DNA of 64,000 nucleotides from Candidatus Enterousia sp. Its GTDB lineage: Bacteria; Pseudomonadota; Alphaproteobacteria; Rs-D84. This document shows, piece after piece, positions 1 through 64,000 of the stretch. Made by a program: the position numbers and the translations under genes. The stretch's first letter is position 1. The number at the start of each line of letters is the position of its first letter. The DNA lies in contig JAZROV010000002.1 of the NCBI GenBank assembly GCA_045648885.1, forward strand, positions 6,343 to 70,342. The letters are read 5' to 3'. Under the pieces are notes generated by a model, which was not told the DNA's origin, made no database searches, and worked only from the letters and a program-made list of their open reading frames with translations.

Positions 1-751
1 AAGTCTTCACCGCGTTGGCGGCCGCATATTGTGCACCGTCCGATATCGCCGTTCCGATACGAGATGTTGCCTTTGGTGCAACAACTGTATTTGTTGAACC
101 AAACAACTCAATCAAACCATCACTTTGGCAACGAGCCAACGTAGACGCACAATTGATAGATTGATTTTTGAATTCTTTGAACGAAGTGCACAATTCAAAA
201 TTTTCACCGCAAACACTGTCACGTTTTAAACAGCTGGTATATTTGCGGACACATTGGTCAGTTGGCAACATATTCGAAATATTTGCACCAATAACCATTT
301 GTCCCAAAACACTGCCATCAAGGGGATATGTATAGCGCGTCACTTCACCATAAGAATTTTTTTCCGCAACAGTAGAAAGGGCCGAAACGGACGAAGTTCC
401 AAACAAACTGTTTATTCCATTTGACGAGCATTGATAAAGCGTGCTTAAACAATTTGGCATTTTCGCATGCAGCAAAACATTTGTCGTGCATTCTTCCATA
501 TCGCCACCGCAGACATCGGCACCCTTTAAACAACCAGTGTACGCATCAATGCATTCTGCGTCTGAAAACACCGCCGAAGACGACGTTGACGAAGACGACG
601 AAGAATTCGCAGACTGAATCACATAACCAGAAATTGACGGCAAACGACGGCTGGCCGCTTGGGTCATACTGACCCGCGAAGTCGCAGCATCCGCGCCAGA
701 TACAGCCGCAACAGACAAGATTAAACCATATGTTTTGACGATGTTTTTCAT
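1..751 (-). CDS. secreted cysteine-rich repeat protein (3' end lies beyond the window edge)
   Basis: Absent from the ORF track because no stop lies in the window. My reverse-complement translation from ATG 751..749 (GGAGAAAGGGG SD directly upstream) stays open for 250 codons to nt 1. It gives an MKNIVKTYGLILSVAAVSGADA signal peptide, a Ser-rich linker, then two ~100-aa repeats with identical C-x6-C-x6-C-x6-C-x12-C-x6-C spacing. Confidence 0.6.
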   Translation of the reverse strand, partial: MKNIVKTYGLILSVAAVSGADAATSRVSMTQAASRRLPSISGYVIQSANSSSSSSTSSSAVFSDAECIDAYTGCLKGADVCGGDMEECTTNVLLHAKMPNCLSTLYQCSSNGINSLFGTSSVSALSTVAEKNSYGEVTRYTYPLDGSVLGQMVIGANISNMLPTDQCVRKYTSCLKRDSVCGENFELCTSFKEFKNQSINCASTLARCQSDGLIELFGSTNTVVAPKATSRIGTAISDGAQYAAANAVKT

Positions 752-838
752 CCCCTTTCTCCATTTTACTTTGTATTTATTTTAACACAGTCGCAAAAAT
801 AATGAAAGCGAAAAATGAATGAAACACCCTAAAAAAAA

Positions 839-1798
839 TCATTCATTATCCAGAATATATTTCAATTCCATCATGTCATCTGGCAAATGGGTTTTAAAAT
901 GCATTTTTTCACCAGTTATTGGGTGGATAAATTCTAAAACTTCTGCATGCAGCATCTGGCCATCGTGCGTTTTTAAAAATTCCAACAATTCTGGATTTTT
1001 CACAGTCCCCAGACGCGATTTTTCACGTCCATAAAGTCCGTCACATAAAACTGGAAAACCATGGGCCGATAAATGAACACGAATTTGATGTGTTCGCCCC
1101 GTCATCAAAGTGCACCGAAACATCGATATACCGCTTTTGTTCCAAACGTCTGCGACATTCACAATAGTATGTGCCGGTTTTCCGCCGCTTTTGACCATAG
1201 ACATTTTTTGACGATTACGCGATGAACGTGCGATATTTCCAGTTATATCTGCCCCACCCCACGTTGGAACACCCCAAACAAACGCAACATATTTTCGCGT
1301 TAAATCATGCGTTGAAAAAATTTTTACCAAACCACGATATGCTGCATCAGATTTTGCAAAAACCATAACACCACTGGTATCTTTATCCAAACGATGAACA
1401 ACCCCAGGACGCGTTAATCCACCCAGCATTGAAAGTTTTGTATGTGATAATAAATTTTGCACCAAAGTCCCGGTTTTATTACCGTTTGACGGATACATAA
1501 CAACACCACGCGGTTTATTTATAACGATGATATCGTCATCTTCGAATAAAATATCCAAATCAAAATCGTTTGAAATATTGTCATATGCAACATCAGATTG
1601 TTTTTGTGATATTTCAACGATAAATTCATCCCCTGACTTGGTTTTATCAGACAATTTTACAGCCACACCATTTGTGCGTTTAATATTAAACTTTTGAATT
1701 TCACTGCGCGAAAATTCAGGCATTTTTATCGACAAAAATTTATCGATACGATTACCAACACTTTCTTCATCAACGATAAAATTTCGAATATCTGGCAT
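839..1798 (-). CDS. rluD: RluA-family 23S rRNA pseudouridine synthase (RluD-like)
   Basis: 319 aa. N-terminal S4-like segment (GNRIDKFL), catalytic motif HRLDKDTSGVMVFAKS, C-terminal HQIRVHL block. Confidence 0.85.
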   Translation of the reverse strand: MPDIRNFIVDEESVGNRIDKFLSIKMPEFSRSEIQKFNIKRTNGVAVKLSDKTKSGDEFIVEISQKQSDVAYDNISNDFDLDILFEDDDIIVINKPRGVVMYPSNGNKTGTLVQNLLSHTKLSMLGGLTRPGVVHRLDKDTSGVMVFAKSDAAYRGLVKIFSTHDLTRKYVAFVWGVPTWGGADITGNIARSSRNRQKMSMVKSGGKPAHTIVNVADVWNKSGISMFRCTLMTGRTHQIRVHLSAHGFPVLCDGLYGREKSRLGTVKNPELLEFLKTHDGQMLHAEVLEFIHPITGEKMHFKTHLPDDMMELKYILDNE

Positions 1799-1801
1799 AG
1801 T

Positions 1802-2299
1802 TTATCTGTCGTTCCAATCTTTATCTTTTTCACATTTTGAAATATCGATTGTGAAAGAAGTATCCCCACTAATCGGACAAGTAATCATACCTGTTGTGCG
1901 CGCATCAGATGCATCTGCAGTGGCATTGCGCCATGCAAACGATATTTTTTCAGGTTTATACACACAAACCAAGCGCAAATAATCATCTGATTTACCGGTG
2001 GGCGACAACCAAACGCGAACATTGCTGGCTTCGCCATAACAGGGGAAAGCGTCCAGATAGTACAACACCAGACCCTGTTTTACAAATTTTTTATCCATAC
2101 CGCGAACGGTCCCAATATATTGACGCAGTGGCAAACCAGTTACGGCCGCCCAATCAACCGTCGTAGAAAAAATACTGACACGCGTCTGGGGCACCGGATT
2201 TGACGGCTGAACCGAAGCGGTCGGTCCAGATTGCGGAGATTCTGTCGCAAAAGCAGAAACACACATCAAAGACAAAATTATCGCGGATAAAAATTTCAT
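1802..2299 (-). CDS. hypothetical secreted protein
   Basis: 165 aa with signal peptide MKFLSAIILSLMCVSAFA|TE. 4-nt ATGA overlap with the upstream gene and 3-nt gap to rluD. No family recognised. Confidence 0.5.
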   Translation of the reverse strand: MKFLSAIILSLMCVSAFATESPQSGPTASVQPSNPVPQTRVSIFSTTVDWAAVTGLPLRQYIGTVRGMDKKFVKQGLVLYYLDAFPCYGEASNVRVWLSPTGKSDDYLRLVCVYKPEKISFAWRNATADASDARTTGMITCPISGDTSFTIDISKCEKDKDWNDR

Positions 2300-2808
2300 T
2301 TTGATTCCTTTAATTCAATCGACACGCGTTTAACATTCGCTGGTTCAACCGACAAAATGTGATTAAATGTCACCGTGGTTTTAGGCTCTATTAACGTAGA
2401 CGGCGGGATAAAAGTCTGGCGTGAAAGCAAATTATCTTGGGCGTCATACGATAAAATTATCAGATTTGGCAATCCATATATGTCGTCTGTAGTGTTTTTA
2501 ATTGTTCCTGAAACAAAAATACGATTATTGCCATTTTCATCTTTCACTACATGTACGCTTTTTTCATCGATGCTGGCGACCAGTGGTTTATTATGCGCGC
2601 GTTCATTTTGAAAACGCACAATCACAACAAAAGAAAATATACACGCTGCAACCAGCGCACAAATGGCAGCGATAAATTTCAGCACTGTATTTTGTCGAAA
2701 AGACCGACGCGGCATCCAGACATGTCCACACACCGCGCATTTCAAAGGAATATTTGGAAATTTATCCAAACTGTATTCTGTTTTGCAAAAATCACATATC
2801 GTTTTCAT
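2296..2808 (-). CDS. MJ0042-type zinc-ribbon membrane protein (DUF3426-like)
   Basis: N-terminal CDFC..x..CAVCGHVW zinc ribbon, one TM helix (VLKFIAAICALVAACIFSFVVIV), then a beta-rich C-terminal domain. Confidence 0.6.
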   Translation of the reverse strand: MKTICDFCKTEYSLDKFPNIPLKCAVCGHVWMPRRSFRQNTVLKFIAAICALVAACIFSFVVIVRFQNERAHNKPLVASIDEKSVHVVKDENGNNRIFVSGTIKNTTDDIYGLPNLIILSYDAQDNLLSRQTFIPPSTLIEPKTTVTFNHILSVEPANVKRVSIELKESK

Positions 2809-2810
2809 TT

Positions 2811-4379
2811 TTAATTTGATCCTAAGCCTGCTTCAGTTAAGCATTTTTCTATTTTATCTGAACCAGAGTCTTTGATATTTGAAAGTTTTGCACATTCATA
2901 TTTTTTTGCAATAACATTTTCAATTTCCTGTATTTTTTTCAGATACTGCACGACGCCTTGATCGGGTATTTCACCTTCGGCACATTTTTCACAAAAGCCC
3001 TTTGACCATAAACCATAGGCACTATCTGCATTTTTACAATCGGCTGCAAATTTATTCTCTTCCGCCCGATAAACGATAAACATAGCTTCATTTAAACCAT
3101 TGACATTTTCTTTCAATGATGCAGTTAGATTTATATCATTAAAATTTGCAGATTCTGGCGCTATGAAATAACCGTCATTTTGTTTAGATGCAAAAATACC
3201 ATCAATCTGCAAACGCGTTGTTATCACAGGCGTTTCAAGATTCGTAAAACTGACAATTGATGATTTAATATTGTTTAATGACAAACTTTGTTTGATTATA
3301 CAATTTTCAGCATACAAATTGGCATTGAAATTGGCCAGTGTATCGCAAATAGAAGAATTGATGTCGCCTGTTATTATTATTTTACCCCCCCCCACAGCGT
3401 CTAAATTTTCTATATATCCTGACGCCCCGTCGATATTACCACTTAACATTGTCACGCCATCAACAATTAAACTGCTGTCCGAAACAAAATTCAAATTTCC
3501 ATTCACAATCGCCCTTGATGCATCGTAATTTGTGTTCAATGTCACCCCGTGAATAAAATTCAAATTTTTAATATCAATGTTTTCACCACCCAGCGTCAAA
3601 CCGTTTGAAAAATATGCTGACTGAACCTTACCTAAACTGCCAACATTTACAATATCATGTCCATCCAGATTCAAAAATGATAACATCGTCGAATCTTCTG
3701 GGTTATTATCTTCGGGATCTGCCGCATTCAATCGCCACAAATATTTTGAATCGCCACGTGTCGCATTGGTTGTTTCAACCAGACCACTGGCATAACTCGA
3801 TAAATTAAAATTCGATTTTTCTGTGTGGAACGCATTAAAACCACCGCGTATAAAATTACCGTCAACAAAGCCGACTTTGCCGCCACCCAAATTTACAATT
3901 TCACGTGTCCGCATTGAATTGACACTGCCGTTGGTTAAAAGCACGACCCCTTGCAAGACGGCTTCATCATTATTGTCGCGTGATTTACGAATACGCAATT
4001 TATAATCGTTCGCGTAATCGGCTGCAAATTCAGGCGTCAAACCATAATTTATCAATCCGTATTGACCATCTTCACTGGATAATATTAAACAATCGATTTT
4101 CTTATGATCTGTGTCTTCAGTGAAAACAACATCATTTACCGGACGTAATAATTCACTTTGTTTTTCAAAAATGCAACGTTCCAACGCACGGCGAACAATA
4201 TCCATTTGTTTAACAACTGCGACATTACGCGCACGTTCAATCGTGTTTTTTTGATATCGAACAACAAATGGTATCGCTATTGCCGCCAAAGCGACCGACA
4301 ACATCAATTCCATCAACATTCCACCACGAAGTGAATTATGTTTTAATTTGCTGAAAAGATTTTTATTCTTATTGCTCAT
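2811..4379 (-). CDS. large prepilin-type N-terminal domain protein (modular-pilin-like), paralog A
   Basis: 522 aa. Leader ..NSLRG|GMLMELMLSVALAAIAIPFVV (Gly, Glu at +5, hydrophobic helix). Shared block LNLDGHDIVNVGSL, N/G/D/I-rich repeats, Cys-bearing C-terminus. Confidence 0.7.
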   Translation of the reverse strand: MSNKNKNLFSKLKHNSLRGGMLMELMLSVALAAIAIPFVVRYQKNTIERARNVAVVKQMDIVRRALERCIFEKQSELLRPVNDVVFTEDTDHKKIDCLILSSEDGQYGLINYGLTPEFAADYANDYKLRIRKSRDNNDEAVLQGVVLLTNGSVNSMRTREIVNLGGGKVGFVDGNFIRGGFNAFHTEKSNFNLSSYASGLVETTNATRGDSKYLWRLNAADPEDNNPEDSTMLSFLNLDGHDIVNVGSLGKVQSAYFSNGLTLGGENIDIKNLNFIHGVTLNTNYDASRAIVNGNLNFVSDSSLIVDGVTMLSGNIDGASGYIENLDAVGGGKIIITGDINSSICDTLANFNANLYAENCIIKQSLSLNNIKSSIVSFTNLETPVITTRLQIDGIFASKQNDGYFIAPESANFNDINLTASLKENVNGLNEAMFIVYRAEENKFAADCKNADSAYGLWSKGFCEKCAEGEIPDQGVVQYLKKIQEIENVIAKKYECAKLSNIKDSGSDKIEKCLTEAGLGSN

Positions 4380-4398
4380 TATCTTGTGGCCTGAGTTT

Positions 4399-5724
4399 TT
4401 ATATATTTAATGTTTGAACAACATCATTAAAAGGATTTGTATTTAATATCATATATGGTTCCATTCCATTAATTTTTAAATGATCTTGGGGGATAGAAAG
4501 ATTTGGGACTATTATTTCCCCGCTTTCAGTTTTATACAGAGAATATTTTAAAATTCCTGAATTTTGCTCCATAACAAAAGAACTACCTTTGTCTTCCTCA
4601 TAATCTTTTTGTTTCGGCAGTGTATCACTGGAAATCGCAACTTCACCATCTTTGTTATCAAAGCCGACATTGAAAACCCCGTCACCGGTCAGGTTTTCCA
4701 GATATGTCGCGTTTAATATACTCGCCGTTGTTTCCCCCAGATTTAACTCTTTATCTATTCCCAAACTTAAATTGTTACCAATTTCTATATTACCACTTAA
4801 TGATATATTTTGTGCATACAACGTGCCAGCAGTCGCATCAATTGTTTTCGTATCAATTTCTTTCAGATTGTCGACATCTCCCAGAACAGTCAGTTTTCCA
4901 ATATGTGGGCTGCCATCTGATGTTTTTATTTCTGCGCCTGATGAAAACGTCGCATTATTGACATTCACAATACCTGAGCCGGCATTCAAAAATAACGCCT
5001 GGGCCGAATTAATGTTTGCTATACCACAATCATCCCCAACACAACAAACATCCCCACTGCAACCGTCTGGATTTGGAACCGATATATTTTTTACGTTATA
5101 AAGGTTATTAAAATTCATATTCAAAGTGCGTTCCATTCGATTTAAATGCGCACCACCAATCGTTCCACGATGCAGATATCTATCATTGTCCGCTTCGCTG
5201 AAATCATGTGTTATTTTGAACACCAAATCTCCGGGGGTTAAATCATCATCAAAACTGACCGCCCAATCATTTGAATATGCAATATTGTCATCACTGACCA
5301 GCGCAGCATCCGAACCAATATATTTTGCGATATTTGCAGTCCGATACGCAGTTCCCAAAGAAAACAACAAATATACCTCTATGGAAGAGCCACCAACCAT
5401 ATTATTTCTGAACACCCAACCGCTTTGCGCCAATGGCGCAATCGACGCTAATTCTTCTGCAGTAAACGGGACCGCAGAACCGTCATCAGATAAAAATTCA
5501 GACTGATTTACACGAACAAAATCTACCACTGGATCGCGCAATTTCACGATTTGGTTTGCCAGTGCAACATCTTTCACAGTATTATTCATATCTGCAATAT
5601 GATAATACATAAACGGCACCAACATCAAAACCAATGCAACCGCCAAAATAACTTCCAGCATTGACGCACCACGTTGGGTTTTAAAATTTTGTCTTAAAAA
5701 ATTTTTTTGTTTAACCACGACCAC
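4399..5724 (-). CDS. large prepilin-type N-terminal domain protein, paralog B
   Basis: 441 aa. GTG start with GGGGTG SD. Leader ..FKTQRG|ASMLEVILAVALVLMLVPF. Shared blocks RYLHR and LNMNFNNLYNVKNI. Confidence 0.7.
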   Translation of the reverse strand: MVVVKQKNFLRQNFKTQRGASMLEVILAVALVLMLVPFMYYHIADMNNTVKDVALANQIVKLRDPVVDFVRVNQSEFLSDDGSAVPFTAEELASIAPLAQSGWVFRNNMVGGSSIEVYLLFSLGTAYRTANIAKYIGSDAALVSDDNIAYSNDWAVSFDDDLTPGDLVFKITHDFSEADNDRYLHRGTIGGAHLNRMERTLNMNFNNLYNVKNISVPNPDGCSGDVCCVGDDCGIANINSAQALFLNAGSGIVNVNNATFSSGAEIKTSDGSPHIGKLTVLGDVDNLKEIDTKTIDATAGTLYAQNISLSGNIEIGNNLSLGIDKELNLGETTASILNATYLENLTGDGVFNVGFDNKDGEVAISSDTLPKQKDYEEDKGSSFVMEQNSGILKYSLYKTESGEIIVPNLSIPQDHLKINGMEPYMILNTNPFNDVVQTLNI

Positions 5725-6511
5725 TATTACACCCCGATCTGTTTCCAGTCTTGCACAACACTTGATTTATACGACGTTCTGCCCGTTCCAAATAAATATA
5801 TTTACACAATATATTTTGCATCAAAGATCCGTTATTCGTACTGATTTGATTTTTGAGATCCAAATCCTGTTTCAACACAGTAGCACAATTTATCGTAGTT
5901 GTATTATTCGTTTTTTCCGGATGATCAATTATTGCTAATTTATTCAACAAACAATTCCCCCCCGAACAATCAATCAAATCAACATCTGGAAATGCAGACA
6001 TTCCCGACGGAAACATCACAGCCCGAACGCCATCATTTGGATGTTCTTTCAAATACGCAAAATTTTTATCTCTGAATGTGATTTTAGATGCATAAAGGAC
6101 CCGCGTATGTATTCCACTTCCACCACTAGATGTTTCGTAAGTATTTCCTATGACATTCAAAAATTTACTGACCCCTATTTTGCTCGCAACACCGGTTGCA
6201 GAATTTGCAGTAAAACTGTTACCTATATTCAGATAAACAGGATGTTCTGATGTTCCAATAAATAAATTACCGCAACTCGAAGGTTTAAGGGTCTCTTCTT
6301 CATATGCCGTTGGCAAAAGCCCCAGACCAACCGCACTGTCTGTTTTTCCAATTTGCCCCCCAACCGACACATTCAAATTTTGCAGATATTTACCATATAG
6401 ACCAACAGTTTGCAATTCGGCATTATCAACATTCAAAGAACTGGTTTTCACGCTTAATGCAGAATCGGTGCTGCTTTTTTTATTAAAACGAAATTTGTCG
6501 CCTTTTAACAA
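5711..6511 (-). CDS. C-terminal portion of pilin-like paralog C (same frame as 6554..7207, separated by one TGA)
   Basis: 266-aa ORF whose only possible start is a TTG with no SD, and no ATG for more than 150 codons. N/G/S-rich like the C-terminal halves of paralogs A and B, with a DCSGGNC motif resembling GCSGDVCC of paralog B. Confidence 0.5.
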   Translation of the reverse strand: MLKGDKFRFNKKSSTDSALSVKTSSLNVDNAELQTVGLYGKYLQNLNVSVGGQIGKTDSAVGLGLLPTAYEEETLKPSSCGNLFIGTSEHPVYLNIGNSFTANSATGVASKIGVSKFLNVIGNTYETSSGGSGIHTRVLYASKITFRDKNFAYLKEHPNDGVRAVMFPSGMSAFPDVDLIDCSGGNCLLNKLAIIDHPEKTNNTTTINCATVLKQDLDLKNQISTNNGSLMQNILCKYIYLERAERRINQVLCKTGNRSGCNSGRG

Positions 6512-6553
6512 TCTAAAAACGTTTGCATTTGATGATGAACCGCCCCCAGTCTG

Positions 6554-7207
6554 TCATTTTAAACCACCCCCCATCAGCGCCAGTGTATCAATGCGCGCAC
6601 GATAAAAATTTCCAGATTCTGCATGCAATTCACCAACATTTTCAATACGATTCCAATTCATATCTAATTCAGTCAAAAAACCAATATGTTCGTCAGTTTC
6701 ACGACGCGAAACAATGTCTGAATAAATCGTATCAACCGGCACAGATACATACACATTTCCATTAGATGCATGCGCAAAAAAACCAACCATACGCGCCAAT
6801 TCCGCCAATTGATAATCTGATAAATCACCACGCGTAGCAACAACATTAGCTTTGAGAGTATAACCATTGCCATTTTCTTTTGCTTTTTTATTGATGTCCA
6901 AACTGATATTTTGGTTCAAAGATGTCGTTGTATTAAATCCACTGGGCAAACCATACGGCATCAACGTATCAATCAAGGTTTGTCCAGAATAACTGGTATT
7001 ACCATAATTAAAACCGTCCTGGATAGATTTATCACGCAAATAAACACGTGCAACATCATGCAAAGTTTCAATAGACGTTTTCGCAGAATACATTTTTGCA
7101 GACATATCTCGCGCCGCCAATTTGTTCGCCAAAAACGGCATAAACGCAAACACCAACGTCAGCGCTAACAAGGCCTGCAAAAGAAAATTTCCGTTTTGTT
7201 TTTGCAA
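6554..7207 (-). CDS. prepilin-type N-terminal portion of pilin-like paralog C
   Basis: 217 aa. TTG start 5 nt after an AGGAGAG SD. Leader MQKQNG|NFLLQALLALTLVFAFMPF (Gln at +5). Shared block LDMNWNRIENVGEL about 25 aa before the TGA stop. Confidence 0.6.
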   Translation of the reverse strand: MQKQNGNFLLQALLALTLVFAFMPFLANKLAARDMSAKMYSAKTSIETLHDVARVYLRDKSIQDGFNYGNTSYSGQTLIDTLMPYGLPSGFNTTTSLNQNISLDINKKAKENGNGYTLKANVVATRGDLSDYQLAELARMVGFFAHASNGNVYVSVPVDTIYSDIVSRRETDEHIGFLTELDMNWNRIENVGELHAESGNFYRARIDTLALMGGGLK

Positions 7208-7351
7208 AAAATCTCTCCTGTACAGACGGATAATAGCATCTAAAAAAAATTATTGCAATTGCTTTTAAGATGTTTTAACATTCAATTAAATCAATACAGT
7301 GATTATAACGCTGTATGAAAGATTATTTCCATTTAACAACAAAGAAAAAAC

Positions 7352-7657
7352 ATGCAAAACAAAAAAAATCAAGCACCTGTTGGTCAGATGATTCAGCGCT
7401 GTCATAAATGGCGTCAAAAAAGAAAACAATACATAGATTTGGCACGTCAAACAACTGACGAAATTGAACGCGAACGTTTGCTGCAAACGGCTGAACATTA
7501 TGGTCGTATTGTCAACGAAGAACAGGTTAAAATCGATTCTCAGCGTGATCCGAAAGATAAAAACGCGCAAACCGAAGTTGTCGAATCTGGCGAAAACGCT
7601 GAAACGAATGACGAAGAAGAAATCGGCTTTCCAGATTTTATTGCGAATTTAAAATAA
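7352..7657 (+). CDS. small DUF4167-like protein
   Basis: 101 aa. KRKQYIDLARQTTDEIERERLLQTAEHYGRI resembles the alphaproteobacterial DUF4167 core (..Y..LAR......R...E...QHAEHY.R), with an acidic tail. Confidence 0.45.
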   Translation: MQNKKNQAPVGQMIQRCHKWRQKRKQYIDLARQTTDEIERERLLQTAEHYGRIVNEEQVKIDSQRDPKDKNAQTEVVESGENAETNDEEEIGFPDFIANLK

Positions 7658-7675
7658 TTTTCTTTCGATTTTTTA

Positions 7676-7703
7676 TTGAAATAAACCTTTTATTTGCTAT
7701 GCT
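7676..7703 (+). promoter_or_regulatory. candidate sigma70 promoter for dnaX
   Basis: TTGAAA, 16-nt spacer, TATGCT, about 25 nt upstream of the dnaX SD. Confidence 0.35.
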
Positions 7704-7726
7704 GATGAGCATAAGGAAGAATATCG

Positions 7727-9259
7727 ATGGAAAATAACTATACGGTCTTGGCCAGAAAATATCGCAGCCAAGATTTTGAATCTTTGATTGGCCAGGATGT
7801 ATTGGTAAAAACATTGACCACTGCTATAAATACCGGTCGTATTGCACATGCTTATATATTCACTGGAATTCGCGGAACTGGAAAAACCAGTACTGCACGT
7901 ATTTTGGCCAAAGCGTTAAATTGTCTGTCGTCCGATGGCGCAACATCAAAACCATGCGGGAAATGTGAAAATTGTTTGGCAATCGCCGCAGGTCAACATA
8001 TTGATGTTATGGAAATCGACGCGGCATCGCATACAGGTGTTGACAACATGCGTGAAATTTTAGATGCCGCACAATATCGTCCTACAAATGCACGGTACAA
8101 GGTTTATATTATCGACGAAGTTCACATGTTATCAACCAGTGCTTTTAACGCATTGTTAAAGACATTGGAAGAACCACCTGCACATGTTATTTTTATTTTA
8201 GCAACCACTGAAATTCGTAAAGTACCAGTGACGATTTTATCGCGTTGCCAACGTTTTGATTTGGCGCGCGTGCCTGTTGAAACATTGAAAAAACATTTTG
8301 CATGGATTGCAGGTCAAGAAAACATCGAATTATCAGATGGCGCAAATGAATTATTGGCTCGCGCGGCCGATGGCTCTGTACGCGACGGTCTGTCTTTGTT
8401 GGATCAAGCGATTGCCCAAACCGGTGGTCATGTTGATGAAGGTGCGGTTTTAGATATGTTAAAACGAACAGACCGCGGAACAGTTGTGAATTTTATGCAA
8501 ACTGTGTTATCTGGGGATGTAAGTGCTGCGTTAAATAAATTAGATGAAATTTATAATAATGGAACCGATTTAACAATGCTGTTGAATGACATGATGGAAT
8601 GGACACATTGGGCGACGCGCATGTATCCGTCTTTGCGTCTGACCGATGTCACTTCATCGCCATACACTGCGGACCAACGTGAAACAATAAAACGAATCAA
8701 CGAAAATATTTCTTTGAATACGCTTTCCAGAATATGGCAGGTTATGGTCGCGTCTGTTTCCGAATTACAGGCATCCAGCAATCAAAAACAATGTTTTGAT
8801 ATGTTGATTGTGCGTTTGATGCATATTGCAGATATGCCCCCAATCTCAGAAATATTGAAACAAAAAAATGTCGAACAAAAACCGGTTATACAACCAAATG
8901 AACCCGAACAAAAATCTGAATATTTAGAAATAAAAACGTCCGAAGATTTGGCAAACGCACTGCAAAATGCACGTGAATTGTTGCTTTATTCGTATTACAG
9001 CACAAATCTTGAAATAATTGAATTTGAAAATGATCATATAAAATATTTTGATCGCAAAAATGACAAAGATTTTTCACAAAAATTGGCCATCTGGTTGAAA
9101 GATAAAACCGGGAAAAATTGGACAATTGAAAAAATAGAACAATCGACGCATCAACAAACAATTTCTGAACATACTAAATCAGAAATTGAATCTGACCCTA
9201 TGGTGGCCAGTGCCATGGATTTATTCAAAGATGCTGAAATTGTAAACATATCAAAATAA
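7727..9259 (+). CDS. dnaX: DNA polymerase III subunit gamma/tau
   Basis: 510 aa. Walker A GIRGTGKTSTARILAKALNC, zinc module CGKCENC, Walker B YIIDEVHMLS, sensor SRCQRF. Confidence 0.95.
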   Translation: MENNYTVLARKYRSQDFESLIGQDVLVKTLTTAINTGRIAHAYIFTGIRGTGKTSTARILAKALNCLSSDGATSKPCGKCENCLAIAAGQHIDVMEIDAASHTGVDNMREILDAAQYRPTNARYKVYIIDEVHMLSTSAFNALLKTLEEPPAHVIFILATTEIRKVPVTILSRCQRFDLARVPVETLKKHFAWIAGQENIELSDGANELLARAADGSVRDGLSLLDQAIAQTGGHVDEGAVLDMLKRTDRGTVVNFMQTVLSGDVSAALNKLDEIYNNGTDLTMLLNDMMEWTHWATRMYPSLRLTDVTSSPYTADQRETIKRINENISLNTLSRIWQVMVASVSELQASSNQKQCFDMLIVRLMHIADMPPISEILKQKNVEQKPVIQPNEPEQKSEYLEIKTSEDLANALQNARELLLYSYYSTNLEIIEFENDHIKYFDRKNDKDFSQKLAIWLKDKTGKNWTIEKIEQSTHQQTISEHTKSEIESDPMVASAMDLFKDAEIVNISK

Positions 9260-9275
9260 ACACGGGGGGATAAAA

Positions 9276-9704
9276 ATGAAAGAACAATCTGGACGTTCAT
9301 TAATAGAAATCGTTGGTGTTTTGGCAATCGGTGTTATTATGATTGCATCTGCATATAACATGTATCGGTCAATTGACCAGCGTCAAAAACGTATGATTGC
9401 ATACGAAGATGTAAAAGAAGTCGCCAGAAAAACGAAAATTTTATATGAATATTCCGGCTATGACGGTTTGTCTGTTTCTAAATTGGTGTCTGCCGGCGCA
9501 TTAAGCAGTTCAAACGCACCGATTGGTTCATGGACAATATCGTCATATAATGAAAACAAAGAATTTAAAATAACTCTTTCTGGTTTGACGCGTAATGAAT
9601 GCAAATATTTTGCCACGAAAAAAAGCAGTGATTGGGCATACAATACTTCTGCAAGTTGCGGTGCATCTGAATCAAATCCGTCTATTACGTTTTTTGTTAA
9701 ATAA
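9276..9704 (+). CDS. type IV pilin-like protein (conventional size)
   Basis: 142 aa. GGGGGA SD. Leader MKEQSG|RSLIEIVGVLAIGVIMIASAY (Glu at +5). C-terminal Cys pair (ECKYF..x..SASCG) like a pilin disulfide loop. Confidence 0.7.
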   Translation: MKEQSGRSLIEIVGVLAIGVIMIASAYNMYRSIDQRQKRMIAYEDVKEVARKTKILYEYSGYDGLSVSKLVSAGALSSSNAPIGSWTISSYNENKEFKITLSGLTRNECKYFATKKSSDWAYNTSASCGASESNPSITFFVK

Positions 9705-9706
9705 AA

Positions 9707-10387
9707 ATGTGGTTTAATAAAATTATTTTTATTTGTTTGGCTGGTGCGATTGCGGGTTGTGTCCAATATCACAGTCCCGGGCGTGAAACTTGGTCAACAT
9801 ATTTACGCGGGGCCAGTTTTACAGACATGACCGACACTGCACGCACTGCGAAATTACCGGTTTATATGGGGCATGGCGGAAAGATAGTGACCAGTGACGG
9901 TGCATTATCTGCAAATATGCAATACGGCGATAAAAACAATATCGATAACCGTGTGCTGATTAAATATATGGCCGATTTAGAATATGAATTATACGACGCA
10001 TTACGAAAACCTGGGATGACGGTCCAGCGCGCCGGCACAGATGTCGTTATAATATTGGTCCGCGACAGTTTGATGAAATTAAACGAACCAGATATTTCCA
10101 AAGACGGCGCTGATACTTTGCAAACCATATCGAAAATATTAAACAAATACAACGCGACATTTATGGAAATTGCAGGATATACAGATTCTATGACCAACCA
10201 AAATGCTGCGGTTGCGCTGTCTTTGGATATGGCCGAACGTGTTGGTGTGTTTTTTGCACAAAATAAAATTTCTACATCGCGTATGTTCATTGTCGGACGC
10301 GGTTCTGCCCGTCCAATCGCAGGTCAAGATGACATGGGACGTTTAACCAATCGTCGTGTTGAAATTCGACTGACGCCGGCACGATAA
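9707..10387 (+). CDS. OmpA/MotB-family peptidoglycan-binding lipoprotein
   Basis: 226 aa. Lipobox LAGAIAG|C. C-terminal OmpA-like domain (IAGYTDS..., NRRVEIRL). Starts 2 nt after the pilin stop. Confidence 0.8.
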   Translation: MWFNKIIFICLAGAIAGCVQYHSPGRETWSTYLRGASFTDMTDTARTAKLPVYMGHGGKIVTSDGALSANMQYGDKNNIDNRVLIKYMADLEYELYDALRKPGMTVQRAGTDVVIILVRDSLMKLNEPDISKDGADTLQTISKILNKYNATFMEIAGYTDSMTNQNAAVALSLDMAERVGVFFAQNKISTSRMFIVGRGSARPIAGQDDMGRLTNRRVEIRLTPAR

Positions 10388-10469
10388 ATATCAATAAAAA
10401 TGCTTTACTTTTTCATCAAAAGATTGCTATATTCGTATTATGAACAATTAAACCAAAAGGAAGAAAGAA

Positions 10470-11120
10470 ATGTCAGAAACAAATACATCTTTGAAACAAT
10501 ATACAAAAATGGGTATCATTGCCGCGGTCGCAATTGTGATTGCTTTGATTGTTGGTATTGCAATTGGTGGACGCGGTAAAAACGTAGATACAGCAACTGC
10601 GATTTCCGATGTGTCTACAAACGCGGTCAGTGCGGCTGATTTGAAAATCGCTGTTATAAATATGGATAAAATTCAAATTGATTCGAACGCATTGAAAGAT
10701 TTGCGTAACCAGCGCACTGCGTACGAAGAAAAATTAAAATCTAGAATGGAAAAAGAACAAAAAGCATTGGAAAAAGAAAAAGCCGATATCGAAAAGAACC
10801 AGGACGTTTTATCCCAAGAAGCCTTGCAACGTCGCGTGGTCGATTATCAACGCCGCGTGACAAATCTGCAACGCAGTTTGAATGAATCTGCAAATGCAAT
10901 TGACGCGTCATATCAAAACGCGTTGGCAACATTACAGAAAAAACATCTGGACCCTGTTATCGAAGGTGTCATTGCGAAAAAGAAATTGTCATTGGTTATC
11001 GATGGTCGTATGGCACGCATCGGCGGCGACGTCAAAGGATTAGACGTGACAGACGAAGTTGTGAATGCTTTGAACAAAAAAGTATCATCAGTCAAAATGG
11101 AAAAACCAAAGGGTTTTTAA
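10470..11120 (+). CDS. skp: OmpH/Skp-family periplasmic chaperone
   Basis: 216 aa. N-terminal anchor/signal, KIAVINMDKI start of the OmpH domain, long coiled-coil K/E/Q-rich arm, C-terminal LDVTDEVVNALN. Confidence 0.55.
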   Translation: MSETNTSLKQYTKMGIIAAVAIVIALIVGIAIGGRGKNVDTATAISDVSTNAVSAADLKIAVINMDKIQIDSNALKDLRNQRTAYEEKLKSRMEKEQKALEKEKADIEKNQDVLSQEALQRRVVDYQRRVTNLQRSLNESANAIDASYQNALATLQKKHLDPVIEGVIAKKKLSLVIDGRMARIGGDVKGLDVTDEVVNALNKKVSSVKMEKPKGF

Positions 11121-11134
11121 TTAATAAACAACTT

Positions 11135-11170
11135 AAAAAAAAACAACCGCCACAACGGCGGTGTTTTTTT
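11135..11170. terminator. bidirectional rho-independent terminator
   Basis: A-run, ACCGCC-acaac-GGCGGT hairpin, T7 run. Lies between convergent genes. Confidence 0.75.
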
Positions 11171-11178
11171 ATAGTGTT

Positions 11179-11535
11179 TTAACCACCGACACATCGGCTG
11201 GCGGCCGCATCTCGTTTAAACTTTTGAAGATAATCGTCAATTATGGTCTGGATAGATTTATCATCAGAATTCGTTTTATATGGAACATCAACCCTGATAT
11301 TAAACCAATTCATCCAAACACGCATTTGCCATTTATCTGAAATTCTTATAGATTCTTTGACCGCTTGGTCTATTTTGATTCCATCAACCGGTGTAAATTC
11401 TATATTGAAATCGTTCAGCCCGAAAATATCTGGACAATGTATAACATATTTGCCCAGATATTTGTTATCATCAGAATAATGTTTATATGGTTTTACCAAT
11501 ATGATATGGAACCACTTTTTCAAAGAACCTTTCAT
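11179..11535 (-). CDS. hypothetical protein
   Basis: 118-aa ORF 20 nt downstream of infB. No family recognised, and it does not resemble RbfA. Confidence 0.4.
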   Translation of the reverse strand: MKGSLKKWFHIILVKPYKHYSDDNKYLGKYVIHCPDIFGLNDFNIEFTPVDGIKIDQAVKESIRISDKWQMRVWMNWFNIRVDVPYKTNSDDKSIQTIIDDYLQKFKRDAAASRCVGG

Positions 11536-11555
11536 GATGTTGTTCCGCTTTTTAT

Positions 11556-13958
11556 TTATAATTGCGCTTTGACTTCTTGGACTTCATAGCATTCAACGCG
11601 GTCGCCCTCTTTCAGGTCGTTATATTTATCGAAACTCATACCGAATTCGACACCGTTGGATACTTCGTTGACTTCATTCTTTTCGCGACGCAATTCGCCG
11701 ATTTTTCCGTCATAGATAACGACGTTGTTCCGCAACAGGCGCACAAACGCAGATTTTTTGATTGTGCCCTCTGACACGCGACAACCGGCAACACGTGTGC
11801 CTTTGCCCACAGTGAACAAAGCGATAACATCGGCATATCCAATAAAGTTTTCGTGTTTTTCTGGCGCTAATTTTCCAGACAAAATTTCTTTGATTTCGTC
11901 TGTGATACGATAAACAACACTGTGATAACGAATATCAACACCGTTGTTGCGCGCCATATCACGCACAGCAGAATCTGCACGAACATTAAACGCAATTATA
12001 ACCGCACCCGATGCAGTCGCCAAACGAATATCGCCTTCTGTGATTTGACCAACCCCAGACGACAACAATTCAACCGCCGCTTTGTCTGAATTAAAACCAC
12101 GCAACATGTCAGAAATTGCTTCGACTGAACCTTGGACGTCTGCACGCAAAATAATTGGCAAAGTCAATTTTTTCGTTTCGTCACGTTTCGCAAACAATTC
12201 TTCGAGTGACGAACGTTTAACCGCGTTCGCTTTGTCTTTCGCTTTCTGGACACGATATGCCGCGACTTCACGTGTTTGCGCTTCGGTTTCCATAACATGC
12301 AATTCGTCGCCTGCATTTGGAACAGATTCCAAGCCCAACACCATTGCTGGCTGGCCTGGTTTAACACTTTTCACGCGAACGCCATTTGAATTTATCAGAC
12401 CGCGCACACGACCAAATGTTTCACCAACAACGAACACATCACCAACAGACAAAGTTCCCTGGCGCATCAAAACAGTTGCAACCGCACCCAGACCTTTTTC
12501 CATTTTGGCTTCGACAACATAGGCAGACGCCAGCATATCAGGATCGGCCTTTAAATCCATAATTTCAGATTGCAACAAAATTGCTTCTTCCAGTTTATCC
12601 AGACCCATTTTTGTTTTTGCAGATATTTCAACACATTGAACATCGCCGCCCATATCTTCGACCTGGACTTCTTGTTGCAACAAATCTGTTTTTACGCGCA
12701 TTGGATCGGCTTCTGGTAAATCGCATTTATTTATCGCGACAATAAACGGAACATGTGCAGCACGAATATGATTTATCGCTTCAATAGTTTGCGGCATGAT
12801 TGAATCATTCGCAGCCACAACCAAAACAACGATATCCGCAATTTGTGCGCCACGTGCGCGCATCGCTGTAAATGTTTCGTGTCCCGGTGTATCCAAAAAT
12901 GTGATTATTTCCCCAGATTTAGTTTTTACTTCATACGAAGAAATATGCTGGGTAATGCCGCCCGCTTCGCCTGCGACGACATTTGCATTACGAAACGCGT
13001 CCAACAGCGAAGTTTTACCGTGATCAACGTGGCCTACAACAGTCACAACCGGCGCACGTTTTTGTAAATTATCTGGATTTGGTTGTTGTTCCAAGATGTT
13101 TGCGTATGGTTTTACATCAACACGTTTTACCGTCGCACCAAATTCAGATGCCACCAATTCCGCAGTGTCTGCATCAATAGATTGATTTTGTGATGCCATC
13201 ATACCCATTTCCATCAATTTTTTGATGACATTACCAACCTTTTCAGCCATGGCGGCCGCCAAATCTTTCACCGTTATCGTATCAGACAGCGTCACAACAT
13301 GTTCAACCTTTTGTGGGGCAGAAAATGCTGCACGCGCTTTTTCACGAAAACGTTTCAATGACGCTTCGCTGCGACGGCGATTTGCACCACGCAGACCGAT
13401 TTCATCATCATCTTCATCTTCGCCGCCGCCGATGACAATATCATGAATTGAAATTTTACCGCTTTTGTTAAAATCTTTTTTGAAACGATTTTGTTTTCCA
13501 AAACGCGTATCATTTTCATCTTTGTCATATCCGCGATTGCCATGATTTTGCGCAGCAACATTTGATTTTTTGTTTTCGTGAGTGTTTTCACGTGGTGGAA
13601 CATTCACAATATCTTCGACAATTTGTTCCGCTTCGCTTTCACGCTGAGCCAGTTGTTCTTTGACCGCTTCGTATTCACGATTTTCGCGTTCAATTTCCGC
13701 TTCACGGGCGCGACGTTCGGCTTCTTCTTGGGCTTCACGTTTTTTGCGTTCTTCATCTCTGGCTTTGGCTGCAGCCAACACAGCGCGCAATTTTTCATCT
13801 GCTACGCTGCGTGTTGGTTCAACTTTTTTCGGTTCATCACGCAATTCGTTATTCCCAGGTGCAACAATGCGACGCCGTCTTTCGACAAAGACAGCGTCCC
13901 CTTTCTTGCTTTGCACTGCGTCAATTGTTACTGATTTTCCAAGTGTCAATGTTGCCAT
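11556..13958 (-). CDS. infB: translation initiation factor IF-2
   Basis: 800 aa. G1 [13 protein letters not shown]3 DTPGHETF, G4 NKCD, charged K/E/R-rich N-terminus. Confidence 0.97.
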
Positions 13959-13981
13959 TTTTTAACCTTTGGTTAAATTTA

Positions 13982-14671
13982 TTATTCTTCGTCTTCGGTA
14001 TTTGGAACAATTCCATATGCTAATTCGCGCGCTTTCATAACAACACGTTCAGCCAAACTGTTCGACATATTGTCTTCGCCCAGAATTTCAACCAATTCAT
14101 CAGATGCTAAATCTGCCAAATCAGACAAAGATTTAACGTCGTTTTCACCCAATTTCATGATAATTGGACGTTTGATGAAATCGAATTTTAACAAATCGTC
14201 GCTCATACCCATTTTGTGACCATTGTCAAAATAATCTTGTTCTTGTTTTGCCAGATATGCCCGTGCACGATTTTGCAATTCAACCGCCAATTCTGTGTTA
14301 AAGCCTTCGATTGATTCCAATTCAGATTGTTCAACATAGGCGATTTCTTCGATTGTTCTGAAACCTTCTGTGATTAACAATTGCGCGATTGTATCATCGA
14401 CATCCAGTGCACCAGTAAACAATTCTGTTTTTTCTTTGAATTCTTTGGCGCGACGTTCTTGTTCTTCTGCTTCGTTCATGACATCGATATTCCAACCTGT
14501 TAATTGAGACGCCAAACGAACATTTTGACCACGACGACCAATTGCCAAAGATTGTTGATCTTCGGTCACAACAACCGCAGCAGTATGTGTATCTTCGTCA
14601 ACAATGATTTTTGCGACCTTGGCTGGTTGCATAGCATTCACGATAAACACAGCAGGATCTTCTGAATACAA
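13982..14671 (-). CDS. nusA: NusA, C-terminal segment (KH domains and acidic tail)
   Basis: ..DPAVFIVNAMQPAKVAKIIVDEDTHTAAVVV..AIGRRGQNVRLASQLTGWNIDVM aligns to E. coli NusA as I recall it. Same reading frame as 14687..15529. Confidence 0.85.
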   Translation of the reverse strand: MYSEDPAVFIVNAMQPAKVAKIIVDEDTHTAAVVVTEDQQSLAIGRRGQNVRLASQLTGWNIDVMNEAEEQERRAKEFKEKTELFTGALDVDDTIAQLLITEGFRTIEEIAYVEQSELESIEGFNTELAVELQNRARAYLAKQEQDYFDNGHKMGMSDDLLKFDFIKRPIIMKLGENDVKSLSDLADLASDELVEILGEDNMSNSLAERVVMKARELAYGIVPNTEDEE

Positions 14672-14686
14672 AATAACATCGATTTT

Positions 14687-15529
14687 TTAACCATGACATT
14701 CGTTGATAACCGGTTGAATACGTGTTCCCTTAATACCGACAGTCATCCCCACTGCATCAATAGATGGATCCTGGGTTTCAACTGCGATTTTTGCATGCGA
14801 ACCCGGCGCACGTGATACAGATTTAATTTTGATAATACCTTCATAGATTTCAGGCACTTCCTGGGTGAATAATTTTTCCATAAAGCCCGGATGTGTTCTG
14901 GTCAAGAAAATTTGTGGACCTGAATTAGAACGCACAACGTCCATAATCAACGCACGAACACGATCACCCACAGCCAGACGTTCGCCCGGAATCAATTCTG
15001 TATTTTTGATATAGCCTTCTGCTTTGCCGTTGATATCGACAAAAACGTTTCCAAATTCAATACGTTTAACAACACCACTGACGATATCACCAATATTGTC
15101 TTTGAATTCTTCGTATTGGTTGCCTTTTTCAGCATCACGCACACGCGCAGTCATAATTTGACGTGCGGTTTGAAACGCCATACGACCAAATTCTGGTTCT
15201 GGCAACATATCTTCTACAACATCGCCCACAGACGGATTTTTCGCGTATTTTTTCGCTTTTTCAACTGTCAACATCGTGTTCGCATCGTATTCATCGCCCA
15301 TACTTTCAGGTGATTCAATAACAGTAAACAAACGTTTTACATGGATTGCGCCATTTTTACGGTCAATTTGTGCAACGATATTAAACTCTTCGCCATATTT
15401 ATGTTTTGCAATCTTGGCAATCGCGATTTCCAAAGATTCAATCACAGTTTCACGATCTATCATTTTTTCTTGGGCCAAAGAATCAATCGCTAACAATAAA
15501 TCTTGACGTGGCATAGATTCAAAAGACAT
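14687..15529 (-). CDS. nusA: NusA, N-terminal segment (NTD, S1, start of KH1), ending at an in-frame TAA
   Basis: 280 aa. The N-terminal domain and S1 region (GDIVSGVVKRIEFGNVFVDI) are recognisable. It ends ..RIQPVINECHG*, where E. coli has ..RVQAVSTELGGE. Confidence 0.85.
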   Translation of the reverse strand: MSFESMPRQDLLLAIDSLAQEKMIDRETVIESLEIAIAKIAKHKYGEEFNIVAQIDRKNGAIHVKRLFTVIESPESMGDEYDANTMLTVEKAKKYAKNPSVGDVVEDMLPEPEFGRMAFQTARQIMTARVRDAEKGNQYEEFKDNIGDIVSGVVKRIEFGNVFVDINGKAEGYIKNTELIPGERLAVGDRVRALIMDVVRSNSGPQIFLTRTHPGFMEKLFTQEVPEIYEGIIKIKSVSRAPGSHAKIAVETQDPSIDAVGMTVGIKGTRIQPVINECHG

Positions 15530-15729
15530 TTTGTGTACTCCTTACGTATATTTTATTGCCTTTTTATTTTTAAAGGCGGGGTTTTTTCAACCCCGCCCTT
15601 AAAAAAAACTTTTAAGAACATCCCTATTATTATGTCCGAATCGCAAAAATGCAAGAAAAAAATGTGCCGACACGGTTCAATATGCCTTTATTCTTGACGG
15701 GTGGGAATTTGGGCTTTATACTTAAAATT

Positions 15730-16794
15730 ATGAACATTATAAACAGATATTTCAGACGCCAATTACTGGGCATTTTTGTTATGTTATTGCTGATTCTGAC
15801 GGGGTTGGCATGGATGATGCAAATTATGTCTATGATGAAGTTTTTGATAAACTATGGTGTCAGTTTTTCAAGTTTTTTATATTTAATATCTTTTATGATT
15901 CCATTTATTGTGTCTATTATCGTACCATTTATAACATTTATCGCGATAATTTTCGTATATAACAAAATGATTTCAGAAAATGAAATTACTGTTATGGCAT
16001 CAACTGGGCTGTCGCCGTGGCAGATTGCAAAACCGGCAATTAAAGTTGCTGCGATATTGACTGTGTTGCATTTGATATTAAACATATGGATTGTTCCTGC
16101 GTCCCAGGCAAAATTTTACAGTACGCAATGGAATTTGCGATACGGTTTGGCGCATTTGAAATTGCAAGAGGCCGCTTTCACAAAATTAGCCGATGGTTTG
16201 GTTGTTTATGTTGATAATGTTTCGGGCCACGATTTAAACCAGGTTATGTTGTCTGATATGCGTGATAGAAAAAATCAAATGCTGATTTTCGCAGAACGCG
16301 GGAAATTAGTATCAACCGTGCATGGATTGTCAATTGTGACAAACAATGGCTCTTTGCAGATTGCCGGCCAAAACAACAGTTTTACCACCGGTACATTTGA
16401 TAATTTTAATATGGATTTGAATTTGGTCGAAAACGATTCAGATGTGTCTTTCCGCGTTCGTCGTATTCCAACTATCAATTTATTGCGCGATGTTTTTTCT
16501 CAAGACAGTGTGCGTCAACATCATTTGACATTGGTTGAATTGGCTACGCGTTTGATAAATCCGTTTATGAATTTAATTTTAGCCATTGTTTGCACATTGA
16601 TTTTGTTAAAATCTTCGCTGTTGCGGCGTCGCGCCAGTTTTGCACCTGCGGTGGCGGTGTTATCTATGGCAGGAATTATGGCGGGTTATATGTCTTTGTC
16701 GAATATGATTGATACGATAAGTGATTTTTTGTTGATGCTTGTTGGTGTATTTGTGTTGTTATTTGTTTTAATTGGTTTATTATTAAAAAAATGA
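15730..16794 (+). CDS. LptF/LptG-family LPS export permease
   Basis: Start moved to MNIINRYFRRQLLG, the typical YjgP/YjgQ N-terminus. Six TM segments. ATGA overlap with lptD. Confidence 0.75.
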   Translation: MNIINRYFRRQLLGIFVMLLLILTGLAWMMQIMSMMKFLINYGVSFSSFLYLISFMIPFIVSIIVPFITFIAIIFVYNKMISENEITVMASTGLSPWQIAKPAIKVAAILTVLHLILNIWIVPASQAKFYSTQWNLRYGLAHLKLQEAAFTKLADGLVVYVDNVSGHDLNQVMLSDMRDRKNQMLIFAERGKLVSTVHGLSIVTNNGSLQIAGQNNSFTTGTFDNFNMDLNLVENDSDVSFRVRRIPTINLLRDVFSQDSVRQHHLTLVELATRLINPFMNLILAIVCTLILLKSSLLRRRASFAPAVAVLSMAGIMAGYMSLSNMIDTISDFLLMLVGVFVLLFVLIGLLLKK

Positions 16795-18827
16795 AATATT
16801 GGTATTCATCTTTGATGTTGTGCATGGTAATGACAGACGCTTTGGCGTTAGGTGTTAACATGGACGAAGCAAAAACCATCAAATCAGATGAAATTATTTA
16901 TGATGTAAAATCTGGGCAAATGGAATCGTCTGGGAATACAGAAATGACCAATGCATCGGGCCAGCGCATAAAATTAGACCATATATCATTGTCTAAAAAT
17001 GCGTCTGATATGTCGGCAGATGATATTGAATTATGGCTGGGCAGCAATGTGTATGTTCGTGCTGAAAATATCACGCGCGATGGGACAGAAACCATTGCGC
17101 GACATGCCGTATTCACTGCGTGTGATGGATGCGACACATTTGGAAACGCATGGGAAATATCTGGAACCACGGTGATTCATGACCAAGATGAAAAAATGCT
17201 TTATTTTCACAACAGCATTTTTTGGCTTTACAATGACACATTCCCAATATTTTGGTTGCCGTATTACGAAATGCCTGATCCATCTGTGAAATACAAAACC
17301 GGACTTTTATCGCCCAGTTTTAATACAACAAATGGAATGGGGACTCAATTTAATTTGCCGTTGTATGTTAATATTTCTGATCGTCATGATTTTACAACTA
17401 CATTTTCGTATTTAACCCAAGAAAACCCATTGATTCAATTAGAACACAGATTGAATTTAACACATTCTAAATTCAGAACGAACGGTGCATTCACACGGAA
17501 CAAAATTGGGCAAAATCGTTGGTATGTATTTAACCATGATGTCATAGAAATGGGCGAACATGCGCGTGCTACTATAAACATAGACCGAACATCTGATAAA
17601 ACATTTTTGCAAAAATATGGTTTTTACGATTATCAACCATATCTTGATTCTGGGGCAAAAATCGAATTGTTTGGTCAAAACAGTTATGTTGTAGCAGACA
17701 CTCATATATTCCAAGAATTACGCAAACCAGGGCGCAGTCAGACTGTTGCATCTGGGGATATATTACCCAATATTCGCGGTGTTTATCAGACCCAGCCTTT
17801 GTTTGCAGAAACATATTTAAACATTTCTGGTGATGTGTTGGCTGTATCTTCTTCGAAATCATCATCACAGCGCATTATTGGTGAAACACAAATTGTATCA
17901 CCATGGACACTGTGGGGGGGGAATCGTTTAACATTCAGTGCATCAGGGCGATATGATATATATAATTTTGAAAAAACACCGGTGTATAATAACGACGGCG
18001 GTGTTGATGCGTCGTATACCGGGGTAAAAACCAGATTTTTACCCAGCGCATTTGTAGAGTGGGGATTACCATTGTTCAGCACGAAAAACAGTTGGACATA
18101 CATTATTGAACCACGCGCACGTTTGACAGTAATGGAAAGAACAAATTCAAAATCTGTGTTTGCCGTTGACAATGATTCTGCCGGACGTTTTTTATCAGAC
18201 ACGACTTTGTTTTCTGACAACAGATATGCCGGTTTAGATATGTGGGAAAATGGAAATTTTGCAGATTATGGCGCGCGATGGGCTGCATTCAATAATCGTC
18301 ATAATATTGAAGTATTTTTAGGCCAAACCTATGATTTTAACACGCCAAAGCAAGATTTTAACGATAATGGTTTTCGAAATGGTTTTTCAGATTATGTTGG
18401 ACGGATTACATACAGCGATAATCGCTATTTGCAATTGTCAAGCCGTTTCAGATTTGACAGAACAGATATGGCATTAAATCACAATGAAAATTCTTTGTAT
18501 CTGGGGCGTGGAAAAACATATTTAAACATTGGGCACATGTGGGATGCACAACCTATTGACATTTATTCAACTGGCAAAGACAGTATAAATGAGATAATAA
18601 CTGGTATCGGTTTGAAAATAACCGGGCGTTTAAATGTTAAAGAATCGCTGCTTTTCAATGCTGCGACACATGAATTACAACGGCATAGTGGCGGAATATA
18701 CTATGAACATCCGTGCTATTATTTGTCACTGGAATACAAACGCGATAACGCTATCAAAGGTGACTATACCGGTGGCACGACATTCCAATTCAAATTCGGG
18801 ATAAGTATTGATGGCAAACATTATTAA
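16791..18827 (+). CDS. lptD: LPS-assembly outer-membrane protein LptD
   Basis: 678 aa. Signal peptide, OstA-like N-terminal region, aromatic-rich beta-barrel region. Position between the lptF/G-family gene and the surA-like gene. Confidence 0.75.
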   Translation: MKYWYSSLMLCMVMTDALALGVNMDEAKTIKSDEIIYDVKSGQMESSGNTEMTNASGQRIKLDHISLSKNASDMSADDIELWLGSNVYVRAENITRDGTETIARHAVFTACDGCDTFGNAWEISGTTVIHDQDEKMLYFHNSIFWLYNDTFPIFWLPYYEMPDPSVKYKTGLLSPSFNTTNGMGTQFNLPLYVNISDRHDFTTTFSYLTQENPLIQLEHRLNLTHSKFRTNGAFTRNKIGQNRWYVFNHDVIEMGEHARATINIDRTSDKTFLQKYGFYDYQPYLDSGAKIELFGQNSYVVADTHIFQELRKPGRSQTVASGDILPNIRGVYQTQPLFAETYLNISGDVLAVSSSKSSSQRIIGETQIVSPWTLWGGNRLTFSASGRYDIYNFEKTPVYNNDGGVDASYTGVKTRFLPSAFVEWGLPLFSTKNSWTYIIEPRARLTVMERTNSKSVFAVDNDSAGRFLSDTTLFSDNRYAGLDMWENGNFADYGARWAAFNNRHNIEVFLGQTYDFNTPKQDFNDNGFRNGFSDYVGRITYSDNRYLQLSSRFRFDRTDMALNHNENSLYLGRGKTYLNIGHMWDAQPIDIYSTGKDSINEIITGIGLKITGRLNVKESLLFNAATHELQRHSGGIYYEHPCYYLSLEYKRDNAIKGDYTGGTTFQFKFGISIDGKHY

Positions 18828-18847
18828 AAAGAAAAGGAAAGTATCAA

Positions 18848-19678
18848 ATGATGATTAAAAAAGTGGGGCTTTTATTATCAATTCTGATGTTGAATACAAT
18901 TGACGCATTCGGCACCAGTGTCATAGCAACTGTGAATGGCAACCCAATCACAGATTCAGATATTACTGCGCGCACAGAATTGATGGCGCGCCAAGGAAAC
19001 ACATCTGCCACTAATCGTCGTGACGCTTTTCAAAACATTGTGAATGATTATGTAAAAATAAACTATGCGAACAATTTCGGCGTCAACCCAACCGACCAAG
19101 ATGCAGACAAAGAATTAAAACGTATGGATTTAAGCGATATGAATGACACTATGACTGAAATGGCACGTTTGGCAATTCGCGCCGATATTGCATGGGGTGC
19201 AGTGATGTCTCGAACAGTCGTTCCAACAATCAAAGTTTCACAATCAGACATTCAATCTGAAAAAAAAGATTTAATTCGTGAACGTGGTCTGCCAATTGAA
19301 ATGACAATTGTTCGTTTGGTTGATGTCCCAGATTCAATCGCAACACAATTTACAAAACCTAAAAATTGTGATGCCGCGGTGAAAATGGCCGAAGATTTCG
19401 GCGGTGTACCACAAAAATTTACTGCGTTGCAATACGAATTATCAACCGATATACGCAATCGCATCGCCGATTTACCGTTATTGACATGGAATCGTAATAC
19501 GGACAAAACAATGCTTTTGGTGTGCAGCGAACGCAAAACAGATGAATATAAAAATCTGGACGATATAATAAAACAAAATGCCGTTTATCGCAAAGCGTCC
19601 GCAGTCGCAGATCAACAATTAAAACAATTACGTCGCAAGGCTGTAATAATTATAAACGACGACAGATATAAATTATGA
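18848..19678 (+). CDS. surA: SurA-like periplasmic chaperone (parvulin motif degenerate)
   Basis: 276 aa. Signal peptide, SurA N-domain start VIATVNGNPITDSDI. Follows lptD as in the classical lptD-surA arrangement. Confidence 0.55.
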   Translation: MMIKKVGLLLSILMLNTIDAFGTSVIATVNGNPITDSDITARTELMARQGNTSATNRRDAFQNIVNDYVKINYANNFGVNPTDQDADKELKRMDLSDMNDTMTEMARLAIRADIAWGAVMSRTVVPTIKVSQSDIQSEKKDLIRERGLPIEMTIVRLVDVPDSIATQFTKPKNCDAAVKMAEDFGGVPQKFTALQYELSTDIRNRIADLPLLTWNRNTDKTMLLVCSERKTDEYKNLDDIIKQNAVYRKASAVADQQLKQLRRKAVIIINDDRYKL

Positions 19679-20778
19679 AAAAAATATTGTTTAATTTAAA
19701 CAAACCAGAATTAGAACAATTTGTATTGGACATGGGTTTGCCAAAATTTCGCGCCACACAAATACGCGAATGGTTGAATCGTGGGGCACCTGATTTTGAA
19801 TCTATGAAAAATCTGCCGGAAAATTTACGCACACAATTGGACGAAATTGCGCAAACTTTGCCTGTAAAAATTGTTAAAAGATTGGACAGCGCTGATAATC
19901 AAACAACTAAATTTTTATTAGAATTAGATGACAGTCAACAAATTGAATGCGTTTTGATGCGCACTACATACGGCAACAGTGTGTGCGTTTCGTCCCAGGC
20001 GGGGTGTGCAATGGGGTGTAAATTTTGTGCCAGTACTCTTTTAGGCCTTAAACGCAATTTGACAGTAAACGAAATGTTTGCACAAATTTTAGTTGCCCAA
20101 TGGGAATTGCGACGCAATCGTAATGACAAAGAACATGTTCATCCTAATGGCGATGCAAATAATGGTGATGTATCGCATATAGTCGTGATGGGAACCGGTG
20201 AACCGTTGCAAAACACACAAAATGTAATTGGATTTTTAGAACGCGCAAATTCTGAATTGAATATATCATGGCGCCGGATAACGGTTTCAACCTGTGGGAT
20301 TGTACCGGGGATAAACGAATTAAACAAATGGGGACGACCAATCAATCTGGCGATATCTTTGCATGCACCAACTGATGAATTACGTTCACAAATTATGCCT
20401 ATCAATAACAAATATAAATTAAATGAAGTTTTAGACGCCGCATTTGCGTTTTCAGACGCCCAGAACCGCCAATTGATGATTGAATATATATTGTTAGGCC
20501 GCCGCGACGAAAACGGCAATATCGGGCTTTATAATTGCACAAATGAACACGCAGAACAATTATCGTTGCTTTTGCGTGGTCATAATGTTATGGTGAATTT
20601 GATTCCTTGGAATACAGTTGACGAACGCAATTTTGCATCCATATCTGGAAATGCGGTTCACCGATTCCAAGACATTTTGATAAAAAATGGGATACATACA
20701 CGGATTCGCCGGGAACGGGGGGCGGATATTGGGTCTGCGTGTGGACAATTACGATTAAAAAACCAAAAGGCACAATAA
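19675..20778 (+). CDS. rlmN: 23S rRNA/tRNA m2A methyltransferase RlmN (radical SAM)
   Basis: 367 aa. CVSSQAGCAMGCKFCAS cluster motif and C-terminal GADIGSACGQL. Confidence 0.92.
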   Translation: MKKILFNLNKPELEQFVLDMGLPKFRATQIREWLNRGAPDFESMKNLPENLRTQLDEIAQTLPVKIVKRLDSADNQTTKFLLELDDSQQIECVLMRTTYGNSVCVSSQAGCAMGCKFCASTLLGLKRNLTVNEMFAQILVAQWELRRNRNDKEHVHPNGDANNGDVSHIVVMGTGEPLQNTQNVIGFLERANSELNISWRRITVSTCGIVPGINELNKWGRPINLAISLHAPTDELRSQIMPINNKYKLNEVLDAAFAFSDAQNRQLMIEYILLGRRDENGNIGLYNCTNEHAEQLSLLLRGHNVMVNLIPWNTVDERNFASISGNAVHRFQDILIKNGIHTRIRRERGADIGSACGQLRLKNQKAQ

Positions 20779-21531
20779 ATGAAATTACGTTATGTAACAT
20801 GTTCCGACCCACGTGAACACAATCCGATTGATAAAATTTTAAATTTAGGCACTTTGCCCAACGCAGAAATTGCTGTTCAATGTCATCCATCAAAAATGTC
20901 TGATGGTATGCCCAGGAACGTATGGTTCAAAGATTTATTACACGCGGCATATAATGTGCCATCATTTAATTTGGCGATACACATAAACAGCGAATGGGCA
21001 AATGAAATTTGTGTGAATGGCAAAATACCTGATGTTGTTAAAGAATGGCTTTTTGCGCGAAATTCTGACAACAACCCGATAATAAAACGAATTCAATTAA
21101 ATATGCCAAAACAAACCGCTCAAAATATAAATCAACATGATTTGGCACGAATGATATCTGGTTTTCCACGGCGCGAATTTATATTCCAATACAATGACAA
21201 CACAAAAGAGGCAGTGGAAAAAATGCATCAGACCAGAGTTCGCTTTTCACTTTTGTTTGACGCATCGGGTGGCAATGGCATTCAACCTGGCAATTGGCAA
21301 AAACCAATCTATGAAACGCATCCGATGGGATATTCGGGGGGCCTGTCACCAGATAATGTTGTGCATAATTTGCGTTTAATCAATATGGTTGTCCCGAAAG
21401 ACACACCTATTTGGATAGATGCCGAAGGTCGCTTGAAATCAAACAATCTGTTTGCTGAAAAACCTGCATTTGACATTGAATTGGCACAGGCATATATCGA
21501 ACGCGCAAACAAATGGCAAAACATAAGATAA
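20779..21531 (+). CDS. hypothetical protein, weak TrpF/PRAI-like barrel motifs
   Basis: 250 aa. ATG abuts the rlmN TAA. DASGGNG...GYSGGLSPDNV...IWIDAEGRL loosely recalls phosphate-binding motifs of PRAI-type TIM barrels. Confidence 0.4.
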   Translation: MKLRYVTCSDPREHNPIDKILNLGTLPNAEIAVQCHPSKMSDGMPRNVWFKDLLHAAYNVPSFNLAIHINSEWANEICVNGKIPDVVKEWLFARNSDNNPIIKRIQLNMPKQTAQNINQHDLARMISGFPRREFIFQYNDNTKEAVEKMHQTRVRFSLLFDASGGNGIQPGNWQKPIYETHPMGYSGGLSPDNVVHNLRLINMVVPKDTPIWIDAEGRLKSNNLFAEKPAFDIELAQAYIERANKWQNIR

Positions 21532-21550
21532 AGAATAAACAAATAAATAA

Positions 21551-21577
21551 AAAACGCCGAACATCGGCGTTTTTTTT
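21551..21577. terminator. bidirectional rho-independent terminator
   Basis: A-run, CGCCGA-aca-TCGGCG hairpin, T8 run between convergent genes. Confidence 0.75.
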
Positions 21578-21596
21578 GTTCGCAAAACACTAAATT

Positions 21597-21830
21597 TTAT
21601 CTTTCGCGCGAAAAATCAACAAAATTAGCCACATTCAATGCTTTCTTTGGTGCGATTGGCGCAGTCTGTTTTTGTTTTTCGTTGTTTCTTTGTGCCATGC
21701 TCGACATAGATTTAATTATATAACGTGCAAACATTACAAATCCAGCGATGTACAAAGCAATTATTACACCACCCATAACATCATCAAATTTAGAGTTTTT
21801 TTCATTTTGATTTGTGTTTTGTTTTATCAT
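21597..21830 (-). CDS. small single-pass membrane protein, hypothetical
   Basis: 77 aa. One TM helix (GGVIIALYIAGFVMFARYII). AAGGA SD 9 nt after the upstream stop. Confidence 0.45.
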   Translation of the reverse strand: MIKQNTNQNEKNSKFDDVMGGVIIALYIAGFVMFARYIIKSMSSMAQRNNEKQKQTAPIAPKKALNVANFVDFSRER

Positions 21831-21839
21831 TTTTTTTCC

Positions 21840-23099
21840 TTATTTTGTATTATTTAAACTGTCAAAGTGTTGTATCGTCATGACGCGTGCAACAGAATCT
21901 GCCCGTTTCCATGCGGAATTGATAGCACGTTCCATTTCACGTTTCCGATTGATTTCCCGGGTCAAAGAGTCTGTTTTTTGTTTGTCGTCATTTGACATAG
22001 TCAACGGCCAATCTTTCTTGCGCTGGGCGACATTAGTGATTTCGTTATAAAAAATTGTAATGCCCGGTGTATCCACAACATAACTGAACCCCGACGCCCC
22101 GATTTCTTTTGGTGTGTCGCTTTCGTTCACATTTTTTGCAAAATGTTGCGAATCAAAGAAAGTTTCACTGAACATTTTCTTCCCGTTCGGCATTGTTTTT
22201 TCAATTTTCCATTGATTTGGCGCAACTGATACCAATTTATATGTCGCCGTTTCATCTTGCAGAAAGCTGAGCGGTACATTTTCAGTGTACACACCAATGC
22301 TTTGTGTGGTTATTAAATATTTACAATTCAACCAATCCAGCATTTTATAACTGCCCTCTGGGGCGTTTTCGTAATTATATTGAGTCACACCCAAAGACAT
22401 TTGCCCAAATTCACCCAATAAATAATAATCAGAATATTTTTGTTCAACCGATTTACGATTCGCAATCAAACTGGTTTCCATATCTTTTAAAATACGAGCG
22501 ATTACAGTCTTTAATTTTTGTTTATCGGTCGCATCACAATTTGATTTATCAATAATGTCGTTTATGTCACGCGTCAAATCACTGATCACGCTTTTGCCAA
22601 TCCAATAAATATCTTCGTTAAATTCTGAACCAACACCGATAAACAATAAATCTTGGACATTATTGGCAACAAAGTATTTTTCAACCCCAGTTCCCATAAT
22701 AGACAAATTATATCTGGCCATTTGGTTTTCTATATTATCATGATAACGGGTCAATATATTTTGGCCAGATGCTAAAATTTCCGCATCCATAGTCGTCGAT
22801 AAACTGGTTTTATCCATTACACCGCGGATATCAGCTTCATCTTGGTAAATAGAACGCGTTTGATGTGGCAATTTTCCACCGATTTTTTCCGCAGATTTTT
22901 TGATTTCGCCATTATAAATCGAATCAAAGATATGATTATAATACCGATCCATTTCGCGTTTTGTGATACGCCCCAAACGCTTGGTTGGATTCGGAGCATT
23001 TTTTTCGAAAAATTCATCGTCTTTCTTGCATGAATGAATAGCATAAGCCAACATCAGCAAAGAAAACAAACCGATAATTTTTAAATTTCTGTTTTTCAT
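21840..23099 (-). CDS. hypothetical secreted protein or lipoprotein
   Basis: 419 aa. Signal peptide with a Cys (LLMLAYAIHS|C). A possible TTGACG-16-TATCTT promoter lies at about 23113..23140. No family recognised. Confidence 0.5.
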   Translation of the reverse strand: MKNRNLKIIGLFSLLMLAYAIHSCKKDDEFFEKNAPNPTKRLGRITKREMDRYYNHIFDSIYNGEIKKSAEKIGGKLPHQTRSIYQDEADIRGVMDKTSLSTTMDAEILASGQNILTRYHDNIENQMARYNLSIMGTGVEKYFVANNVQDLLFIGVGSEFNEDIYWIGKSVISDLTRDINDIIDKSNCDATDKQKLKTVIARILKDMETSLIANRKSVEQKYSDYYLLGEFGQMSLGVTQYNYENAPEGSYKMLDWLNCKYLITTQSIGVYTENVPLSFLQDETATYKLVSVAPNQWKIEKTMPNGKKMFSETFFDSQHFAKNVNESDTPKEIGASGFSYVVDTPGITIFYNEITNVAQRKKDWPLTMSNDDKQKTDSLTREINRKREMERAINSAWKRADSVARVMTIQHFDSLNNTK

Positions 23100-23166
23100 G
23101 TTTTGCGCTCTATGATTTAATAAGATAGCACAAAAACATCAAACGTCAACATTTTTTAACATTCCG

Positions 23167-23244
23167 CTTAGTTGTCGAACTCCTTCGTTCTCGTCTCTAA
23201 ATATCCCATGGCAAAAATTAAAACCGGCAAAAGCCGGTTTGAAT
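23167..23244. repeat. 78-nt perfect direct repeat, copy A
   Basis: Identical to 23422..23499 by direct comparison. Contains the hairpin aaccggc-aaaa-gccggtt. Confidence 0.9.
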
Positions 23245-23319
23245 GTTTCGCTCGGCATACTGCCTGCGCGCAATTTTATTTTTGCTCGAACGGCGCAACG
23301 CTTGTTCTCGCATACAAAA

Positions 23320-23342
23320 TTTGGTGGATGTTAAGAGACTCG
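23320..23342 (-). other. duplicated 3' end of tRNA-Val (T-loop half to CCA plus 2 nt)
   Basis: tttggtggatgttaagagactcg is identical to 23501..23523. Identity stops inside the T-loop. Confidence 0.85.
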
Positions 23343-23421
23343 CTCGTCCTGTCACACTTTCGTGTGCCACGACTGCGCGGCAACCGTGACGATTTCGGTG
23401 CGCTGACGCTTCCAAAATCTA

Positions 23422-23499
23422 CTTAGTTGTCGAACTCCTTCGTTCTCGTCTCTAAATATCCCATGGCAAAAATTAAAACCGGCAAAAGCCGGTTTGAAT
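23422..23499. repeat. 78-nt perfect direct repeat, copy B (tRNA-Val trailer)
   Basis: Identical to 23167..23244. Lies immediately 3' of tRNA-Val on the minus strand. Confidence 0.9.
23465..23496 (-). terminator. rho-independent terminator of tRNA-Val(TAC)
   Basis: Minus strand reads AACCGGC-tttt-GCCGGTT followed by TTAATTTTT. A duplicate lies inside repeat copy A (about 23210..23241). Confidence 0.6.
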
Positions 23500-23502
23500 T
23501 TT

Positions 23503-23579
23503 TGGTGGATGTTAAGAGACTCGAACTCCTGACCCTCTCGGTGTAAACGAGATGCTCTAGCCAACTGAGCTAAACATCC
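23503..23579 (-). tRNA. tRNA-Val (anticodon TAC)
   Basis: 77 nt folded by hand: acceptor GGATGTT/AACATCC, D arm GCTC..GAGC, anticodon stem TCTCG/CGAGA with loop TTTACAC, T arm AGGAG-TTCGAGT-CTCTT, encoded CCA. Confidence 0.9.
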
Positions 23580-23629
23580 AAGAAAACAGCGACATAATAA
23601 TCTGTTTTTTCCGGTTTGTCCAGTATTTT

Positions 23630-23926
23630 CTAATTCATCGGAAATTCACTGGACACCTGACCCATTACATCATCTATTAAAACATCAGCCTTTGATTTAG
23701 CATCCCTGTACGCGTCTGCCACCCATTCAGATACCCGATCTGCACCATGTTTCAACGCATCTGGGTTAATCGTGACCGATATCAAATCGTATTTCCCGGT
23801 CATATCAACAACAGCCATTCCATTGCCAGCAATACCTTTGACATGCATTTTTGCCAAAGAATCTTGGGCTGCAGTTATTTGATTTTGTATATTTTGTGCA
23901 TTTGCCATCAAAGATTCGATATCCAT
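23630..23926 (-). CDS. ybaB: YbaB/EbfC-family nucleoid-associated protein
   Basis: 98 aa. Start MDIESLMANAQNIQNQITAAQDSL and ..VTINPDAL.. are typical of YbaB. GGGGGG SD. Confidence 0.8.
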   Translation of the reverse strand: MDIESLMANAQNIQNQITAAQDSLAKMHVKGIAGNGMAVVDMTGKYDLISVTINPDALKHGADRVSEWVADAYRDAKSKADVLIDDVMGQVSSEFPMN

Positions 23927-23935
23927 ATTACCCCC

Positions 23936-24307
23936 CTATTCCCTTATCAGCATCATCTGCAATGCGCGTTTTGGGACATTATACGCTTTTGCCCAAAAAT
24001 CAGTAAATTCCATTTGCGATATGATATTTTCATTCGCATCACGCAATGCATCCATGACATTTTGGAAACTGTTTTTGCCATAATTAATCAATTGCAATCT
24101 GGTTGCCCCAGATGGTGCAAAATCATATTTATACATGGCAAAACAATACAGCCCTGTATTTTTATGACGTGCAATCGACATAACAAATGTATCATCCAAA
24201 AATTTTTTTATGGATGAAATCTCTTTGACCGGGCAACACAAATAGGTCGCCCAGTCTAAATTTGTCCATGTCTGTCTTGGTTTTTGTTGTACCAACGTGT
24301 ATGTCAT
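23936..24307 (-). CDS. hypothetical protein
   Basis: 123-aa ORF between pnp and ybaB. No family recognised. Confidence 0.4.
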   Translation of the reverse strand: MTYTLVQQKPRQTWTNLDWATYLCCPVKEISSIKKFLDDTFVMSIARHKNTGLYCFAMYKYDFAPSGATRLQLINYGKNSFQNVMDALRDANENIISQMEFTDFWAKAYNVPKRALQMMLIRE

Positions 24308-24318
24308 TAAAGTTCCCG

Positions 24319-26484
24319 TTATTTTTTGATTTCTTCACCAGTCTTTTGATCAATACCAATCATTGAAAAACGTGTTTTACCGCGTTTATCAGCACCCAAA
24401 TAACGAACATATACTGTATCACCAATATTCAAATTAGTGTCTTCTATTTTGGCAATACGTTCGCCTGTGATTTCAGAAATATGAACCATAGATTCAAAAT
24501 TCTTCAAAATCTTTACAAACAAACCGAAATCTTTGATACCTGATATGACACCTTTGTAAATTTGGCCGACCTCTGGTTCTGCTACGATTTCTTTGATGCG
24601 CGCAATCGCCGCATCTGCATCTTCCGGCATGGATGCCATAATTTTCACAGTGCCATCATCTTCTAATTCGATTTCTGTGTTTGTTTCACGTGTCAAAGCC
24701 TGGATTACAGAACCACCTTTGCCGATAACATCACGAACGTTTTCAGGATTGATTTTCATCGTGTACATTTGTGGTGCAAATTCAGACACTTTGTCACGAG
24801 GTGATTTGATTGCATTTTCAATTTTACCTAAAATGTGCATACGACCATCTTTTGCCTGGCTTAACGCGCGTTCCATGATTTCAAATGTAATAGATGTGAT
24901 TTTGATATCCATTTGCAATGCAGTAATACCACGATCGGTTCCAGTCACTTTGAAATCCATATCCCCCAAATGGTCTTCGTCACCCAAAATATCAGTCAAA
25001 ATTGCATAATCATCGCCTTCTTTGATTAAACCCATCGCGATACCTGCAACCGGACGAGTCATTGGAACACCACCGTCCATCATTGCCAATGTTGCACCAC
25101 ATGTTGTCGCCATAGAAGATGAACCATTTGATTCCAAAATATCCGAACAAATGCGAATCACATAGTCAAATTTTTCACGTGATGGAATCATCGGATGAAC
25201 CGCACGCCATGCCAAATTACCGTGTCCTAATTCACGACGACCCGGTGATTTTAATCCCTTGGCTTCGCCGACAGAATATCCTGGGAAATTATAATTCAAA
25301 ATGAAATCGCGTTCATCTTCACCATCCAAAGATTCAATTGGCAATGCATCTTGGCCTGATCCCAATGTCAAAGAAACCAATGCCTGGGTTTCACCACGTG
25401 TGAACAATGCAGATCCATGTGCGCGTGGCAAAATGCCCAATTCAATTTCAATTGGACGAACAGTTTTAGTATCACGTCCATCAATACGTGGTTTGCCTGC
25501 CAAAATATTTCCACGCATAATACGCGCAGTTATATTTTCAACAATTTCATCAGCCCATGATTCCAATGTCGATGTTGCAGTTGTTGTATCTGGGAACAAT
25601 TCAGGAATACGCGTTTTTGCCGCAGCATGAATTTGTGCCAAAGTGTCCAAACGAACCAATTTTTCTTTGATTTGCAGTGCTTTTTCAATATCGCCAGAAA
25701 ATTGTTCAAAATCTTTTTCCATTGCGATATATTCGTCGCTTTTTTCAGGTATTGCCCAGCGTTCTTTGCCGGCTTTTTTCACCAAATCATTGATTGCAGA
25801 AATAACTGTCTGTTGTGCATCAAAACCAAATTTCACAGCACCCAATGTTGTTGTTTCATCTAATTCGCCAATTTCAGATTCAACCATCAACACGCCATCT
25901 TTGGTCGCAGCAACAACCAAATCCATTTGTGAATCTTCGGTTTCTTTCTTTGACGGATTTAACAAATATTGTCCATCACGATATCCAACACGTGCTGCAC
26001 CAATTGGCCCCGCAAAAGGAACCCCAGACAAAGCCAACGCCGCACTGGACGCGATCATTGCCAAAATATCAGGTTGATTCTTTCTGTCATACGAAAAAAC
26101 CTGGGCAATAATTTGAACTTTGTTTTTAAAAGTTTCTGGAAATAACGGACGAATTGGGCGATCAATTAAACGCGCAATCAATGTTTCGTTTGTGCTGGGT
26201 TTGCCTTCGCGGCGATCACGAGATCCCGGAATACGACCCGCAGACGCAAATTTTTCCTGGTAATCAACAGTCAGTGGAAAGAAATCTTGCCCTTCTACCG
26301 CTGTCTTTTCTGCGCATACTGTCGCCAAAACCATTGTTTGACCCATTGTTGCCATAACGGCGCCAGTAGCCTGTTTTGCATAACGCCCCGTTTCCAAACG
26401 AACCGTTTCGTTTCCATATTTAAATTCAACCGCAATTGGGTTATTTAAGACATGTTTGTCTGATTTTCCAAATATACCTAACAT
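24319..26484 (-). CDS. pnp: polyribonucleotide nucleotidyltransferase (PNPase)
   Basis: 721 aa. Two RNase PH-like domains, a KH domain, and an S1 domain (GQIYKGVISGIKDFGLFVKI). Confidence 0.97.
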   Translation of the reverse strand: MLGIFGKSDKHVLNNPIAVEFKYGNETVRLETGRYAKQATGAVMATMGQTMVLATVCAEKTAVEGQDFFPLTVDYQEKFASAGRIPGSRDRREGKPSTNETLIARLIDRPIRPLFPETFKNKVQIIAQVFSYDRKNQPDILAMIASSAALALSGVPFAGPIGAARVGYRDGQYLLNPSKKETEDSQMDLVVAATKDGVLMVESEIGELDETTTLGAVKFGFDAQQTVISAINDLVKKAGKERWAIPEKSDEYIAMEKDFEQFSGDIEKALQIKEKLVRLDTLAQIHAAAKTRIPELFPDTTTATSTLESWADEIVENITARIMRGNILAGKPRIDGRDTKTVRPIEIELGILPRAHGSALFTRGETQALVSLTLGSGQDALPIESLDGEDERDFILNYNFPGYSVGEAKGLKSPGRRELGHGNLAWRAVHPMIPSREKFDYVIRICSDILESNGSSSMATTCGATLAMMDGGVPMTRPVAGIAMGLIKEGDDYAILTDILGDEDHLGDMDFKVTGTDRGITALQMDIKITSITFEIMERALSQAKDGRMHILGKIENAIKSPRDKVSEFAPQMYTMKINPENVRDVIGKGGSVIQALTRETNTEIELEDDGTVKIMASMPEDADAAIARIKEIVAEPEVGQIYKGVISGIKDFGLFVKILKNFESMVHISEITGERIAKIEDTNLNIGDTVYVRYLGADKRGKTRFSMIGIDQKTGEEIKK

Positions 26485-26615
26485 ATATTTTTCTCCATTT
26501 TTTTATAATTAAGTTTATTTTGGCAGACAAAAATCATTCGTTTTTGTATTCTTGGTCATGAAATACAAGAAAGAATAATTCAATCTCCGCCTGCTTGTTA
26601 TATTTATGCTTGACC

Positions 26616-26643
26616 ATTATAGAATATATTTATTCATTTGCAA
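26616..26643 (-). promoter_or_regulatory. candidate sigma70 promoter for pnp
   Basis: Minus strand TTGCAA, 16 nt, TATAAT. It would give a 5' UTR of about 125 nt containing a TTGTATT/AATACAA hairpin. Confidence 0.5.
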
Positions 26644-26707
26644 CAAAATTACCATATATTTTAACAGATTATTATAAACATAAAAAATGGGGCCCAAACC
26701 CCATTTT

Positions 26708-27616
26708 TTAAATATTTGTTGTACATGTTTTGCAAAATTTTGTTTCATATTTTTCTATTTCTATTTTGTCTGCTATTTCAGATAACACAGGTATTTTTAT
26801 ATTCAATCCTTTGGCACGCTGAATCAATCCCTTCAATGCACAAACACCCTCTATCGTACCTTCTGGTTTTTCGCCACGTGCGATTGATATACCCGCGGAA
26901 AAATTACGGCTGGTTGGGGATGTTGCAGACAGAAACAAATCACCAATACCACACAGACCTAAAAATGTTTTTACATCCGCCCCCATTTCGATTGCTATTT
27001 GCATTATTTCGTTCCACACACGAACAAACACCAACGCGCGTTCGTTTTCGCCCTGCCCTTTGACAGTCATAAAACCGGATATCAACGCAGCAGCGTTTTT
27101 CCCAACACCGCAAAATTGCGTTCCGATTATATCATTAAGGTCTTGCAAGTAAAATTCTGACAACGCCAAATGACCATATTGCCGTATGACATCATTACCG
27201 GCCAAAGTAGAACCAGTAGGGACACCGCTTGCCACTTCGTGTGCAAATTGCGGACCAGATAACACACCAATATTTTCGCATTCTGGGATTTCTTCGTTTA
27301 AAATCTCAGACACAAAACAACCGGTTTGTGCCTCCATACCTTTTGTGCAAATTAAAATTGGTTGTTCATTATAAATATCACGCATTTTTTGTGTGGTTTC
27401 ACGGAAAAACGCAGCCGGCGTCACAATCAGCCAAAATTTGCAATCTTGCAAATCTTTTATATTCCCTGTAAGCGTCACATTTTGCGGTTTTTCAATATCA
27501 TCAAATTTATGAAAAATTCCATTAAAGCCCCACAAAACAACTTCGTTACCAGACTTTGCACAAGTATATGCCAACGCAGTTCCCCATGCACCTGCACCAA
27601 AAACACCTATTTTCAT
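26708..27616 (-). CDS. gpsA: NAD(P)H-dependent glycerol-3-phosphate dehydrogenase
   Basis: 302 aa. MKIGVFGAGAWGTALA Rossmann motif and conserved LSGPQFAHEV block. Confidence 0.9.
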   Translation of the reverse strand: MKIGVFGAGAWGTALAYTCAKSGNEVVLWGFNGIFHKFDDIEKPQNVTLTGNIKDLQDCKFWLIVTPAAFFRETTQKMRDIYNEQPILICTKGMEAQTGCFVSEILNEEIPECENIGVLSGPQFAHEVASGVPTGSTLAGNDVIRQYGHLALSEFYLQDLNDIIGTQFCGVGKNAAALISGFMTVKGQGENERALVFVRVWNEIMQIAIEMGADVKTFLGLCGIGDLFLSATSPTSRNFSAGISIARGEKPEGTIEGVCALKGLIQRAKGLNIKIPVLSEIADKIEIEKYETKFCKTCTTNI

Positions 27617-29241
27617 TTTAATTTCCTTAATTTTTTTTCAACAAACGGCGCAACAACCATGCCGTCATCAGACAAATCCAGCGCACGCTTATACGATTTA
27701 ATTGCGTTTTCTTTGTCGCCTATTTTGCGATACATGTCGCCCAGATGTTCAAACAAAGACGATGTATCATTTGAAATATCACCAATACGTTCTAATAATT
27801 CTAATGCTTCATGAACACCTTCCCTTTTTTCAACAATCACACCCAAAATATCCCATGCAATGACGTCCACAGTATTTCTTTTGACCAAAGTCATCGCATA
27901 ATCATACGCACTGTCTAATTCTTTGTTTTGGGCTGCCCACGCACGCGCCTGTAATAATAAATAATCAGATGTCAAACGACCGTCTAATTCTTTAATTTCA
28001 TCTAAATCGCGCTGGGCACGTTTTGGTTGATTAAACAACAAATAAATATTCGCACGATATTTCAAAAACAATACACGACCATCTTCGGACAAACCTTTCT
28101 GTTTCAAAGCACGATTTACAACGTTCAGCGCCGCACGACTGTTTCCATTTTTTATAGCATTTGCTATTATTATTTTAACTGCAGGCACAAACAAAGGATT
28201 TTTACGCGCAATCGCTTCTATATTTTTAATATTTCCATTACGTTCAGCAATTTTCATTTGTCCGAACAAATAAAGCGGATTTTTAATTGATACTGAATTA
28301 AAAGCGCGCTCAAAATCACCGTTGTTATAAAAATAATATTGCCCCAGATAATAATTCACAGCGTCCATATTCATATCATTTGACACCAATGCTGCGAATT
28401 TCAGCATCATCAACGAAAAATCTGTAAAAATCATTATTTGTGTATGCGATATATTTTGAATAACACTGAACGCCATATTATTTTTATACCCCGCATAATT
28501 CGACCAATTTGGAATATCTTCGTAATCTAAAATGAACATACCCGTCGGTTTCGCAATAAAATCATTGCGCAAAATATCCATATCTTCGAACATTTCGTGT
28601 TCTTTGTAAAAAGACATTAAATACAAATAATCATTTATATTCATAAATTCAGGATGTACATCGGCAAATTCTTTGATGGCAGTATCTAAATCATTATCGA
28701 GCAACGCAATTTGCCCACGAACAAACGATTTCCACGACGAATTTGTCGGCAAAGAATTCAAATATTTTATCGCGTCTTGCTTTTTACCCTGGTGCACAGC
28801 GGAAAAAATACGCAACGGCGCCATAAATACAGAATCATTTTTTGCATGGCGACTATACAGCGATTTCCAATCATCATTTTGAATCAAATAAGCATCATAA
28901 ATTAACCGCGAAGAAACTTCTTTGGAATCGCGCAACGATTTAACATCTTCCGGTAATTTACCATTCAAAAAATCAACCATATTTTTCGATTGTTTAACCG
29001 AATCTAATTTAACAACCGATGAATCCAGCGCGTTTAACATTTTATCCGCTACATCAAAATCATTCACATAAATCGCATGCTGGGCTGCTAAAAAAGAACC
29101 GAAATTCGTATCAAAAACAACATCGTTATTTTGTGTATTGGTTGTACGATATAAATCAAATGCGCGCCACAAAACCAAAACCGCGCACACACCAAACAAA
29201 ACAAAAATTGTTTTAATATAAAAACTTTTAATATCTTTCAT
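27613..29241 (-). CDS. TPR-repeat protein with N-terminal membrane anchor
   Basis: 542 aa. TM helix IKTIFVLFGVCAVLVLW. C-terminal TPR-like repeats (..AWDILGVIV..ALELLERI.., ..GDMYRKIGDKENAIKSYKRALDL). ATGA overlap with gpsA. Confidence 0.6.
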   Translation of the reverse strand: MKDIKSFYIKTIFVLFGVCAVLVLWRAFDLYRTTNTQNNDVVFDTNFGSFLAAQHAIYVNDFDVADKMLNALDSSVVKLDSVKQSKNMVDFLNGKLPEDVKSLRDSKEVSSRLIYDAYLIQNDDWKSLYSRHAKNDSVFMAPLRIFSAVHQGKKQDAIKYLNSLPTNSSWKSFVRGQIALLDNDLDTAIKEFADVHPEFMNINDYLYLMSFYKEHEMFEDMDILRNDFIAKPTGMFILDYEDIPNWSNYAGYKNNMAFSVIQNISHTQIMIFTDFSLMMLKFAALVSNDMNMDAVNYYLGQYYFYNNGDFERAFNSVSIKNPLYLFGQMKIAERNGNIKNIEAIARKNPLFVPAVKIIIANAIKNGNSRAALNVVNRALKQKGLSEDGRVLFLKYRANIYLLFNQPKRAQRDLDEIKELDGRLTSDYLLLQARAWAAQNKELDSAYDYAMTLVKRNTVDVIAWDILGVIVEKREGVHEALELLERIGDISNDTSSLFEHLGDMYRKIGDKENAIKSYKRALDLSDDGMVVAPFVEKKLRKLK

Positions 29242-29267
29242 TGCGAAATCATGTTAAAATAAAAATC

Positions 29268-29828
29268 ATGGATAATAAAGAAAAATTTATAAAGTATGAA
29301 GAACTGTTAAAAGAATGGTCGAAACGGATGAACCTGGTCGCGCCCAGTACGTTATCAGACATCGAAAACCGCCATTTCAAAGACAGTGCTCAATTGGCTA
29401 ATTTTATCCCACGCGATGCAAAAATCGTTGATTTGGGATCTGGCGCTGGTTTTCCTGGCGTTGTTTTGGCGATTTTGGGTTGGGATGTTATTTGCATTGA
29501 ATCAATTCGCAAAAAGGCCGGCTTTTTATCAATTTTAAAACAAGAATTAGACCTGCCAAATTTAACAGTTATCAATGATAGAATTGAGGCTTTTTTTGCA
29601 AAATCGCCGGCCTTTTCTAAAAATTTCGTATTTACAGCACGTGCTTTTGCCCCATTGATTAAAATTTTCGATTATACACACAAACAAAATTGCCGGCTTT
29701 TTTTGCTAAAAGGCCGGGAAATCGAAAACGAAATTTTAACTGCAAAAACCAAATATAAATTCGATTATGAATTACACCCATCCACAACTGGCGACGGTTA
29801 TATTATTATCGTAAAAAACCTTAAATAA
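29268..29828 (+). CDS. rsmG: 16S rRNA m7G527 methyltransferase RsmG (GidB)
   Basis: Start moved to the first ATG (MDNKEKF). SAM motif DLGSGAGFPGVVLAI. Confidence 0.88.
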   Translation: MDNKEKFIKYEELLKEWSKRMNLVAPSTLSDIENRHFKDSAQLANFIPRDAKIVDLGSGAGFPGVVLAILGWDVICIESIRKKAGFLSILKQELDLPNLTVINDRIEAFFAKSPAFSKNFVFTARAFAPLIKIFDYTHKQNCRLFLLKGREIENEILTAKTKYKFDYELHPSTTGDGYIIIVKNLK

Positions 29829-29833
29829 AGAAT

Positions 29834-29849
29834 TATTTCACATGAAACA
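29834..29849. promoter_or_regulatory. parS-like ParB binding site
   Basis: The minus strand reads TGTTTCATGTGAAATA, a 14/16 match to consensus TGTTTCACGTGAAACA. Lies between rsmG and parA. Confidence 0.5.
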
Positions 29850-29856
29850 AAATATA

Positions 29857-29885
29857 ACACACTGATATTAGTGTGTTTTTATTTT
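29857..29885 (+). terminator. rho-independent terminator after rsmG
   Basis: ACACAC-tgatatta-GTGTGT hairpin followed by TTTTTATTTT. Confidence 0.6.
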
Positions 29886-29945
29886 ATATTGACTATTTTT
29901 TTATAATTTAATATTCTGGGGATAAATTGGAAAGGAATAATAAAA

Positions 29946-30725
29946 ATGGCAAAAATAATATCTTTTGCAAATCAAAAAGGCGGTGTTGGCAAAACAACCA
30001 CTGCAATAAACATCGCGGCATCATTGGCCGCCATTAAAAAACGCGTTTTGTTGATAGACCTGGATTCCCAGGGAAATGCCGGCACAGGATTAGGTTTTGT
30101 TCGTGCCACACACAAACAAAGTGTCTATGGGGTTTTGATGGGAAATGCCGGCATAATCGAAAATATTTTAACAACCGCGATACCAAATATGCATATTTTA
30201 CCGGCATCTGCAAAACTAGCCGGTGCAGAATTGGATATGTTAGATCTGGAAAATCGCGAATATCGCCTGCGGGACGCGTTAAAAACTATTGATGCAAATT
30301 ATGACTATATTTTAATAGATTGCCCACCTGCCCTGGGAATTTTAACGATAAACGCATTAAGCACGTCTGATTATGTCATAATACCGCTGCAATGCGAATT
30401 TTTCGCCCTGGAAGGCGTCCAGCAATTATTATCATCAATCCATGCAATTCAACAAAATTGGAATCCAAAACTGGATATTTTGGGCATGGTTTTAACCATG
30501 TATGACAAAAAATTAGGTTTAACCCGGGCGGTCGAAGAAGATGTTCGCAACACATTCGGCGACAAAGTCTTTAAAACAGTAATTCCGCGTAATGTCCGAA
30601 TTTCAGAGGCACCCAGCCATGGCAAACCCGCCCTGTTCTATGATTTTAAATCATCGGGGGCCCAGGCGTATTTACGCGTCGCAACCGAAGTTGTCAACGC
30701 ATTGGAACAAAAGGAATCAAAATGA
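29946..30725 (+). CDS. parA: chromosome partitioning ATPase ParA (Soj)
   Basis: 259 aa. Deviant Walker A NQKGGVGKTTTAINIAASLA. Confidence 0.95.
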   Translation: MAKIISFANQKGGVGKTTTAINIAASLAAIKKRVLLIDLDSQGNAGTGLGFVRATHKQSVYGVLMGNAGIIENILTTAIPNMHILPASAKLAGAELDMLDLENREYRLRDALKTIDANYDYILIDCPPALGILTINALSTSDYVIIPLQCEFFALEGVQQLLSSIHAIQQNWNPKLDILGMVLTMYDKKLGLTRAVEEDVRNTFGDKVFKTVIPRNVRISEAPSHGKPALFYDFKSSGAQAYLRVATEVVNALEQKESK

Positions 30726-31597
30726 CATCTAAATTCTTAGGCAAAACATTATCTCAATTAAACCAAGAAATGGGTCAAATACCGGATATTTCTGTTTTAA
30801 CTGGGGGCGAACGCGTTGTTGTAAAACCAATACCGTTGGTACAAATCAGCCCGAACCCAGACCAACCACGTAAAACTTTTTCAGATGACGAATTGCGCGA
30901 TTTGGCTGAATCTATACGGGAAAAAGGTGTATTGGTTCCAATTATCCTGCGCACTGTGCAAAATAAACCGTATCTTTATGAAATTGTCGCAGGTGAACGT
31001 CGCTATCGCGCTGCAAAAATGGCGGGGTTAAGCGAAATTCCGGCATTGGTGAAAAATTTAACCAATCAAAACGCAATGGAAATCGCTTTGATTGAAAACG
31101 TGCAACGCGAAAATTTAAACCCGATAGAAGAAGCCGATGGCTATGAAAACCTGATGCAGAAATGCGGATATTCCATGGCAGACGTATCAAAATTGATTGG
31201 AAAATCAGAAAGTTATATTCGCAATCTTATGCGGATAAATTCGTTGCCCGAATCGGTCAAAAATTTGGTCAAAAGCGGCGAATTGTCGGCATCACACGCG
31301 CGCACAATCGCGGTTTCTGATAACCCCGAACAACTGGCGCACGACATCATAAATAATAAATTATCGGTGGCAGATGCGCAAAAATGCGTCAAAGAATCGA
31401 ATCGTTCAAAACGTTGTCGTTCATTTAATAAAACGACAATGGATACATCGGAAATTGAAAAAATCGAATCAAAAATATCAAAATTTTTGAAAACACCGGT
31501 AAAATTGCGCGAACGGCGTGGCGGGGCCGGCGAAATAGTAATAAAATTCGCCAACCGCGTTCAAATGGATGATTTGGTTAAAAAACTGACGAAATAG
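30722..31597 (+). CDS. parB: chromosome partitioning protein ParB (Spo0J)
   Basis: 291 aa. ParB box IVAGERRYRAAKMAG and an HTH region. ATGA overlap with parA. Confidence 0.95.
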   Translation: MTSKFLGKTLSQLNQEMGQIPDISVLTGGERVVVKPIPLVQISPNPDQPRKTFSDDELRDLAESIREKGVLVPIILRTVQNKPYLYEIVAGERRYRAAKMAGLSEIPALVKNLTNQNAMEIALIENVQRENLNPIEEADGYENLMQKCGYSMADVSKLIGKSESYIRNLMRINSLPESVKNLVKSGELSASHARTIAVSDNPEQLAHDIINNKLSVADAQKCVKESNRSKRCRSFNKTTMDTSEIEKIESKISKFLKTPVKLRERRGGAGEIVIKFANRVQMDDLVKKLTK

Positions 31598-31618
31598 GGC
31601 GTATTTACATTGTATAAA

Positions 31619-31657
31619 TTCCCGGCCAAATCGTTAAAAAGGCCGGGAATTTTTTTA
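31619..31657 (+). terminator. rho-independent terminator after parB
   Basis: TTCCCGGCC...GGCCGGGAA 9-bp stem followed by a T7 run. Confidence 0.7.
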
Positions 31658-31680
31658 TTATTTTGTGAAAATCAAAGCAT

Positions 31681-31710
31681 AAAAAAAGCCACCCGATTGG
31701 GTGGCCTTTT
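31681..31710 (-). terminator. rho-independent terminator after pal
   Basis: GCCACCC-gatt-GGGTGGC hairpin. A T7 run follows on the minus strand. Confidence 0.7.
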
Positions 31711-31724
31711 AAATTCAACAACAA

Positions 31725-32141
31725 TTATTTAACAGTTGTTGTGGCGTTACGATTGTATTTCCAAACGTCTTCACCGGTACCTTTGACCAATGGGCGTTCT
31801 TTACCATAAGAAATAGTGGAAATACGACGGCCATCTATACCATCATTGACCAATACTTTTTTGGCAGCGTTTGCACGACGTGCACCCAAAGCCAAGTTGT
31901 ATTCAGTCGAACCACGTTCGTCGCAATTACCAGCAATTTGGATTTTTGTTCCTTCGTGGTTTTTCATATACAAAGATTGACCAAGCAAATTATCGCGCGC
32001 TTCTTTTGAAATTTCAGCAGAATTAAATGCGAAAAATACGCGTTGATCGTTCAAATCGGATGGTTCAACAATACTGGATCCACCGCACGCAGCCAGCAAC
32101 CCAGCAACACCAGCCAACAAAGCAAAGTTTTTTATTTTCAT
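31725..32141 (-). CDS. pal: peptidoglycan-associated lipoprotein (OmpA-like)
   Basis: 138 aa. Lipobox LLAA|C and the Pal core GNCDERGSTEYNLALGARRANAAKKVLV. Confidence 0.88.
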   Translation of the reverse strand: MKIKNFALLAGVAGLLAACGGSSIVEPSDLNDQRVFFAFNSAEISKEARDNLLGQSLYMKNHEGTKIQIAGNCDERGSTEYNLALGARRANAAKKVLVNDGIDGRRISTISYGKERPLVKGTGEDVWKYNRNATTTVK

Positions 32142-32215
32142 GAAAATACTCCCTTGAGTTTTTGTTGCTCAGGTTATATTCTATATCAACATGTAAAAAA
32201 AATCAAGGACAAATC

Positions 32216-32965
32216 ATGGGACTTTGTGCATTGCAAGATTTAAATATGGCTGGCGTAGTTTGGGAATTGACCGAAACAGCGGCTGTTTTGACAACAAAAA
32301 AAACGCCAACACAACAAACTTTCCATGATGCAACGAATAAAATAGCGGTTCGGCCTGTTATTATTCCGCCGGCTGCCCCAATCAGTTTAGAAACTGTGAA
32401 ATCTATGGTTATGCGTCCGAATGATATTGATTCTTTGGTCCGTATGGTTATGGAATTTAATCATCCGCTGCGGGGTGGGGCGCAAAATGTAGTTATGCCA
32501 AATATCGCACAAAATCCAAACGGGTTGGTCATCATCACAGATATGCCACGTTCAGAAGATGATGCGTCTGGTAAAATTTTATCAGGTATGGCAGGTGAAA
32601 TGATTGATAAAATGTTAAATGCGATTGAAATGTCGCGTGATTGTGTTTCGATTATACCGCTGGTATTTTGGCGTACACCTGGCGAACGCAGCCCCAGTCG
32701 TGAAGAATTAGATTTGGTTCGCCCATTTATTGATAAAATGCTTGAAATGTTAAAACCGAAAATTGTTATTACGTTGGGCACTTTGGCAACAGAAGAAATC
32801 GGTAAAACAAATCTCGCAACAAATCATGGGACTGAAATAGTCAGTGATTTTGGCTATAAAATTATACCGATGTTTCATCCGAATTATTTGATTTTAAAAC
32901 CCAGTGCCAAGAAAGTCGTTTGGGACACACTGCAAAATGTGCAAAAAATGTTGAAAAATTCGTAA
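32216..32965 (+). CDS. uracil-DNA glycosylase superfamily protein (family 4-like, variant active-site motif)
   Basis: Start moved to the ATG 6 nt after an AAGGA SD. UDG-fold blocks LVIITDMPRSEDDASGKILSG..AGEMIDKML and PMFHPNYL. The usual GEAPG motif is replaced by TDMPR. Confidence 0.65.
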   Translation: MGLCALQDLNMAGVVWELTETAAVLTTKKTPTQQTFHDATNKIAVRPVIIPPAAPISLETVKSMVMRPNDIDSLVRMVMEFNHPLRGGAQNVVMPNIAQNPNGLVIITDMPRSEDDASGKILSGMAGEMIDKMLNAIEMSRDCVSIIPLVFWRTPGERSPSREELDLVRPFIDKMLEMLKPKIVITLGTLATEEIGKTNLATNHGTEIVSDFGYKIIPMFHPNYLILKPSAKKVVWDTLQNVQKMLKNS

Positions 32966-33007
32966 AAATATTTAATAATTCACAATATTGTACAAAGGAG
33001 CATTAAA

Positions 33008-33553
33008 ATTAAACCGACAAATAATAACAAGTCTCGCGATATGGGACCACGTATGAACGATAAAATTTTTGCTAAATCTGTCCAGGTTATAAATCAAGAC
33101 GGTCAAAATTTGGGTGTTATGGATACATCTGATGCGTTGAATATGGCATCTGATATGGGATTAGATTTGGTTGAAATAAACGCTCAATCAATACCTGTAC
33201 TGGTCAAAATGATGGATTATGGCAAATACAAATACGACCAGAAAAAACGCGCTAGTGAGGCACGCAAAAAACAAAAGACTATTGAATTAAAAGAAGTCTG
33301 GATAAAACCTTTCATCGAAGATAATGATTTGAATATCAAATTAAAGAAAGTTTTCGAATTTTTAGATGACGGGAACAAAGTTAAAATCGCTGTTATGACG
33401 CATGGTGATAAACGCGTTTTGGCGCGCAGTCGTGATGCGGTTCCACAATTGTTTGCACGAATTGTCGAATTGATTGGTGAACGCGGAACGGTTGAATCAA
33501 AATCTAAACCCGAAGAAAGAACAAAATCTATGATTATTGCACCTGTGAAATAG
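33008..33553 (+). CDS. infC: translation initiation factor IF-3, probable ATT start
   Basis: IF-3 core KSVQVINQDGQNLGVM...DLVEI...MDYGKYKY. An in-frame ATT at 33008 lies 7 nt after an AAGGAG SD and restores an N-terminal length like E. coli IF-3. The first ATG (33041) has no SD. Confidence 0.85.
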   Translation: MKPTNNNKSRDMGPRMNDKIFAKSVQVINQDGQNLGVMDTSDALNMASDMGLDLVEINAQSIPVLVKMMDYGKYKYDQKKRASEARKKQKTIELKEVWIKPFIEDNDLNIKLKKVFEFLDDGNKVKIAVMTHGDKRVLARSRDAVPQLFARIVELIGERGTVESKSKPEERTKSMIIAPVK

Positions 33554-33571
33554 GGGTAAAAAAACAATCAA

Positions 33572-33598
33572 AAGACCGTCATATTGGCGGTCTTTTTT
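33572..33598 (+). terminator. rho-independent terminator after infC
   Basis: AGACCGTC-atatt-GGCGGTCT hairpin followed by a T6 run. Confidence 0.75.
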
Positions 33599-33667
33599 AA
33601 TTATAAATTGTTGCAAATATAGTTTTTATGCGGTATTGTAAAAATTGCCAAACAAAGGATATATATT

Positions 33668-33874
33668 ATGGACACAAATAAACTGTCATTCGAAGAAGCA
33701 TATAAACAATTGACTGAATTGGTGCAAAAAATGGAATCGGGTGAAATGTCGTTGGCTGATTCTGTGACTGCATACGAACAGGGCATCAAATTAAAGGCAT
33801 ATTGTGAACAATTGTTAAAAGAAGCGGAATTAAAAATCGAAACATTGAAAATTTCTTCAAATGCCGGTGAATGA
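33668..33874 (+). CDS. xseB: exodeoxyribonuclease VII small subunit
   Basis: 68 aa. LSFEEAYKQLTELVQKMESGEMSLADSV..YEQG is typical of XseB. Confidence 0.85.
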   Translation: MDTNKLSFEEAYKQLTELVQKMESGEMSLADSVTAYEQGIKLKAYCEQLLKEAELKIETLKISSNAGE

Positions 33875-33875
33875 T

Positions 33876-36383
33876 ATGGCAACACAAAATAAACTTTCGC
33901 CAGTGATGCAGCAATATGTTGATATGAAATCTGAAAATCCAGATGCGTTGTTGCTGTTTCGTTTGGGCGATTTTTATGAAGCTTTTTTCGAAGATGCAAA
34001 AACAGTCAGCGAAACATTAAGTCTGGTTTTAACGCATCGTGGCACAGATGGTTTTGGCGCGGATGTTCCTATGTGTGGGATTCCGTGGCATGCGGCAGAT
34101 AATTATTTTGGACGCCTGGTACGCGGTGGGTTCAAAGTGGCTTTGGTTGAACAAATGGAAACCCCGCAACAGGCGAAAGAACGCGGTCATAAATTCATAG
34201 AACGCAAAGTGATTCGTGTTTTAACACCGGGAACTATTACTGATGAAAATTTATTGACGCCAAAAAATTCTAATTTTTTAGTATCAATTGTCCCGATATC
34301 TGAATCAAAATTTGATATTGCAGGCTGTGATATTTCTACTGGCGAAATTTTCATCGGGCAATCTGATTCGATTATTGATGATATGATTCGAATTATGCCG
34401 GCTGAAATTATTTATCCTGAACAAAACGCAGAAAATACTGTTATCAAAAAACTGCGCGAGATATATAAAACAACACCTGTATATGAAAAATTATATATGC
34501 GGTCTGACATCAATTTAATTGTTTCACACGTGTTTGGTGGCAATGTTAAAACAGATAACAAAGATAATATTTGTGCAACAACTTTGATGGCGGGATATCT
34601 ATTTAATACGCAACGCGGGGCAAATATATCTTTTCGCGCACCGTATGATTTTAAATCTGGACGCCAGTTGTTGATTGATTCTGCCACCTGGAAAAGTTTG
34701 GAAATAGACGCACCAATAAACGATGGCGGAATGTGTTTAATTGATGTTTTGGATAAAACAATTACTGCATCTGGGGCGCGTAAATTGCGTTCTTATTTGC
34801 GCACTTTGCCGGCAGACATTGATATTATTTTATCACGCCAAGAACATATTGGACATTTACTTTTGAATCATCCTTTGATGTCGGAAATTCATTCAATATT
34901 ATCGCGCGTACCCGATGTAAATCGTGCAATTTCACGTTTAATATCTGGACGTGGGACACCACGCGATATTCGTAATGTATCTGAATTTTTAATGATTTTG
35001 GGGATGATAAAAGACATCGGTGAAAAATTAGATTCAAAATTATCAACAAAATTCCGAAATATAAATACATATGATGCATTTGCAAACGAATTAACGAATG
35101 CTTTGAATGATGAATTGCCAACATTTTTCCGCGATGGTAATGTTATAAAGACCGGGTTTAACATCGCGTTGGATAATATGCGAAATTTATCGAATGGCGC
35201 GATTGAAACGATTGCACAATTACAATCTAAATATATATCTGAAACAAACATCAATACATTAAAAATAAAATTCAATAATATTTTGGGATATTTCATAGAG
35301 GTTCCCTCTACACGCGCAGACGCACTGATGGCGCCCGAATCTGGGTTTATACATCGTCAGACCATGGCGGGGAATATGCGTTTTACTACGTCACAGTTGA
35401 TTGATTTGGATAATGATGTGCGTAATGCATCTGACAAGGCTGCAGCGATAGAGACCGATATCATAAATGAATTAATTGAAAAAATACGTGATATTTCCAA
35501 CGATTTAATGAATACAGCCGATTTAATTGCTGATTTAGATGTTTGGTTTGCCCTGGCCAGTTGTGCAGATTTATATTCGTGGGTACGTCCAAAAATAACA
35601 GAAGACACTCAATTTAATATTGTTGGTGCACGTCATCCGGTCATAGAATATGCGTTAAAACAGCACGGCGATAATTTTGTTAAAAACGATTGCAATTTGA
35701 ACGATAAACCGGTTGCATTGTTGACCGGGCCAAATATGGCTGGTAAATCAACATATTTGCGTCAGAATGCGATTTTGGTTGTATTGGCGCATTTGGGTTC
35801 GTTTGTGCCTGCAACGGCCGCCACAATCGGAATTTGCGACCAATTATTCAGTCGCGTGGGTGCATCTGATAATTTGGCGGCAGGACAATCTACATTTATG
35901 GTAGAAATGGTTGAAACGGCGAATATATTAAATCGCGCGACGAAAAAATCTTTCATAATATTTGATGAAATAGGCCGCGGAACATCGACTTTTGATGGAA
36001 TGGCAATTGCCCAGGCGGTTCTGGAGCATTTAAACACCATAACACCACGAACACTGTTTGCTACACACTATCACGAATTGACCGGATTGGTTGGAAACGG
36101 TGGTTTAACAAATGTTTCGTGTTTAACAATTGATGTGCGTGAACATAATAACGACATTGTCTTTCTGCATAAAATTATTCCGGGTGTTGCGAATCGCTCG
36201 TACGGGATAGCGGTGGCCAAAATGGCGGGAATGCCGAAACATATTGTCGAACGCGCAGAAGCGGTATTAAACAATCTGGAAGCCGGCAAATGTCAGGAAA
36301 TGCCGGAAACAACCACAAAAGCATCGGTTAAACCGATGGTCAAAGAACCAAAACCAGATACACAATTATCTTTATTCGGATAA
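33876..36383 (+). CDS. mutS: DNA mismatch repair protein MutS
   Basis: Start taken at MATQNKLSPVMQQY (GGTGA SD, 1 nt after the xseB stop). The track start 33861 is the alternative. Walker A GPNMAGKSTYLRQ, and DEIGRGTSTFDG. Confidence 0.95.
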   Translation: MATQNKLSPVMQQYVDMKSENPDALLLFRLGDFYEAFFEDAKTVSETLSLVLTHRGTDGFGADVPMCGIPWHAADNYFGRLVRGGFKVALVEQMETPQQAKERGHKFIERKVIRVLTPGTITDENLLTPKNSNFLVSIVPISESKFDIAGCDISTGEIFIGQSDSIIDDMIRIMPAEIIYPEQNAENTVIKKLREIYKTTPVYEKLYMRSDINLIVSHVFGGNVKTDNKDNICATTLMAGYLFNTQRGANISFRAPYDFKSGRQLLIDSATWKSLEIDAPINDGGMCLIDVLDKTITASGARKLRSYLRTLPADIDIILSRQEHIGHLLLNHPLMSEIHSILSRVPDVNRAISRLISGRGTPRDIRNVSEFLMILGMIKDIGEKLDSKLSTKFRNINTYDAFANELTNALNDELPTFFRDGNVIKTGFNIALDNMRNLSNGAIETIAQLQSKYISETNINTLKIKFNNILGYFIEVPSTRADALMAPESGFIHRQTMAGNMRFTTSQLIDLDNDVRNASDKAAAIETDIINELIEKIRDISNDLMNTADLIADLDVWFALASCADLYSWVRPKITEDTQFNIVGARHPVIEYALKQHGDNFVKNDCNLNDKPVALLTGPNMAGKSTYLRQNAILVVLAHLGSFVPATAATIGICDQLFSRVGASDNLAAGQSTFMVEMVETANILNRATKKSFIIFDEIGRGTSTFDGMAIAQAVLEHLNTITPRTLFATHYHELTGLVGNGGLTNVSCLTIDVREHNNDIVFLHKIIPGVANRSYGIAVAKMAGMPKHIVERAEAVLNNLEAGKCQEMPETTTKASVKPMVKEPKPDTQLSLFG

Positions 36384-36386
36384 AAA

Positions 36387-37256
36387 ATGAACGGCTTTAT
36401 CATTTTAGACAAAGATTCCGGTATTTTCAGCAGAAATGCTGGTTGGCGCATTGCAAAAATATTTGGCGAAAAGAAATTCGGACATATTGGCACACTGGAT
36501 CCGATGGCCAGTGGGGTTTTGCCGATTGCGATTGGAAATGCAACTAAAATGATTCCATTTATTGAAAACACCGGCAAAAACGAAAAAGAATATTTATTCG
36601 GAATCAAATTTGGCATCGAAACAGACAGTTTGGATATTACCGGCCAAATCGTTAAAAAGGCCGGCAAAATACCATCTGAAAAAGACGTAAAAAACGCATG
36701 CGAAAAATTAAAAAAAACGACCGACCAAATACCACCGATGTTTTCGGCAGTCCATATTGATGGTAAACGCGCATATAAAATCGCGCGATCGGGTCAACAA
36801 ATAGATATGCCGTCCCGGCCGATTCGCATATATGAATTAGAAAACACCGGAAAAACAGATGATGAATTTAATTTCAGGGTTGTCTGTTCGCGCGGAACAT
36901 ATGTCCGTTCAATCGTTCGTGATATCGCCGCGCTTTGCGGAACAATCGGGACAACGACATATATTCGCCGGACATGTACGAATGGTTTTGATATAAAAAA
37001 TGCGGTAAAACTTGATTTTCTGGAAAATATGTTTAATAATAACGGGGCCGTTGAAAAATATTTAATGGCACCCGATTTTGCACTGGGGGACATTCCGGTA
37101 ATAAATTTAGGGATAGAAGACGCCAAATTATACAAAAATGGCGGATTCATAAAGGTCGGCGATGCGAATGGTTTGCGACGTGTTTATTCTGGTAAAAACT
37201 TTATCGGAATAGGGCGCATGGAAAACGGTTTGCTTTGCCCAATACGAACAATGTAA
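36387..37256 (+). CDS. truB: tRNA pseudouridine-55 synthase
   Basis: 289 aa. Catalytic motif GHIGTLDPMASGVLPIAIG. Confidence 0.92.
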   Translation: MNGFIILDKDSGIFSRNAGWRIAKIFGEKKFGHIGTLDPMASGVLPIAIGNATKMIPFIENTGKNEKEYLFGIKFGIETDSLDITGQIVKKAGKIPSEKDVKNACEKLKKTTDQIPPMFSAVHIDGKRAYKIARSGQQIDMPSRPIRIYELENTGKTDDEFNFRVVCSRGTYVRSIVRDIAALCGTIGTTTYIRRTCTNGFDIKNAVKLDFLENMFNNNGAVEKYLMAPDFALGDIPVINLGIEDAKLYKNGGFIKVGDANGLRRVYSGKNFIGIGRMENGLLCPIRTM

Positions 37257-37275
37257 GACATAAAAGGAAACACAA

Positions 37276-37548
37276 ATGTCCATTACAAAAGAAAAGAAAA
37301 GCGAATTGGTTGCCGCTTTTAAAACAACCGAAAAAGATAACGGTGGTTCTGCTGCGTCCCAGGTGGCTGTTTTGACAGAACGCATCCGTAATTTAACAGC
37401 ACACATGAAAAACAATCACAAAGACGAACATTCAAAACGTGGTTTGTTGTTGATGGTAAATCGCCGCAAAAAATTGTTGGCATACATCAAAAAACACAGT
37501 GTTGCTGAATACGAAGATTTGATTAAAAAATTAGGTCTGAGAAAATAA
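37276..37548 (+). CDS. rpsO: 30S ribosomal protein S15
   Basis: 90 aa. ..LTERIRNLTAHMKNNHKDEHSKRGLLLMVNRRKKLLAYIKK. Confidence 0.95.
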   Translation: MSITKEKKSELVAAFKTTEKDNGGSAASQVAVLTERIRNLTAHMKNNHKDEHSKRGLLLMVNRRKKLLAYIKKHSVAEYEDLIKKLGLRK

Positions 37549-37576
37549 AAAATACCGGCAAATGCCGGTTTTTTTA
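37547..37576. terminator. bidirectional rho-independent terminator
   Basis: A-run, ACCGGC-aaat-GCCGGT hairpin, T7 run between convergent rpsO and the ABC permease. Confidence 0.75.
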
Positions 37577-38791
37577 TTCATACCGCAAACTGTCAATCGG
37601 GTTTAATTTGGCGGCGCGCAGGGCAGGCATCACCCCGGACGCCAATCCTACGATAACCGCCACCGATACTGATAAAATAACCGGCCATATGCTGAATGGG
37701 ACGTTGTATTTTAATATAAATCGGCCAACCCCCTGGGATAAACCAACACCAAAAACCAATCCAAACATAGAACCAATAAATGAAATCAAAACTGATTCAG
37801 CCAAAAATTGAATGATTATCACGCGTTCGCGCGCACCGACTGCTTTGCGGATGCCGATTTCACGTGTGCGTTCCACGACCGACACCAACATCATGTTCAT
37901 AATGCCAATTGACCCAACCAATAATGATACCGCCGCGATTGCTATCAAAAGCAATTTTAAATAACCCGTCACGGTGTCCATTGTTTCCATGATTTGTTTC
38001 ATATCTGTAATTTGAAAATCGTCTTCATCGCCGTCTTTTAATCGATGCCGCTGGCGAAGCAGGGCGCTGATTTGATCCGTCACAACTGCATTATCTGCAT
38101 CGGGGTAAATCTTTAATGCAACCATTGTCACCGAATCAGGAAACGGCGAACCTTGTAATCGCTTTTTCAATGTCGTTATTGGGATAATCACCATATCATC
38201 TTGGGAGCCAAAGGCCGAATCACCACGCGCCCGCATCACACCAATTACTACGAACGGCATATTTTGAATACGAATTGTTTCGCCGACCGGGTTATCAGGC
38301 AGTCCTAATTCGCGCGCCGTATCTGGGCCAATTACTGCATATGTTGCCGCGTTTTTAACCGCGTTTAAATCAAAGAAAGTGCCATTTTCCATTTCTATAT
38401 CTTGAATCACTGTATAATCTGGATATGTTCCCAACATCAATGTAGACCAATTTTTATTGCCATAAATAACCTGAGCCGAACCGCTTTGCGCCGGTGTGAT
38501 AGACATAACATCTGGCAGACGACGTATTTGTTCACTGTCCGTGATTGTCAGTGTATTGCGGTTTCCTGAACGAATACCACCACGACGCGCGGCACCTGCA
38601 CGAATGACAATGGTGTTTGTACCCAAAGATGAAAATTGATCAGATATAGATTGTTGAACCGTTTCGCCAACCGCCACCATTATCACAACCGCCATCACCC
38701 CAATAATAATGCCCAGTACCGTCAGGAACGAGCGAAGTTTATTCCCGCTGATTGACAACCAAGATTCTTTTAATATATCGCCCAGCGTCAT
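37574..38791 (-). CDS. MacB/FtsX-type ABC transporter permease
   Basis: 405 aa. N-terminal TM, large periplasmic domain, C-terminal FtsX-like 3-TM bundle (REIGIRKAVGA motif). Confidence 0.85.
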   Translation of the reverse strand: MTLGDILKESWLSISGNKLRSFLTVLGIIIGVMAVVIMVAVGETVQQSISDQFSSLGTNTIVIRAGAARRGGIRSGNRNTLTITDSEQIRRLPDVMSITPAQSGSAQVIYGNKNWSTLMLGTYPDYTVIQDIEMENGTFFDLNAVKNAATYAVIGPDTARELGLPDNPVGETIRIQNMPFVVIGVMRARGDSAFGSQDDMVIIPITTLKKRLQGSPFPDSVTMVALKIYPDADNAVVTDQISALLRQRHRLKDGDEDDFQITDMKQIMETMDTVTGYLKLLLIAIAAVSLLVGSIGIMNMMLVSVVERTREIGIRKAVGARERVIIIQFLAESVLISFIGSMFGLVFGVGLSQGVGRFILKYNVPFSIWPVILSVSVAVIVGLASGVMPALRAAKLNPIDSLRYE

Positions 38792-39531
38792 TTTTTATGC
38801 CTTTGCTCTGATTTTAATAAAACGGTTTCGCTTTTGGGGACCCGGCCATCATACGTAATGCGTCCGTCATAGATATGAATTACACGCCGTGCGTATTGTG
38901 CAATTTCAAATTCGTGGGTAATTATCACAATAGTAATTCCCATGTCTGTATTTAATTTTTTAAAAAAACGTAAAATTTCATTTCCCATTTTTGAATCTAA
39001 TGATCCGGTTGGTTCGTCTGCCAGAATCAATTTAGGATTACCCGCCAATGCACGCGCAATCGCAACACGTTGTTTCATTCCCCCAGATAATTGCGTTGGC
39101 AAATACGATTCAAATTTATTCAGACCGACTAATTCTAACATTTCACGTGAACGACGGTTTCTGTCGTCTGGGGACATTCCGCGATACATCAGTGGCAACA
39201 TCACATTGTCCAGAATATTTCGTTTTGGCAACAAATTAAAATTTTGAAAAACAAAACCAATATATTCGTTCCGAACGGTTGCTAATTCATCAGGTGTCAT
39301 TGTCGTAATATCTGTCCCATATAATTCGTATGTCCCAGATGTCGCGCTGTCCAGTGCACCGATAATATTCATACATGTTGATTTACCAGACCCAGACGGC
39401 CCCATAATCGCAACAAATTCCCCCGATTGAATTGTGAAAGAAATATCAAACAAAACCTGTTGCACACCGCCAATTTCAAGTGGGAATATTTTATTGATTT
39501 TATTTAACGCGATGACAGGTGGCTGGTTCAT
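38788..39531 (-). CDS. ABC transporter ATP-binding protein (MacB/LolD-like)
   Basis: 247 aa. Walker A GPSGSGKST, signature LSGGMKQRVAIARAL, Walker B ILADEPTGSLD. Confidence 0.92.
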   Translation of the reverse strand: MNQPPVIALNKINKIFPLEIGGVQQVLFDISFTIQSGEFVAIMGPSGSGKSTCMNIIGALDSATSGTYELYGTDITTMTPDELATVRNEYIGFVFQNFNLLPKRNILDNVMLPLMYRGMSPDDRNRRSREMLELVGLNKFESYLPTQLSGGMKQRVAIARALAGNPKLILADEPTGSLDSKMGNEILRFFKKLNTDMGITIVIITHEFEIAQYARRVIHIYDGRITYDGRVPKSETVLLKSEQRHKK

Positions 39532-39534
39532 TTT

Positions 39535-40692
39535 TTACATCCTGGGGCCGGCGCGCATAGTGCTTTTGTTATTTGAAATTTGCCCCACAAACCCAATAAC
39601 CAATTTATCGTTTGGTTGTATTTCATCAGAAATAATTTGTGTTTCTGTCGGGGTGGTTAAACCTTTCTTGTACGGAATAAAAACTATATTATCGCCGCGT
39701 TTAATTGCCAGATGTGTTTGGGGTGTAATGTCATCGGAAACATTATCAATTATGTTTTTATATGAACGCAATAACAGACCTGAATTTTTCGTTTTCCAGA
39801 TATTTTTCGCACTGTCCACCAGAACCGTCACGAACGCAGTCATTCCTGGCATTAAACGTAAATCAGAATTATCAACATCAATAACCACAGTATAAACAAC
39901 CACATTTGATACAGTCGTCGGCGATAAACGAATTTGATTTACAGTCCCTGAAAACGTCTGATTTGGATACGCATCAACAGTGAAACTGACATTTTGGCCC
40001 TGTTTTATCATGCCTATGTCGGCTTCGGATACCGCGGTTTCAATTTGCATTTTTGATAGGTCTTCGGCGATTTCAAACAGGTCTGGCGTTTGAAACGACG
40101 CAGCAACAGTTTGTCCTTTGTCCACTTTGCGAGAAATGACCGTCCCATCAACTGGCGACGTTATTGTTGCATATCCCAAATTTGTGACAGCACGATCATA
40201 CGAATATTGTGCTTTGTTGACGGCTTGACTGGCCTGTTCGTATGTAGTTTGAGATTTCTCCATCTCTGCGCGCGATATAAATCCGTCATTAAACAGCGTT
40301 TTATTTCGTTCATATTCTGACGCGGCATATTTTAATTCTGATTTTGCAGAATCTAACGATGCTTTGGCTTCGTCAACGGAAGATTTCAACACAGACGGTT
40401 CAATCGTCAATAATATATCACCACGTTTAACATGCGAATTGTAATCAACAAAAATATTTTCTATGGTGCCAGACACCTGGGACCCAACATTCACAGTATT
40501 CACAGGCTGAATTTCACCTGTCGCCGTCACAGTTTGTGTTATGTCGCCGCGGGATATATCCAATGTTATATAATTTTTCTTTTTTTTGGTACGCACAGAA
40601 ATAACACCCCAAACAATTATCACGACCAATAAAACAAATATCGCTGCCAGCCATTTTTTACGCCAAATAAAACCAAAAATTTTTTTCAGCAT
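39535..40692 (-). CDS. HlyD/MacA-family periplasmic membrane-fusion protein
   Basis: 385 aa. N-terminal anchor, lipoyl-like and coiled-coil hairpin regions, beta-barrel C-terminus. Confidence 0.8.
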   Translation of the reverse strand: MLKKIFGFIWRKKWLAAIFVLLVVIIVWGVISVRTKKKKNYITLDISRGDITQTVTATGEIQPVNTVNVGSQVSGTIENIFVDYNSHVKRGDILLTIEPSVLKSSVDEAKASLDSAKSELKYAASEYERNKTLFNDGFISRAEMEKSQTTYEQASQAVNKAQYSYDRAVTNLGYATITSPVDGTVISRKVDKGQTVAASFQTPDLFEIAEDLSKMQIETAVSEADIGMIKQGQNVSFTVDAYPNQTFSGTVNQIRLSPTTVSNVVVYTVVIDVDNSDLRLMPGMTAFVTVLVDSAKNIWKTKNSGLLLRSYKNIIDNVSDDITPQTHLAIKRGDNIVFIPYKKGLTTPTETQIISDEIQPNDKLVIGFVGQISNNKSTMRAGPRM

Positions 40693-40704
40693 TGATTTTT
40701 TCCA

Positions 40705-42018
40705 TTATTCTTTTTCACGCAGGCCTGATTTAATATCACCGATTGCCAATGCAACCGCTGCACGTTTTACAAACAAATCGTATTTCGCAGAATTATTTTG
40801 TTTGCGCGCATCTACTAATTCAGACTGCGCGGTCTGCCAATCAAGCATAGTTGCGCGACCAACCTTGTACATGCCAGATGTCACATGTTCGCTTTCAATT
40901 GCAGATTTCAAAAGTGTATTTGTTTGATTCAAAACAGTTTTAGCAGTTTTGTAATTTTGATATGCGCTGAAAACATCTAACATAGCATCGTTTGAAACAC
41001 TGTGTTCCATATATTTTGCATTTTCATAATCTGCATTTGCAGCACGCGCGTTGTAAAAATTTGCAAAACCGGTAAATATAGGCATAGACACAGATACACC
41101 GAATTTTCCACTGGTTTTAACAGACATATGTTCAAACATTCCACCAACTGTTTTATCGTTTACTGTCACTGTGCCGTTCACAGAAAACGACGGCATATTT
41201 TTTAAAAACGCACTGTTCTTTCGATGAAACGCCGCAGATGTTTGTTCGCTGGCTTTTAATAAATCTGGTCTTTTTTTGCGTGCAATAGATATCAATTCAT
41301 CAATATTTTCAATTTCTGCGTCACTGCCGAAACTGGCGGGCATATCTTTGATTTTTATATCTTGGTCTGCTGGGAAAGACAACGCATTTAACAATGTTCC
41401 CTTTGCTATTTCGCGATTATTTTTTGCGCGTTCCAAATATAATTCAGACGATGCCAGATTTGTGTCGGCTTTGTACACGTCGGCTTTGGCGACTGCACCG
41501 GCTTTGAATTTTTTGTCGGCAGTATTTTTTGCAGTTTGCGCAACGGTCAGTGCAGATTTCGCAGCTGACACATCTGCATCTGCAATCAAAAGCGCATAAT
41601 AATCACCAATCAAAGAAAACACATAATTTTGAACTGTTTCATCATAATCAAAACCTGTCGCACGATAAAGCGCCAACGTTTGTGCAAAATCTGATTCGCG
41701 TTTTCCAAAATCAAAAATTAAATACGATGCAGAAATTGATGCACTGTAATCCCAATCTTCGTGCTGGGTATGCGAACGATTTGCACCTACAGCACCTGAA
41801 AACGTCGGAAAATATACCGAATGGGCTGCGTTTTTTGTATATCGCGAAGATTGCAAATTCATATATGCTGCCATCGTTTGTGGATTACGACAAAGCCCCA
41901 GATTTATTACATCAACCAATGTCATTTCGTTGTCTGGGACATAGCGCATTGTCGCGCAATCACTGTCTGCAACGGCATAAAACGGAATAAAGAAAAACAA
42001 ATAAAATATTTTTTTCAT
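40705..42018 (-). CDS. TolC-family outer-membrane efflux protein
   Basis: 437 aa. Signal peptide and duplicated OEP repeats. First gene of the efflux operon. Confidence 0.8.
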   Translation of the reverse strand: MKKIFYLFFFIPFYAVADSDCATMRYVPDNEMTLVDVINLGLCRNPQTMAAYMNLQSSRYTKNAAHSVYFPTFSGAVGANRSHTQHEDWDYSASISASYLIFDFGKRESDFAQTLALYRATGFDYDETVQNYVFSLIGDYYALLIADADVSAAKSALTVAQTAKNTADKKFKAGAVAKADVYKADTNLASSELYLERAKNNREIAKGTLLNALSFPADQDIKIKDMPASFGSDAEIENIDELISIARKKRPDLLKASEQTSAAFHRKNSAFLKNMPSFSVNGTVTVNDKTVGGMFEHMSVKTSGKFGVSVSMPIFTGFANFYNARAANADYENAKYMEHSVSNDAMLDVFSAYQNYKTAKTVLNQTNTLLKSAIESEHVTSGMYKVGRATMLDWQTAQSELVDARKQNNSAKYDLFVKRAAVALAIGDIKSGLREKE

Positions 42019-42126
42019 AAGAATTGTCCATAATCTTAAATATCACTATTACGATATCATTTTTATATACGCAAAGAACATCGGAACAAATTCCGCCGAC
42101 AATATTAAAAAAATGAAATTTTTATG

Positions 42127-42155
42127 TTGAAAAAGGTTTATTTTTTGCCTAAGAT
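42127..42155 (+). promoter_or_regulatory. candidate sigma70 promoter for tRNA-Cys/recF
   Basis: TTGAAA, 17 nt, TAAGAT, ending about 17 nt before the tRNA 5' end. Confidence 0.45.
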
Positions 42156-42171
42156 AGCTCTACGTGAAAAA

Positions 42172-42245
42172 GGCCAGGTGGCAGAGTGGTTATGCAGAGG
42201 ACTGCAAATCCTTGGATGCCGGTTCGATTCCGACCCTGGCCTCCA
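42172..42245 (+). tRNA. tRNA-Cys (anticodon GCA)
   Basis: 74 nt folded by hand: acceptor GGCCAGG/CCTGGCC, anticodon loop CTGCAAA, T loop TTCGATT (one T-stem mismatch), encoded CCA. Confidence 0.85.
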
Positions 42246-42253
42246 ATACAAAA

Positions 42254-43342
42254 ATGATAAATCAAATCACAATTACCAATTTCAGAAATCATACATCTTC
42301 CAGAATAAAAACAAATGGATGCAAAAATATTATTATCACAGGCACAAATGGCGCCGGAAAGACCGCTATTCTCGAAGCGATTTCTTTGCTGTCTGGCGAA
42401 CGCGGTTTTCGTGGTGCGGAAACACAATTGATGGCGCGATTTGATGGCGACGGGGGATTTTCTGTATTTGCAACCACTGCGGATGAATCTGATATCTGCG
42501 TGTTTTTAAATTCTGGGGAAACAAATCGTCATGCAAAAATAGATAATGAAAATTCGCCGCTTTCAGATTTGGCAAAAAAAATTCGCATTGTTTGGTTGAC
42601 CCCACGCGAAGACAGAATTTTCGTTGAATCTGCGTCTGAGCGTCGCGCGTTTTTTGATCATTTGGTTGCAAATTTCGAACCGTCACATATCGGACGCATA
42701 AACCGTTTGAATAAATTGTTGTCTGAACGCGCCGGCGCAATTAAATCAGGTGGCGATACAAAATGGTTAAACGCAATTGATGAACAAATTGCACAAACTG
42801 CGATTGCCGTCGGGGCAGGGCGCATACGATATGCATCTGAAATAAATTATTTTTTTGCAAATGGCGGGGTGTCTGTTGATGGAATGATTGAAAAATTGAT
42901 TATGGAAAACACTTTAATCGATGCAGAAAAAATTTATTTTGAATATTTAGAGCAAAATCGCAATTTAATCGGCGATAAAATGGTGATTGATGGTGCACAT
43001 AAATCTGATTTTGGGGTGTTTAATAAAACTTTGAATTTGCCGGCCCAGATAACCAGTACAGGTCAACAAAAATCTATTTTAATCGATTTAATATTGGCGC
43101 ACGCAAAATTGATTCATATAAAAACAGGTCAAACACCTTTGATTTTGCTGGACGAAGCCATGGCCCATTTGGACGATGATGCACGCATAAAAATATTTCA
43201 TGATTTGAACGAATCAAATGCCCAGGTGTGGGCTACTGGAACGAACGAGAATGCGTTCAAAAATATTCCAGATTGTCTTTTTGTCACTTGCCAAGACGGC
43301 CAAATAAGTAATATAGTTATTGCGGAGAACAAAGATGCATAA
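42254..43342 (+). CDS. recF: DNA replication and repair protein RecF
   Basis: Start moved to MINQITITNFRNH because the track ORF start overlaps the tRNA. Walker A GTNGAGKTAILEAISLLS. Confidence 0.85.
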   Translation: MINQITITNFRNHTSSRIKTNGCKNIIITGTNGAGKTAILEAISLLSGERGFRGAETQLMARFDGDGGFSVFATTADESDICVFLNSGETNRHAKIDNENSPLSDLAKKIRIVWLTPREDRIFVESASERRAFFDHLVANFEPSHIGRINRLNKLLSERAGAIKSGGDTKWLNAIDEQIAQTAIAVGAGRIRYASEINYFFANGGVSVDGMIEKLIMENTLIDAEKIYFEYLEQNRNLIGDKMVIDGAHKSDFGVFNKTLNLPAQITSTGQQKSILIDLILAHAKLIHIKTGQTPLILLDEAMAHLDDDARIKIFHDLNESNAQVWATGTNENAFKNIPDCLFVTCQDGQISNIVIAENKDA

Positions 43343-43805
43343 AATAGATTATCAACAATTATTAGATAACGCGTTAAAATCTGTCGTGAAAGAAGCGCTG
43401 ATTTACGCACAATTTAACGGTCTGGGCGATGACGCAGGTTTTTTTATAACATTCAAAACACGCGACCCAGGGGTTGTGTTGCCTGATTTTTTGCGTATGC
43501 GATATCCTGATATAATGACGATAGTGCTGCAATATTCGTATAACAATTTGAATGTATCAGACAAAGAATTCGGTGTTCAGCTAACATTTGATGGGCGTCC
43601 GTTTTTTATTCGTGTCCCGTTTTCTGCGTTGGTTGAATTCAAAGATCCATCAACTGAATTCATGCTGTCTTTCCATCCAAAACAGCCATCCGGCGCAAAC
43701 ACAGAAACAGACATTGAATTACCACTGGATGAAAAAGCCAACACAGTCCCCGACGATAAACGTGTTGTGTCACTGGACGAATTCAGACGCAAAAGAAACC
43801 AATAA
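43335..43805 (+). CDS. sspB: SspB-family ClpXP adaptor (resembles the alphaproteobacterial type)
   Basis: First ATG (MHKIDYQQLL). FFITFKTRDPGVVLPDFLRMRYPDIMTIVLQ..FGVQLTFDGRPFFIRVPFSAL matches the SspB core as I recall it. Confidence 0.75.
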   Translation: MHKIDYQQLLDNALKSVVKEALIYAQFNGLGDDAGFFITFKTRDPGVVLPDFLRMRYPDIMTIVLQYSYNNLNVSDKEFGVQLTFDGRPFFIRVPFSALVEFKDPSTEFMLSFHPKQPSGANTETDIELPLDEKANTVPDDKRVVSLDEFRRKRNQ

Positions 43806-43836
43806 AAAATCACCGCCCATTGGGCGGTATTTTTAT
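43805..43836. terminator. bidirectional rho-independent terminator
   Basis: A-run, ACCGCC-cattg-GGCGGT hairpin, then ATTTTTATT. Lies between convergent sspB and accC. Confidence 0.7.
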
Positions 43837-45218
43837 TCTTTATCTTCTGGTTCTGAATCTTCTTTTGATTCTTTCTCAGATTCCAGAAAATGTTCCAACC
43901 AATGATTATCTGTTTTCAATTGGCGAACATCTGAATTTCCCAACAATTTTTTCTGCAAAGGTATTGTTGTTTTTATACCTTCGATAACGAATTCGTCTAA
44001 TGCACGCTGGGCACGCATTATACATGCAGGACGCGATTGCGAATGCACAACCAATTTTGCAATCATCGAATCATACATCGCAGGAATTGTATATCCTGTA
44101 TATGCCGCAGAATCTACGCGAACGCCCAAACCACCCGATGGGGCATATAAACTGATTGTCCCGGGATTTGGAACGAAAGTGTCTGGATCTTCTGCATTGA
44201 TACGAAATTCAATTGCATGACCATGTGGAATTAAACTTGATTGTGTATAACCCAATTTTTCACCAGCTGCAATTCGTATTTGTTCGCGAACCAAATCGAT
44301 ACCATAGACCATTTCGGTGACCGGATGTTCTACCTGTAAACGTGTATTCATTTCGAGAAAATAAAATTTGCCATCTTCGAACATAAATTCAAATGTTCCG
44401 GCGTTTGTGTATTTCATTTTCTTGGCCGCGGTTTTGCAAATTTCAATCATATCGTCGCGCTGTTTTTGTGTTAAAATCGCAGCAGGGCATTCTTCCATAA
44501 CTTTTTGATTTTTTCGTTGCAGCGAACAATCGCGTTCGCCAAAAATCACTACATTACCATGTTTATCGCCCAAGACCTGGAATTCAATATGACGCGGATG
44601 CAAAAGCAATTTTTCCATATAAAGCGTATCATCCCCGAACGCAGATTTCGATTCGTTACGAACGATGGGAAACATTTCGCGTAATTCATTTGCGTCATTC
44701 ACCGCACGCATACCACGTCCACCGCCACCAGATGCCGCCTTGATCATCACAGGATAACCGATTTTATCAGCCCAGCGCAATGCGTCATCAATATCTTTCA
44801 ATGCACCATCACTGCCCGGAACAACCGGCAAACCACATTTTATTGCAGTTTGTTTTGCGTTCACTTTGTCACCCATTTTGCGAATCATATTGGAATCAGG
44901 CCCAATCCAAATCAGACCATGTTGTTCCACTTTGTCCACAAAATCAGCACGTTCAGACAAAAATCCGTATCCCGGATGTATCGCGTCTGAATTGGTCAGC
45001 AACGCAGCCGTCAAAATCGCAGATTCATTCAAATATGATTCACTGGATTGTGCAGGCCCAATGCATACAGATTCATCAGCCAGTTTCACATGCATTGCAT
45101 TTTTATCAGCAGTCGAATACACTGCGACAGTTCTTATTCCCATATCACGACATGCACGAATTACACGCAATGCGATTTCGCCACGATTTGCGATTAAAAC
45201 TTTTTTAATTTGCGGCAT
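43833..45218 (-). CDS. accC: acetyl-CoA carboxylase biotin carboxylase subunit
   Basis: 461 aa. KVLIANRGEIALRVIRAC start, ATP-grasp motifs, short acidic tail. Confidence 0.95.
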   Translation of the reverse strand: MPQIKKVLIANRGEIALRVIRACRDMGIRTVAVYSTADKNAMHVKLADESVCIGPAQSSESYLNESAILTAALLTNSDAIHPGYGFLSERADFVDKVEQHGLIWIGPDSNMIRKMGDKVNAKQTAIKCGLPVVPGSDGALKDIDDALRWADKIGYPVMIKAASGGGGRGMRAVNDANELREMFPIVRNESKSAFGDDTLYMEKLLLHPRHIEFQVLGDKHGNVVIFGERDCSLQRKNQKVMEECPAAILTQKQRDDMIEICKTAAKKMKYTNAGTFEFMFEDGKFYFLEMNTRLQVEHPVTEMVYGIDLVREQIRIAAGEKLGYTQSSLIPHGHAIEFRINAEDPDTFVPNPGTISLYAPSGGLGVRVDSAAYTGYTIPAMYDSMIAKLVVHSQSRPACIMRAQRALDEFVIEGIKTTIPLQKKLLGNSDVRQLKTDNHWLEHFLESEKESKEDSEPEDKE

Positions 45219-45227
45219 GATAAAAAC

Positions 45228-45659
45228 CTATTCTATTACAACAATCGGTGTATCAAATTCAACCGCAGCGCCATCAGATACCAATATTTCTTTCACAACG
45301 CCGTCGACGTCAGATTTAATCGGGTTGAATGTTTTCATCGCTTCGACCAATGCGACAGTATCACCAACCTTTACCTCATCACCGACATTGACAAATGGTT
45401 TTGCCCCAGGTTCAGGTGCCAAATACGCAACCCCAACCATCGGAGATTTCAACGCATGTCCAGATATTGCACATTCGTCATCATTTTTTTTGGCGGGCGC
45501 GACAAAACCGACCGGTGCAGCCACCGCCTGTTGTTTAGATAAATGAATATGTTTACGGTATAAACCCAATAACAGTTGACGTTCCAAATCTAATTCAGTA
45601 ATTCCCATTTCATCCATAAGTTTGGACATATTCTCAACCGTTGCACGAAAAGATGTCAT
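45228..45659 (-). CDS. accB: acetyl-CoA carboxylase biotin carboxyl carrier protein
   Basis: 143 aa. Biotinylation motif LVEAMKTFNPI. Confidence 0.9.
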   Translation of the reverse strand: MTSFRATVENMSKLMDEMGITELDLERQLLLGLYRKHIHLSKQQAVAAPVGFVAPAKKNDDECAISGHALKSPMVGVAYLAPEPGAKPFVNVGDEVKVGDTVALVEAMKTFNPIKSDVDGVVKEILVSDGAAVEFDTPIVVIE

Positions 45660-45728
45660 AATTATAAATCCTTTTATATTTTTCTGTGTCTATAAATTTT
45701 ACCACAATGTTTTGTTATGTCAAGAATA

Positions 45729-45968
45729 TCACGGCACAGGGTCATATCCACACCCCCCCCCGGGACGGCATCGCGATATACGGTTAAGTCCCATCAGACA
45801 TCCGCGAATAAAACCATATTTTTCAATTGATTGACGTGTGTATTCACTGCATGTCGGGGTAAATCTGCACGCCGCATGACCACCAATAAACGGCGAAATA
45901 CATCTTTGATATCCACGAATCAAAGCGCATCCAAAACGGGTAAAAAAATCATTTTTCGACAAAGCCAT
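45729..45968 (-). CDS. yidD: membrane protein insertion efficiency factor YidD
   Basis: First ATG (MALSKNDFF). The track start 45989 is a TTG. Motif CRFTPTCSEY. Confidence 0.85.
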   Translation of the reverse strand: MALSKNDFFTRFGCALIRGYQRCISPFIGGHAACRFTPTCSEYTRQSIEKYGFIRGCLMGLNRISRCRPGGGCGYDPVP

Positions 45969-46308
45969 ATTTTTTATACAATCTGGCAACGCGTTTTAAC
46001 GCACGCATCATTGATTTGCGGCCCATATCACGTTCTGTATCTAACATTTTATCCAAAGCAATAAAAACATAATCAAGATCTGGCAACATCAAAGATTCAT
46101 TATACGCAATCCAATCACGCAACAACCGTTTTACGCGATTGCGATGCACAGCCTTTTTAAATCTGCGCTTTGCCACAATCAGACCATAACGCGCATCACC
46201 CGGGAATTTAGTCGGTTTCACCAAAACAACGAAAGATTCACTGCGCGCGAAAACGTCGCTTTTGGGGACAAAAAAATCTCTATGGTTTAATATAGTCTTA
46301 CGTTTCAT
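45949..46308 (-). CDS. rnpA: ribonuclease P protein component
   Basis: Start moved to MKRKTILNHRDF. RNR motif KKAVHRNRVKRLLRD. No rpmH seen upstream. Confidence 0.8.
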   Translation of the reverse strand: MKRKTILNHRDFFVPKSDVFARSESFVVLVKPTKFPGDARYGLIVAKRRFKKAVHRNRVKRLLRDWIAYNESLMLPDLDYVFIALDKMLDTERDMGRKSMMRALKRVARLYKKYGFVEK

Positions 46309-46375
46309 GCCCGTATCATACCAAAATATAAAAAAAAGCAAATAAAAAAGCAAAAATTGTTCGGATGAGGCTTGA

Positions 46376-47479
<1,104 letters not shown>

Positions 47480-47492
47480 AATTACTGTTTTC

Positions 47493-47526
47493 AAAAAAAC
47501 AACCGGCAGACGCCGGTGTTTTTTTA
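47493..47526. terminator. bidirectional rho-independent terminator
   Basis: A7 run, ACCGGC-agac-GCCGGT hairpin, T7 run directly after mreB. Confidence 0.75.
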
Positions 47527-47533
47527 TACGAAA

Positions 47534-48052
47534 TCAATGGCCTGTAAATGGATTCATTTTCATATTGCGGAATATATTTAATAATGTCCAAGCGCTTAAA
47601 CCCACATCCATTACGGCCGACGGATATGCGCCTACGTAAAAATCATGAACAAACCACAACATTAAATTGATTATCAATGCAAAACGTATTTGCTGTTCAT
47701 TTCGGGTTTCATACAAAAACACAGTATAAACAAATGATGCAGCCACTGGGAAAATTCCGATTATGCCGCGATTATTGGCAGCAAAGCCCGCAATCACACA
47801 CAAAAACAGCAACACAAATGTAATATTTCGCGTCAATTTATTTTTATATGCCAATATATCACGCACCAGCGCAATCGAATTCGTCGTCAACGCAGAATAT
47901 GTCACCAATGCCACGTTCGACAAGATACAGAATACAACCTCAAAAATTTGCCACAACAATAATGCTTTGGTTGTTTTTTTAAATACAGAAACAAAAAGGC
48001 AAATCGCCGCAATCAATGAAAAAACATTACCCAAAATAAAATAAGACTGCAT
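47534..48052 (-). CDS. small polytopic inner-membrane protein (YgjV-like?)
   Basis: 172 aa with 5-6 predicted TM helices. The resemblance to the YgjV family is from memory only. Confidence 0.4.
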   Translation of the reverse strand: MQSYFILGNVFSLIAAICLFVSVFKKTTKALLLWQIFEVVFCILSNVALVTYSALTTNSIALVRDILAYKNKLTRNITFVLLFLCVIAGFAANNRGIIGIFPVAASFVYTVFLYETRNEQQIRFALIINLMLWFVHDFYVGAYPSAVMDVGLSAWTLLNIFRNMKMNPFTGH

Positions 48053-48151
48053 TTATTTCCCGTTCCTAAATCGTGGGTAAATATATAATTTATGATAAAC
48101 AAAATCTAGTGGAAAAATTACCAAAAATTCGCCTGACGCTATGTCGAGACA

Positions 48152-48190
48152 GGCTGAAAAAAAATTTATCGCGCACTTTGTGGTGCGCGA
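48152..48190 (-). terminator. rho-independent terminator after tRNA-Thr(GGT)
   Basis: GCGCAC-...-GTGCGC hairpin. The minus strand continues ATAAATTTTTTTT. Confidence 0.6.
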
Positions 48191-48203
48191 TAACAATTTT
48201 TCG

Positions 48204-48277
48204 TGGTGCCCTAAGCAAGAATCGGACTTGCGACTCGTCCTTACCAAGGACGTGTTTTACCACTAGACTATTAGGGC
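48204..48277 (-). tRNA. tRNA-Thr (anticodon GGT)
   Basis: 74 nt folded by hand: acceptor GCCCTAA/TTAGGGC, anticodon stem CGTCC/GGACG with loop TTGGTAA, T stem GCAAG/CTTGC, encoded CCA. The D stem has one mismatch. Confidence 0.85.
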
Positions 48278-48328
48278 AATCGCGTAGTCATTATACAGAC
48301 ATACACACAAAAATCAATATCAAAATTT

Positions 48329-49189
48329 CTATCTTTGCATTTCGCCCAAACAGCGTTTCAACGCGTCACGCCATGTCGGTATTTTTATACCAAATGTTTG
48401 CTCGATTGTTGTCGTATCTAAAACACTGTATTTCGGACGCACTGCACGAGTCGGATATTCAGCAGTCGATATAGGTTTCACAGCGCAATTTAAATTTGAT
48501 TGCTTCATAATTTCAACTGCAAAATCATACCAAGAAATACCCTTAAACAACGTTCCTGTCAATGTATCAAGATTTGAATAATGGTAAATTCCATTTTTTT
48601 CCGGGGTCATTTGTGGAATAATCTGGACAATCGCAACAGCCAAATCTTTTGCATAGGTCGGCAAACCATATTGATCACTGACTACCGAAATTTCATCCCT
48701 GGTCGCGCCTAATTTGCGCATGGTTTTTACAAAATTTTTACCGTATGGTGAATAAAGCCATGATGTTCGAATGATTATTCGATTTTTTGATTTGTTTAAA
48801 ACAGCAAACTCTCCATTCCATTTTGATTTTCCATACACAGATATAGGTCTAGGAGTATCTGTTGTCTGATATGCACCAACCAATAAATTCCCATCAAAAA
48901 CATAGTCCGTTGAAACATGAATAATTTGGCAACCTGTTTGGGCCAGATATCCCGGCGCCAACGCGTTTATTTTGTATGCGGTTTCCGCGTCGTCTTCGGC
49001 GGCATCAACCGCCGTATAGGCCGCACAATTCACAATTGTTTTAATATTATTTTTCCGAACAAAATCATCAACCGCGCGTTTATTTGTGATATCTAAATCG
49101 CTGTGTGTGGCCAAAACCGCCGCAGGCATAATTTTACCCAATTCTGTTCCTAATTGCCCATTTGCACCTGTGATTAAAACATTTTTCAT
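48329..49189 (-). CDS. rfbD: dTDP-4-dehydrorhamnose reductase
   Basis: Start moved to MKNVLITGANGQLG (AAGGTG SD). STDYVFDG and YGKSK catalytic motifs. Confidence 0.88.
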   Translation of the reverse strand: MKNVLITGANGQLGTELGKIMPAAVLATHSDLDITNKRAVDDFVRKNNIKTIVNCAAYTAVDAAEDDAETAYKINALAPGYLAQTGCQIIHVSTDYVFDGNLLVGAYQTTDTPRPISVYGKSKWNGEFAVLNKSKNRIIIRTSWLYSPYGKNFVKTMRKLGATRDEISVVSDQYGLPTYAKDLAVAIVQIIPQMTPEKNGIYHYSNLDTLTGTLFKGISWYDFAVEIMKQSNLNCAVKPISTAEYPTRAVRPKYSVLDTTTIEQTFGIKIPTWRDALKRCLGEMQR

Positions 49190-49270
49190 CGACATCACCT
49201 TTGATTGTTCGGTCAATATAGCACGAATCTGGGCAAAATCAAGCGAATGACTATAATTTTTTATTCATAA

Positions 49271-49918
49271 TTATTTTTGTGAGGCTAATAATTCTTTTGG
49301 GTGTCGTCTGTCCCATTTAATACCACGTTTTACGACACGCGCAGGATTTCCAACCAAAACACAATTTGGTTCTGTAAATTTACCACTGACTACACTGTTT
49401 GTGCCTATTACGCAACCATCAGCTATTTCTGTATTTTTACATATTGTCGCATTAGCACCAATCCAAACGTGATTGCCAATTTTTATATATTTCCCAATAT
49501 TTGTCGAATTGCCATTTGAATCAACAATTGAATGTACATCACTGGGCAGAAAATTTATGCCGACTGAAAACATACAATCTTCACCTATTTCTACCATTGT
49601 TTTATCTTCTGATAAAGGTGTCATGAATTTTAAACTGCCAATAGATGTATTTTTCCCAATATGAATTTTGCAATCATTACAAGTCAAATGATCGGAACCA
49701 ATACAAACATCAATATGTTGTCCAAACGGTGTATTTTCTATGATAATTTCATTATTATTACCAAAAAACCGACATGTTAAATCAACATTTTTTGATACAT
49801 TGATTTTATTATTATCACCCATAACAAACTGTTTTGGTTTATAACTAGCAATTTTAACCCCACAAAAATAGATACATATATGTCCGTTTCCGTGTGGCAG
49901 TTTTTTAATTATTTTCAT
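49271..49918 (-). CDS. left-handed beta-helix (hexapeptide-repeat) acetyltransferase
   Basis: 215 aa. IGNHVWIGANATICKNTEIADGCVIGTNSVVSGKF..VLVGNPARVV hexapeptide repeats. Confidence 0.75.
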   Translation of the reverse strand: MKIIKKLPHGNGHICIYFCGVKIASYKPKQFVMGDNNKINVSKNVDLTCRFFGNNNEIIIENTPFGQHIDVCIGSDHLTCNDCKIHIGKNTSIGSLKFMTPLSEDKTMVEIGEDCMFSVGINFLPSDVHSIVDSNGNSTNIGKYIKIGNHVWIGANATICKNTEIADGCVIGTNSVVSGKFTEPNCVLVGNPARVVKRGIKWDRRHPKELLASQK

Positions 49919-49937
49919 TTTATTATCACCCTAGATT

Positions 49938-50744
49938 TCATTGCTTGTATATTTTTTTGTATTCATCCGCAATCATTTGCATAAATTCATTCAGATACGG
50001 ATTTTTATCATAAAAGATATCCGAAAAATCACCAAAACCGACTTCTTCCCAATCTATGAATGAAGTAATTTTAAAAGTTTTGTCGTCTATCATAAAATTG
50101 TCCAGCAAATCGCAGTGATGCCACCCAAACATAAAACCTGGTTTCGCGGATGCGTCATCTTTATATTTATAAAGCGCACGCGGATTATGTTTTGCAATTA
50201 CATACATGAAATACGCCACCTGGTGCGCCAAATAGTGTTTATATTTTTCATATATTTTACCACGTTTTATCAATTGACGCAGTGATATCCCATGCATCAC
50301 ATCATATCGACGAACAATTTTATCTTGGTATTCTAAAAGCGTCGGTACAGGTATAAATATCGGCGAAATTTTTGCCAATTCAGATGTGATGTCGCGTTCA
50401 CGAACCTCTATATTCGGGGCAAAATTGCATTTTTGGGTTGGATATTTATATATGTATTTATCGTTCACTTTGATTAACAAATTGCGACCACGAAATCCGG
50501 TTATGATTTTGTATTTTGGATGTCTTATACCGCTGTCGTTTTTTATCATTACCAACAACCCAACCAAAGGTGAATTCAACGCAGCACGAACATGTTTGCG
50601 GGTTTCTTGGTTATAAATCAGCCCACAAATCATATTTGTTATAAAATGTCTAATTTTTATCAAACAATGTTTCATATTTGATATTACACTACATTTTTTC
50701 CCACAAATCAAACAGTTTTTACCGTGGCATCTTTTTATTTGCAA
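49938..50744 (-). CDS. APH/choline-kinase-fold phosphotransferase
   Basis: 268 aa. Kinase motifs WHHCDLLDNFMI (HxDxxxxN) and SFIDWEEVGFGD. The start is uncertain: TTG at 50744 overlaps a tRNA promoter, and the next ATG is 50675. Confidence 0.6.
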   Translation of the reverse strand: MQIKRCHGKNCLICGKKCSVISNMKHCLIKIRHFITNMICGLIYNQETRKHVRAALNSPLVGLLVMIKNDSGIRHPKYKIITGFRGRNLLIKVNDKYIYKYPTQKCNFAPNIEVRERDITSELAKISPIFIPVPTLLEYQDKIVRRYDVMHGISLRQLIKRGKIYEKYKHYLAHQVAYFMYVIAKHNPRALYKYKDDASAKPGFMFGWHHCDLLDNFMIDDKTFKITSFIDWEEVGFGDFSDIFYDKNPYLNEFMQMIADEYKKIYKQ

Positions 50745-50766
50745 ATTGGAATTTTGCTGTTATAAT
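50739..50766 (+). promoter_or_regulatory. candidate sigma70 promoter for tRNA-Val(GAC)
   Basis: TTGCAA, 16 nt, TATAAT, ending 11 nt before the tRNA 5' end. Confidence 0.5.
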
Positions 50767-50777
50767 ACTTTCGCTTT

Positions 50778-50854
50778 GGGTGGTTAGCTCAGTTGGTTAG
50801 AGCGTTACGTTGACATCGTAAAGGTCGTTGGTTCGAGTCCAATACCACCCACCA
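50778..50854 (+). tRNA. tRNA-Val (anticodon GAC)
   Basis: 77 nt folded by hand: acceptor GGGTGGT/ACCACCC, anticodon stem TTACG/CGTAA with loop TTGACAT, T arm GTTGG-TTCGAGT-CCAAT, encoded CCA. Confidence 0.9.
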
Positions 50855-50994
50855 CACTTCGCATCTTAAGGTGCTTCGTGTGGTAAACCACCAATTTTCG
50901 TTATCGCGTGCATCGCGCACGATTACATAGCACGAACAAATAACAATGAAACGAATGCAAATTTAATTTTATTAAAACATCAAACGGGAATTTT

Positions 50995-51022
50995 TGGACG
51001 CCCCGTTTGCGTCCATTTTTTA
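50995..51022 (+). terminator. terminator or attenuator hairpin 28 nt upstream of metG
   Basis: TGGACGC-cccgttt-GCGTCCA stem followed by a T6 run. Confidence 0.55.
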
Positions 51023-51049
51023 TAAAATATAAACCAAGGATAAATTACA

Positions 51050-52666
51050 ATGGGACAAAAATATTTAATTACTTCTGCACTGCCATATGTGAACAATCAA
51101 TTACACATAGGACATTTAATTGGATGTCTGTTGCCATCTGATGTATATGCCAGATTTTGTCGCGCTATGGGACGTGATGTGTTGTATATTTGTGGAACAG
51201 ATGAGCATGGAACAAGATCTGAAATGGGTGCAAAAAAAGAAGGGGTTTCTGTCGAAGATTATGTGAACAAATATCGCGAAATTCAAATATCTGGGATAAA
51301 TAATTTTAATATGTCATTTGATTTATATGGACGTACACATACAAAATTACACGAAAAATTAATTCACGAACTGTTTTCTCGGTTGGATTCATTGGGTATG
51401 ATAATTGAAAAATCATCAAAGCAACCATATTCTATCAATGAACATAAATTTTTAGCGGATCGTTATGTTATAGGTACATGCCCAAAATGCGGATACGAAC
51501 GCGCCTATGGTAATGAGTGTGATAAATGTTACGCATCTCTTAATCCAGACGAATTGATTAATCCACATAGTGCTATTGACCCGAATTCGCCGGTTGAAAT
51601 GCGCGAAACAAAACATCTGTATTTCAAATTGAGTAAAATGCAAGATAAATTGCGCGAATGGGTAAATTCGAGGAAAGGTTGGCAAAAAACAGCTGTCACT
51701 ATCACAAATAAATGGTTGGACGAAGGTTTGCATGACAACCCGATTACACGCGATTTGAAATGGGGAATACCTGTCAATAAACCGGGGTATGAAGATAAAG
51801 TGTTCTATGTGTGGTTTGATGCGCCATGGGGCTATGTTTCTATATCACAAGCAGCGACACCTGATTGGGCATCATGGTGGAAAAATCCAGATTGTCATTA
51901 TACTGAATTCATGGGCAAAGATAATGTATCTTTCCATTCTGTGTTTTTCCCAGCTCAAGAATTAGCCATGGACGATAATTGGAAAACCGTTGATATGTTA
52001 AAAGCTTTCAATTTCTTGAACTTTAATGGTGCAAAAATTTCTAAATCAACAGGGAATGGAATATTTTTAGATGAAGCATTATCAATCGCACCGAGCGATT
52101 GTTGGCGGTATGCATTGTTAGCGTCGGCACCAGAAACAGATGACACAGATTTTACAATGGCACGTTTTGTTGATATTGTGAACAAAGATTTAAACGGTTT
52201 GTTGGGCAATTTTGTTTCACGCGTTTGCAAATTGTCTGCGAAAAATTTCGGAGATATTGTTCCAGACGGGGGGGGTATTGATTCTGGGTTGGCTGAAAAA
52301 ATCAATGCAAAATTGGACGAATTAACAGACGCTTTGGAAAAATGTGAATTCCGCAAAGCGATTGTTGCACTGCGTGAAATTTACGGTATTGCAAATGAAT
52401 ATATGACCATCAAAGAACCGTGGGCTTTGGTTAAAAACGGCGACACATCTGGTGCAGCAGCGGCATTGAACGAATGTTTTCAAATGATTGATTTGTTTGG
52501 CCGTATTTCTGCGCCGTTCATACCGGATGCAGCCGAAAAAATTCAAAACATTTTCGAAATCAAACACGATTTATCTTGGCCAACAAAATACGAACATCGT
52601 ATTGCAAATGGTGATAAATTCGTTGTCCCAGAAAATCTGTTTAATCGGCTTGAAATACCTGCATAA
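51050..52666 (+). CDS. metG: methionyl-tRNA synthetase (short form)
   Basis: 538 aa. HIGH motif (NNQLHIGHL), zinc knuckle CPKCGYERAYGNECDKC, KMSKS variant KISKS. Confidence 0.95.
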   Translation: MGQKYLITSALPYVNNQLHIGHLIGCLLPSDVYARFCRAMGRDVLYICGTDEHGTRSEMGAKKEGVSVEDYVNKYREIQISGINNFNMSFDLYGRTHTKLHEKLIHELFSRLDSLGMIIEKSSKQPYSINEHKFLADRYVIGTCPKCGYERAYGNECDKCYASLNPDELINPHSAIDPNSPVEMRETKHLYFKLSKMQDKLREWVNSRKGWQKTAVTITNKWLDEGLHDNPITRDLKWGIPVNKPGYEDKVFYVWFDAPWGYVSISQAATPDWASWWKNPDCHYTEFMGKDNVSFHSVFFPAQELAMDDNWKTVDMLKAFNFLNFNGAKISKSTGNGIFLDEALSIAPSDCWRYALLASAPETDDTDFTMARFVDIVNKDLNGLLGNFVSRVCKLSAKNFGDIVPDGGGIDSGLAEKINAKLDELTDALEKCEFRKAIVALREIYGIANEYMTIKEPWALVKNGDTSGAAAALNECFQMIDLFGRISAPFIPDAAEKIQNIFEIKHDLSWPTKYEHRIANGDKFVVPENLFNRLEIPA

Positions 52667-52717
52667 TAATGCTATTGTTTCAAAGCGGGCAGAGAGAATA
52701 TCAACACCAAAGGAACA

Positions 52718-53281
52718 ATGATTATGCAATCAGAAACCTCTGTTCTGTTTTATGCAGAAACAAACATTTTACAAAAGCACGAAACACCTGATGGATTTTC
52801 TTTACGCAAAGCAACACGTTGTGAAAATATTGCTAATCTGGAAGAACTGCGTAAATTTTGTGATAAATTCATCCAATATAAAAACAGCGTTGAACGTGGT
52901 ACGTACAAAATTCGTCTTTGGTTTGATACCATTATAGATTTTACATACGATGAACCAAATCTGTCCCCACGCAAAATCAGAATGGAAGGTGATAAATTTT
53001 CATTTTTGGTTTCTGCAACAAATAAATTGTTCTATATCGAAGATGCAATAAAATTATTCAAAGATGCAAATCTGTTGCAATATGACGAACGATATATTTT
53101 ACATCCTGTGTGCGTCCAGAGTTTTGATGGAAAAAACATACGGCTGCGCCCATTGACAGAGCGAGATACAGTTGTCAGACAATCTGATTTTGGACAAATT
53201 TGGCCTATCCAGACGAACCAAACACCTATACAGTTGATAAATATATTAAATCAAAATGTGAAACAGGGGGTAATAAAATGA
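52718..53281 (+). CDS. hypothetical protein
   Basis: 187-aa ORF. ATGA overlap with the next ORF. No family recognised. Confidence 0.45.
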   Translation: MIMQSETSVLFYAETNILQKHETPDGFSLRKATRCENIANLEELRKFCDKFIQYKNSVERGTYKIRLWFDTIIDFTYDEPNLSPRKIRMEGDKFSFLVSATNKLFYIEDAIKLFKDANLLQYDERYILHPVCVQSFDGKNIRLRPLTERDTVVRQSDFGQIWPIQTNQTPIQLINILNQNVKQGVIK

Positions 53282-53709
53282 ACACCAGATTCAGAACGGT
53301 TTTTACTGGATTTAACATAACTGCAGAAGATTTGAACGATAACAATACGACAAATATTAAATGTGATCGTTTATATGGAAAATTTCATGATTTTATCCAA
53401 AAATTAAATACTACATCTCAGATAACAGCATCATACGAATTACAATTTGTTGATACATACTTCAAAGAACAACCGATTGTGCATAGCGTAAAAAGAGAAA
53501 TAGATTTTTATGTTATCCCAAAATCTGTATATTATGATAAAAACCAAGAAAATATTTCTTTGATTAAAAAGCATGCAAAATCTAAAAAAATACCACTGAA
53601 AAACGTTTTGATAATAAACTCTCGTGGTTGCAGTGTTTATCCGAATCGTCGCAGAGCTTTACCGCGTGAGATTTATAATTTTTTTGAAAAAATATATGAC
53701 CAACGATAA
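53278..53709 (+). CDS. hypothetical protein
   Basis: Start moved to the ATG after a GGGGG SD (MNTRFRTVF), 143 aa. Its stop TAA abuts the queH ATG. Confidence 0.45.
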   Translation: MNTRFRTVFTGFNITAEDLNDNNTTNIKCDRLYGKFHDFIQKLNTTSQITASYELQFVDTYFKEQPIVHSVKREIDFYVIPKSVYYDKNQENISLIKKHAKSKKIPLKNVLIINSRGCSVYPNRRRALPREIYNFFEKIYDQR

Positions 53710-54249
53710 ATGTCTGATAAAATAAAACTGGTTTTAATGTCTTGCTGTGCACCGTGTTCGTGTGGTGCGATTAAGCAATTAGTGGATGGCGAAATTGCCG
53801 ATATTAACGATTTTATTGTTATGTTTTTTAATCCAAATATTTACCCCGACACCGAATATCAAAAACGGTTAAATGAACAAATTAAATACTGTGAAAAATT
53901 AGGCGTCAAATATGTCGTCGGCGATTACAATCATGACGAATGGCGCAACCATGTTAAAGGGCTGGAATTTGAACCTGAACGCGGCGCACGTTGCAGCAAA
54001 TGTTTTGCATATCGCTTTTGTTTTGCGCGCGATTGGGCAATTAAAAATGGATATAATGCAATTGCGTCTGTATTTGGCGTATCGCGCCACAAAGACCAAT
54101 CCCAGGTTGACGCGGCCGCAGATATTTCGTGTAGCGAAATAAAATATTTACCAATTAAATGGAATGAAAAATTAAGACAAGAAATAAATCGTGAATCTGA
54201 TTTTTACCGCCAGAATTATTGCGGTTGCGAATTTTCAATACGCAAATAA
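53710..54249 (+). CDS. queH: epoxyqueuosine reductase QueH (DUF208)
   Basis: 179 aa. Motifs LMSCCAPCS, ERGARCSKC and YCGCEFS are characteristic of QueH. Confidence 0.85.
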   Translation: MSDKIKLVLMSCCAPCSCGAIKQLVDGEIADINDFIVMFFNPNIYPDTEYQKRLNEQIKYCEKLGVKYVVGDYNHDEWRNHVKGLEFEPERGARCSKCFAYRFCFARDWAIKNGYNAIASVFGVSRHKDQSQVDAAADISCSEIKYLPIKWNEKLRQEINRESDFYRQNYCGCEFSIRK

Positions 54250-54319
54250 TTAAAACATATAATAATTTGATTTTTGGCTTTTTTCTTCTATAATAAAAGA
54301 TATGAAAAAGAGGTATATA

Positions 54320-54916
54320 ATGAAACAGAAAATTGTATATAAATATGATTTTTCAAATCCATTTCATCAAATGGGTCGGTTTTTAACACTTGAAGAATTA
54401 CAAAATTTTACCCAGGCACAGACTATTTCCGACCAACCACGTCGATTGGAAATTTCCAGCGTGTTGCAGACCATAGATCCATCTCGCAAGGCAAACAAGA
54501 AAAAGATTTTCAGTTTGGGTCATCAAAAAGATCCAACAATTATTGGTGAAACAACACTTGAAACGTTAACTCTTTGGGTTGTTGGTAAATTATTATTTCC
54601 AAAAGATATTCCAGATATTTTAATACAAAAATATGGCAAAACATACGATTTTGGCAAACAGAAATTGGACAAAGATTTGCCAATGCGATCATTTGACAGA
54701 CATAGACATCACAGTATTGGGTTGGTTGACCCTAAAACGGGTCATGGAACAGATATTGGCTGGTACACTATTTACTGTGAACAATTCAAGCACAGCGATA
54801 TTGTTGTAAATAACAGTCTTCATCAAGTATGGAATACCCAGGAAGGTGTATTATTTCCGATCATATTGACTGAATTGTTAAAAAATGATTATGGATTGTC
54901 TGGAATAGAACGGTAA
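54320..54916 (+). CDS. hypothetical protein
   Basis: ATG 7 nt after an AAGAGG SD (the track start 54302 is the alternative), 198 aa. No family recognised. Confidence 0.45.
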   Translation: MKQKIVYKYDFSNPFHQMGRFLTLEELQNFTQAQTISDQPRRLEISSVLQTIDPSRKANKKKIFSLGHQKDPTIIGETTLETLTLWVVGKLLFPKDIPDILIQKYGKTYDFGKQKLDKDLPMRSFDRHRHHSIGLVDPKTGHGTDIGWYTIYCEQFKHSDIVVNNSLHQVWNTQEGVLFPIILTELLKNDYGLSGIER

Positions 54917-54928
54917 AGGGTTTTAATT

Positions 54929-55804
54929 ATGTCATCTATATTTGTTTTCCCAGGCCAAGGTTCACAAAGTGTCGGCATGGGACGCGAACTTTATGAAAAT
55001 AATACTGATGCACGCGCGGTATTTGACGCGGTTGATGATGCGTTGAATGAAAAATTGTCAGACATTATTTTCAATGGCACAATGGAAGATTTAACATTAA
55101 CGCGTAATGTGCAACCTGCAATTATGGCGACATCTATTGCTATGTTGCGCGCATCAAAATTGCCAATTACAAAATATGTGGCTGGACATTCGCTGGGTGA
55201 ATATACTGCGCTTTGTGCGGCGGGTGCATTATCTTTGGCTGATACGGCACGCCTGTTGCGTCTGCGCGGCGATGCGATGCAACGTGCTGTACCCGTGGGA
55301 CAGGGTTTGACCGCGGTTGTTTTAGGATTGGATATAGACACGGTTCGTGATATTTGTGCAAAAACAGATGCAGATGTTGCAAATGATAATTGCCCGGGCC
55401 AGGTTGTAATTTCTGGCGAACGCAGTGCGGTTGAAAGGGCGATTGACATGGCAAAAGATGCGGGCGCGCGGCGCGCTATGCCGTTGGCACTGTCTGTGCC
55501 GGTACATTGTCGTATCCAGCAGGCGGCGGCCGATGAGATGCGTGCTGCTTTGGAAAATACAGAAATCAAAACACCGGTTGCGCCGATTATTTCAAATAAA
55601 ACATGCGCGCCCATATCCGACCCCGATGAAATTCGTGACGCGTTGGTTTATCAAATGACACATGGTGTTCGTTGGCGCGAAAGTGTTTTGGCTATGCGGG
55701 AATTGGGGATAAATGAAACTGTTGAAATTGGCCCAGGCGCGGTATTAACCGGTTTAACAAAACGCATTTGTGATGATATGAACGCAATTAAATTAGAGGT
55801 ATAA
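54929..55804 (+). CDS. fabD: malonyl-CoA:ACP transacylase
   Basis: 291 aa. FVFPGQGSQSVGMG and active-site GHSLGEY. Confidence 0.95.
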   Translation: MSSIFVFPGQGSQSVGMGRELYENNTDARAVFDAVDDALNEKLSDIIFNGTMEDLTLTRNVQPAIMATSIAMLRASKLPITKYVAGHSLGEYTALCAAGALSLADTARLLRLRGDAMQRAVPVGQGLTAVVLGLDIDTVRDICAKTDADVANDNCPGQVVISGERSAVERAIDMAKDAGARRAMPLALSVPVHCRIQQAAADEMRAALENTEIKTPVAPIISNKTCAPISDPDEIRDALVYQMTHGVRWRESVLAMRELGINETVEIGPGAVLTGLTKRICDDMNAIKLEV

Positions 55805-55807
55805 ACG

Positions 55808-56233
55808 ATGAAAGATATTGTTCTTGAATTGGGTTCTGGTATCGACATCAAAGAAGCAGCAGATTTAGCTGTAAAACTGGCCCAGAAAAGAAAAACTGAA
55901 ATAACGCTTGTTTATAACAAGATAAAAATTAATGTATCGCCAGATACTGCGCCGCAATATATAGTCAATACTTTCTTTGCTTCTGCGGCATCTCAAGCAG
56001 ACCTGGCAATCCAGCAACCACAAAATAAAATTTGTTATAAACCCCATCATGGGTATGTCAACGATCATATTAAATATGGGCTTTGGCTGGCGCGAAAATA
56101 TAAAAAGCCAGTTGTATTACAATACGCTAAAAAGAACATGATTCTGACGCCGGGTGATGGATATCTTCTGAATAATGCGTGGTTGTTATTGCGGTTGACA
56201 AATCTGGCAACGCAATGTGAATATGGCGATTAA
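55808..56233 (+). CDS. hypothetical protein inserted between fabD and fabG
   Basis: 141-aa ORF starting 3 nt after the fabD stop. It is not ACP (no DSL(D/E) motif). No family recognised. Confidence 0.45.
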   Translation: MKDIVLELGSGIDIKEAADLAVKLAQKRKTEITLVYNKIKINVSPDTAPQYIVNTFFASAASQADLAIQQPQNKICYKPHHGYVNDHIKYGLWLARKYKKPVVLQYAKKNMILTPGDGYLLNNAWLLLRLTNLATQCEYGD

Positions 56234-56247
56234 AAAAGGATATAAAT

Positions 56248-56976
56248 ATGTTCGATTTAACAAATAAAGTTGTTTTAATAACTGGCGCGACCGGCGGAAT
56301 TGGTGGTGCAATTGCCAAACAGATGAAATTGGCCGGTGCAACCGTGGTTGTGACGGGGCGCAGCATGGATAAATTAAACGAATCTTTTAATGATGATTTT
56401 ATAAAAATCGCAACCGATTTATCAAATGATGGGGCATCTGAAAAATTGATTGCTGACACGATTGAACGCGCGGGGCGTATTGATGTTCTGATAAATAATG
56501 CAGGTATCACATCTGACACTCTTTTGATGCGTATGAGCGACGAACAATTTGATAATGTCATGAACACAAATTTGCGTTCAACATTTAAATTATGCCGGGC
56601 AGCCATTATGCCTATGATGAAACAAAGATTTGGGCGCATTATAAATATGGCGTCAATTGTTGGTGTTGTCGGCGGCCCGGGCCAGGCGAATTATGCTGCA
56701 TCAAAGGGCGGAATGATTGCGATGACTAAATCAATTGCCGCAGAAGTCGCATCGCGTGGTATCACTGCGAATTGTGTTGCGCCAGGTTTTATAAAAACAC
56801 CAATGACCGATGTTTTAAGCGACGAATTAAAGAAAACATATTTATCGCAAATTCCTGCGGGACGTTTCGGTGAACCGATTGACATTGCAAACGCATGCGT
56901 ATTTTTAGCATCCGATGAAGCGTCATATATCAACGGACAAACAATTCATGTAAACGGCGGAATGGGTCGATTCTAA
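56248..56976 (+). CDS. fabG: 3-oxoacyl-ACP reductase
   Basis: 242 aa. [16 protein letters not shown], and YAASKGG catalytic Tyr-Lys. Confidence 0.93.
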
Positions 56977-56980
56977 AAAA

Positions 56981-58633
56981 ATGACTGAATTTGATGTGAT
57001 TGTTATTGGTGGTGGACATGCCGGCGTCGAAGCAGCGGCGGCATCTGCACGCCGTGGTGCAAAAACACTTTTGTTGACTATGCGCGAATCTGACATTGGC
57101 GCGATGTCTTGCAATCCGTCAATTGGTGGGCCGGGAAAATCACAAATGGTGGCGGAAATGGCCGCCATGGGCGGTGTTATGCCACGCGCTGCAGATTCGT
57201 CTGGAATTCATTGGCGAACATTAAATGCGTCGCATGGCGCGGCGACCCAGGCACTGCGCGCACAAATCGACAGAAATTTTTATCATGACGCAGTAATGAA
57301 AATTTTGAAAAACACAGACAATTTAACCGTCATTTTTGAAAAAGTTTTTGATTTAGATTTAAACACAAAATGCGTAAATCAAAAATATTGTTGTAAATCG
57401 TTGGTGCTGACAACCGGGACTTTCCTTGGTGGGTTGGTGACGCGCGGAAATGAAAAAATTGCGTCTGGGCGTTTGATGGATAATGGCGAATACCAAGAAA
57501 ACGATTCATACATTTCAAAAATTTTGATTGATGCAGGTTTTGATTTATTGCGTTTGAAAACAGGGACACCTGCGCGCATTTATCGCGACAGTATTGATTT
57601 TGATGTATGTGAAGAACAACCCGGCGACATGCCACACGACTGGTTTTGTGTTGGGGACGACAAAAACACATATAATGATAAATGCTTTATAACCCATACG
57701 ACCGAAAAAACGCATGAAATAATTCGACAGAATATAAAAGACGCACCAATGTATAACGGTGATATTCGGGGAACCGGGCCACGGTATTGCCCATCAATCG
57801 AAGATAAAGTTATGCGTTTTCCTGAACACACTTCGCATCATGTGTTTTTAGAACCTGAATCTTTGAACAGTGATTTAATCTATCCAAACGGCATTTCAAC
57901 CAGTTTTGGCCATGATATCCAAGATAAATGGATACGCACGATTCCAGGCCTTCAAAACGCCCGCATAGCGCGATATGGATACGCAATTGAATATGACGCA
58001 ATCGACGCGCGCAAATTAAAAACTACACTTGAAGCAAAAGACATCCCGGGTCTGTTTTTTGCAGGTCAAATCAATGGTACATCGGGATATGAAGAAGCCG
58101 CGTCTCAAGGTTTAATCGCAGGCGCAAATGCGGCCGCACACGCATTGAATATTGCACCATTGTTGTTAAATCGAACAAATTCTATGATTGGTGTTTTGAT
58201 TGACGATATTACCGCATTGGGTGTTGACGAACCGTATCGTATGTTCACTTCGCGCGCCGAATATCGGTTAAATTTACGTGCAGATAATGCAGTATTCAGA
58301 TTGGGATATGCGGCGGAATCTTTGGGTTTAATCGATTTAGATACATTTGAAAAAATTAAAAATATGCGTGAATCAACAGCGATTGAAAACGACAAATTTT
58401 ATGCAGGCTATATTGCACGCAACGAACGCGAAATTGAAAATTACAAGAAAGACGCAGAATTAAAAATACCACAAAATTTTGATTATAAATCAATGCCGGG
58501 TTTAACAAATGAATTGATTGAAAAACTGACCAAAACACGTCCTGAAAACATCGCAGCATTATCGCGAATCCCAGGCATGACCCCGGCGGGCATAATTGTA
58601 ATAATGCGCAAAATAAAATGTGGAAATAAATAA
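56981..58633 (+). CDS. mnmG: tRNA uridine-5-carboxymethylaminomethyl modification enzyme MnmG (GidA), compact form
   Basis: 550 aa. FAD motif [39 protein letters not shown]. Shorter than the roughly 620-aa E. coli protein as I recall it, but both termini look native. Confidence 0.88.
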
Positions 58634-58661
58634 AAATCTATATTATTATACGGCCATGAAT

Positions 58662-58737
58662 GCCGGTTTAGCTCAGCTGGTAGAGCATCTCATTCGTAAT
58701 GAGGGGGTCGTAGGTTCAAGTCCTATAACCGGCACCA
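58662..58737 (+). tRNA. tRNA-Thr (anticodon CGT)
   Basis: 76 nt folded by hand: acceptor GCCGGTT/AACCGGC, anticodon loop TTCGTAA, T arm GTAGG-TTCAAGT-CCTAT, encoded CCA. Confidence 0.9.
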
Positions 58738-58800
58738 CGAAAAATTGTTAGCTCGTGCTTTTTTTGTACGGGCTTAAATTTTTTTTAGTGGTATGGTGAT

Positions 58801-59472
58801 TTAACGTTTATCCGCTGCATTGCACCATTTGGCAACAGGGCAAATGGCACAATTCGGACGCAGCGCTTTGCAGGTATAACGCCCGTGCAGCACCATTACA
58901 TGATTTGTAATTGCATGGTATTTTTGCGGAATTATTTTTAATAATTTTTCTTCAACCCGTTCGGGGGTATTATCACGGTCATCACACCAACCAAATCGAT
59001 GCGACAGACGAAAAACGTGCGTATCGACGCCTATGTTCGGTGCATCCCAAAGAACGTTCATTATTACATTTGCGGTTTTTTGACCCACGCCCGGCAATTT
59101 CATCAATTCATTGCGATTATGATATTTGATGGGGAATTTATAGTTTATATCATCGCCATTTTCATCACATAACTGTTGTGCCAGTCCGATAATCGATTTC
59201 GCTTTGTTATTAAAAAAAGATATTACTTTGATTTTTTCTTTTAAACCGTCTAATCCCAATGCCAACATTTTGCGTGGCGTTGGTGCAACGCGGAATAATT
59301 CAGGTGTGATTTCATTGACTTTTTTGTCTGTGGCCTGGGCCGACAAAATTACAGCGACCGCGAAAGTAAATTCATTTGTCGAATATAATTCAGACCGGAT
59401 ATTCATATTCAATGTTTTTGGAACATTTTCAAAATAAATATCCGGTGTAAGAGTTATTTTTTGTTTATGCAT
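58801..59472 (-). CDS. nth: endonuclease III
   Basis: Start moved to the ATG overlapping the ileS stop (ATGCATAA), 223 aa. HhH motif LMKLPGVGQKTANVIM and 4Fe-4S motif CKALRPNCAICPVAKWC. Confidence 0.9.
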   Translation of the reverse strand: MHKQKITLTPDIYFENVPKTLNMNIRSELYSTNEFTFAVAVILSAQATDKKVNEITPELFRVAPTPRKMLALGLDGLKEKIKVISFFNNKAKSIIGLAQQLCDENGDDINYKFPIKYHNRNELMKLPGVGQKTANVIMNVLWDAPNIGVDTHVFRLSHRFGWCDDRDNTPERVEEKLLKIIPQKYHAITNHVMVLHGRYTCKALRPNCAICPVAKWCNAADKR

Positions 59473-62400
59473 TTGCTTTTTCAATATTGATTGCAATGTC
59501 ATATTCTTCGATTCTGTCACGATATTGATTTGCTTCGCCAAAGTTCATTTCAACGATTAAAGCATCATGCATAATACGTTTTTTATGTGCTTCTATCGCG
59601 CGTTGCAGGGCGGAATCTGCCGCACAGGTCAATTTTATTCTGTCCGACACATCCAGGTTCGCCGCTTTGCGTGAATCTTGGATAAAGCGCAGTGCATCAT
59701 TAACAAGACCTTCGGCAAATAATTCTGAATCAACATTCGTATTCAAAATTACCACCGCAGTATTGTCTGGTAATGTTGCGCCTGCGACACCGTCTTTCAT
59801 TGTTAAACGGTTTTCAAATTCATCTGAATTTAATTCATAATCGCCAACAATCAATTTGTCGTTTTCGATTTTATAATCGCCGCGTTTCACCATCGGGATA
59901 ATTTCTTTCAATGCACCACCCAAACGCGCGCCGATTTTTGGTGTGATTAAATACACGAACGAATCTGCAACTTCATTTATATTTTCAATAAATTTGACCG
60001 CTTTTACATTTAATTCGTCGCGGATAATATCGCCATATTCACGCATATCGATACCTGCGATTGTGACATCCGCCAGCGGCAGACGATTACGCAATTTATA
60101 TTGTTCACGCAATTGTTTACCCGTTGATACTATCATTTGGACACGACGCATATCGTTAACGATTTTTTCATCCACTTCGCCGCAAATTGGCCAATCTTCC
60201 AAATGCACAGATTCATGGCCTGTTAAATTTTTGAATATATATTCAGAAACAAACGGTGCAAATGGCGCCAAACATTTACAAAATGTAGTTAAAACATAGT
60301 GCAATGTTTCAAATGCGTTTTCGTCTTCGTCCCAGAAACGGGCGCGATTACGACGAATATACCAATTGTTAAGGATATCCAAAAATCTGACAAATTCTTT
60401 GATTGCAACATCTGGTTTATATTCGTCCAGTGCAGATGTAGTCGTTTTTACCAAATAATTCAATTCAGATACAATGTATTTATCCAACGCATTGGATAAA
60501 TTAGGTTCGCGCGATACAGTGATGTTTCCTGCATTCGCGTAAAGCGTAAAGAAATGATACGCATTCCAAAGCGGTGTTAAAATCGTTTTAATTGTATCAT
60601 TGAAAACAACACCTTCTTTGTCGACACCGACAGATTCAGCCTTCATAAAATTGCTGCCTTGGATAAACAGACGTATTGCGTCTGCACCGTATGATTCTAA
60701 TTGTTCCGACGGATCAACATAATTGTGCAAAGATTTTGAAAACTTACGCTTTTGTTCATCGCATACCATACCGTTCGCAGATACTACACGAAACGCAGGT
60801 TTATCAAACAACGCAACTGCGATAACCATCAAAGCATAAAACCAACCGCGGGTTTGGTCTTGGCCTTCGATAATATAATCAGCCGGGAAAGTCGCTTCAA
60901 ATTTATCTTTGTTTTCAAACGGGTAATGCAAAGACGCAAACGGCATAGAGCCACTTTCCACCCAGCAATCAAGTACATCAGATATACGATGCCAACCATC
61001 TTTGGTCAAATTATCCAATGTCGGGCGATGTAAATCATCGATTTTTACACCAAAGAAATCTTCCATTTCTTTGATTGAACCAAAGATTTTATATTCACCA
61101 TTCTTTTCCCAAATCGGCAACGGAACGCCCCAGAAACGATTGCGCGAAATACCCCAAGGACGCGCGTTTTCTATCCACGCCATAAAACGATTTCCTGCGG
61201 AAGTCCATGTCGTTTCATTTTTTGTTATTTCAACCAAGCGGTCACGAACTTTTGGAACATCGATATACCATGCATCGGTCGCACGATAAATCAATTTTTC
61301 TTTGCTGCGTGGACCGAACGGATAACTGTGTTTATGTTGGTCTTTTTTAACCAACAAACCATTTGCACGCAAATAGTCTATAATTTTCGGGTTCGCAACA
61401 AAGATGTTTTCGCCCGCCCAATCTTTCACTGTCGAATCAAAATTACCATAATCATCAACATTTAAAATTATCGGGAATTTTGGATCAATTGCTTTCGCGA
61501 CCAGATAGTCGTCTTCACCGTATGCAGGCGCGATATGAACGATACCTGTACCATCACTGTCGCTGACATAATCCCCAGGGATTATTTGATATAACAAATT
61601 ATCCATACCAGCATAATAATCAAACAATGGTTTATAGTGCATACCGACCAATTCACCACCAGTATATTCACCAACACGCTGGGATGTTGCGAATATTTTT
61701 TCATATGCTTTTACGCGGCTTTCAGCCAACACGTACACATGCCCATCATCGTGACGCAGGCGAACATACTTCATTTTCGGGTTCACCGCCAATGCAGAAT
61801 TTGCAGGCAAAGTCCAAGGCGTAGTTGTCCACGCAATTGCGCGATCACCATTTTCAAGTTCAAACCAAACTGTCACAGTATCGTCAACAATGTCTTGGTA
61901 TTCGCTGGACGCTTCGGAATTAGACAGCACTGTCCCCAGTTTCCAATCGAATGGGTTCACTTTGAAATCTTTGTACAATAAACCTTTGTCATATAATTGT
62001 TTCAGACCCCAGATTACAGATTCCATATAATTTTTATCCATGGTGCGATAACCCAGCGTATCACCACCGTCAACCCAACGACCAATTCTTTCAATAAAAC
62101 GCAACCATTCATTGGTATATGTCAAAACATCGTCCCTGCACATGTCACAGAATGCAGACATACCATCTGATTCGACAATAGATTTCGCTGTCCGTCCCTG
62201 TTTTTTTTCAACAGACGCTTCCGCAGGAAGCCCGTGACAATCCCAGCCCAATTCGCGTTCTACATGCGCCCCACGCATAGTCTGATAACGCGAAACCATG
62301 TCTTTAATCGCAGACACACCCAAATGGCCCCAATGTGGCAAACCATTCCCAAATGGTGGACCGTCATAAAAACTGAACGGATGACCCATTTTGGTTTTAT

Positions 62401-62500
62401 TCAAAGATTTATGGAACGTGTCGTCACTGCGCCAAAATTCCAATATTTCATTTTCCAGTTTTGAAAAATTCGCTTTTGGTTCTGTTTTTGGATATGCCAT
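59465..62500 (-). CDS. ileS: isoleucyl-tRNA synthetase (type 2)
   Basis: 1011 aa. HIGH variant GLPHWGHL and KMSKS variant KFSKS. Type-2-like C-terminal region. Confidence 0.95.
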   Translation of the reverse strand: MAYPKTEPKANFSKLENEILEFWRSDDTFHKSLNKTKMGHPFSFYDGPPFGNGLPHWGHLGVSAIKDMVSRYQTMRGAHVERELGWDCHGLPAEASVEKKQGRTAKSIVESDGMSAFCDMCRDDVLTYTNEWLRFIERIGRWVDGGDTLGYRTMDKNYMESVIWGLKQLYDKGLLYKDFKVNPFDWKLGTVLSNSEASSEYQDIVDDTVTVWFELENGDRAIAWTTTPWTLPANSALAVNPKMKYVRLRHDDGHVYVLAESRVKAYEKIFATSQRVGEYTGGELVGMHYKPLFDYYAGMDNLLYQIIPGDYVSDSDGTGIVHIAPAYGEDDYLVAKAIDPKFPIILNVDDYGNFDSTVKDWAGENIFVANPKIIDYLRANGLLVKKDQHKHSYPFGPRSKEKLIYRATDAWYIDVPKVRDRLVEITKNETTWTSAGNRFMAWIENARPWGISRNRFWGVPLPIWEKNGEYKIFGSIKEMEDFFGVKIDDLHRPTLDNLTKDGWHRISDVLDCWVESGSMPFASLHYPFENKDKFEATFPADYIIEGQDQTRGWFYALMVIAVALFDKPAFRVVSANGMVCDEQKRKFSKSLHNYVDPSEQLESYGADAIRLFIQGSNFMKAESVGVDKEGVVFNDTIKTILTPLWNAYHFFTLYANAGNITVSREPNLSNALDKYIVSELNYLVKTTTSALDEYKPDVAIKEFVRFLDILNNWYIRRNRARFWDEDENAFETLHYVLTTFCKCLAPFAPFVSEYIFKNLTGHESVHLEDWPICGEVDEKIVNDMRRVQMIVSTGKQLREQYKLRNRLPLADVTIAGIDMREYGDIIRDELNVKAVKFIENINEVADSFVYLITPKIGARLGGALKEIIPMVKRGDYKIENDKLIVGDYELNSDEFENRLTMKDGVAGATLPDNTAVVILNTNVDSELFAEGLVNDALRFIQDSRKAANLDVSDRIKLTCAADSALQRAIEAHKKRIMHDALIVEMNFGEANQYRDRIEEYDIAINIEKANA

Positions 62501-62530
62501 TGTTTTCTTTACCTTTTGTTTATTGCATTG

Positions 62531-62553
62531 AAAAAGGGCGCTTTATGCGCCCC
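62531..62553 (-). terminator. rho-independent terminator after pheT
   Basis: Minus strand GGGCGC-ataaa-GCGCCC followed by TTTTT. Lies about 30 nt upstream of the ileS ATG. Confidence 0.6.
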
Positions 62554-62664
62554 AGCCACCGCCAAAGCGCAGTGCCTTTTATTCAATAATAATTATTGTT
62601 TTTGTTGTCATGCGTTTATTTATACAACGTTCTTGATGAAAAATCAAGTTGCGATTGCACTTTT

Positions 62665-64000
62665 TTATGCGCGCAATTTTGCCCCGCATTTAGTTTCAAC
62701 ATTTACAATAACTGCATTTTGTATTTTCAACAAATCTTCATCCGTCATATTTGTTTCAGGATAAACAGTTATTGTGAAAGCAATCGATTTTTTGCCGTCT
62801 GCCATTTCAAAAGAATCAAATATAACCGCATTTGCAATTCGCGCATCACTGGCCAATGCGGTTGCGATTATTTTTCCTGATTCATAGTTTGAATCGACTA
62901 CGAAAGCAAAATCACGTGTGATTGGCATAAAATCTGTCATCGGTATTTTTTTGTATTTAATCCGTTGTGGCAACAAAGAAACATCTTCGACAATTGCAAC
63001 CATCACAGGCGTTTTTATGTGCAACTGTTTTGCGACCGATGGATGTAATTCACCAAATTGCGCCAATACACGTGGCCCCTGGGTAATTGCACCATATCTG
63101 TACGGATGTGCCCAACGCGGTGCATTTTTTGTATCTATGGTGAATTTTTGCGCCCCCAGCAAAGACAAAACATCCGCTTTAACATCAAAGACATCAACAT
63201 TGCGATTGCGTTTCTGCCAATGTTTTGGGGATGTTGTTCCGGTGCGCACTATACAAACACTGGTATGTTGCGCCCCTGGCGTGTCGCCGTCAAACACAGT
63301 TCCCATTTCGAACAAATTCAAATCTGAGTATCCGCGTTTTTCATTATTCGCAACTGCAAGCAACAAATTTTCCAACAAATTATTGCGCGCAGTATTTAAA
63401 TCAACAGTTATCGGATTTGCAATACGAACGATTGGTTTGTCGGTCAACATTTCTTCAATTTTTGAATTACCAAAACCAAAAGAAATGTTTTCGTTCAATC
63501 CTAATGCGGCCAAATGTTTTTTTATTCCCATGCACGATTTGCTTTCGATTTTATCAAAAACATTCGTGCCGCAGTTTTTTGGCGCCCCAGCCAATCCGAT
63601 TTTTTCGTATCCATAAATACGAATCAATTCAGATACTATATTTTCAGGAATTACAACATCAACACGTTGTGGGTTTGGTGTAATTATCCAATTACCGTTT
63701 TTATCATCAACAATTTTGAACTGTAATTTATTCAAAATATCGCGTTGAGTTTTTTCATCTAAATTGACACCTGTTTTCTTTTCGAAATATGACGGGGTGT
63801 ACACGACAGATTCCGGCGTATAGGATGCACGACCTGCAACCGATACATTTACAATTTCACCACCACACGCATCTGTAATTATTTTGGCAGCATACGCCAA
63901 AGCGCGCGCTGTGCCGTCTGGGTTTATTCCGCGTTCATAACGGTACGAAGAATCGGTTGATATACCATGTCTTTTTGACGATTTGCGAACCGACACAGGA
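62665..64000 (-). CDS. pheT: phenylalanyl-tRNA synthetase beta subunit, C-terminal part (5' end beyond window)
   Basis: The frame stays open to the right edge. STDSSYRYERGINP (B5 region), catalytic-like core and C-terminal ferredoxin-fold domain (IAFTITVYPE..). Confidence 0.9.
   Translation of the reverse strand, partial: PVSVRKSSKRHGISTDSSYRYERGINPDGTARALAYAAKIITDACGGEIVNVSVAGRASYTPESVVYTPSYFEKKTGVNLDEKTQRDILNKLQFKIVDDKNGNWIITPNPQRVDVVIPENIVSELIRIYGYEKIGLAGAPKNCGTNVFDKIESKSCMGIKKHLAALGLNENISFGFGNSKIEEMLTDKPIVRIANPITVDLNTARNNLLENLLLAVANNEKRGYSDLNLFEMGTVFDGDTPGAQHTSVCIVRTGTTSPKHWQKRNRNVDVFDVKADVLSLLGAQKFTIDTKNAPRWAHPYRYGAITQGPRVLAQFGELHPSVAKQLHIKTPVMVAIVEDVSLLPQRIKYKKIPMTDFMPITRDFAFVVDSNYESGKIIATALASDARIANAVIFDSFEMADGKKSIAFTITVYPETNMTDEDLLKIQNAVIVNVETKCGAKLRA

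Follow-up and report, generated by a model that had tools for sequence, protein, structure and literature searches.

A conserved chromosomal triad of PilV-like prepilin genes in Candidatus Enterousia

Introduction

Why does Candidatus Enterousia, an uncultured gut alphaproteobacterium with a tiny genome, carry three large prepilin-type genes side by side on its chromosome? Enterousia genomes measure 0.75-1.0 Mb, and the organism has been proposed to be partner-dependent (PMC12306168). We analysed a 64-kb stretch (the window), about 7% of a genome of ~0.9 Mb, together with related loci. An earlier note on this DNA had read the three proteins as large tip or minor subunits, or adhesins, of an undescribed type IV filament system with no filament machinery nearby.

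Results

The genes that concern us here are the following:

839..1798, minus strand: rluD, RluA-family 23S rRNA pseudouridine synthase (TIGR00005, E 2.4e-72)
1802..2299, minus strand: signal-peptide-bearing secreted protein, 165 aa, present in 62 loci; no family match in Pfam or NCBIfam
2296..2808, minus strand: ZitP-like bitopic zinc-ribbon protein, 170 aa (NCBIfam FxLYD domain)
2811..4379, minus strand: gene C, PilV-like prepilin, 522 aa (hhalign to PilV)
4399..5724, minus strand: gene B, PilV-like prepilin, 441 aa (hhalign to PilV)
5711..7207, minus strand: gene A, PilV-like prepilin (intact 497-aa counterpart in relative L074)
9276..9704, plus strand: small PilS-like type IVb pilin, 142 aa, directly after dnaX
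9707..10387, plus strand: OmpA-family lipoprotein (Pfam OmpA, E 8e-12)

Five open reading frames on the minus strand (6554-7207, 5711-6511, 4399-5724, 2811-4379 and 2296-2808) follow one another closely, overlapping by up to 14 nt or leaving gaps of up to 42 nt. B begins 14 nt before the end of A, the start codon of the zinc-ribbon gene lies 2 nt past the stop codon of C, and the zinc-ribbon and secreted-protein (1802-2299) genes overlap by 4 nt; rluD is the final gene of this co-directional run. The tight packing described earlier is therefore real, but the first two frames are not separate genes. Frames 6554-7207 (217 aa) and 5711-6511 (266 aa) share a reading frame and are split by one TGA at 6554-6556, and both map onto single ORFs of 450-460 aa in about 58 orthologous genomes. 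In a 93%-identical relative (L074) the TGA codon is TCA (Ser) and A is intact, so the stop is specific to this assembly. The essential nusA gene also carries a stop codon here, which suggests sequence error.

The ordered A-B-C triad was found amid housekeeping genes in approximately 60 Enterousia (Rs-D84) genomes of 0.75-1.0 Mb, with constant synteny: nusA-infB ... dnaX on one side, then A-B-C, the zinc-ribbon gene, the signal-peptide gene and rluD. A second lineage has the ordered triad followed by recO (L078 and probably L072, where the contig ends within the first gene), and another locus (L071) contains an independent triplet of paralogs of 1,092-1,203 aa. The GC content of the cluster is 37-39%, like the remainder of the window. 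Envelope-biogenesis genes are found around the cluster (OmpA, Skp and LptD/F/G in the window), and LpxD adjoins it in relatives.

The three prepilin N-termini quoted in the earlier note were found as written. The leaders of B and C are 19 aa long, ending in KTQRG (then ASMLE) and NSLRG (then GMLME), while that of A has 6 aa (MQKQNG, then NFLLQ). All three proteins have Gly at -1, and B and C have Glu at +5 (conserved in 59/62 and 56/63 orthologs, respectively), as does the 142-aa pilin. A differs in having Gln at +5, a residue shared by 56 of its 59 orthologs. Among 142 relatives, G19, E24 and P37 are nearly invariant. The internal block common to the three proteins, also noticed earlier, belongs to a wider family motif, (Y)L(W/H/Y)R ... 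M..L(N/D)M.g..I.NV, with R216 and M232 nearly invariant in the same 142 sequences. With Pfam N_methyl the window proteins scored below threshold. The A, B and C families are well conserved over their full length. Cysteines had been ascribed to the C-termini in general; they are present in C, which has a clade-specific, Cys-rich helical C-terminal extension, but typical C orthologs of ~440 aa contain none.

None of the three proteins matched a Pfam or NCBIfam model, even at E <= 1, and the curated threshold of Shufflon_N (PF04917) was not reached. Profiles of the families were compared by hhalign with four annotated plasmid PilV proteins, giving alignments that span 195-230 columns, with probabilities of 96.8% for A (E 2.8e-10), 95.9% for B (E 6e-9) and 97.9% for C (E 5e-13). 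After removal of the N-terminal helix the values were 95.9%, 89.9% (E 1.7e-6) and 97.2%, while column-shuffled PilV gave at most 0.2%. Remote relatives retrieved with the C profile pass the Shufflon_N cutoff of 27.5 bits (P0171, 57.6 bits, E 1.9e-15; P0143, 33.2 bits, E 5e-8; P0128, 31.7 bits, E 1.5e-7), and tblastn with P0171 retrieved plasmid pilV genes (7e-12). Judged by their profiles, the three proteins are distant yet significant homologs of PilV, a minor pilin that serves as the tip adhesin in conjugative type IVb thin pili. This homology supports the core of the earlier reading. As all three profiles match annotated plasmid PilV, the proteins are not a new family; they fall in the named family Shufflon_N/PilV, a placement that the earlier note had itself listed as refuting, and its undescribed filament system is unsupported as stated.

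The other known settings of PilV are IncI-type plasmids and ICEs, and a stop codon interrupts gene A in this assembly, so we considered whether the triad could be the remnant of an integrated thin-pilus operon with decaying pilV genes. This is highly improbable. The same housekeeping synteny in ~60 genomes, the unremarkable GC content and the lack of relaxase, T4SS, rci or sfx-like repeats nearby largely refute it. The stop in A is confined to this assembly and is matched by that in nusA, and all three families are well conserved along their length.

Profile-profile comparison of all pairs confirmed, at the level of sequence, that A, B and C are paralogs (A-B, E 7e-10; A-C, E 4e-10; B-C, E 4e-16), as had been claimed, and the relationship persisted when the N-terminal helix was removed. 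The proteins are only ~20% identical even within the N-terminal pilin domain, and in pairwise BLASTP the N-termini of B and C were the sole pair detected. The profile alignments end after ~230-330 residues, which indicates that the C-terminal halves are unrelated. We found no high-identity inverted-repeat family of the shufflon type at or past the 3' ends of A, B and C, and no recombinase among the adjoining genes, which have other identities.

Unrelated C-terminal halves without shufflon repeats in or around the genes would also suit three alternative adhesins with different binding specificities, each entering the filament on its own, at the tip or along its length, as a hard-wired substitute for shufflon variation. 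Plasmid PilV has been proven to act as an adhesin; its N-terminal part is constant, and its specificity resides in interchangeable C-termini (PMC9045228). We nevertheless regard this arrangement as unlikely: paralogs of ~20% identity, each a distinct ortholog kept in fixed order in two divergent lineages, suggest non-redundant structural roles, and the loss of Glu at +5 from A alone fits a unique position in an assembly. Our preferred reading, to which we give a probability of roughly 55%, is that A, B and C are ancient PilV-family paralogs forming a heteromeric tip or priming complex on a PilS-like filament.

The AF2 model of C (mean pLDDT 79; residues 21-210 mostly 86-97, with 75-79 at 81-100) shows a 56-residue N-terminal helix (17-72) followed by a beta-sheet domain, with strands at 126-134, 140-148, 169-173 and 176-179 (pLDDT 88-96); the C-terminal half also contains beta-strands. 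Searches of the PDB and of viral models with the predicted fold gave no significant match, C-terminal halves included, and in Foldseek against the PDB the pilins PilS (1q5f) and ComZ (6qvi) appeared only at non-significant E-values of 1.7 and 3.4. The pilin fold is therefore predicted from the topology of the model and not from a structural match, and the beta-solenoid nature of the C-terminal halves is unproven.

A PilS-like pilin gene, missed in the earlier note, lies 2 kb upstream of the triad. Its 142-aa product begins with MKEQSG (then RSLIE) and has four invariant residues (G6, E11, C109 and C128). With plasmid PilS as query, phmmer detected the window protein at E 1.7e-4 and the best-scoring ortholog at 7e-7. 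Pfam PilS (PF08805) was matched by 8 of 16 orthologs (best 1e-5) and N_methyl by 13 of 16 (E down to 0.002), the window protein itself scoring below the N_methyl threshold (E 0.017); hhalign to a single PilS reached only 46% (E 2e-4). We consider this pilin a candidate for the major filament subunit. The gene for the OmpA-family lipoprotein always adjoins it, and in one locus (L051) the dnaX-pilin-OmpA block moves as a unit, although a tie between the lipoprotein and the filament is conjecture.

The 170-aa protein encoded after C shows a putative N-terminal zinc ribbon (C5-x2-C8 ... C24-x2-C27) and a transmembrane segment in its sequence, and its periplasmic part probably forms an FxLYD/DUF3426-like domain. 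It scores 27.2 bits with the NCBIfam FxLYD domain (cutoff 23) and stays below threshold with Pfam Zn_ribbon_4 (E 1e-3) and DUF3426 (E 0.045). The gene is kept in 63 loci; outside Enterousia, the ZitP-like gene is unlinked to the triad.

We searched for filament machinery using phmmer (to E 10) with plasmid PilN, O, P, Q, R, T and M and with A24 peptidases, and using Pfam on unassigned ORFs. In the 64-kb window and in ~70 related loci (~1.2 Mb), these searches detected no prepilin peptidase, no GspE/PilQ-type ATPase, no GspF/PilR platform, no secretin and no PilM/O/P. The earlier statement on machinery thus stands for the window, and among the components of a type IVb pil operon (PilN secretin, PilQ ATPase, PilR platform, PilS pilin, PilU peptidase) the PilS-like pilin alone is encoded nearby. 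The sole genomic survey of Rs-D84 records type IV pili in another lineage and makes no mention of them for this order.

Together with the position of the genes amid envelope-biogenesis genes, the lack of machinery in the DNA examined and the silence of the survey would be compatible with proteins that are no filament subunits at all. They could be anchored in the inner membrane, in a short periplasmic pseudopilus-like structure or as exapted envelope proteins, the pilus machine having been lost or never present. We think this rather doubtful. Gly at -1, Glu at +5 and the helix Pro have been kept in four pilin-like genes across ~60 genomes despite strong genome reduction; in type IV pilins they are important for cleavage by the peptidase and for packing of the filament, and a simple anchor has no need of them. 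Moreover, the window covers only ~7% of one genome, and the machinery may be encoded elsewhere.

Discussion

We propose that the probable role of A, B and C is to make up a tip for attachment. Each would be made as a prepilin that its N-terminal hydrophobic helix anchors in the inner membrane, and a prepilin peptidase encoded elsewhere would cut the basic leader after the conserved Gly. The products of the translationally coupled genes would then join in one heteromeric priming or tip complex, with A, which has no Glu at +5, at the very top. This complex would cap a filament in which the PilS-like 142-aa pilin is the polymerised subunit, and the beta-rich C-terminal halves may project from the tip to bind a surface ligand on a partner cell or gut host material. 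Such a ligand would suit an organism with a genome below 1 Mb that is thought to be partner-dependent. The ZitP-like protein may position the machine or help to assemble it.

The three-subunit cap, the place of A and the ligand are suggested by analogy with known tip complexes. CofB (ETEC CFA/III) and TcpB (Vibrio cholerae TCP) are type IVb minor pilins of ~420-520 aa in which a pilin domain is joined to beta-rich domains; a homotrimer sits at the filament tip and initiates assembly. Their trimeric tip is a model for a three-subunit cap, although it is built from one gene product and not from three paralogs, and we obtained no sequence or fold match between these proteins and A, B or C. In the type II secretion pseudopilus, three different minor pseudopilins, GspI-GspJ-GspK, make up one cap. 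GspK is its top and largest subunit and has no Glu at +5, like A. The Gsp proteins are, however, much smaller than A, B and C and are encoded inside the gsp operon; Pfam models of T2SS pseudopilins did not match A, B or C, and no sequence relationship to GspI-J-K was detected.

The putative layout of the 170-aa protein resembles that of ZitP from Caulobacter crescentus, in which one transmembrane helix links an N-terminal zinc ribbon to a periplasmic domain (PMC5182063, PMC5182065). The periplasmic DUF3426 domain of ZitP is required for pilus biogenesis (PMC5182063). ZitP is longer (311 aa) and serves the Tad (type IVc) pilus via CpaM, whereas we saw neither CpaM nor Tad genes here.

The closest likeness is to PilV itself (R64, R721, TP114 and PAPI-1 PilV2; PF04917), which shares with A, B and C a class III signal, a length of ~400-500 aa and a homologous N-terminal part of ~230 aa containing the LP.GF, LQG.V and GG.GG(F/Y) blocks and the (Y)LYR...M..L.M.gN.I.N motif. 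As in PilV, where the C-terminus carries binding specificity (PMC9045228), the C-terminal parts of A, B and C are non-homologous, and a PilS-like pilin is encoded nearby. In contrast to PilV of gammaproteobacterial plasmids and ICEs, the Enterousia genes are chromosomal, lie amid housekeeping genes and belong to Alphaproteobacteria with genomes below 1 Mb. Their locus has neither shufflon, Rci and sfx repeats nor adjacent pilL-pilU machinery, and their products are too divergent from PilV for Pfam and NCBIfam models. Three ancient paralogs in fixed order take the place of a single pilV gene. The minor-pilin kind is thus already known; what is new is its occurrence here as chromosomal, triplicated and so far unannotated PilV-like genes.

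Operon layout and the stop codon in gene A

A tightly packed run of ORFs extends on the minus strand from 7207 to 839.

Genes of the operon and the neighbouring small pilin (window positions)
6554-7207, minus: ORF, 5' half of gene A, 217 aa
5711-6511, minus: ORF, 3' half of gene A, 266 aa
4399-5724, minus: gene B, 441 aa
2811-4379, minus: gene C, 522 aa
2296-2808, minus: 170-aa zinc-ribbon protein
1802-2299, minus: 165-aa protein (signal-peptide gene)
839-1798, minus: rluD
9276-9704, plus: PilS-like small pilin, 142 aa, MKEQSG/RSLIE, directly after dnaX

The first five had been described in the earlier note as five packed ORFs. This layout stands, but the first two are not separate genes: they lie in one frame with a single TGA between them (6554-6556). 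As a single ORF of 450-460 aa covers both halves in about 58 related genomes, and a relative 93% identical in DNA has TCA (Ser) at this codon and an intact 497-aa gene, we count three large genes, A, B and C. By this comparison, A is interrupted in this assembly by one C-to-G difference. Recoding of the TGA as Trp or Sec was considered and ruled out: TGA is an ordinary stop in the window, terminating 16 of 65 genes, the close relative carries TCA, and no suppressor or Sec tRNA was found in the window. An in-frame TAA at about 14687-14689 (ECHG*KIDVI) splits nusA (13982-15529, minus) into ORFs of 280 and 229 aa; NusA in relatives is a single 515-aa protein. Two conserved genes within 64 kb are thus broken by in-frame stops. 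Their presence in both A and the essential nusA suggests consensus or base-call errors or real nonsense alleles, and for A a real nonsense allele is no more likely than an error in the sequence.

Two further neighbours were recorded. A 101-aa protein is encoded divergently from A (7352-7657, plus), with a sub-threshold match to DUF4167 (E 1.4e-4) and the same position in 60 loci. Past the left edge of the window, rluD is followed in related loci by a gene for a secreted protein (L074:7445-10924, L001:13612-17166), and then by LpxD. This secreted protein is conserved, rich in Cys and 1,159-1,184 aa long, and carries a signal peptide; Pfam did not recognise it, and it resembles none of A, B and C.

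A, B and C are diverged paralogs with class III signals

The leaders of B and C consist of 19 residues, basic and Gly-terminated; beyond the Gly come Glu at +5 and a hydrophobic helix. The leader of A has 6 residues and is followed by Gln at +5. These residues are conserved in the orthologs (Glu in 59/62 for B and 56/63 for C, Gln in 56/59 for A). Pfam N_methyl scored below threshold on all three proteins.

Pairwise BLASTP among A, B and C was significant for the N-termini of B and C only, so profiles built from about 60 orthologs per family were needed to assess paralogy. Profile-profile comparison matched A with B (probability 96.6%, E 7e-10), A with C (96.7%, E 4e-10) and B with C (98.7%, E 4e-16), over alignments spanning 229-299 columns. 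With the leader and hydrophobic helix removed, probabilities were 74% (A-B), 93% (A-C) and 96% (B-C). The paralogy proposed from the raw sequence was thereby upheld, and the internal block that the three were said to share belongs to a family motif, (Y)L(W/H)R ... M..L(N/D)M.g..I.NV. In an alignment of 142 diverse relatives G19, E24, P37, G170, R216 and M232 were nearly invariant.

The N-terminal region is related to plasmid PilV

Pfam and NCBIfam scans of A, B and C gave no match. An exhaustive profile search with the C family returned 258 cluster representatives, and in several of the distant ones the Pfam constant region of PilV, PF04917 (Shufflon_N), was above threshold (P0171 1.9e-15, P0143 5e-8, P0128 1.5e-7). 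The N-terminus of P0171 also matched pilV on 190 plasmids (best E 7e-12), annotated as 'shufflon system plasmid conjugative transfer pilus tip adhesin PilV'. A word-indexed homolog search for B found 13 proteins only, too few for a separate B model.

Four annotated plasmid PilV proteins were then compared directly with the three families. Matches were obtained for A (96.8%, E 2.8e-10), B (95.9%, E 6e-9) and C (97.9%, E 5e-13), and were kept without the N-terminal helix (95.9%, 89.9% and 97.2%, respectively), while a column-shuffled PilV alignment gave at most 0.2%. We conclude from these profile matches that the first ~230 residues of all three proteins and the constant region of PilV are homologous. 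PilV is the minor pilin of IncI-type thin pili; its constant part spans ~345 residues, and its variable C-terminus determines which recipient cell is chosen (PMC9045228).

The observation in the earlier note of three giant prepilin-type paralogs was largely right. Its reading of them as minor or tip pilin adhesins gains backing from the PilV homology; the suggestion of an undescribed kind of protein does not hold, as A, B and C fall in a named family. Shufflon-type repeats were found neither in nor around A, B and C, where the adjoining genes have other identities.

Predicted structure of C

A first AF2 model of C, from 28 sequences, had a pLDDT of 58.6 and gave no Foldseek match. A second model, from 142 sequences, reached a mean pLDDT of 79.2, with residues 21-210 mostly at 86-97 but residues 81-100 at 75-79. 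A 56-residue N-terminal helix (17-72) leads into a region of short helices and beta-sheet. Beta-strands span 251-313 (pLDDT about 75-90), residues 320-420 are ill-defined, and the C-terminus is helical and rich in Cys. The predicted topology is as expected of a pilin domain, and Foldseek against PDB and BFVD (viral models) found nothing significant. Tapirin, left-handed beta-helix proteins, MinC and tail-fibre-like models were rejected as chance-level matches. In a PDB sequence search, the C family profile gave a weak N-terminal match to geopilin (E 0.2), in which the helix aligned only with a 4-residue gap. Plasmid PilV itself returned no match in the PDB, so there is no solved PilV to compare with. 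The beta-solenoid proposed earlier for the C-terminal repeats, like a tail-fibre fold, is neither shown nor excluded, the sole hint of a solenoid being a sub-threshold bactofilin match in one giant relative.

C proteins of the window clade carry a helical C-terminal extension (~90 residues, 2811-3100); the total number of cysteines in the window protein is nine. Relatives of the same clade have longer Cys-rich tails, in proteins of up to 637 aa. Typical Enterousia orthologs (~440 aa) lack the extension and have no Cys.

A PilS-like pilin and a ZitP-like protein lie nearby

The list of genes in the earlier note omitted the 142-aa pilin gene at 9276-9704. Two cysteines are invariant in the small pilin, whose gene is conserved across 59 loci. 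Plasmid PilS ('type 4 pilus major pilin') matched it in phmmer at 1.7e-4, and the best family member at 7e-7; single-sequence hhalign against PilS was weak (46%). Among 16 orthologs, Pfam PilS was detected in 8 and N_methyl in 13. This protein is the obvious candidate for a major subunit. An OmpA-family lipoprotein is always encoded 3' of it, with a 2-nt gap in the window (9276-10387, plus), and the dnaX-pilin-OmpA block stays linked even where it is rearranged relative to the A-B-C operon (L051).

The 170-aa protein directly after C combines a CxxC...CxxC zinc ribbon, one transmembrane helix and an FxLYD/DUF3426-like periplasmic domain. Caulobacter ZitP has the same architecture, and its periplasmic domain is needed for pilus biogenesis (PMC5182063). 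The link of the 170-aa protein to ZitP and pili is suggestive only, since Pfam scores are sub-threshold and the gene is unlinked to the triad outside the genus.

Distribution of the triad and search for filament machinery

Genomic loci were found in 62 cases, all in gut or rumen MAGs of 'Candidatus Enterousia' and other Alphaproteobacteria. They share the order nusA-infB ... Skp-OmpA-pilin-dnaX, then A-B-C-zinc ribbon-signal-peptide gene-rluD. A decayed mobile-element operon as the origin of A-B-C is contradicted by this synteny, by composition (GC content), by conservation and by the lack of repeats, and is essentially excluded.

A second lineage has the same ordered triad followed by recO. 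In one locus (L078) the genes are A-like, B-like and C-like in turn, the A-like protein retaining Glu at +5; in another (L072) genes 2 and 3 are B-like and C-like, gene 1 being cut by the contig end and unassigned. Another organism (L071, 47.5% GC) encodes a tandem array of three paralogs, 1,092-1,203 aa long and all beginning with a prepilin N-terminus. In a rival reading, A, B and C would act as three independent adhesins. The recurring count of three in housekeeping contexts points to stoichiometric assembly rather than spare copies.

The tandem trio (L071:10001-20383) adjoins a class-I aminoacyl-tRNA synthetase gene and hopanoid genes. Related giant PilV-like prepilins of 1,006-1,046 aa adjoin rpoN loci. 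In two uncultured bacteria (L065:27-3842, L076:9297-13021) a single giant, preceded by a conserved protein of 220-229 aa with a hydrophobic N-terminus, lies near the lptC-lptA-lptB-rpoN locus.

No GspE-type ATPase, GspF-type platform, secretin, A24 peptidase or PilM/O/P was found in the window or in ~70 related loci (~1.2 Mb in total), which confirms for these 64 kb the lack of filament machinery already noted. Unassigned ORFs of the window proved to be LptF/G, TPR, UDG, YgjV, hexapeptide or APH-like, or had no match. One published survey gives type IV pili for another lineage and mentions none for Rs-D84, a silence that we take as weak negative evidence. As a less likely alternative, A, B and C would be membrane-anchored proteins that never form filaments.

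Interpretation

In the reading with the best support, A, B and C are minor pilins of the PilV family. After cleavage at the conserved Gly, they would be built, probably jointly, into the tip of a filament of PilS-like pilin, where their divergent C-terminal halves would act in adhesion. Translational coupling, the fixed gene order, the ancient divergence of the pilin domains and the loss of Glu +5 in A lead us to propose a single heteromeric cap with A on top, a proposal that also draws by analogy on GspK and on the CofB/TcpB trimers. CofB/TcpB tips are homotrimers. The fullest version is an unrecognised heterotrimeric PilV-type cap, with one subunit per strand of a three-start filament and A on top, conserved in several alphaproteobacterial lineages that are uncultured and have small genomes. 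As an attachment organelle, it would let these metabolically dependent bacteria cling to partner cells, and its assembly might fall to a minimal or unconventional machine positioned by the ZitP-like protein. Taken whole, we consider it unlikely, at roughly one chance in five.

Enterousia belongs to the order Rs-D84, with genomes of 0.75-1.0 Mb that lack the TCA cycle, respiration, flagella and standard transporters; it has been proposed to live in dependence on partners (PMC12306168). The triad is retained in these genomes, from which respiration, the TCA cycle and most transporters have disappeared. Devoting ~4.5 kb of so small a genome to three large pilin-like proteins and a pilin argues that they are central to its lifestyle, with attachment to a partner or host surface as the most plausible role.

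The new element is a PilV module that is chromosomal and triplicated, lacks a shufflon, is accompanied by a PilS-like pilin and is conserved in several uncultured Alphaproteobacteria with small genomes. The module is invisible to current family models, and its description extends the Shufflon_N superfamily well past Pfam/NCBIfam detection; several hundred database proteins, mostly unnamed or hypothetical, gain a name and a model that can be tested. On plasmids, PilV-type adhesins are known for setting the specificity of conjugation pili; here they are fixed, triplicated and chromosomal. Should the three paralogs form one cap, the homotrimeric CofB/TcpB tips would have a natural counterpart that is heteromeric.

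What the first reader, a model, noticed from the sequence alone, without database searches (positions are those of the whole stretch)
5711..7207. Third pilin-like paralog is split by a single in-frame TGA
Seen in the sequence: ORFs 6554..7207 and 5711..6511 are in the same minus-strand frame (7207 and 6511 are both 1 mod 3). They are separated only by TGA (6556..6554) plus 14 sense codons. The joined reading is ..RIDTLALMGGGLK * QTGGGSSSNANVFR LLKGDKFRF..

- The stop falls about 25 aa after the family motif LDMNWNRIENVGEL. At that point paralogs A and B continue uninterrupted.
- The downstream ORF has no SD. Its only possible start is a TTG, and it contains no ATG for more than 150 codons.
- Joined, the two pieces give about 498 aa, matching the 441-aa and 522-aa paralogs.

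Possible explanations (inference): a recent nonsense pseudogene, a sequencing error, or leaky or programmed readthrough. The context is UGA-C, which is known to be among the leakier termination contexts.
Basis: partly seen in the sequence, partly recalled or inferred. Interest (0 to 1): 0.6.

Follow-up and report, generated by a model that had tools for sequence, protein, structure and literature searches.

The report
Young premature stop in pilin-like gene
A gene for a large pilin-like surface protein, which is one uninterrupted gene in essentially all related gut bacteria (Candidatus Enterousia), carries a single very recent premature stop codon in this assembly, most likely an ordinary strain-specific knockout or a sequence error and not a programmed signal.

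Summary
Minus-strand frame 7207..5711 is one reading frame of 498 codons, broken only by TGA at 6556..6554.

- **Genetic code.** The code is standard. RF1 and RF2 are both present, tRNA-Trp is CCA, there is no tRNA-Sec, and TGA ends about 82 genes.
- **Orthologs.** Orthologs are single open frames of 448-500 aa in 80 of 80 named genomes. Among about 150 listed species genomes of the genus, all but one are intact.
- **Nearest relatives.** The two closest metagenome relatives read AAG TCG CAG (Lys-Ser-Gln) where the window reads AAA TGA CAG.
- **Position.** The stop sits in a lineage-specific Gly/Ser-rich insert of about 8 codons, in a poorly predicted (low-pLDDT) stretch after the confidently predicted N-terminal domain.
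- **Age.** The 280 codons downstream show no relaxed selection. The window branch has 9.5 synonymous and 3.5 nonsynonymous changes. The stop is therefore very young, or not real.
- **No recoding signals.** I found no RNA structure, no conservation of the stop, and no usable restart site.

My odds are: real recent nonsense allele about 55%, consensus or assembly error about 30%, functionally relevant leak about 10%.

Two complications remain. nusA, 8 kb away, also carries an in-frame stop, which raises the error worry. The genus-wide tRNA-Trp has a 4-bp anticodon stem plus A24, features linked to UGA misreading. Overall interest is low.

The parts
5711..7207 (-). Whole interrupted gene ('gene C'). 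It has 498 sense codons plus one internal TGA and a terminal TAA. It is the first gene of an operon of three large prepilin-like proteins.
   Evidence: It aligns end to end with single-ORF orthologs of 448-504 aa.
6554..6556 (-). The in-frame TGA, followed by C.
   Evidence: The nearest relatives L015 and L016 read TCG (Ser) at this codon.
6557..7207 (-). Upstream ORF of 217 aa with a TTG start. It holds the prepilin-like leader (..QNG|NFLLQ..), a 57-residue N-terminal helix, a confidently predicted alpha/beta domain (residues 6-160) and the conserved motif LTELDMNWNRIENVGEL.
   Evidence: AlphaFold models give pLDDT 80-93 for residues 10-160. Invariant columns are listed.
5711..6553 (-). Downstream open frame of 280 codons plus the stop. 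It encodes the variable beta-rich region and the conserved Cys-containing C-terminal helix (..SLMQNILCKYIYLERAERRINQVLC..). It has no leader, no SD and no ATG for 179 codons.
   Evidence: dN/dS against L015 is 0.32. The window branch has 9.5 synonymous and 3.5 nonsynonymous changes.
6547..6570 (-). Lineage-specific insert of about 24 nt (about 8 codons, G-G-L-K-*-Q-T-G) in a Gly/Ser-rich stretch of the poorly predicted region. The stop lies inside it. Its exact borders are ambiguous because of the flanking G runs.
   Evidence: The insert is present in the window, L015 and L016. It is absent from L017/P0003, P0004, P0005 and all distant orthologs.
7215..7219 (-). Shine-Dalgarno AGGAG, 7 nt upstream of the TTG start.
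   Evidence: The TTG start is conserved in 56 of 80 orthologs.
4399..5724 (-). Neighbour A, 441 aa and intact, with a prepilin-like leader ..QRG|ASMLE... Its GTG start overlaps the end of gene C by 14 nt.
   Evidence: The same 14-nt overlap is seen in relative L017.
2811..4379 (-). Neighbour B, 522 aa and intact, with a prepilin-like leader ..LRG|GMLME...
   Evidence: Gene order is the same in L017.

Best explanation
Gene C is normally a single gene of 450-500 aa. It encodes a large prepilin-like protein with three parts: a leader and long N-terminal helix with a compact N-terminal domain; a poorly predicted middle region; and a variable beta-rich C-terminal part ending in a conserved Cys-containing helix.

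In this genome, a very recent strain-specific substitution changed a serine codon into TGA. That codon lies in a lineage-specific Gly/Ser-rich insert. It is TCG in the nearest relatives and was probably TCA in the immediate ancestor. RF2 terminates translation there.

The main product is then a 217-aa protein that keeps the whole N-terminal domain and loses the C-terminal 280 residues. The downstream frame cannot be made on its own, because it has no leader, no SD and no nearby start codon. Only trace amounts of full-length protein are expected, from near-cognate decoding of UGA-C by tRNA-Trp. This is an ordinary nonsense (truncation) allele, not a recoding device.

Shown here: the single-gene ancestry, the standard code, the youth of the lesion, and the absence of recoding signals. 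Inferred: that the base call is real, the fate of the truncated protein, and possible polarity on downstream genes A and B.
For: - **One gene in relatives.**
  - 24 of 24 same-genus genomes match, and the 11 relatives' orthologs examined in detail are single ORFs of 449-455 aa.
  - 80 of 80 orthologs from named genomes are open for 448-500 aa.
  - About 150 listed species genomes of the genus have open frames of at least 450 aa, except G011.
  - Closer metagenome relatives P0003-P0007 are uninterrupted across the site.
- **Sense codon in the nearest relatives.** L015 and L016 read AAG TCG CAG where the window reads AAA TGA CAG. The flanks are identical for about 60 nt on each side.
- **Standard code.**
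  - tRNA-Trp has anticodon CCA and there is no tRNA-Sec.
  - RF1 (PET motif) and RF2 (SPF motif) are both present.
  - TGA ends 82 of 633 coding-like ORFs, 12 of them as TGA-C.
  - No other in-frame TGA was seen in 130 genes compared with relative G002.
- **Youth.**
  - Downstream dN/dS against L015 is 0.32.
  - The window branch has 9.5 synonymous and 3.5 nonsynonymous changes. Neutrality is rejected at p = 4e-5 to 4e-4.
  - The only indel in the downstream frame is a single codon.
- **The rest of the operon is intact and syntenic with L017**.
- **Loss of this gene does occur in nature.** Independent orthologs are broken in different ways: a deletion of about 16-17 nt (L115), a deletion of about 80 nt (L116), a TGA at another site (L118), and an insertion with frameshift (G011).
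- **No recoding signals.** The fold z-score is -0.01 and there is no relevant Rfam hit.
Against:
- **Second stop nearby.** nusA, normally essential, carries an in-frame TAA 8.1 kb away on the same contig. All 25 relatives have GAA there. At least one of the two stops may therefore be an artefact or a minority variant.
- **Only one sighting.** No second, independent assembly carrying the same truncated allele was found.
- **Ambiguous selection signal.** The lack of any relaxed-selection signal downstream fits a sequence error, or continued translation, just as well as it fits a very young mutation.
Confidence: 0.55

Rival explanations
1. Consensus or assembly error, or a minority variant captured by the assembler. 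The organism's dominant genotype has a serine codon here and the gene is intact.
For: - The assembly has a second in-frame stop, in nusA: GGT TAA AAA, against GGT GAA AAA in all relatives.
- The downstream frame is pristine and looks selectively constrained.
- No independent record carries the truncated protein.
- The genome is a 21-contig MAG.
Against: - The assembly is otherwise clean. A whole-genome screen and a 157-kb comparison with relative G002 found only these two nonsense-split genes and no clear frameshifts.
- Two nonsense errors would imply roughly 40 substitution errors in 836 kb.
- Gene C is broken by unrelated lesions, including deletions, in other assemblies. Real loss-of-function alleles therefore have a higher prior than a random error landing in this 1.5-kb gene.
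Confidence: 0.3
2. The stop is real but leaky to a functionally relevant degree. UGA-C in a tolerant linker-like stretch is misread as Trp by the genus's unusual tRNA-Trp(CCA). The cell would then make mostly the 217-aa form plus a useful fraction of full-length protein. This would be unprogrammed buffering, or a strain-specific 'dimmer'.
For: - **tRNA-Trp.** The only tRNA-Trp has an unpaired U27/C43, giving a 4-bp anticodon stem, plus A24, the state created by the Hirsh mutation. This form is found in 25 of 25 sampled Enterousia species. It is absent from the five tRNA-Trp genes examined in one other genus of the order, which have G:U or C:G at 27:43 and G24.
- **Published effect.** A 4-bp-stem tRNA-Trp(CCA) raised UGA readthrough about 2.5-fold in E. 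coli, and G24A is a classic UGA suppressor change (PMC13092985).
- **Context.** By my own recollection, +4 C is a weak termination context in E. coli.
- **Position and selection.** The stop lies in a non-conserved Gly/Ser insert, and the downstream codons look constrained.
- **Other nonsense lesion.** The only other nonsense lesion seen in an ortholog is also TGA (L118).
Against: - RF2 is present.
- TGA ends 82 genes, and TGA-C ends 12 of them, with no sign of avoidance.
- The published effect is modest and was measured with an overexpressed tRNA.
- The tRNA trait is genus-wide, while the stop is unique to this genome. The site is therefore not an evolved recoding site.
- There is no stimulatory RNA structure.
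- The nusA stop is TAA, which this tRNA cannot explain.
Confidence: 0.1
3. A functional split into two separately translated genes: an N-terminal pilin-like protein and an independent C-terminal protein.
For: Both halves are long open frames. The split falls just after the confidently predicted N-terminal domain.
Against: - The downstream frame has no SD. Its only nearby start is a TTG 14 codons in, and there is no ATG for 179 codons.
- It would lack any leader for export.
- The ATG that overlaps the stop (A-ATG-A) is out of frame and opens only a 14-codon ORF.
- No ortholog shows a conserved two-gene arrangement.
Confidence: 0.03

Closest known systems
Ordinary nonsense (premature-stop) alleles and young pseudogenes of bacterial surface-structure genes
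   Same: A single lesion in an otherwise intact, conserved gene. Relatives are intact. Other strains carry different, independent lesions in the same gene.
   Different: No decay has accumulated downstream, so the lesion is extremely young or not real. It cannot be verified without reads.
Large or modular minor pilins of type IV filament systems (TcpB/CofB-type initiator pilins, GspK-type pseudopilins lacking Glu5, modular pilins of Streptococcus sanguinis); named from my own knowledge
   Same: - A leader ending in Gly followed by a hydrophobic segment.
- A predicted N-terminal helix of 57 residues followed by a compact domain.
- A large extra C-terminal module.
- Gln instead of Glu at +5, as in tip pseudopilins.
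- A prepilin peptidase, a T2SSE-type ATPase and canonical small prepilins encoded in the genome.
   Different: - No Pfam or NCBIfam prepilin hit.
- No Foldseek match to any solved pilin; the best E-value is 0.06.
- Filament incorporation is untested.
[quoted passage not shown]
   Same: The sole tRNA-Trp here has U27/C43 unpaired and A24. Both features are conserved across the genus.
   Different: The genome uses TGA as a normal stop and has RF2. No in-frame TGA was seen at conserved Trp positions in 130 compared genes. The readthrough level is unknown.
Selenocysteine recoding (UGA plus SECIS)
   Same: An in-frame UGA.
   Different: There is no tRNA-Sec. Relatives have Ser, not Cys. There is no stable structure downstream and no relevant Rfam hit.

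Membership tests
Nonsense-disrupted gene (young pseudogene or truncation allele) | Orthologs are a single uninterrupted ORF spanning both pieces | tested here: met
   80 of 80 named genomes and about 150 listed genus genomes are intact, with one exception (G011).
Nonsense-disrupted gene (young pseudogene or truncation allele) | The stop replaces a sense codon found in the closest relatives | tested here: met
   L015 and L016 have TCG (Ser) and the window has TGA.
Nonsense-disrupted gene (young pseudogene or truncation allele) | The lesion is real in the organism (read support) | not testable with these tools
No independent record of the truncated product was found.
Nonsense-disrupted gene (young pseudogene or truncation allele) | Relaxed selection or further lesions downstream (expected only if the lesion is old) | tested here: not met
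   The window branch has 9.5 synonymous and 3.5 nonsynonymous changes, and the only indel is one codon. The lesion is young.
Programmed stop-codon readthrough site | The stop codon is conserved at this position in orthologs | tested here: not met
   None of the intact orthologs examined has a stop here. The two relatives that share the insert read Ser.
Programmed stop-codon readthrough site | A stimulatory downstream RNA structure | tested here: not met
   MFE -26 kcal/mol against a shuffle mean of -25.98, z = -0.01; no relevant Rfam hit.
Programmed stop-codon readthrough site | A leaky tetranucleotide context | tested here: met
   The context is UGA-C. However, 12 ordinary genes also end in TGA-C.
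Reassigned UGA (NCBI tables 4 and 25) | Loss of RF2, a cognate tRNA(UCA), and in-frame TGA in conserved genes | tested here: not met
   RF2 with an SPF motif is present. No tRNA has anticodon UCA. TGA ends 82 genes. No other in-frame TGA was found in 130 compared genes.
Selenoprotein | tRNA-Sec, a SECIS element, and Cys in homologs | tested here: not met
Type IV pilin / prepilin-type protein | Class III leader: Gly at -1, a hydrophobic helix, Glu at +5 | tested here: inconclusive
   ..QNG|NFLLQALLALTLVF.. has the Gly and the hydrophobic helix but Gln at +5. GNFLLQ is invariant in the alignments. Neighbours A and B have Glu at +5.
Type IV pilin / prepilin-type protein | Match to prepilin N-terminal profiles (Pfam N_methyl, NCBIfam prepilin-type domain) | tested here: not met
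   no hit for gene C. Neighbour A gives only E = 0.087.
Type IV pilin / prepilin-type protein | Pilin fold | tested here: inconclusive
   The models show helix 6-62 plus an alpha/beta domain at pLDDT 80-93. Foldseek against the PDB gives no match below E = 0.06.
Type IV pilin / prepilin-type protein | Processing and assembly machinery encoded in the genome | tested here: met
   An A24 prepilin peptidase at C13:4151-4474. A T2SSE ATPase at C2:112451-114080. Small canonical prepilins at window 9276-9704 and in tandem on C16.

The most novel reading that the evidence does not exclude
In Candidatus Enterousia the only tRNA-Trp(CCA) carries two features tied to UGA misreading: an unpaired 27/43 pair, giving a 4-bp anticodon stem, and A24. 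UGA nonsense codons in weak contexts would then be partly suppressed across the genus. Under this reading, the UGA-C in the linker-like stretch of gene C yields a short pilin-like form plus a working fraction of full-length protein. That would explain why the downstream half still looks constrained. Such buffering would make TGA nonsense alleles unusually tolerable in this lineage.
Probability: 0.1. Interest if true: 0.55.

Novelty: already known. Interest (0 to 1): 0.2.

Why it matters
As it stands, the practical value is for annotation. The locus should be annotated as one interrupted gene, not two ORFs. The assembly should also be flagged for read-level checks at two in-frame stops, this one and the one in nusA.

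The only route to wider interest is the genus-wide tRNA-Trp with a 4-bp anticodon stem plus A24. If that tRNA measurably suppresses UGA at native levels, this natural UGA-C allele would be a ready test case for how such tRNAs buffer nonsense mutations in bacteria with reduced genomes.

Tried and rejected
- **Exact-product look-up of the 217-aa protein.** Nothing is on record.
- **Search for near-identical truncated alleles.** The best hit is 52% identical, and most hits are contig-end fragments.
- **Alternative genetic code.** Rejected.
- **Selenocysteine.** Rejected.
- **Reinitiation or translational coupling.** The A-ATG-A overlap is out of frame and opens only 14 codons.
- **Phase variation at the flanking G6 and G5 runs.** Rejected. 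Relatives have the same run lengths, and the difference is by substitution only.
- **Family assignment.**
  - Pfam and NCBIfam gave nothing.
  - Foldseek against the PDB, with both the full-length model and the 217-aa model, gave nothing significant.
- **Genome-wide screens for other split genes.**
  - The first two versions were too noisy, because of shadow ORFs and adjacent same-frame genes.
  - The filtered versions left only nusA and gene C.
- **'Recurrent inactivation' as an enrichment claim.** Dropped. Only about 1 of about 150 species genomes, plus 4 metagenome contigs, are broken. No control gene was measured.
Full report
**Observation.** The minus-strand frame that starts at TTG 7207..7205 runs to TAA 5713..5711. 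AGGAG lies 7 nt upstream of the start. The frame has a single interruption, TGA at 6556..6554, followed by C. After the stop come 14 sense codons and then the TTG at 6511 that the ORF list uses as a start. That TTG has no Shine-Dalgarno sequence. The first ATG is 179 codons after the stop. The joined product is 498 aa. The word 'paralog' is loose. Gene C matches neighbour A only over the first 58 residues (E = 1e-4) and matches neighbour B not at all by BLASTP.

**Organism and code.** The window is C2:6343-70342 of an 836-kb, 21-contig, 94.5%-complete genome. Named relatives are Candidatus Enterousia, order Rs-D84. These are gut Alphaproteobacteria with reduced genomes (PMC12306168). The code is standard:
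- one tRNA-Trp with anticodon CCA, no tRNA with anticodon UCA and no tRNA-Sec;
- RF1 (PET motif) and RF2 (SPF motif) both encoded;
- TGA ends 82 of 633 coding-like ORFs, 12 of them as TGA-C;
- in 130 genes (44.7 thousand aligned residues) compared with relative G002, no other real gene has an in-frame TGA.

**One gene in relatives.**
- All 24 same-genus genomes of the first search have a match, and the 11 relatives' orthologs examined in detail are single open frames of 449-455 aa.
- All 80 orthologs fetched from named genomes are open for 448-500 aa.
- Of about 150 listed species genomes of the genus, all have open frames of at least 450 aa except G011.
- The protein database holds closer relatives: P0003 (78% identity, 504 aa), P0004, P0005, P0006 and P0007. 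None is interrupted.
- The DNA of the two closest, L016 (N-terminal half 96.9% identical) and L015 (C-terminal half 92.9% identical), reads AAG TCG CAG where the window has AAA TGA CAG. The flanks are identical for about 60 nt on each side.
- Two of the three differences are third-position G-to-A changes that would be silent. The nonsense step itself is then a single C-to-G change from TCA.

**Where the stop lies.** It sits inside a Gly/Ser-rich insert of about 8 codons. Only this sub-lineage has the insert. P0003, P0004, P0005 and all distant orthologs lack it. AlphaFold models place it after a confidently predicted N-terminal domain: helix 6-62 plus an alpha/beta domain to about residue 160, at pLDDT 80-93. 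It falls in a low-confidence stretch. The 217-aa product would keep that whole domain and the conserved LTELDM.. motif. It would lose the variable beta-rich region and the conserved Cys-containing C-terminal helix.

**Age.**
- Downstream of the stop, dN/dS against L015 is 0.32.
- With L017 as outgroup, the window branch carries 9.5 synonymous and 3.5 nonsynonymous changes. The intact L015 branch carries 5.7 and 9.3.
- Neutral evolution along the window branch is rejected (binomial p = 4e-5 to 4e-4).
- The only indel is one whole codon.
- The rest of the operon (A, B, the 170-aa and 165-aa genes, and rluD) is intact and syntenic with L017.

The stop is therefore much younger than the roughly 1.5% divergence of this branch. 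The alternatives are that it is not real, or that the downstream part is still translated.

**Recoding signals.**
- The stop is not conserved in any ortholog.
- The RNA around and after the UGA folds no better than shuffles (z = -0.01).
- Rfam finds nothing relevant.
- Selenocysteine is excluded. There is no tRNA-Sec, and relatives have Ser, not Cys.
- The ATG that overlaps the stop is out of frame and opens only 14 codons.
- The G6 and G5 runs flanking the site have the same lengths in relatives, so slippage is not involved.

In favour of an error:
- nusA, 8.1 kb away on the same contig, has an in-frame TAA where all 25 relatives have GAA, at a conserved Glu. A fixed nonsense codon in nusA is hard to believe.
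- No independent record carries the truncated allele.

In favour of a real mutation:
- The assembly is otherwise clean. A whole-genome screen and the 157-kb comparison with G002 found only these two nonsense-split genes and no clear frameshifts.
- Gene C is demonstrably lost in nature by unrelated lesions:
  - a deletion of about 16-17 nt (L115);
  - a deletion of about 80 nt (L116);
  - a TGA at another position (L118);
  - a frameshift near a contig end (L117);
  - an insertion with frameshift in G011.
- A real loss-of-function allele of this gene occurs in the order of 1-2% of assemblies. That is a higher prior than a random consensus error creating a stop in this 1.5-kb gene.

I put a real allele at about 55% and an error or minority variant at about 30%.

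**A complication that favours leakiness.**
- The only tRNA-Trp(CCA) has U27 opposite C43, which gives a 4-bp anticodon stem. It also has A24 paired with U11, the state produced by the Hirsh suppressor mutation.
- Both features are present in 25 of 25 sampled Enterousia species. They are absent from the five tRNA-Trp genes examined in one other genus of the order, which have G:U or C:G at 27:43 and G24.
- A recent survey reports that 4-bp-stem tRNA-Trp(CCA) occurs in about 9% of bacterial tRNA-Trp genes and is associated with lower UGA usage. When overexpressed in E. coli, it raised UGA readthrough about 2.5-fold (PMC13092985).

Some full-length protein, with Trp in a tolerant linker-like stretch, is therefore more plausible here than in a typical bacterium. 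The trait is genus-wide, however, while the stop is unique to this genome. TGA and TGA-C are ordinary terminators in this genome. I treat this as unprogrammed leak and give it about 10% odds of being functionally relevant.

**What the gene is.**
- There is no Pfam or NCBIfam family and no Foldseek match in the PDB.
- The prepilin-like reading rests on four points:
  - the leader (..G|NFLLQ.., invariant in the alignments, with Gln rather than Glu at +5, whereas A and B have Glu);
  - the long N-terminal helix;
  - a genome-encoded A24 prepilin peptidase and T2SSE ATPase;
  - canonical small prepilins.
- It works like a large modular minor pilin, but membership is not established.

**Verdict.** This is an ordinary, very young premature stop, or a base-call problem, in a conserved single gene. 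It is not a programmed recoding site. Interest is low. The tRNA-Trp observation is the only thread that could lift it.

Noticed in passing
window 14687-14689 (nusA, minus strand 15529..13982): nusA carries an in-frame TAA (GGT TAA AAA) at a conserved Glu. All 25 relatives searched are intact, and the two closest read GGT GAA AAA. A whole-genome screen found only this gene and gene C as clear nonsense-split genes.
   Followed up: partly
own genome C11:1493-1566 (outside the window); loci L120-L149: The sole tRNA-Trp(CCA) has an unpaired U27/C43 (4-bp anticodon stem) and A24. This form is conserved in 25 of 25 sampled Enterousia species. It is absent from the five tRNA-Trp genes examined in one other genus of the order Rs-D84. 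It is a published class linked to UGA misreading (PMC13092985).
   Followed up: partly
window 5711-7207 compared with L016 and L017: Gene C is a mosaic. Against L016, dS is 0.14 in the N-terminal half and 0.93 in the C-terminal half, and the sequence switches about 78 nt after the stop. Against L017 the pattern is reversed (0.70 and 0.19). The C-terminal domain appears to be exchanged between strains by recombination near this stretch.
   Followed up: partly
window 5711-7207 compared with genomes G002, G007 and G009: Species whose NusA is 94-95% identical have gene C orthologs only 45-47% identical over the N-terminal ~270 residues, with a C-terminal part that barely aligns. This protein evolves or is replaced extremely fast.
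   Followed up: no
window 7205-7207; loci L023-L102: The TTG start codon of gene C is conserved in 56 of 80 orthologs (13 ATG, 3 GTG). In one relative (L005), a stop codon immediately precedes the TTG.
   Followed up: no
window 7190-7174 (residues 6-11 of gene C): The leader motif G|NFLLQ has Gln at +5, invariant in the ortholog alignments. Neighbours A and B and the small prepilins have Glu at +5. This is reminiscent of tip pseudopilins that lack Glu5.
   Followed up: no
L115:2501-3846, L116:2501-3777, L118:2501-3865, L117:2501-3406, L119 (G011:C11:11800-14200): Orthologs of gene C in other assemblies are broken by unrelated single lesions: a deletion of about 16-17 nt, a deletion of about 80 nt, an in-frame TGA elsewhere, a frameshift at a contig end, and an insertion with frameshift. 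In the three contigs that extend that far, the called flanking genes look full-length. I did not measure whether this gene is broken more often than others.
   Followed up: partly
window 9276-9704 (+); own genome C16 (two tandem genes), C2:110501-115155, C13:4151-4474: The genome encodes canonical small prepilins (MKEQSG|RSLIE.., and two with ..HESG|RSM[IV]E.. in tandem). It also has a T2SSE ATPase gene cluster and a short A24 prepilin peptidase. A type IV filament machine therefore exists, although it is not next to the three large genes.
   Followed up: partly

Follow-up and report, generated by a model that had tools for sequence, protein, structure and literature searches.

Whether a bacterium can carry a nusA gene interrupted by a stop codon, and what it would then make from that gene, is the question raised by a stretch of DNA from a Candidatus Enterousia sp. 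(contig JAZROV010000002.1 of assembly GCA_045648885.1), of which 64,000 nucleotides, here called the window, were analysed. The genus belongs to the order Rs-D84 and is represented by metagenome-assembled genomes (MAGs) from the gut, which are reduced in size; the host genome amounts to 835,793 bp in 21 contigs, with a completeness of 94.5%. Its nusA lacks an uninterrupted frame for the full protein, owing to a TAA at codon 281. The whole reading frame lies on the minus strand (13982..15529), where it runs from an ATG at 15529 to the natural TAA at 13982 and comprises 515 codons plus this natural stop. The premature TAA (14687..14689, minus strand) is part of a tetranucleotide TAAA and stands in place of the GAA codon of an invariant glutamate, Glu281, in the minus-strand context CAT GGT TAA AAA ATC GAT. 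The substitution sits at 14689 and reads G>T on the coding strand, C>A on the plus strand. Upstream lies an ORF of 280 aa (14687..15529, minus strand), which ends at the premature TAA. The downstream in-frame part (13982..14686, minus strand) has 234 codons plus the natural stop and contains an ORF of 229 aa (13982..14671, minus strand). The first-pass annotation of this DNA had described two NusA ORFs in one minus-strand frame, parted by the TAA at 14689..14687, and reading the sequence bears this out. When the TAA is read through, a NusA of 515 residues results.

The read-through protein has the Pfam domains of NusA in canonical order, all encoded on the minus strand: NusA_N (residues 10-135; 15502..15125), S1 (residues 143-202; 15103..14924), KH1 (Pfam KH_5, residues 242-309, continuing to 14603), KH2 (Pfam KH_NusA_C, residues ~318-353; 14578..14471) and the HhH/acidic repeat (Pfam HHH_5, residues 377-423; 14401..14261). 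The break had been placed inside KH1, and with the stop at residue 281 it does fall within KH_5. The upstream ORF accordingly holds NusA_N, S1 and the first 39 residues of KH1, and the downstream part holds the rest of KH1, KH2 and the HhH/acidic repeat. The NCBIfam profile TIGR01953 is matched at positions 2-263 before the stop and continues at 266-339 after it, so the gene contains no indel at this point. The upstream piece alone scores 257.8 bits against this profile, above the equivalog cut-off of 253.4, and the 234 downstream codons contain no additional stops or frameshifts. Furthermore, the E. coli NusA motif given earlier for this site matches the alignment of a solved NusA, NELNGERVDIVLW. 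The gene for IF-2, infB (800 aa; 11556..13958, minus strand), begins 24 nt past the natural nusA stop and is followed by rbfA. The order nusA-infB is also found at the loci of relatives, and the interrupted gene occupies the canonical nusA-infB-rbfA position.

The comparison with the nusA of close relatives, proposed earlier as a check, places the stop in this genome alone. The frame is open, with 512-541 aa, in all 18 genomes of the same genus, each of which has a single nusA match, and only the present genome ends early (at 284 aa in this comparison). At the eleven congener loci that were fetched, the codon reads GAA without exception, in the context GGT/GGC/GGG GAA AAA/AAG; the difference thus comes down to one G>T at window position 14689, as had been claimed for a single substitution from GAA to TAA. 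A pattern scan open to both G and T at position 14689 picked up seven further public contigs (two genomic and five metagenomic), and all have G there; they belong to other species, at no more than 87% nucleotide identity. Glu281 is invariant in the 120 closest homologs (the best 120 matches in a collection of 5.8 billion proteins), all of which are full length, and the block around it, NECHGEKIDVIL, is almost invariant among them. It is also kept in 25 of the 25 additional cluster members that were checked. Together with the collinear profile match, this agrees with the earlier statement that the stop hits a conserved glutamate without an indel.

No exact match came up for the 280-aa piece, the 229-aa piece, the full protein with the glutamate restored or IF-2, and two large protein searches and a cluster listing contained nothing above 95.5% identity. 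A look-up with RbfA led to one Logan contig of 1,152 bp from run SRR28378876, which stops short of nusA. It is ~99% identical in nucleotides to the window at 10.6-11.7 kb, with 8 substitutions and a T8/T9 homopolymer indel in 1,057 bp. Judged from this identity, the same species is present in an independent public run.

The age of the stop can be assessed from the half of the gene that lies behind it. The closest relative (G002) has 95% amino acid and 86% nucleotide identity in nusA, and against it dN/dS is 0.035 upstream and 0.042 downstream of the stop, with dS ~0.9. Amino acid changes unique to the NusA of this genome number two upstream and five downstream, within the range of intact relatives. 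At columns conserved in at least 95% of the 120 homologs there is one departure upstream and there are two downstream, and at least two such downstream departures are seen in 36% of the intact homologs. Since the downstream half is undecayed by dN/dS, at its conserved columns and in its freedom from further lesions, the stop is evolutionarily instantaneous, as would be expected of an artefact as well as of a very young mutation. A decaying pseudogene is disfavoured on the same grounds: dN/dS is ~0.04 on both sides, and there are neither further defects nor excess changes at conserved sites. Three candidates had been put forward in the first-pass annotation: an error in sequencing, suppression or readthrough, and a nusA that is split or decaying. 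The first of these survives, the second is disfavoured, and of the third only a young nonsense allele is left.

If the stop is real, full-length NusA might still be produced by readthrough, either by near-cognate decoding of UAA or by a suppressor tRNA encoded in the unassembled part of the genome. The perfect preservation of the downstream half would be expected from this, and the incomplete tRNA set (no tRNA-Asn and no tRNA-Lys(UUU)) makes a suppressor in the missing ~5% conceivable. However, a search of the whole assembly with ARAGORN gave 42 tRNAs, none of which has a UUA, CUA or UCA anticodon, and two class-I GGQ release factors, RF1 and RF2, are encoded. Of the 610 ORFs that have a homolog in the nearest relative, 462 (76%) are terminated by TAA, 88 by TGA and 60 by TAG, and TAAA, identical to the signal inside nusA, is the commonest stop tetranucleotide (259 genes). 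Most genes would thus be misread if an efficient ochre suppressor were present. Moreover, unlike selected readthrough sites, the stop is conserved in no relative. We consider readthrough extremely unlikely, and the suppression proposed earlier is disfavoured by the same tRNA, release factor and stop codon counts.

Broader kinds of recoding were also considered. Reassignment of TAA is untenable with 462 of 610 conserved genes ending in this codon, no UUA tRNA and both RF1 and RF2 present. A programmed readthrough or recoding site was rejected as well, the stop being found in no relative and the codon being GAA in 11 of 11 congeners. Frameshifting, hopping or transcriptional slippage at the A6 run was discarded too: no matching landing codon lies downstream, and a shift cannot bypass the stop because both halves share one frame. 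Whether real or erroneous, the nusA stop is not evidence for an altered genetic code or programmed recoding in the lineage.

The absence of tRNA-Asn and tRNA-Lys(UUU) from the assembly is an observation in its own right, as AAA is a very common codon; the two missing genes probably lie in the unassembled ~5% of the genome. The tmRNA identified by ARAGORN is of the permuted two-piece alphaproteobacterial type.

Translation might alternatively terminate at the TAA and start again shortly after it, at a TTG at 14671 or a nearby GTG or ATG, with the two polypeptides reassembling into a working NusA. The intact downstream part and the position of the in-frame TTG, five codons past the stop, speak for this possibility. 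Termination and reinitiation over short distances are possible without a Shine-Dalgarno (SD) motif. The TTG (codon 287; 14669..14671, minus strand) is the first canonical restart codon, followed by GTG at 14650, GTG at 14641 and ATG at 14632 (all minus strand), and none of the four has an SD motif. The genuine starts of nusA and infB are, on the other hand, preceded by the SD motifs AAGGAG and AAGG, respectively. In the ribosome-binding region of nusA (15530..15548, minus strand), AAGGAG is followed by 7 nt and then the ATG, which shows that SD-led initiation is used by this genome. No SD-like motif precedes an ATG, GTG or TTG within 60 codons past the stop; the sole SD-like match there (AAGG) stands before the non-canonical ATC/ATT codons 308-309. 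It had been stated that the downstream piece could restart only at a TTG or an internal ATG, neither with an SD. This is confirmed within the 60 codons, and the two GTGs likewise lack one. Against a two-piece protein it also counts that the break lies inside KH1, that residues 281-286 would be lost in addition, that no relative is split there and that the arrangement is too young to have been shaped by selection. We therefore regard it as very unlikely. A designed split of nusA is disfavoured, with a break inside KH1 that is absent from 18 of 18 congeners and canonical restarts without SD. That the stop is real and the locus nevertheless supplies a working NusA, by reinitiation at the TTG or by near-cognate readthrough specific to this site, has in our estimate a very slim chance.

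This copy could also be a fresh pseudogene, with an intact second nusA hidden in the unassembled ~5% of the genome. The completeness of 94.5% and the incomplete tRNA set leave some space for this. However, tblastn finds one nusA in this genome and no second, exactly one match occurs in each of the 18 congeners, and the interrupted copy is the one in the canonical nusA-infB-rbfA position. A hidden second copy is thus hardly credible, and the search for one, which had been named as a check, gave no support for it. A pseudogene backed by a second copy is accordingly disfavoured.

The first-pass annotation had also pointed to a second in-frame stop, a TGA at 6554, and read two stops in 64 kb as a possible sign of something affecting the whole genome. 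The second stop is confirmed: a pilin-like gene (5711-7207, minus strand) is split by a TGA (6556..6554) into 217 and 280 aa, and the gene is one open frame of 450-476 aa in 11 of 12 congeners, the exception being G011, in which it is also broken. The gene encodes a prepilin-type N-terminus and has no Pfam match. The TGA is located in a variable Gly-rich insert (MGGGLK*QTGGGSSS), and the protein is ~50% identical to its orthologs. As an indication of a genome-wide condition, the two stops did not hold up. A census was run in both directions between this genome and all of the G002 assembly (845,597 bp), using tblastn alignments that cross stops, split HSPs and single proteins that match two adjacent collinear open frames. 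Among ~540 comparable genes it gave two same-frame interruptions and no frameshifts in the present genome, and none of either in G002; nusA and the pilin-like gene are the only interrupted real genes found in the whole genome. All candidates for frameshifts turned out, on reading, to be spurious 5' extensions or antisense ORFs. Genome-wide recoding or pseudogenisation was rejected on the strength of this census and of the stop usage given above.

Two further observations came from the rest of the assembly. At C6:7661-9244 (minus strand) an ORF of 527 aa corresponds to a G002 ortholog of 340 aa (C6:68228-69250), with both ends matching in frame, which implies an insertion of ~170-190 aa here or a deletion in G002. 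Outside the window, at C2:150507-155339 (plus strand), there are three tandem paralogs of 526 aa each, and the triplet is kept in G002 (C5:135270-140042).

With these explanations set aside, a young nonsense allele and a consensus error are left as nearly balanced survivors. On the latter view, nusA is intact in the cells, with GAA at this codon, and the T at 14689 arose as an artefact of base calling, of polishing, of damage to the library (G>T being the 8-oxoG type), or of a thin or mixed-strain local assembly. This is what such an error would be expected to look like, a single base at an invariant site without decay on either side, in a gene that is single-copy and conserved in every relative. 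Furthermore, the two interruptions of the genome are only 8.1 kb apart, as they would be after a local dip in quality; the chance of this for two independent events in 836 kb is ~2%. The proximity could thus reflect a local quality problem. It could also be coincidence, because the pilin-like family evolves fast and is also broken in G011. Other signs of a poor consensus are lacking: the assembly has no Ns and contigs of up to 180 kb, and the census found no frameshifts in ~540 genes. Consensus substitution errors are rare at decent short-read depth, which also counts against this reading.

The sequence around nusA was compared in the same light. Over 3.8 kb, this genome alone departs 18 times from columns that do not vary among 11 relatives, an ordinary number given a range of 2-38 in the relatives, and this argues against an error and for a young allele. 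However, 12 of the 18 are transversions, against ~37% in the pooled relatives, which is more in line with an error; the excess could be a mutational bias or noise. In this region (window 13285-15578), 5 of the 18 private changes are G>T or C>A, and there are three adjacent double changes. A MutM motif was not found in the genome by a crude regular expression. Synteny and identity to G002 are ordinary in the nusA region, without any local anomaly.

The base rate of broken nusA genes in public data also bears on the matter. In a protein search for fragments, nusA proved to be broken internally on four other Enterousia contigs. Two of these loci are scaffold gaps of 47 and 100 Ns and one is a junction in a contig of 2.9x coverage, so that three of the four (L070, L071 and L072) have a technical origin. 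The fourth, L069 (ENA ERZ1667814 scaffold_179142; 85% nucleotide identity), has a 4-nt deletion at nusA codon 131, GCGCGTGTGCGTGATGC vs GCTCGAGAG----ATGC, with a frameshift at the boundary of the N-terminal domain and S1. The four loci share no position or pattern, and a recurrent biological breakage of nusA in the genus was rejected. That most such breaks in public Enterousia assemblies are technical adds to the case for an error and weakens that for a real allele. We give the consensus error a substantial probability, somewhat below even. Should it apply, the result is an annotation warning only, and the nusA of this MAG should not be labelled a pseudogene or a split gene.

Our best explanation, to which we give a probability just short of even, is that a single, private and very young G-to-T change gave the sampled population an ordinary ochre stop in place of the Glu281 codon. 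The substitution, its restriction to this genome, the absence of decay and the absence of rescue features are all observed. Translation would end at the TAA, since TAAA is a standard terminator here and both release factors are present. The product would be a fragment of 280 residues that comprises the N-terminal domain, which binds RNA polymerase, together with S1 and an incomplete KH1; the remainder of KH1, KH2 and the C-terminal repeat would be missing. With no rescue encoded, the allele would be a hypomorph or a loss-of-function variant that selection has yet to remove. The otherwise clean assembly, without Ns and without frameshifts in ~540 genes, argues against a sloppy consensus and for the young allele.

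A truncated nusA could perhaps be tolerated for a while. In E. coli nusA cannot be deleted completely, but the reduced-genome strain MDS42 accepts a truncated NusA in which the N-terminal domain is retained (PMC4496710). This domain enhances pausing on its own, whereas stimulation of intrinsic termination depends on the others (PMC4496710). Since the pause-enhancing activity is carried by the N-terminal domain alone, temporary tolerance may hold, and the MDS42 findings suggest that, in a genome of 0.84 Mb, some function could remain in a fragment of 280 aa that includes the N-terminal domain and S1. We infer that the base may be real in the cells and that the fragment may be made and be partly functional. 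That the fragment alone sustains this reduced-genome symbiont, as a natural counterpart of the MDS42 truncation, is in our view less likely than not, though more probable than a working NusA made by reinitiation or readthrough. Members of Rs-D84 including Enterousia are probably symbionts or parasites that depend on a partner, with genomes below 1 Mb (PMC12306168). In such a small-genome, partner-dependent setting, drift may hold deleterious alleles.

Several points stand against the young allele. Glu281 is invariant, and purifying selection on nusA is strong. The genome also encodes Rho, which would be expected to act on the ~700 nt of nusA mRNA left untranslated and to cause polarity on infB; with such polarity ahead of an essential gene, a stop allele carried by the majority should be costly. 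The lineage has a coding density near 0.90 and is reported to show no accumulation of pseudogenes (PMC12306168). The near-absence of broken genes in the present genome fits this report. The 8.1-kb distance to the only other interrupted gene, which may point to a local quality problem, weighs on the same side.

Comparison with known systems helps to place the putative allele. In MDS42, whose genome contains little DNA of horizontal origin, the truncated NusA likewise keeps the N-terminal domain and is without the KH and C-terminal parts (PMC4496710). It was, however, engineered in E. coli, whereas the present case is a putative natural point change at residue 281, with S1 kept, in an uncultured alphaproteobacterium. 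Young nonsense alleles private to one strain also consist of one base in one genome, with an undecayed downstream frame and no rescue signals, but here the cost should be unusually high, since the affected gene is one that is usually essential or nearly so, with infB behind it in the same operon. Errors that fragment genes in draft genomes and metagenomes, the target of Kastor (PMC12007338), similarly break a conserved gene in one assembly only. These are mostly indels or gaps, whereas the change in nusA is a clean substitution and no frameshifts were detected. Stop reassignment and programmed readthrough share with this locus an in-frame stop at a sense position of a conserved protein, but here most conserved genes end in TAA, a cognate tRNA is missing from the 42 identified, RF1 and RF2 are both encoded and the relatives lack the stop. 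If the stop is real, this would be a natural bacterium living, at least briefly, with a NusA that consists of the N-terminal domain and S1. It would echo a laboratory truncation for which tolerance is confined to a genome rid of horizontally acquired DNA, and would bear on how far the control of transcription termination can shrink in reduced genomes.

A minor feature was noted in front of the gene. Between nusA and a divergent lptF-like gene, in the probable 5' leader of nusA, there is a strong hairpin at 15574-15608 (minus strand), laid out as a U-run, GGGCGGGG, a loop, CCCCGCC and an A-rich tail, and it is no classical terminator on either strand. Two adjacent changes private to this genome (15578 and 15577) lie within its 3' arm. 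The 111-nt fold has a dG of -30.3 kcal/mol (z -4.85), and 0 of 200 shuffles fold equally well. Because NusA autoregulates its own operon in model bacteria, the hairpin may be a leader or attenuator element.
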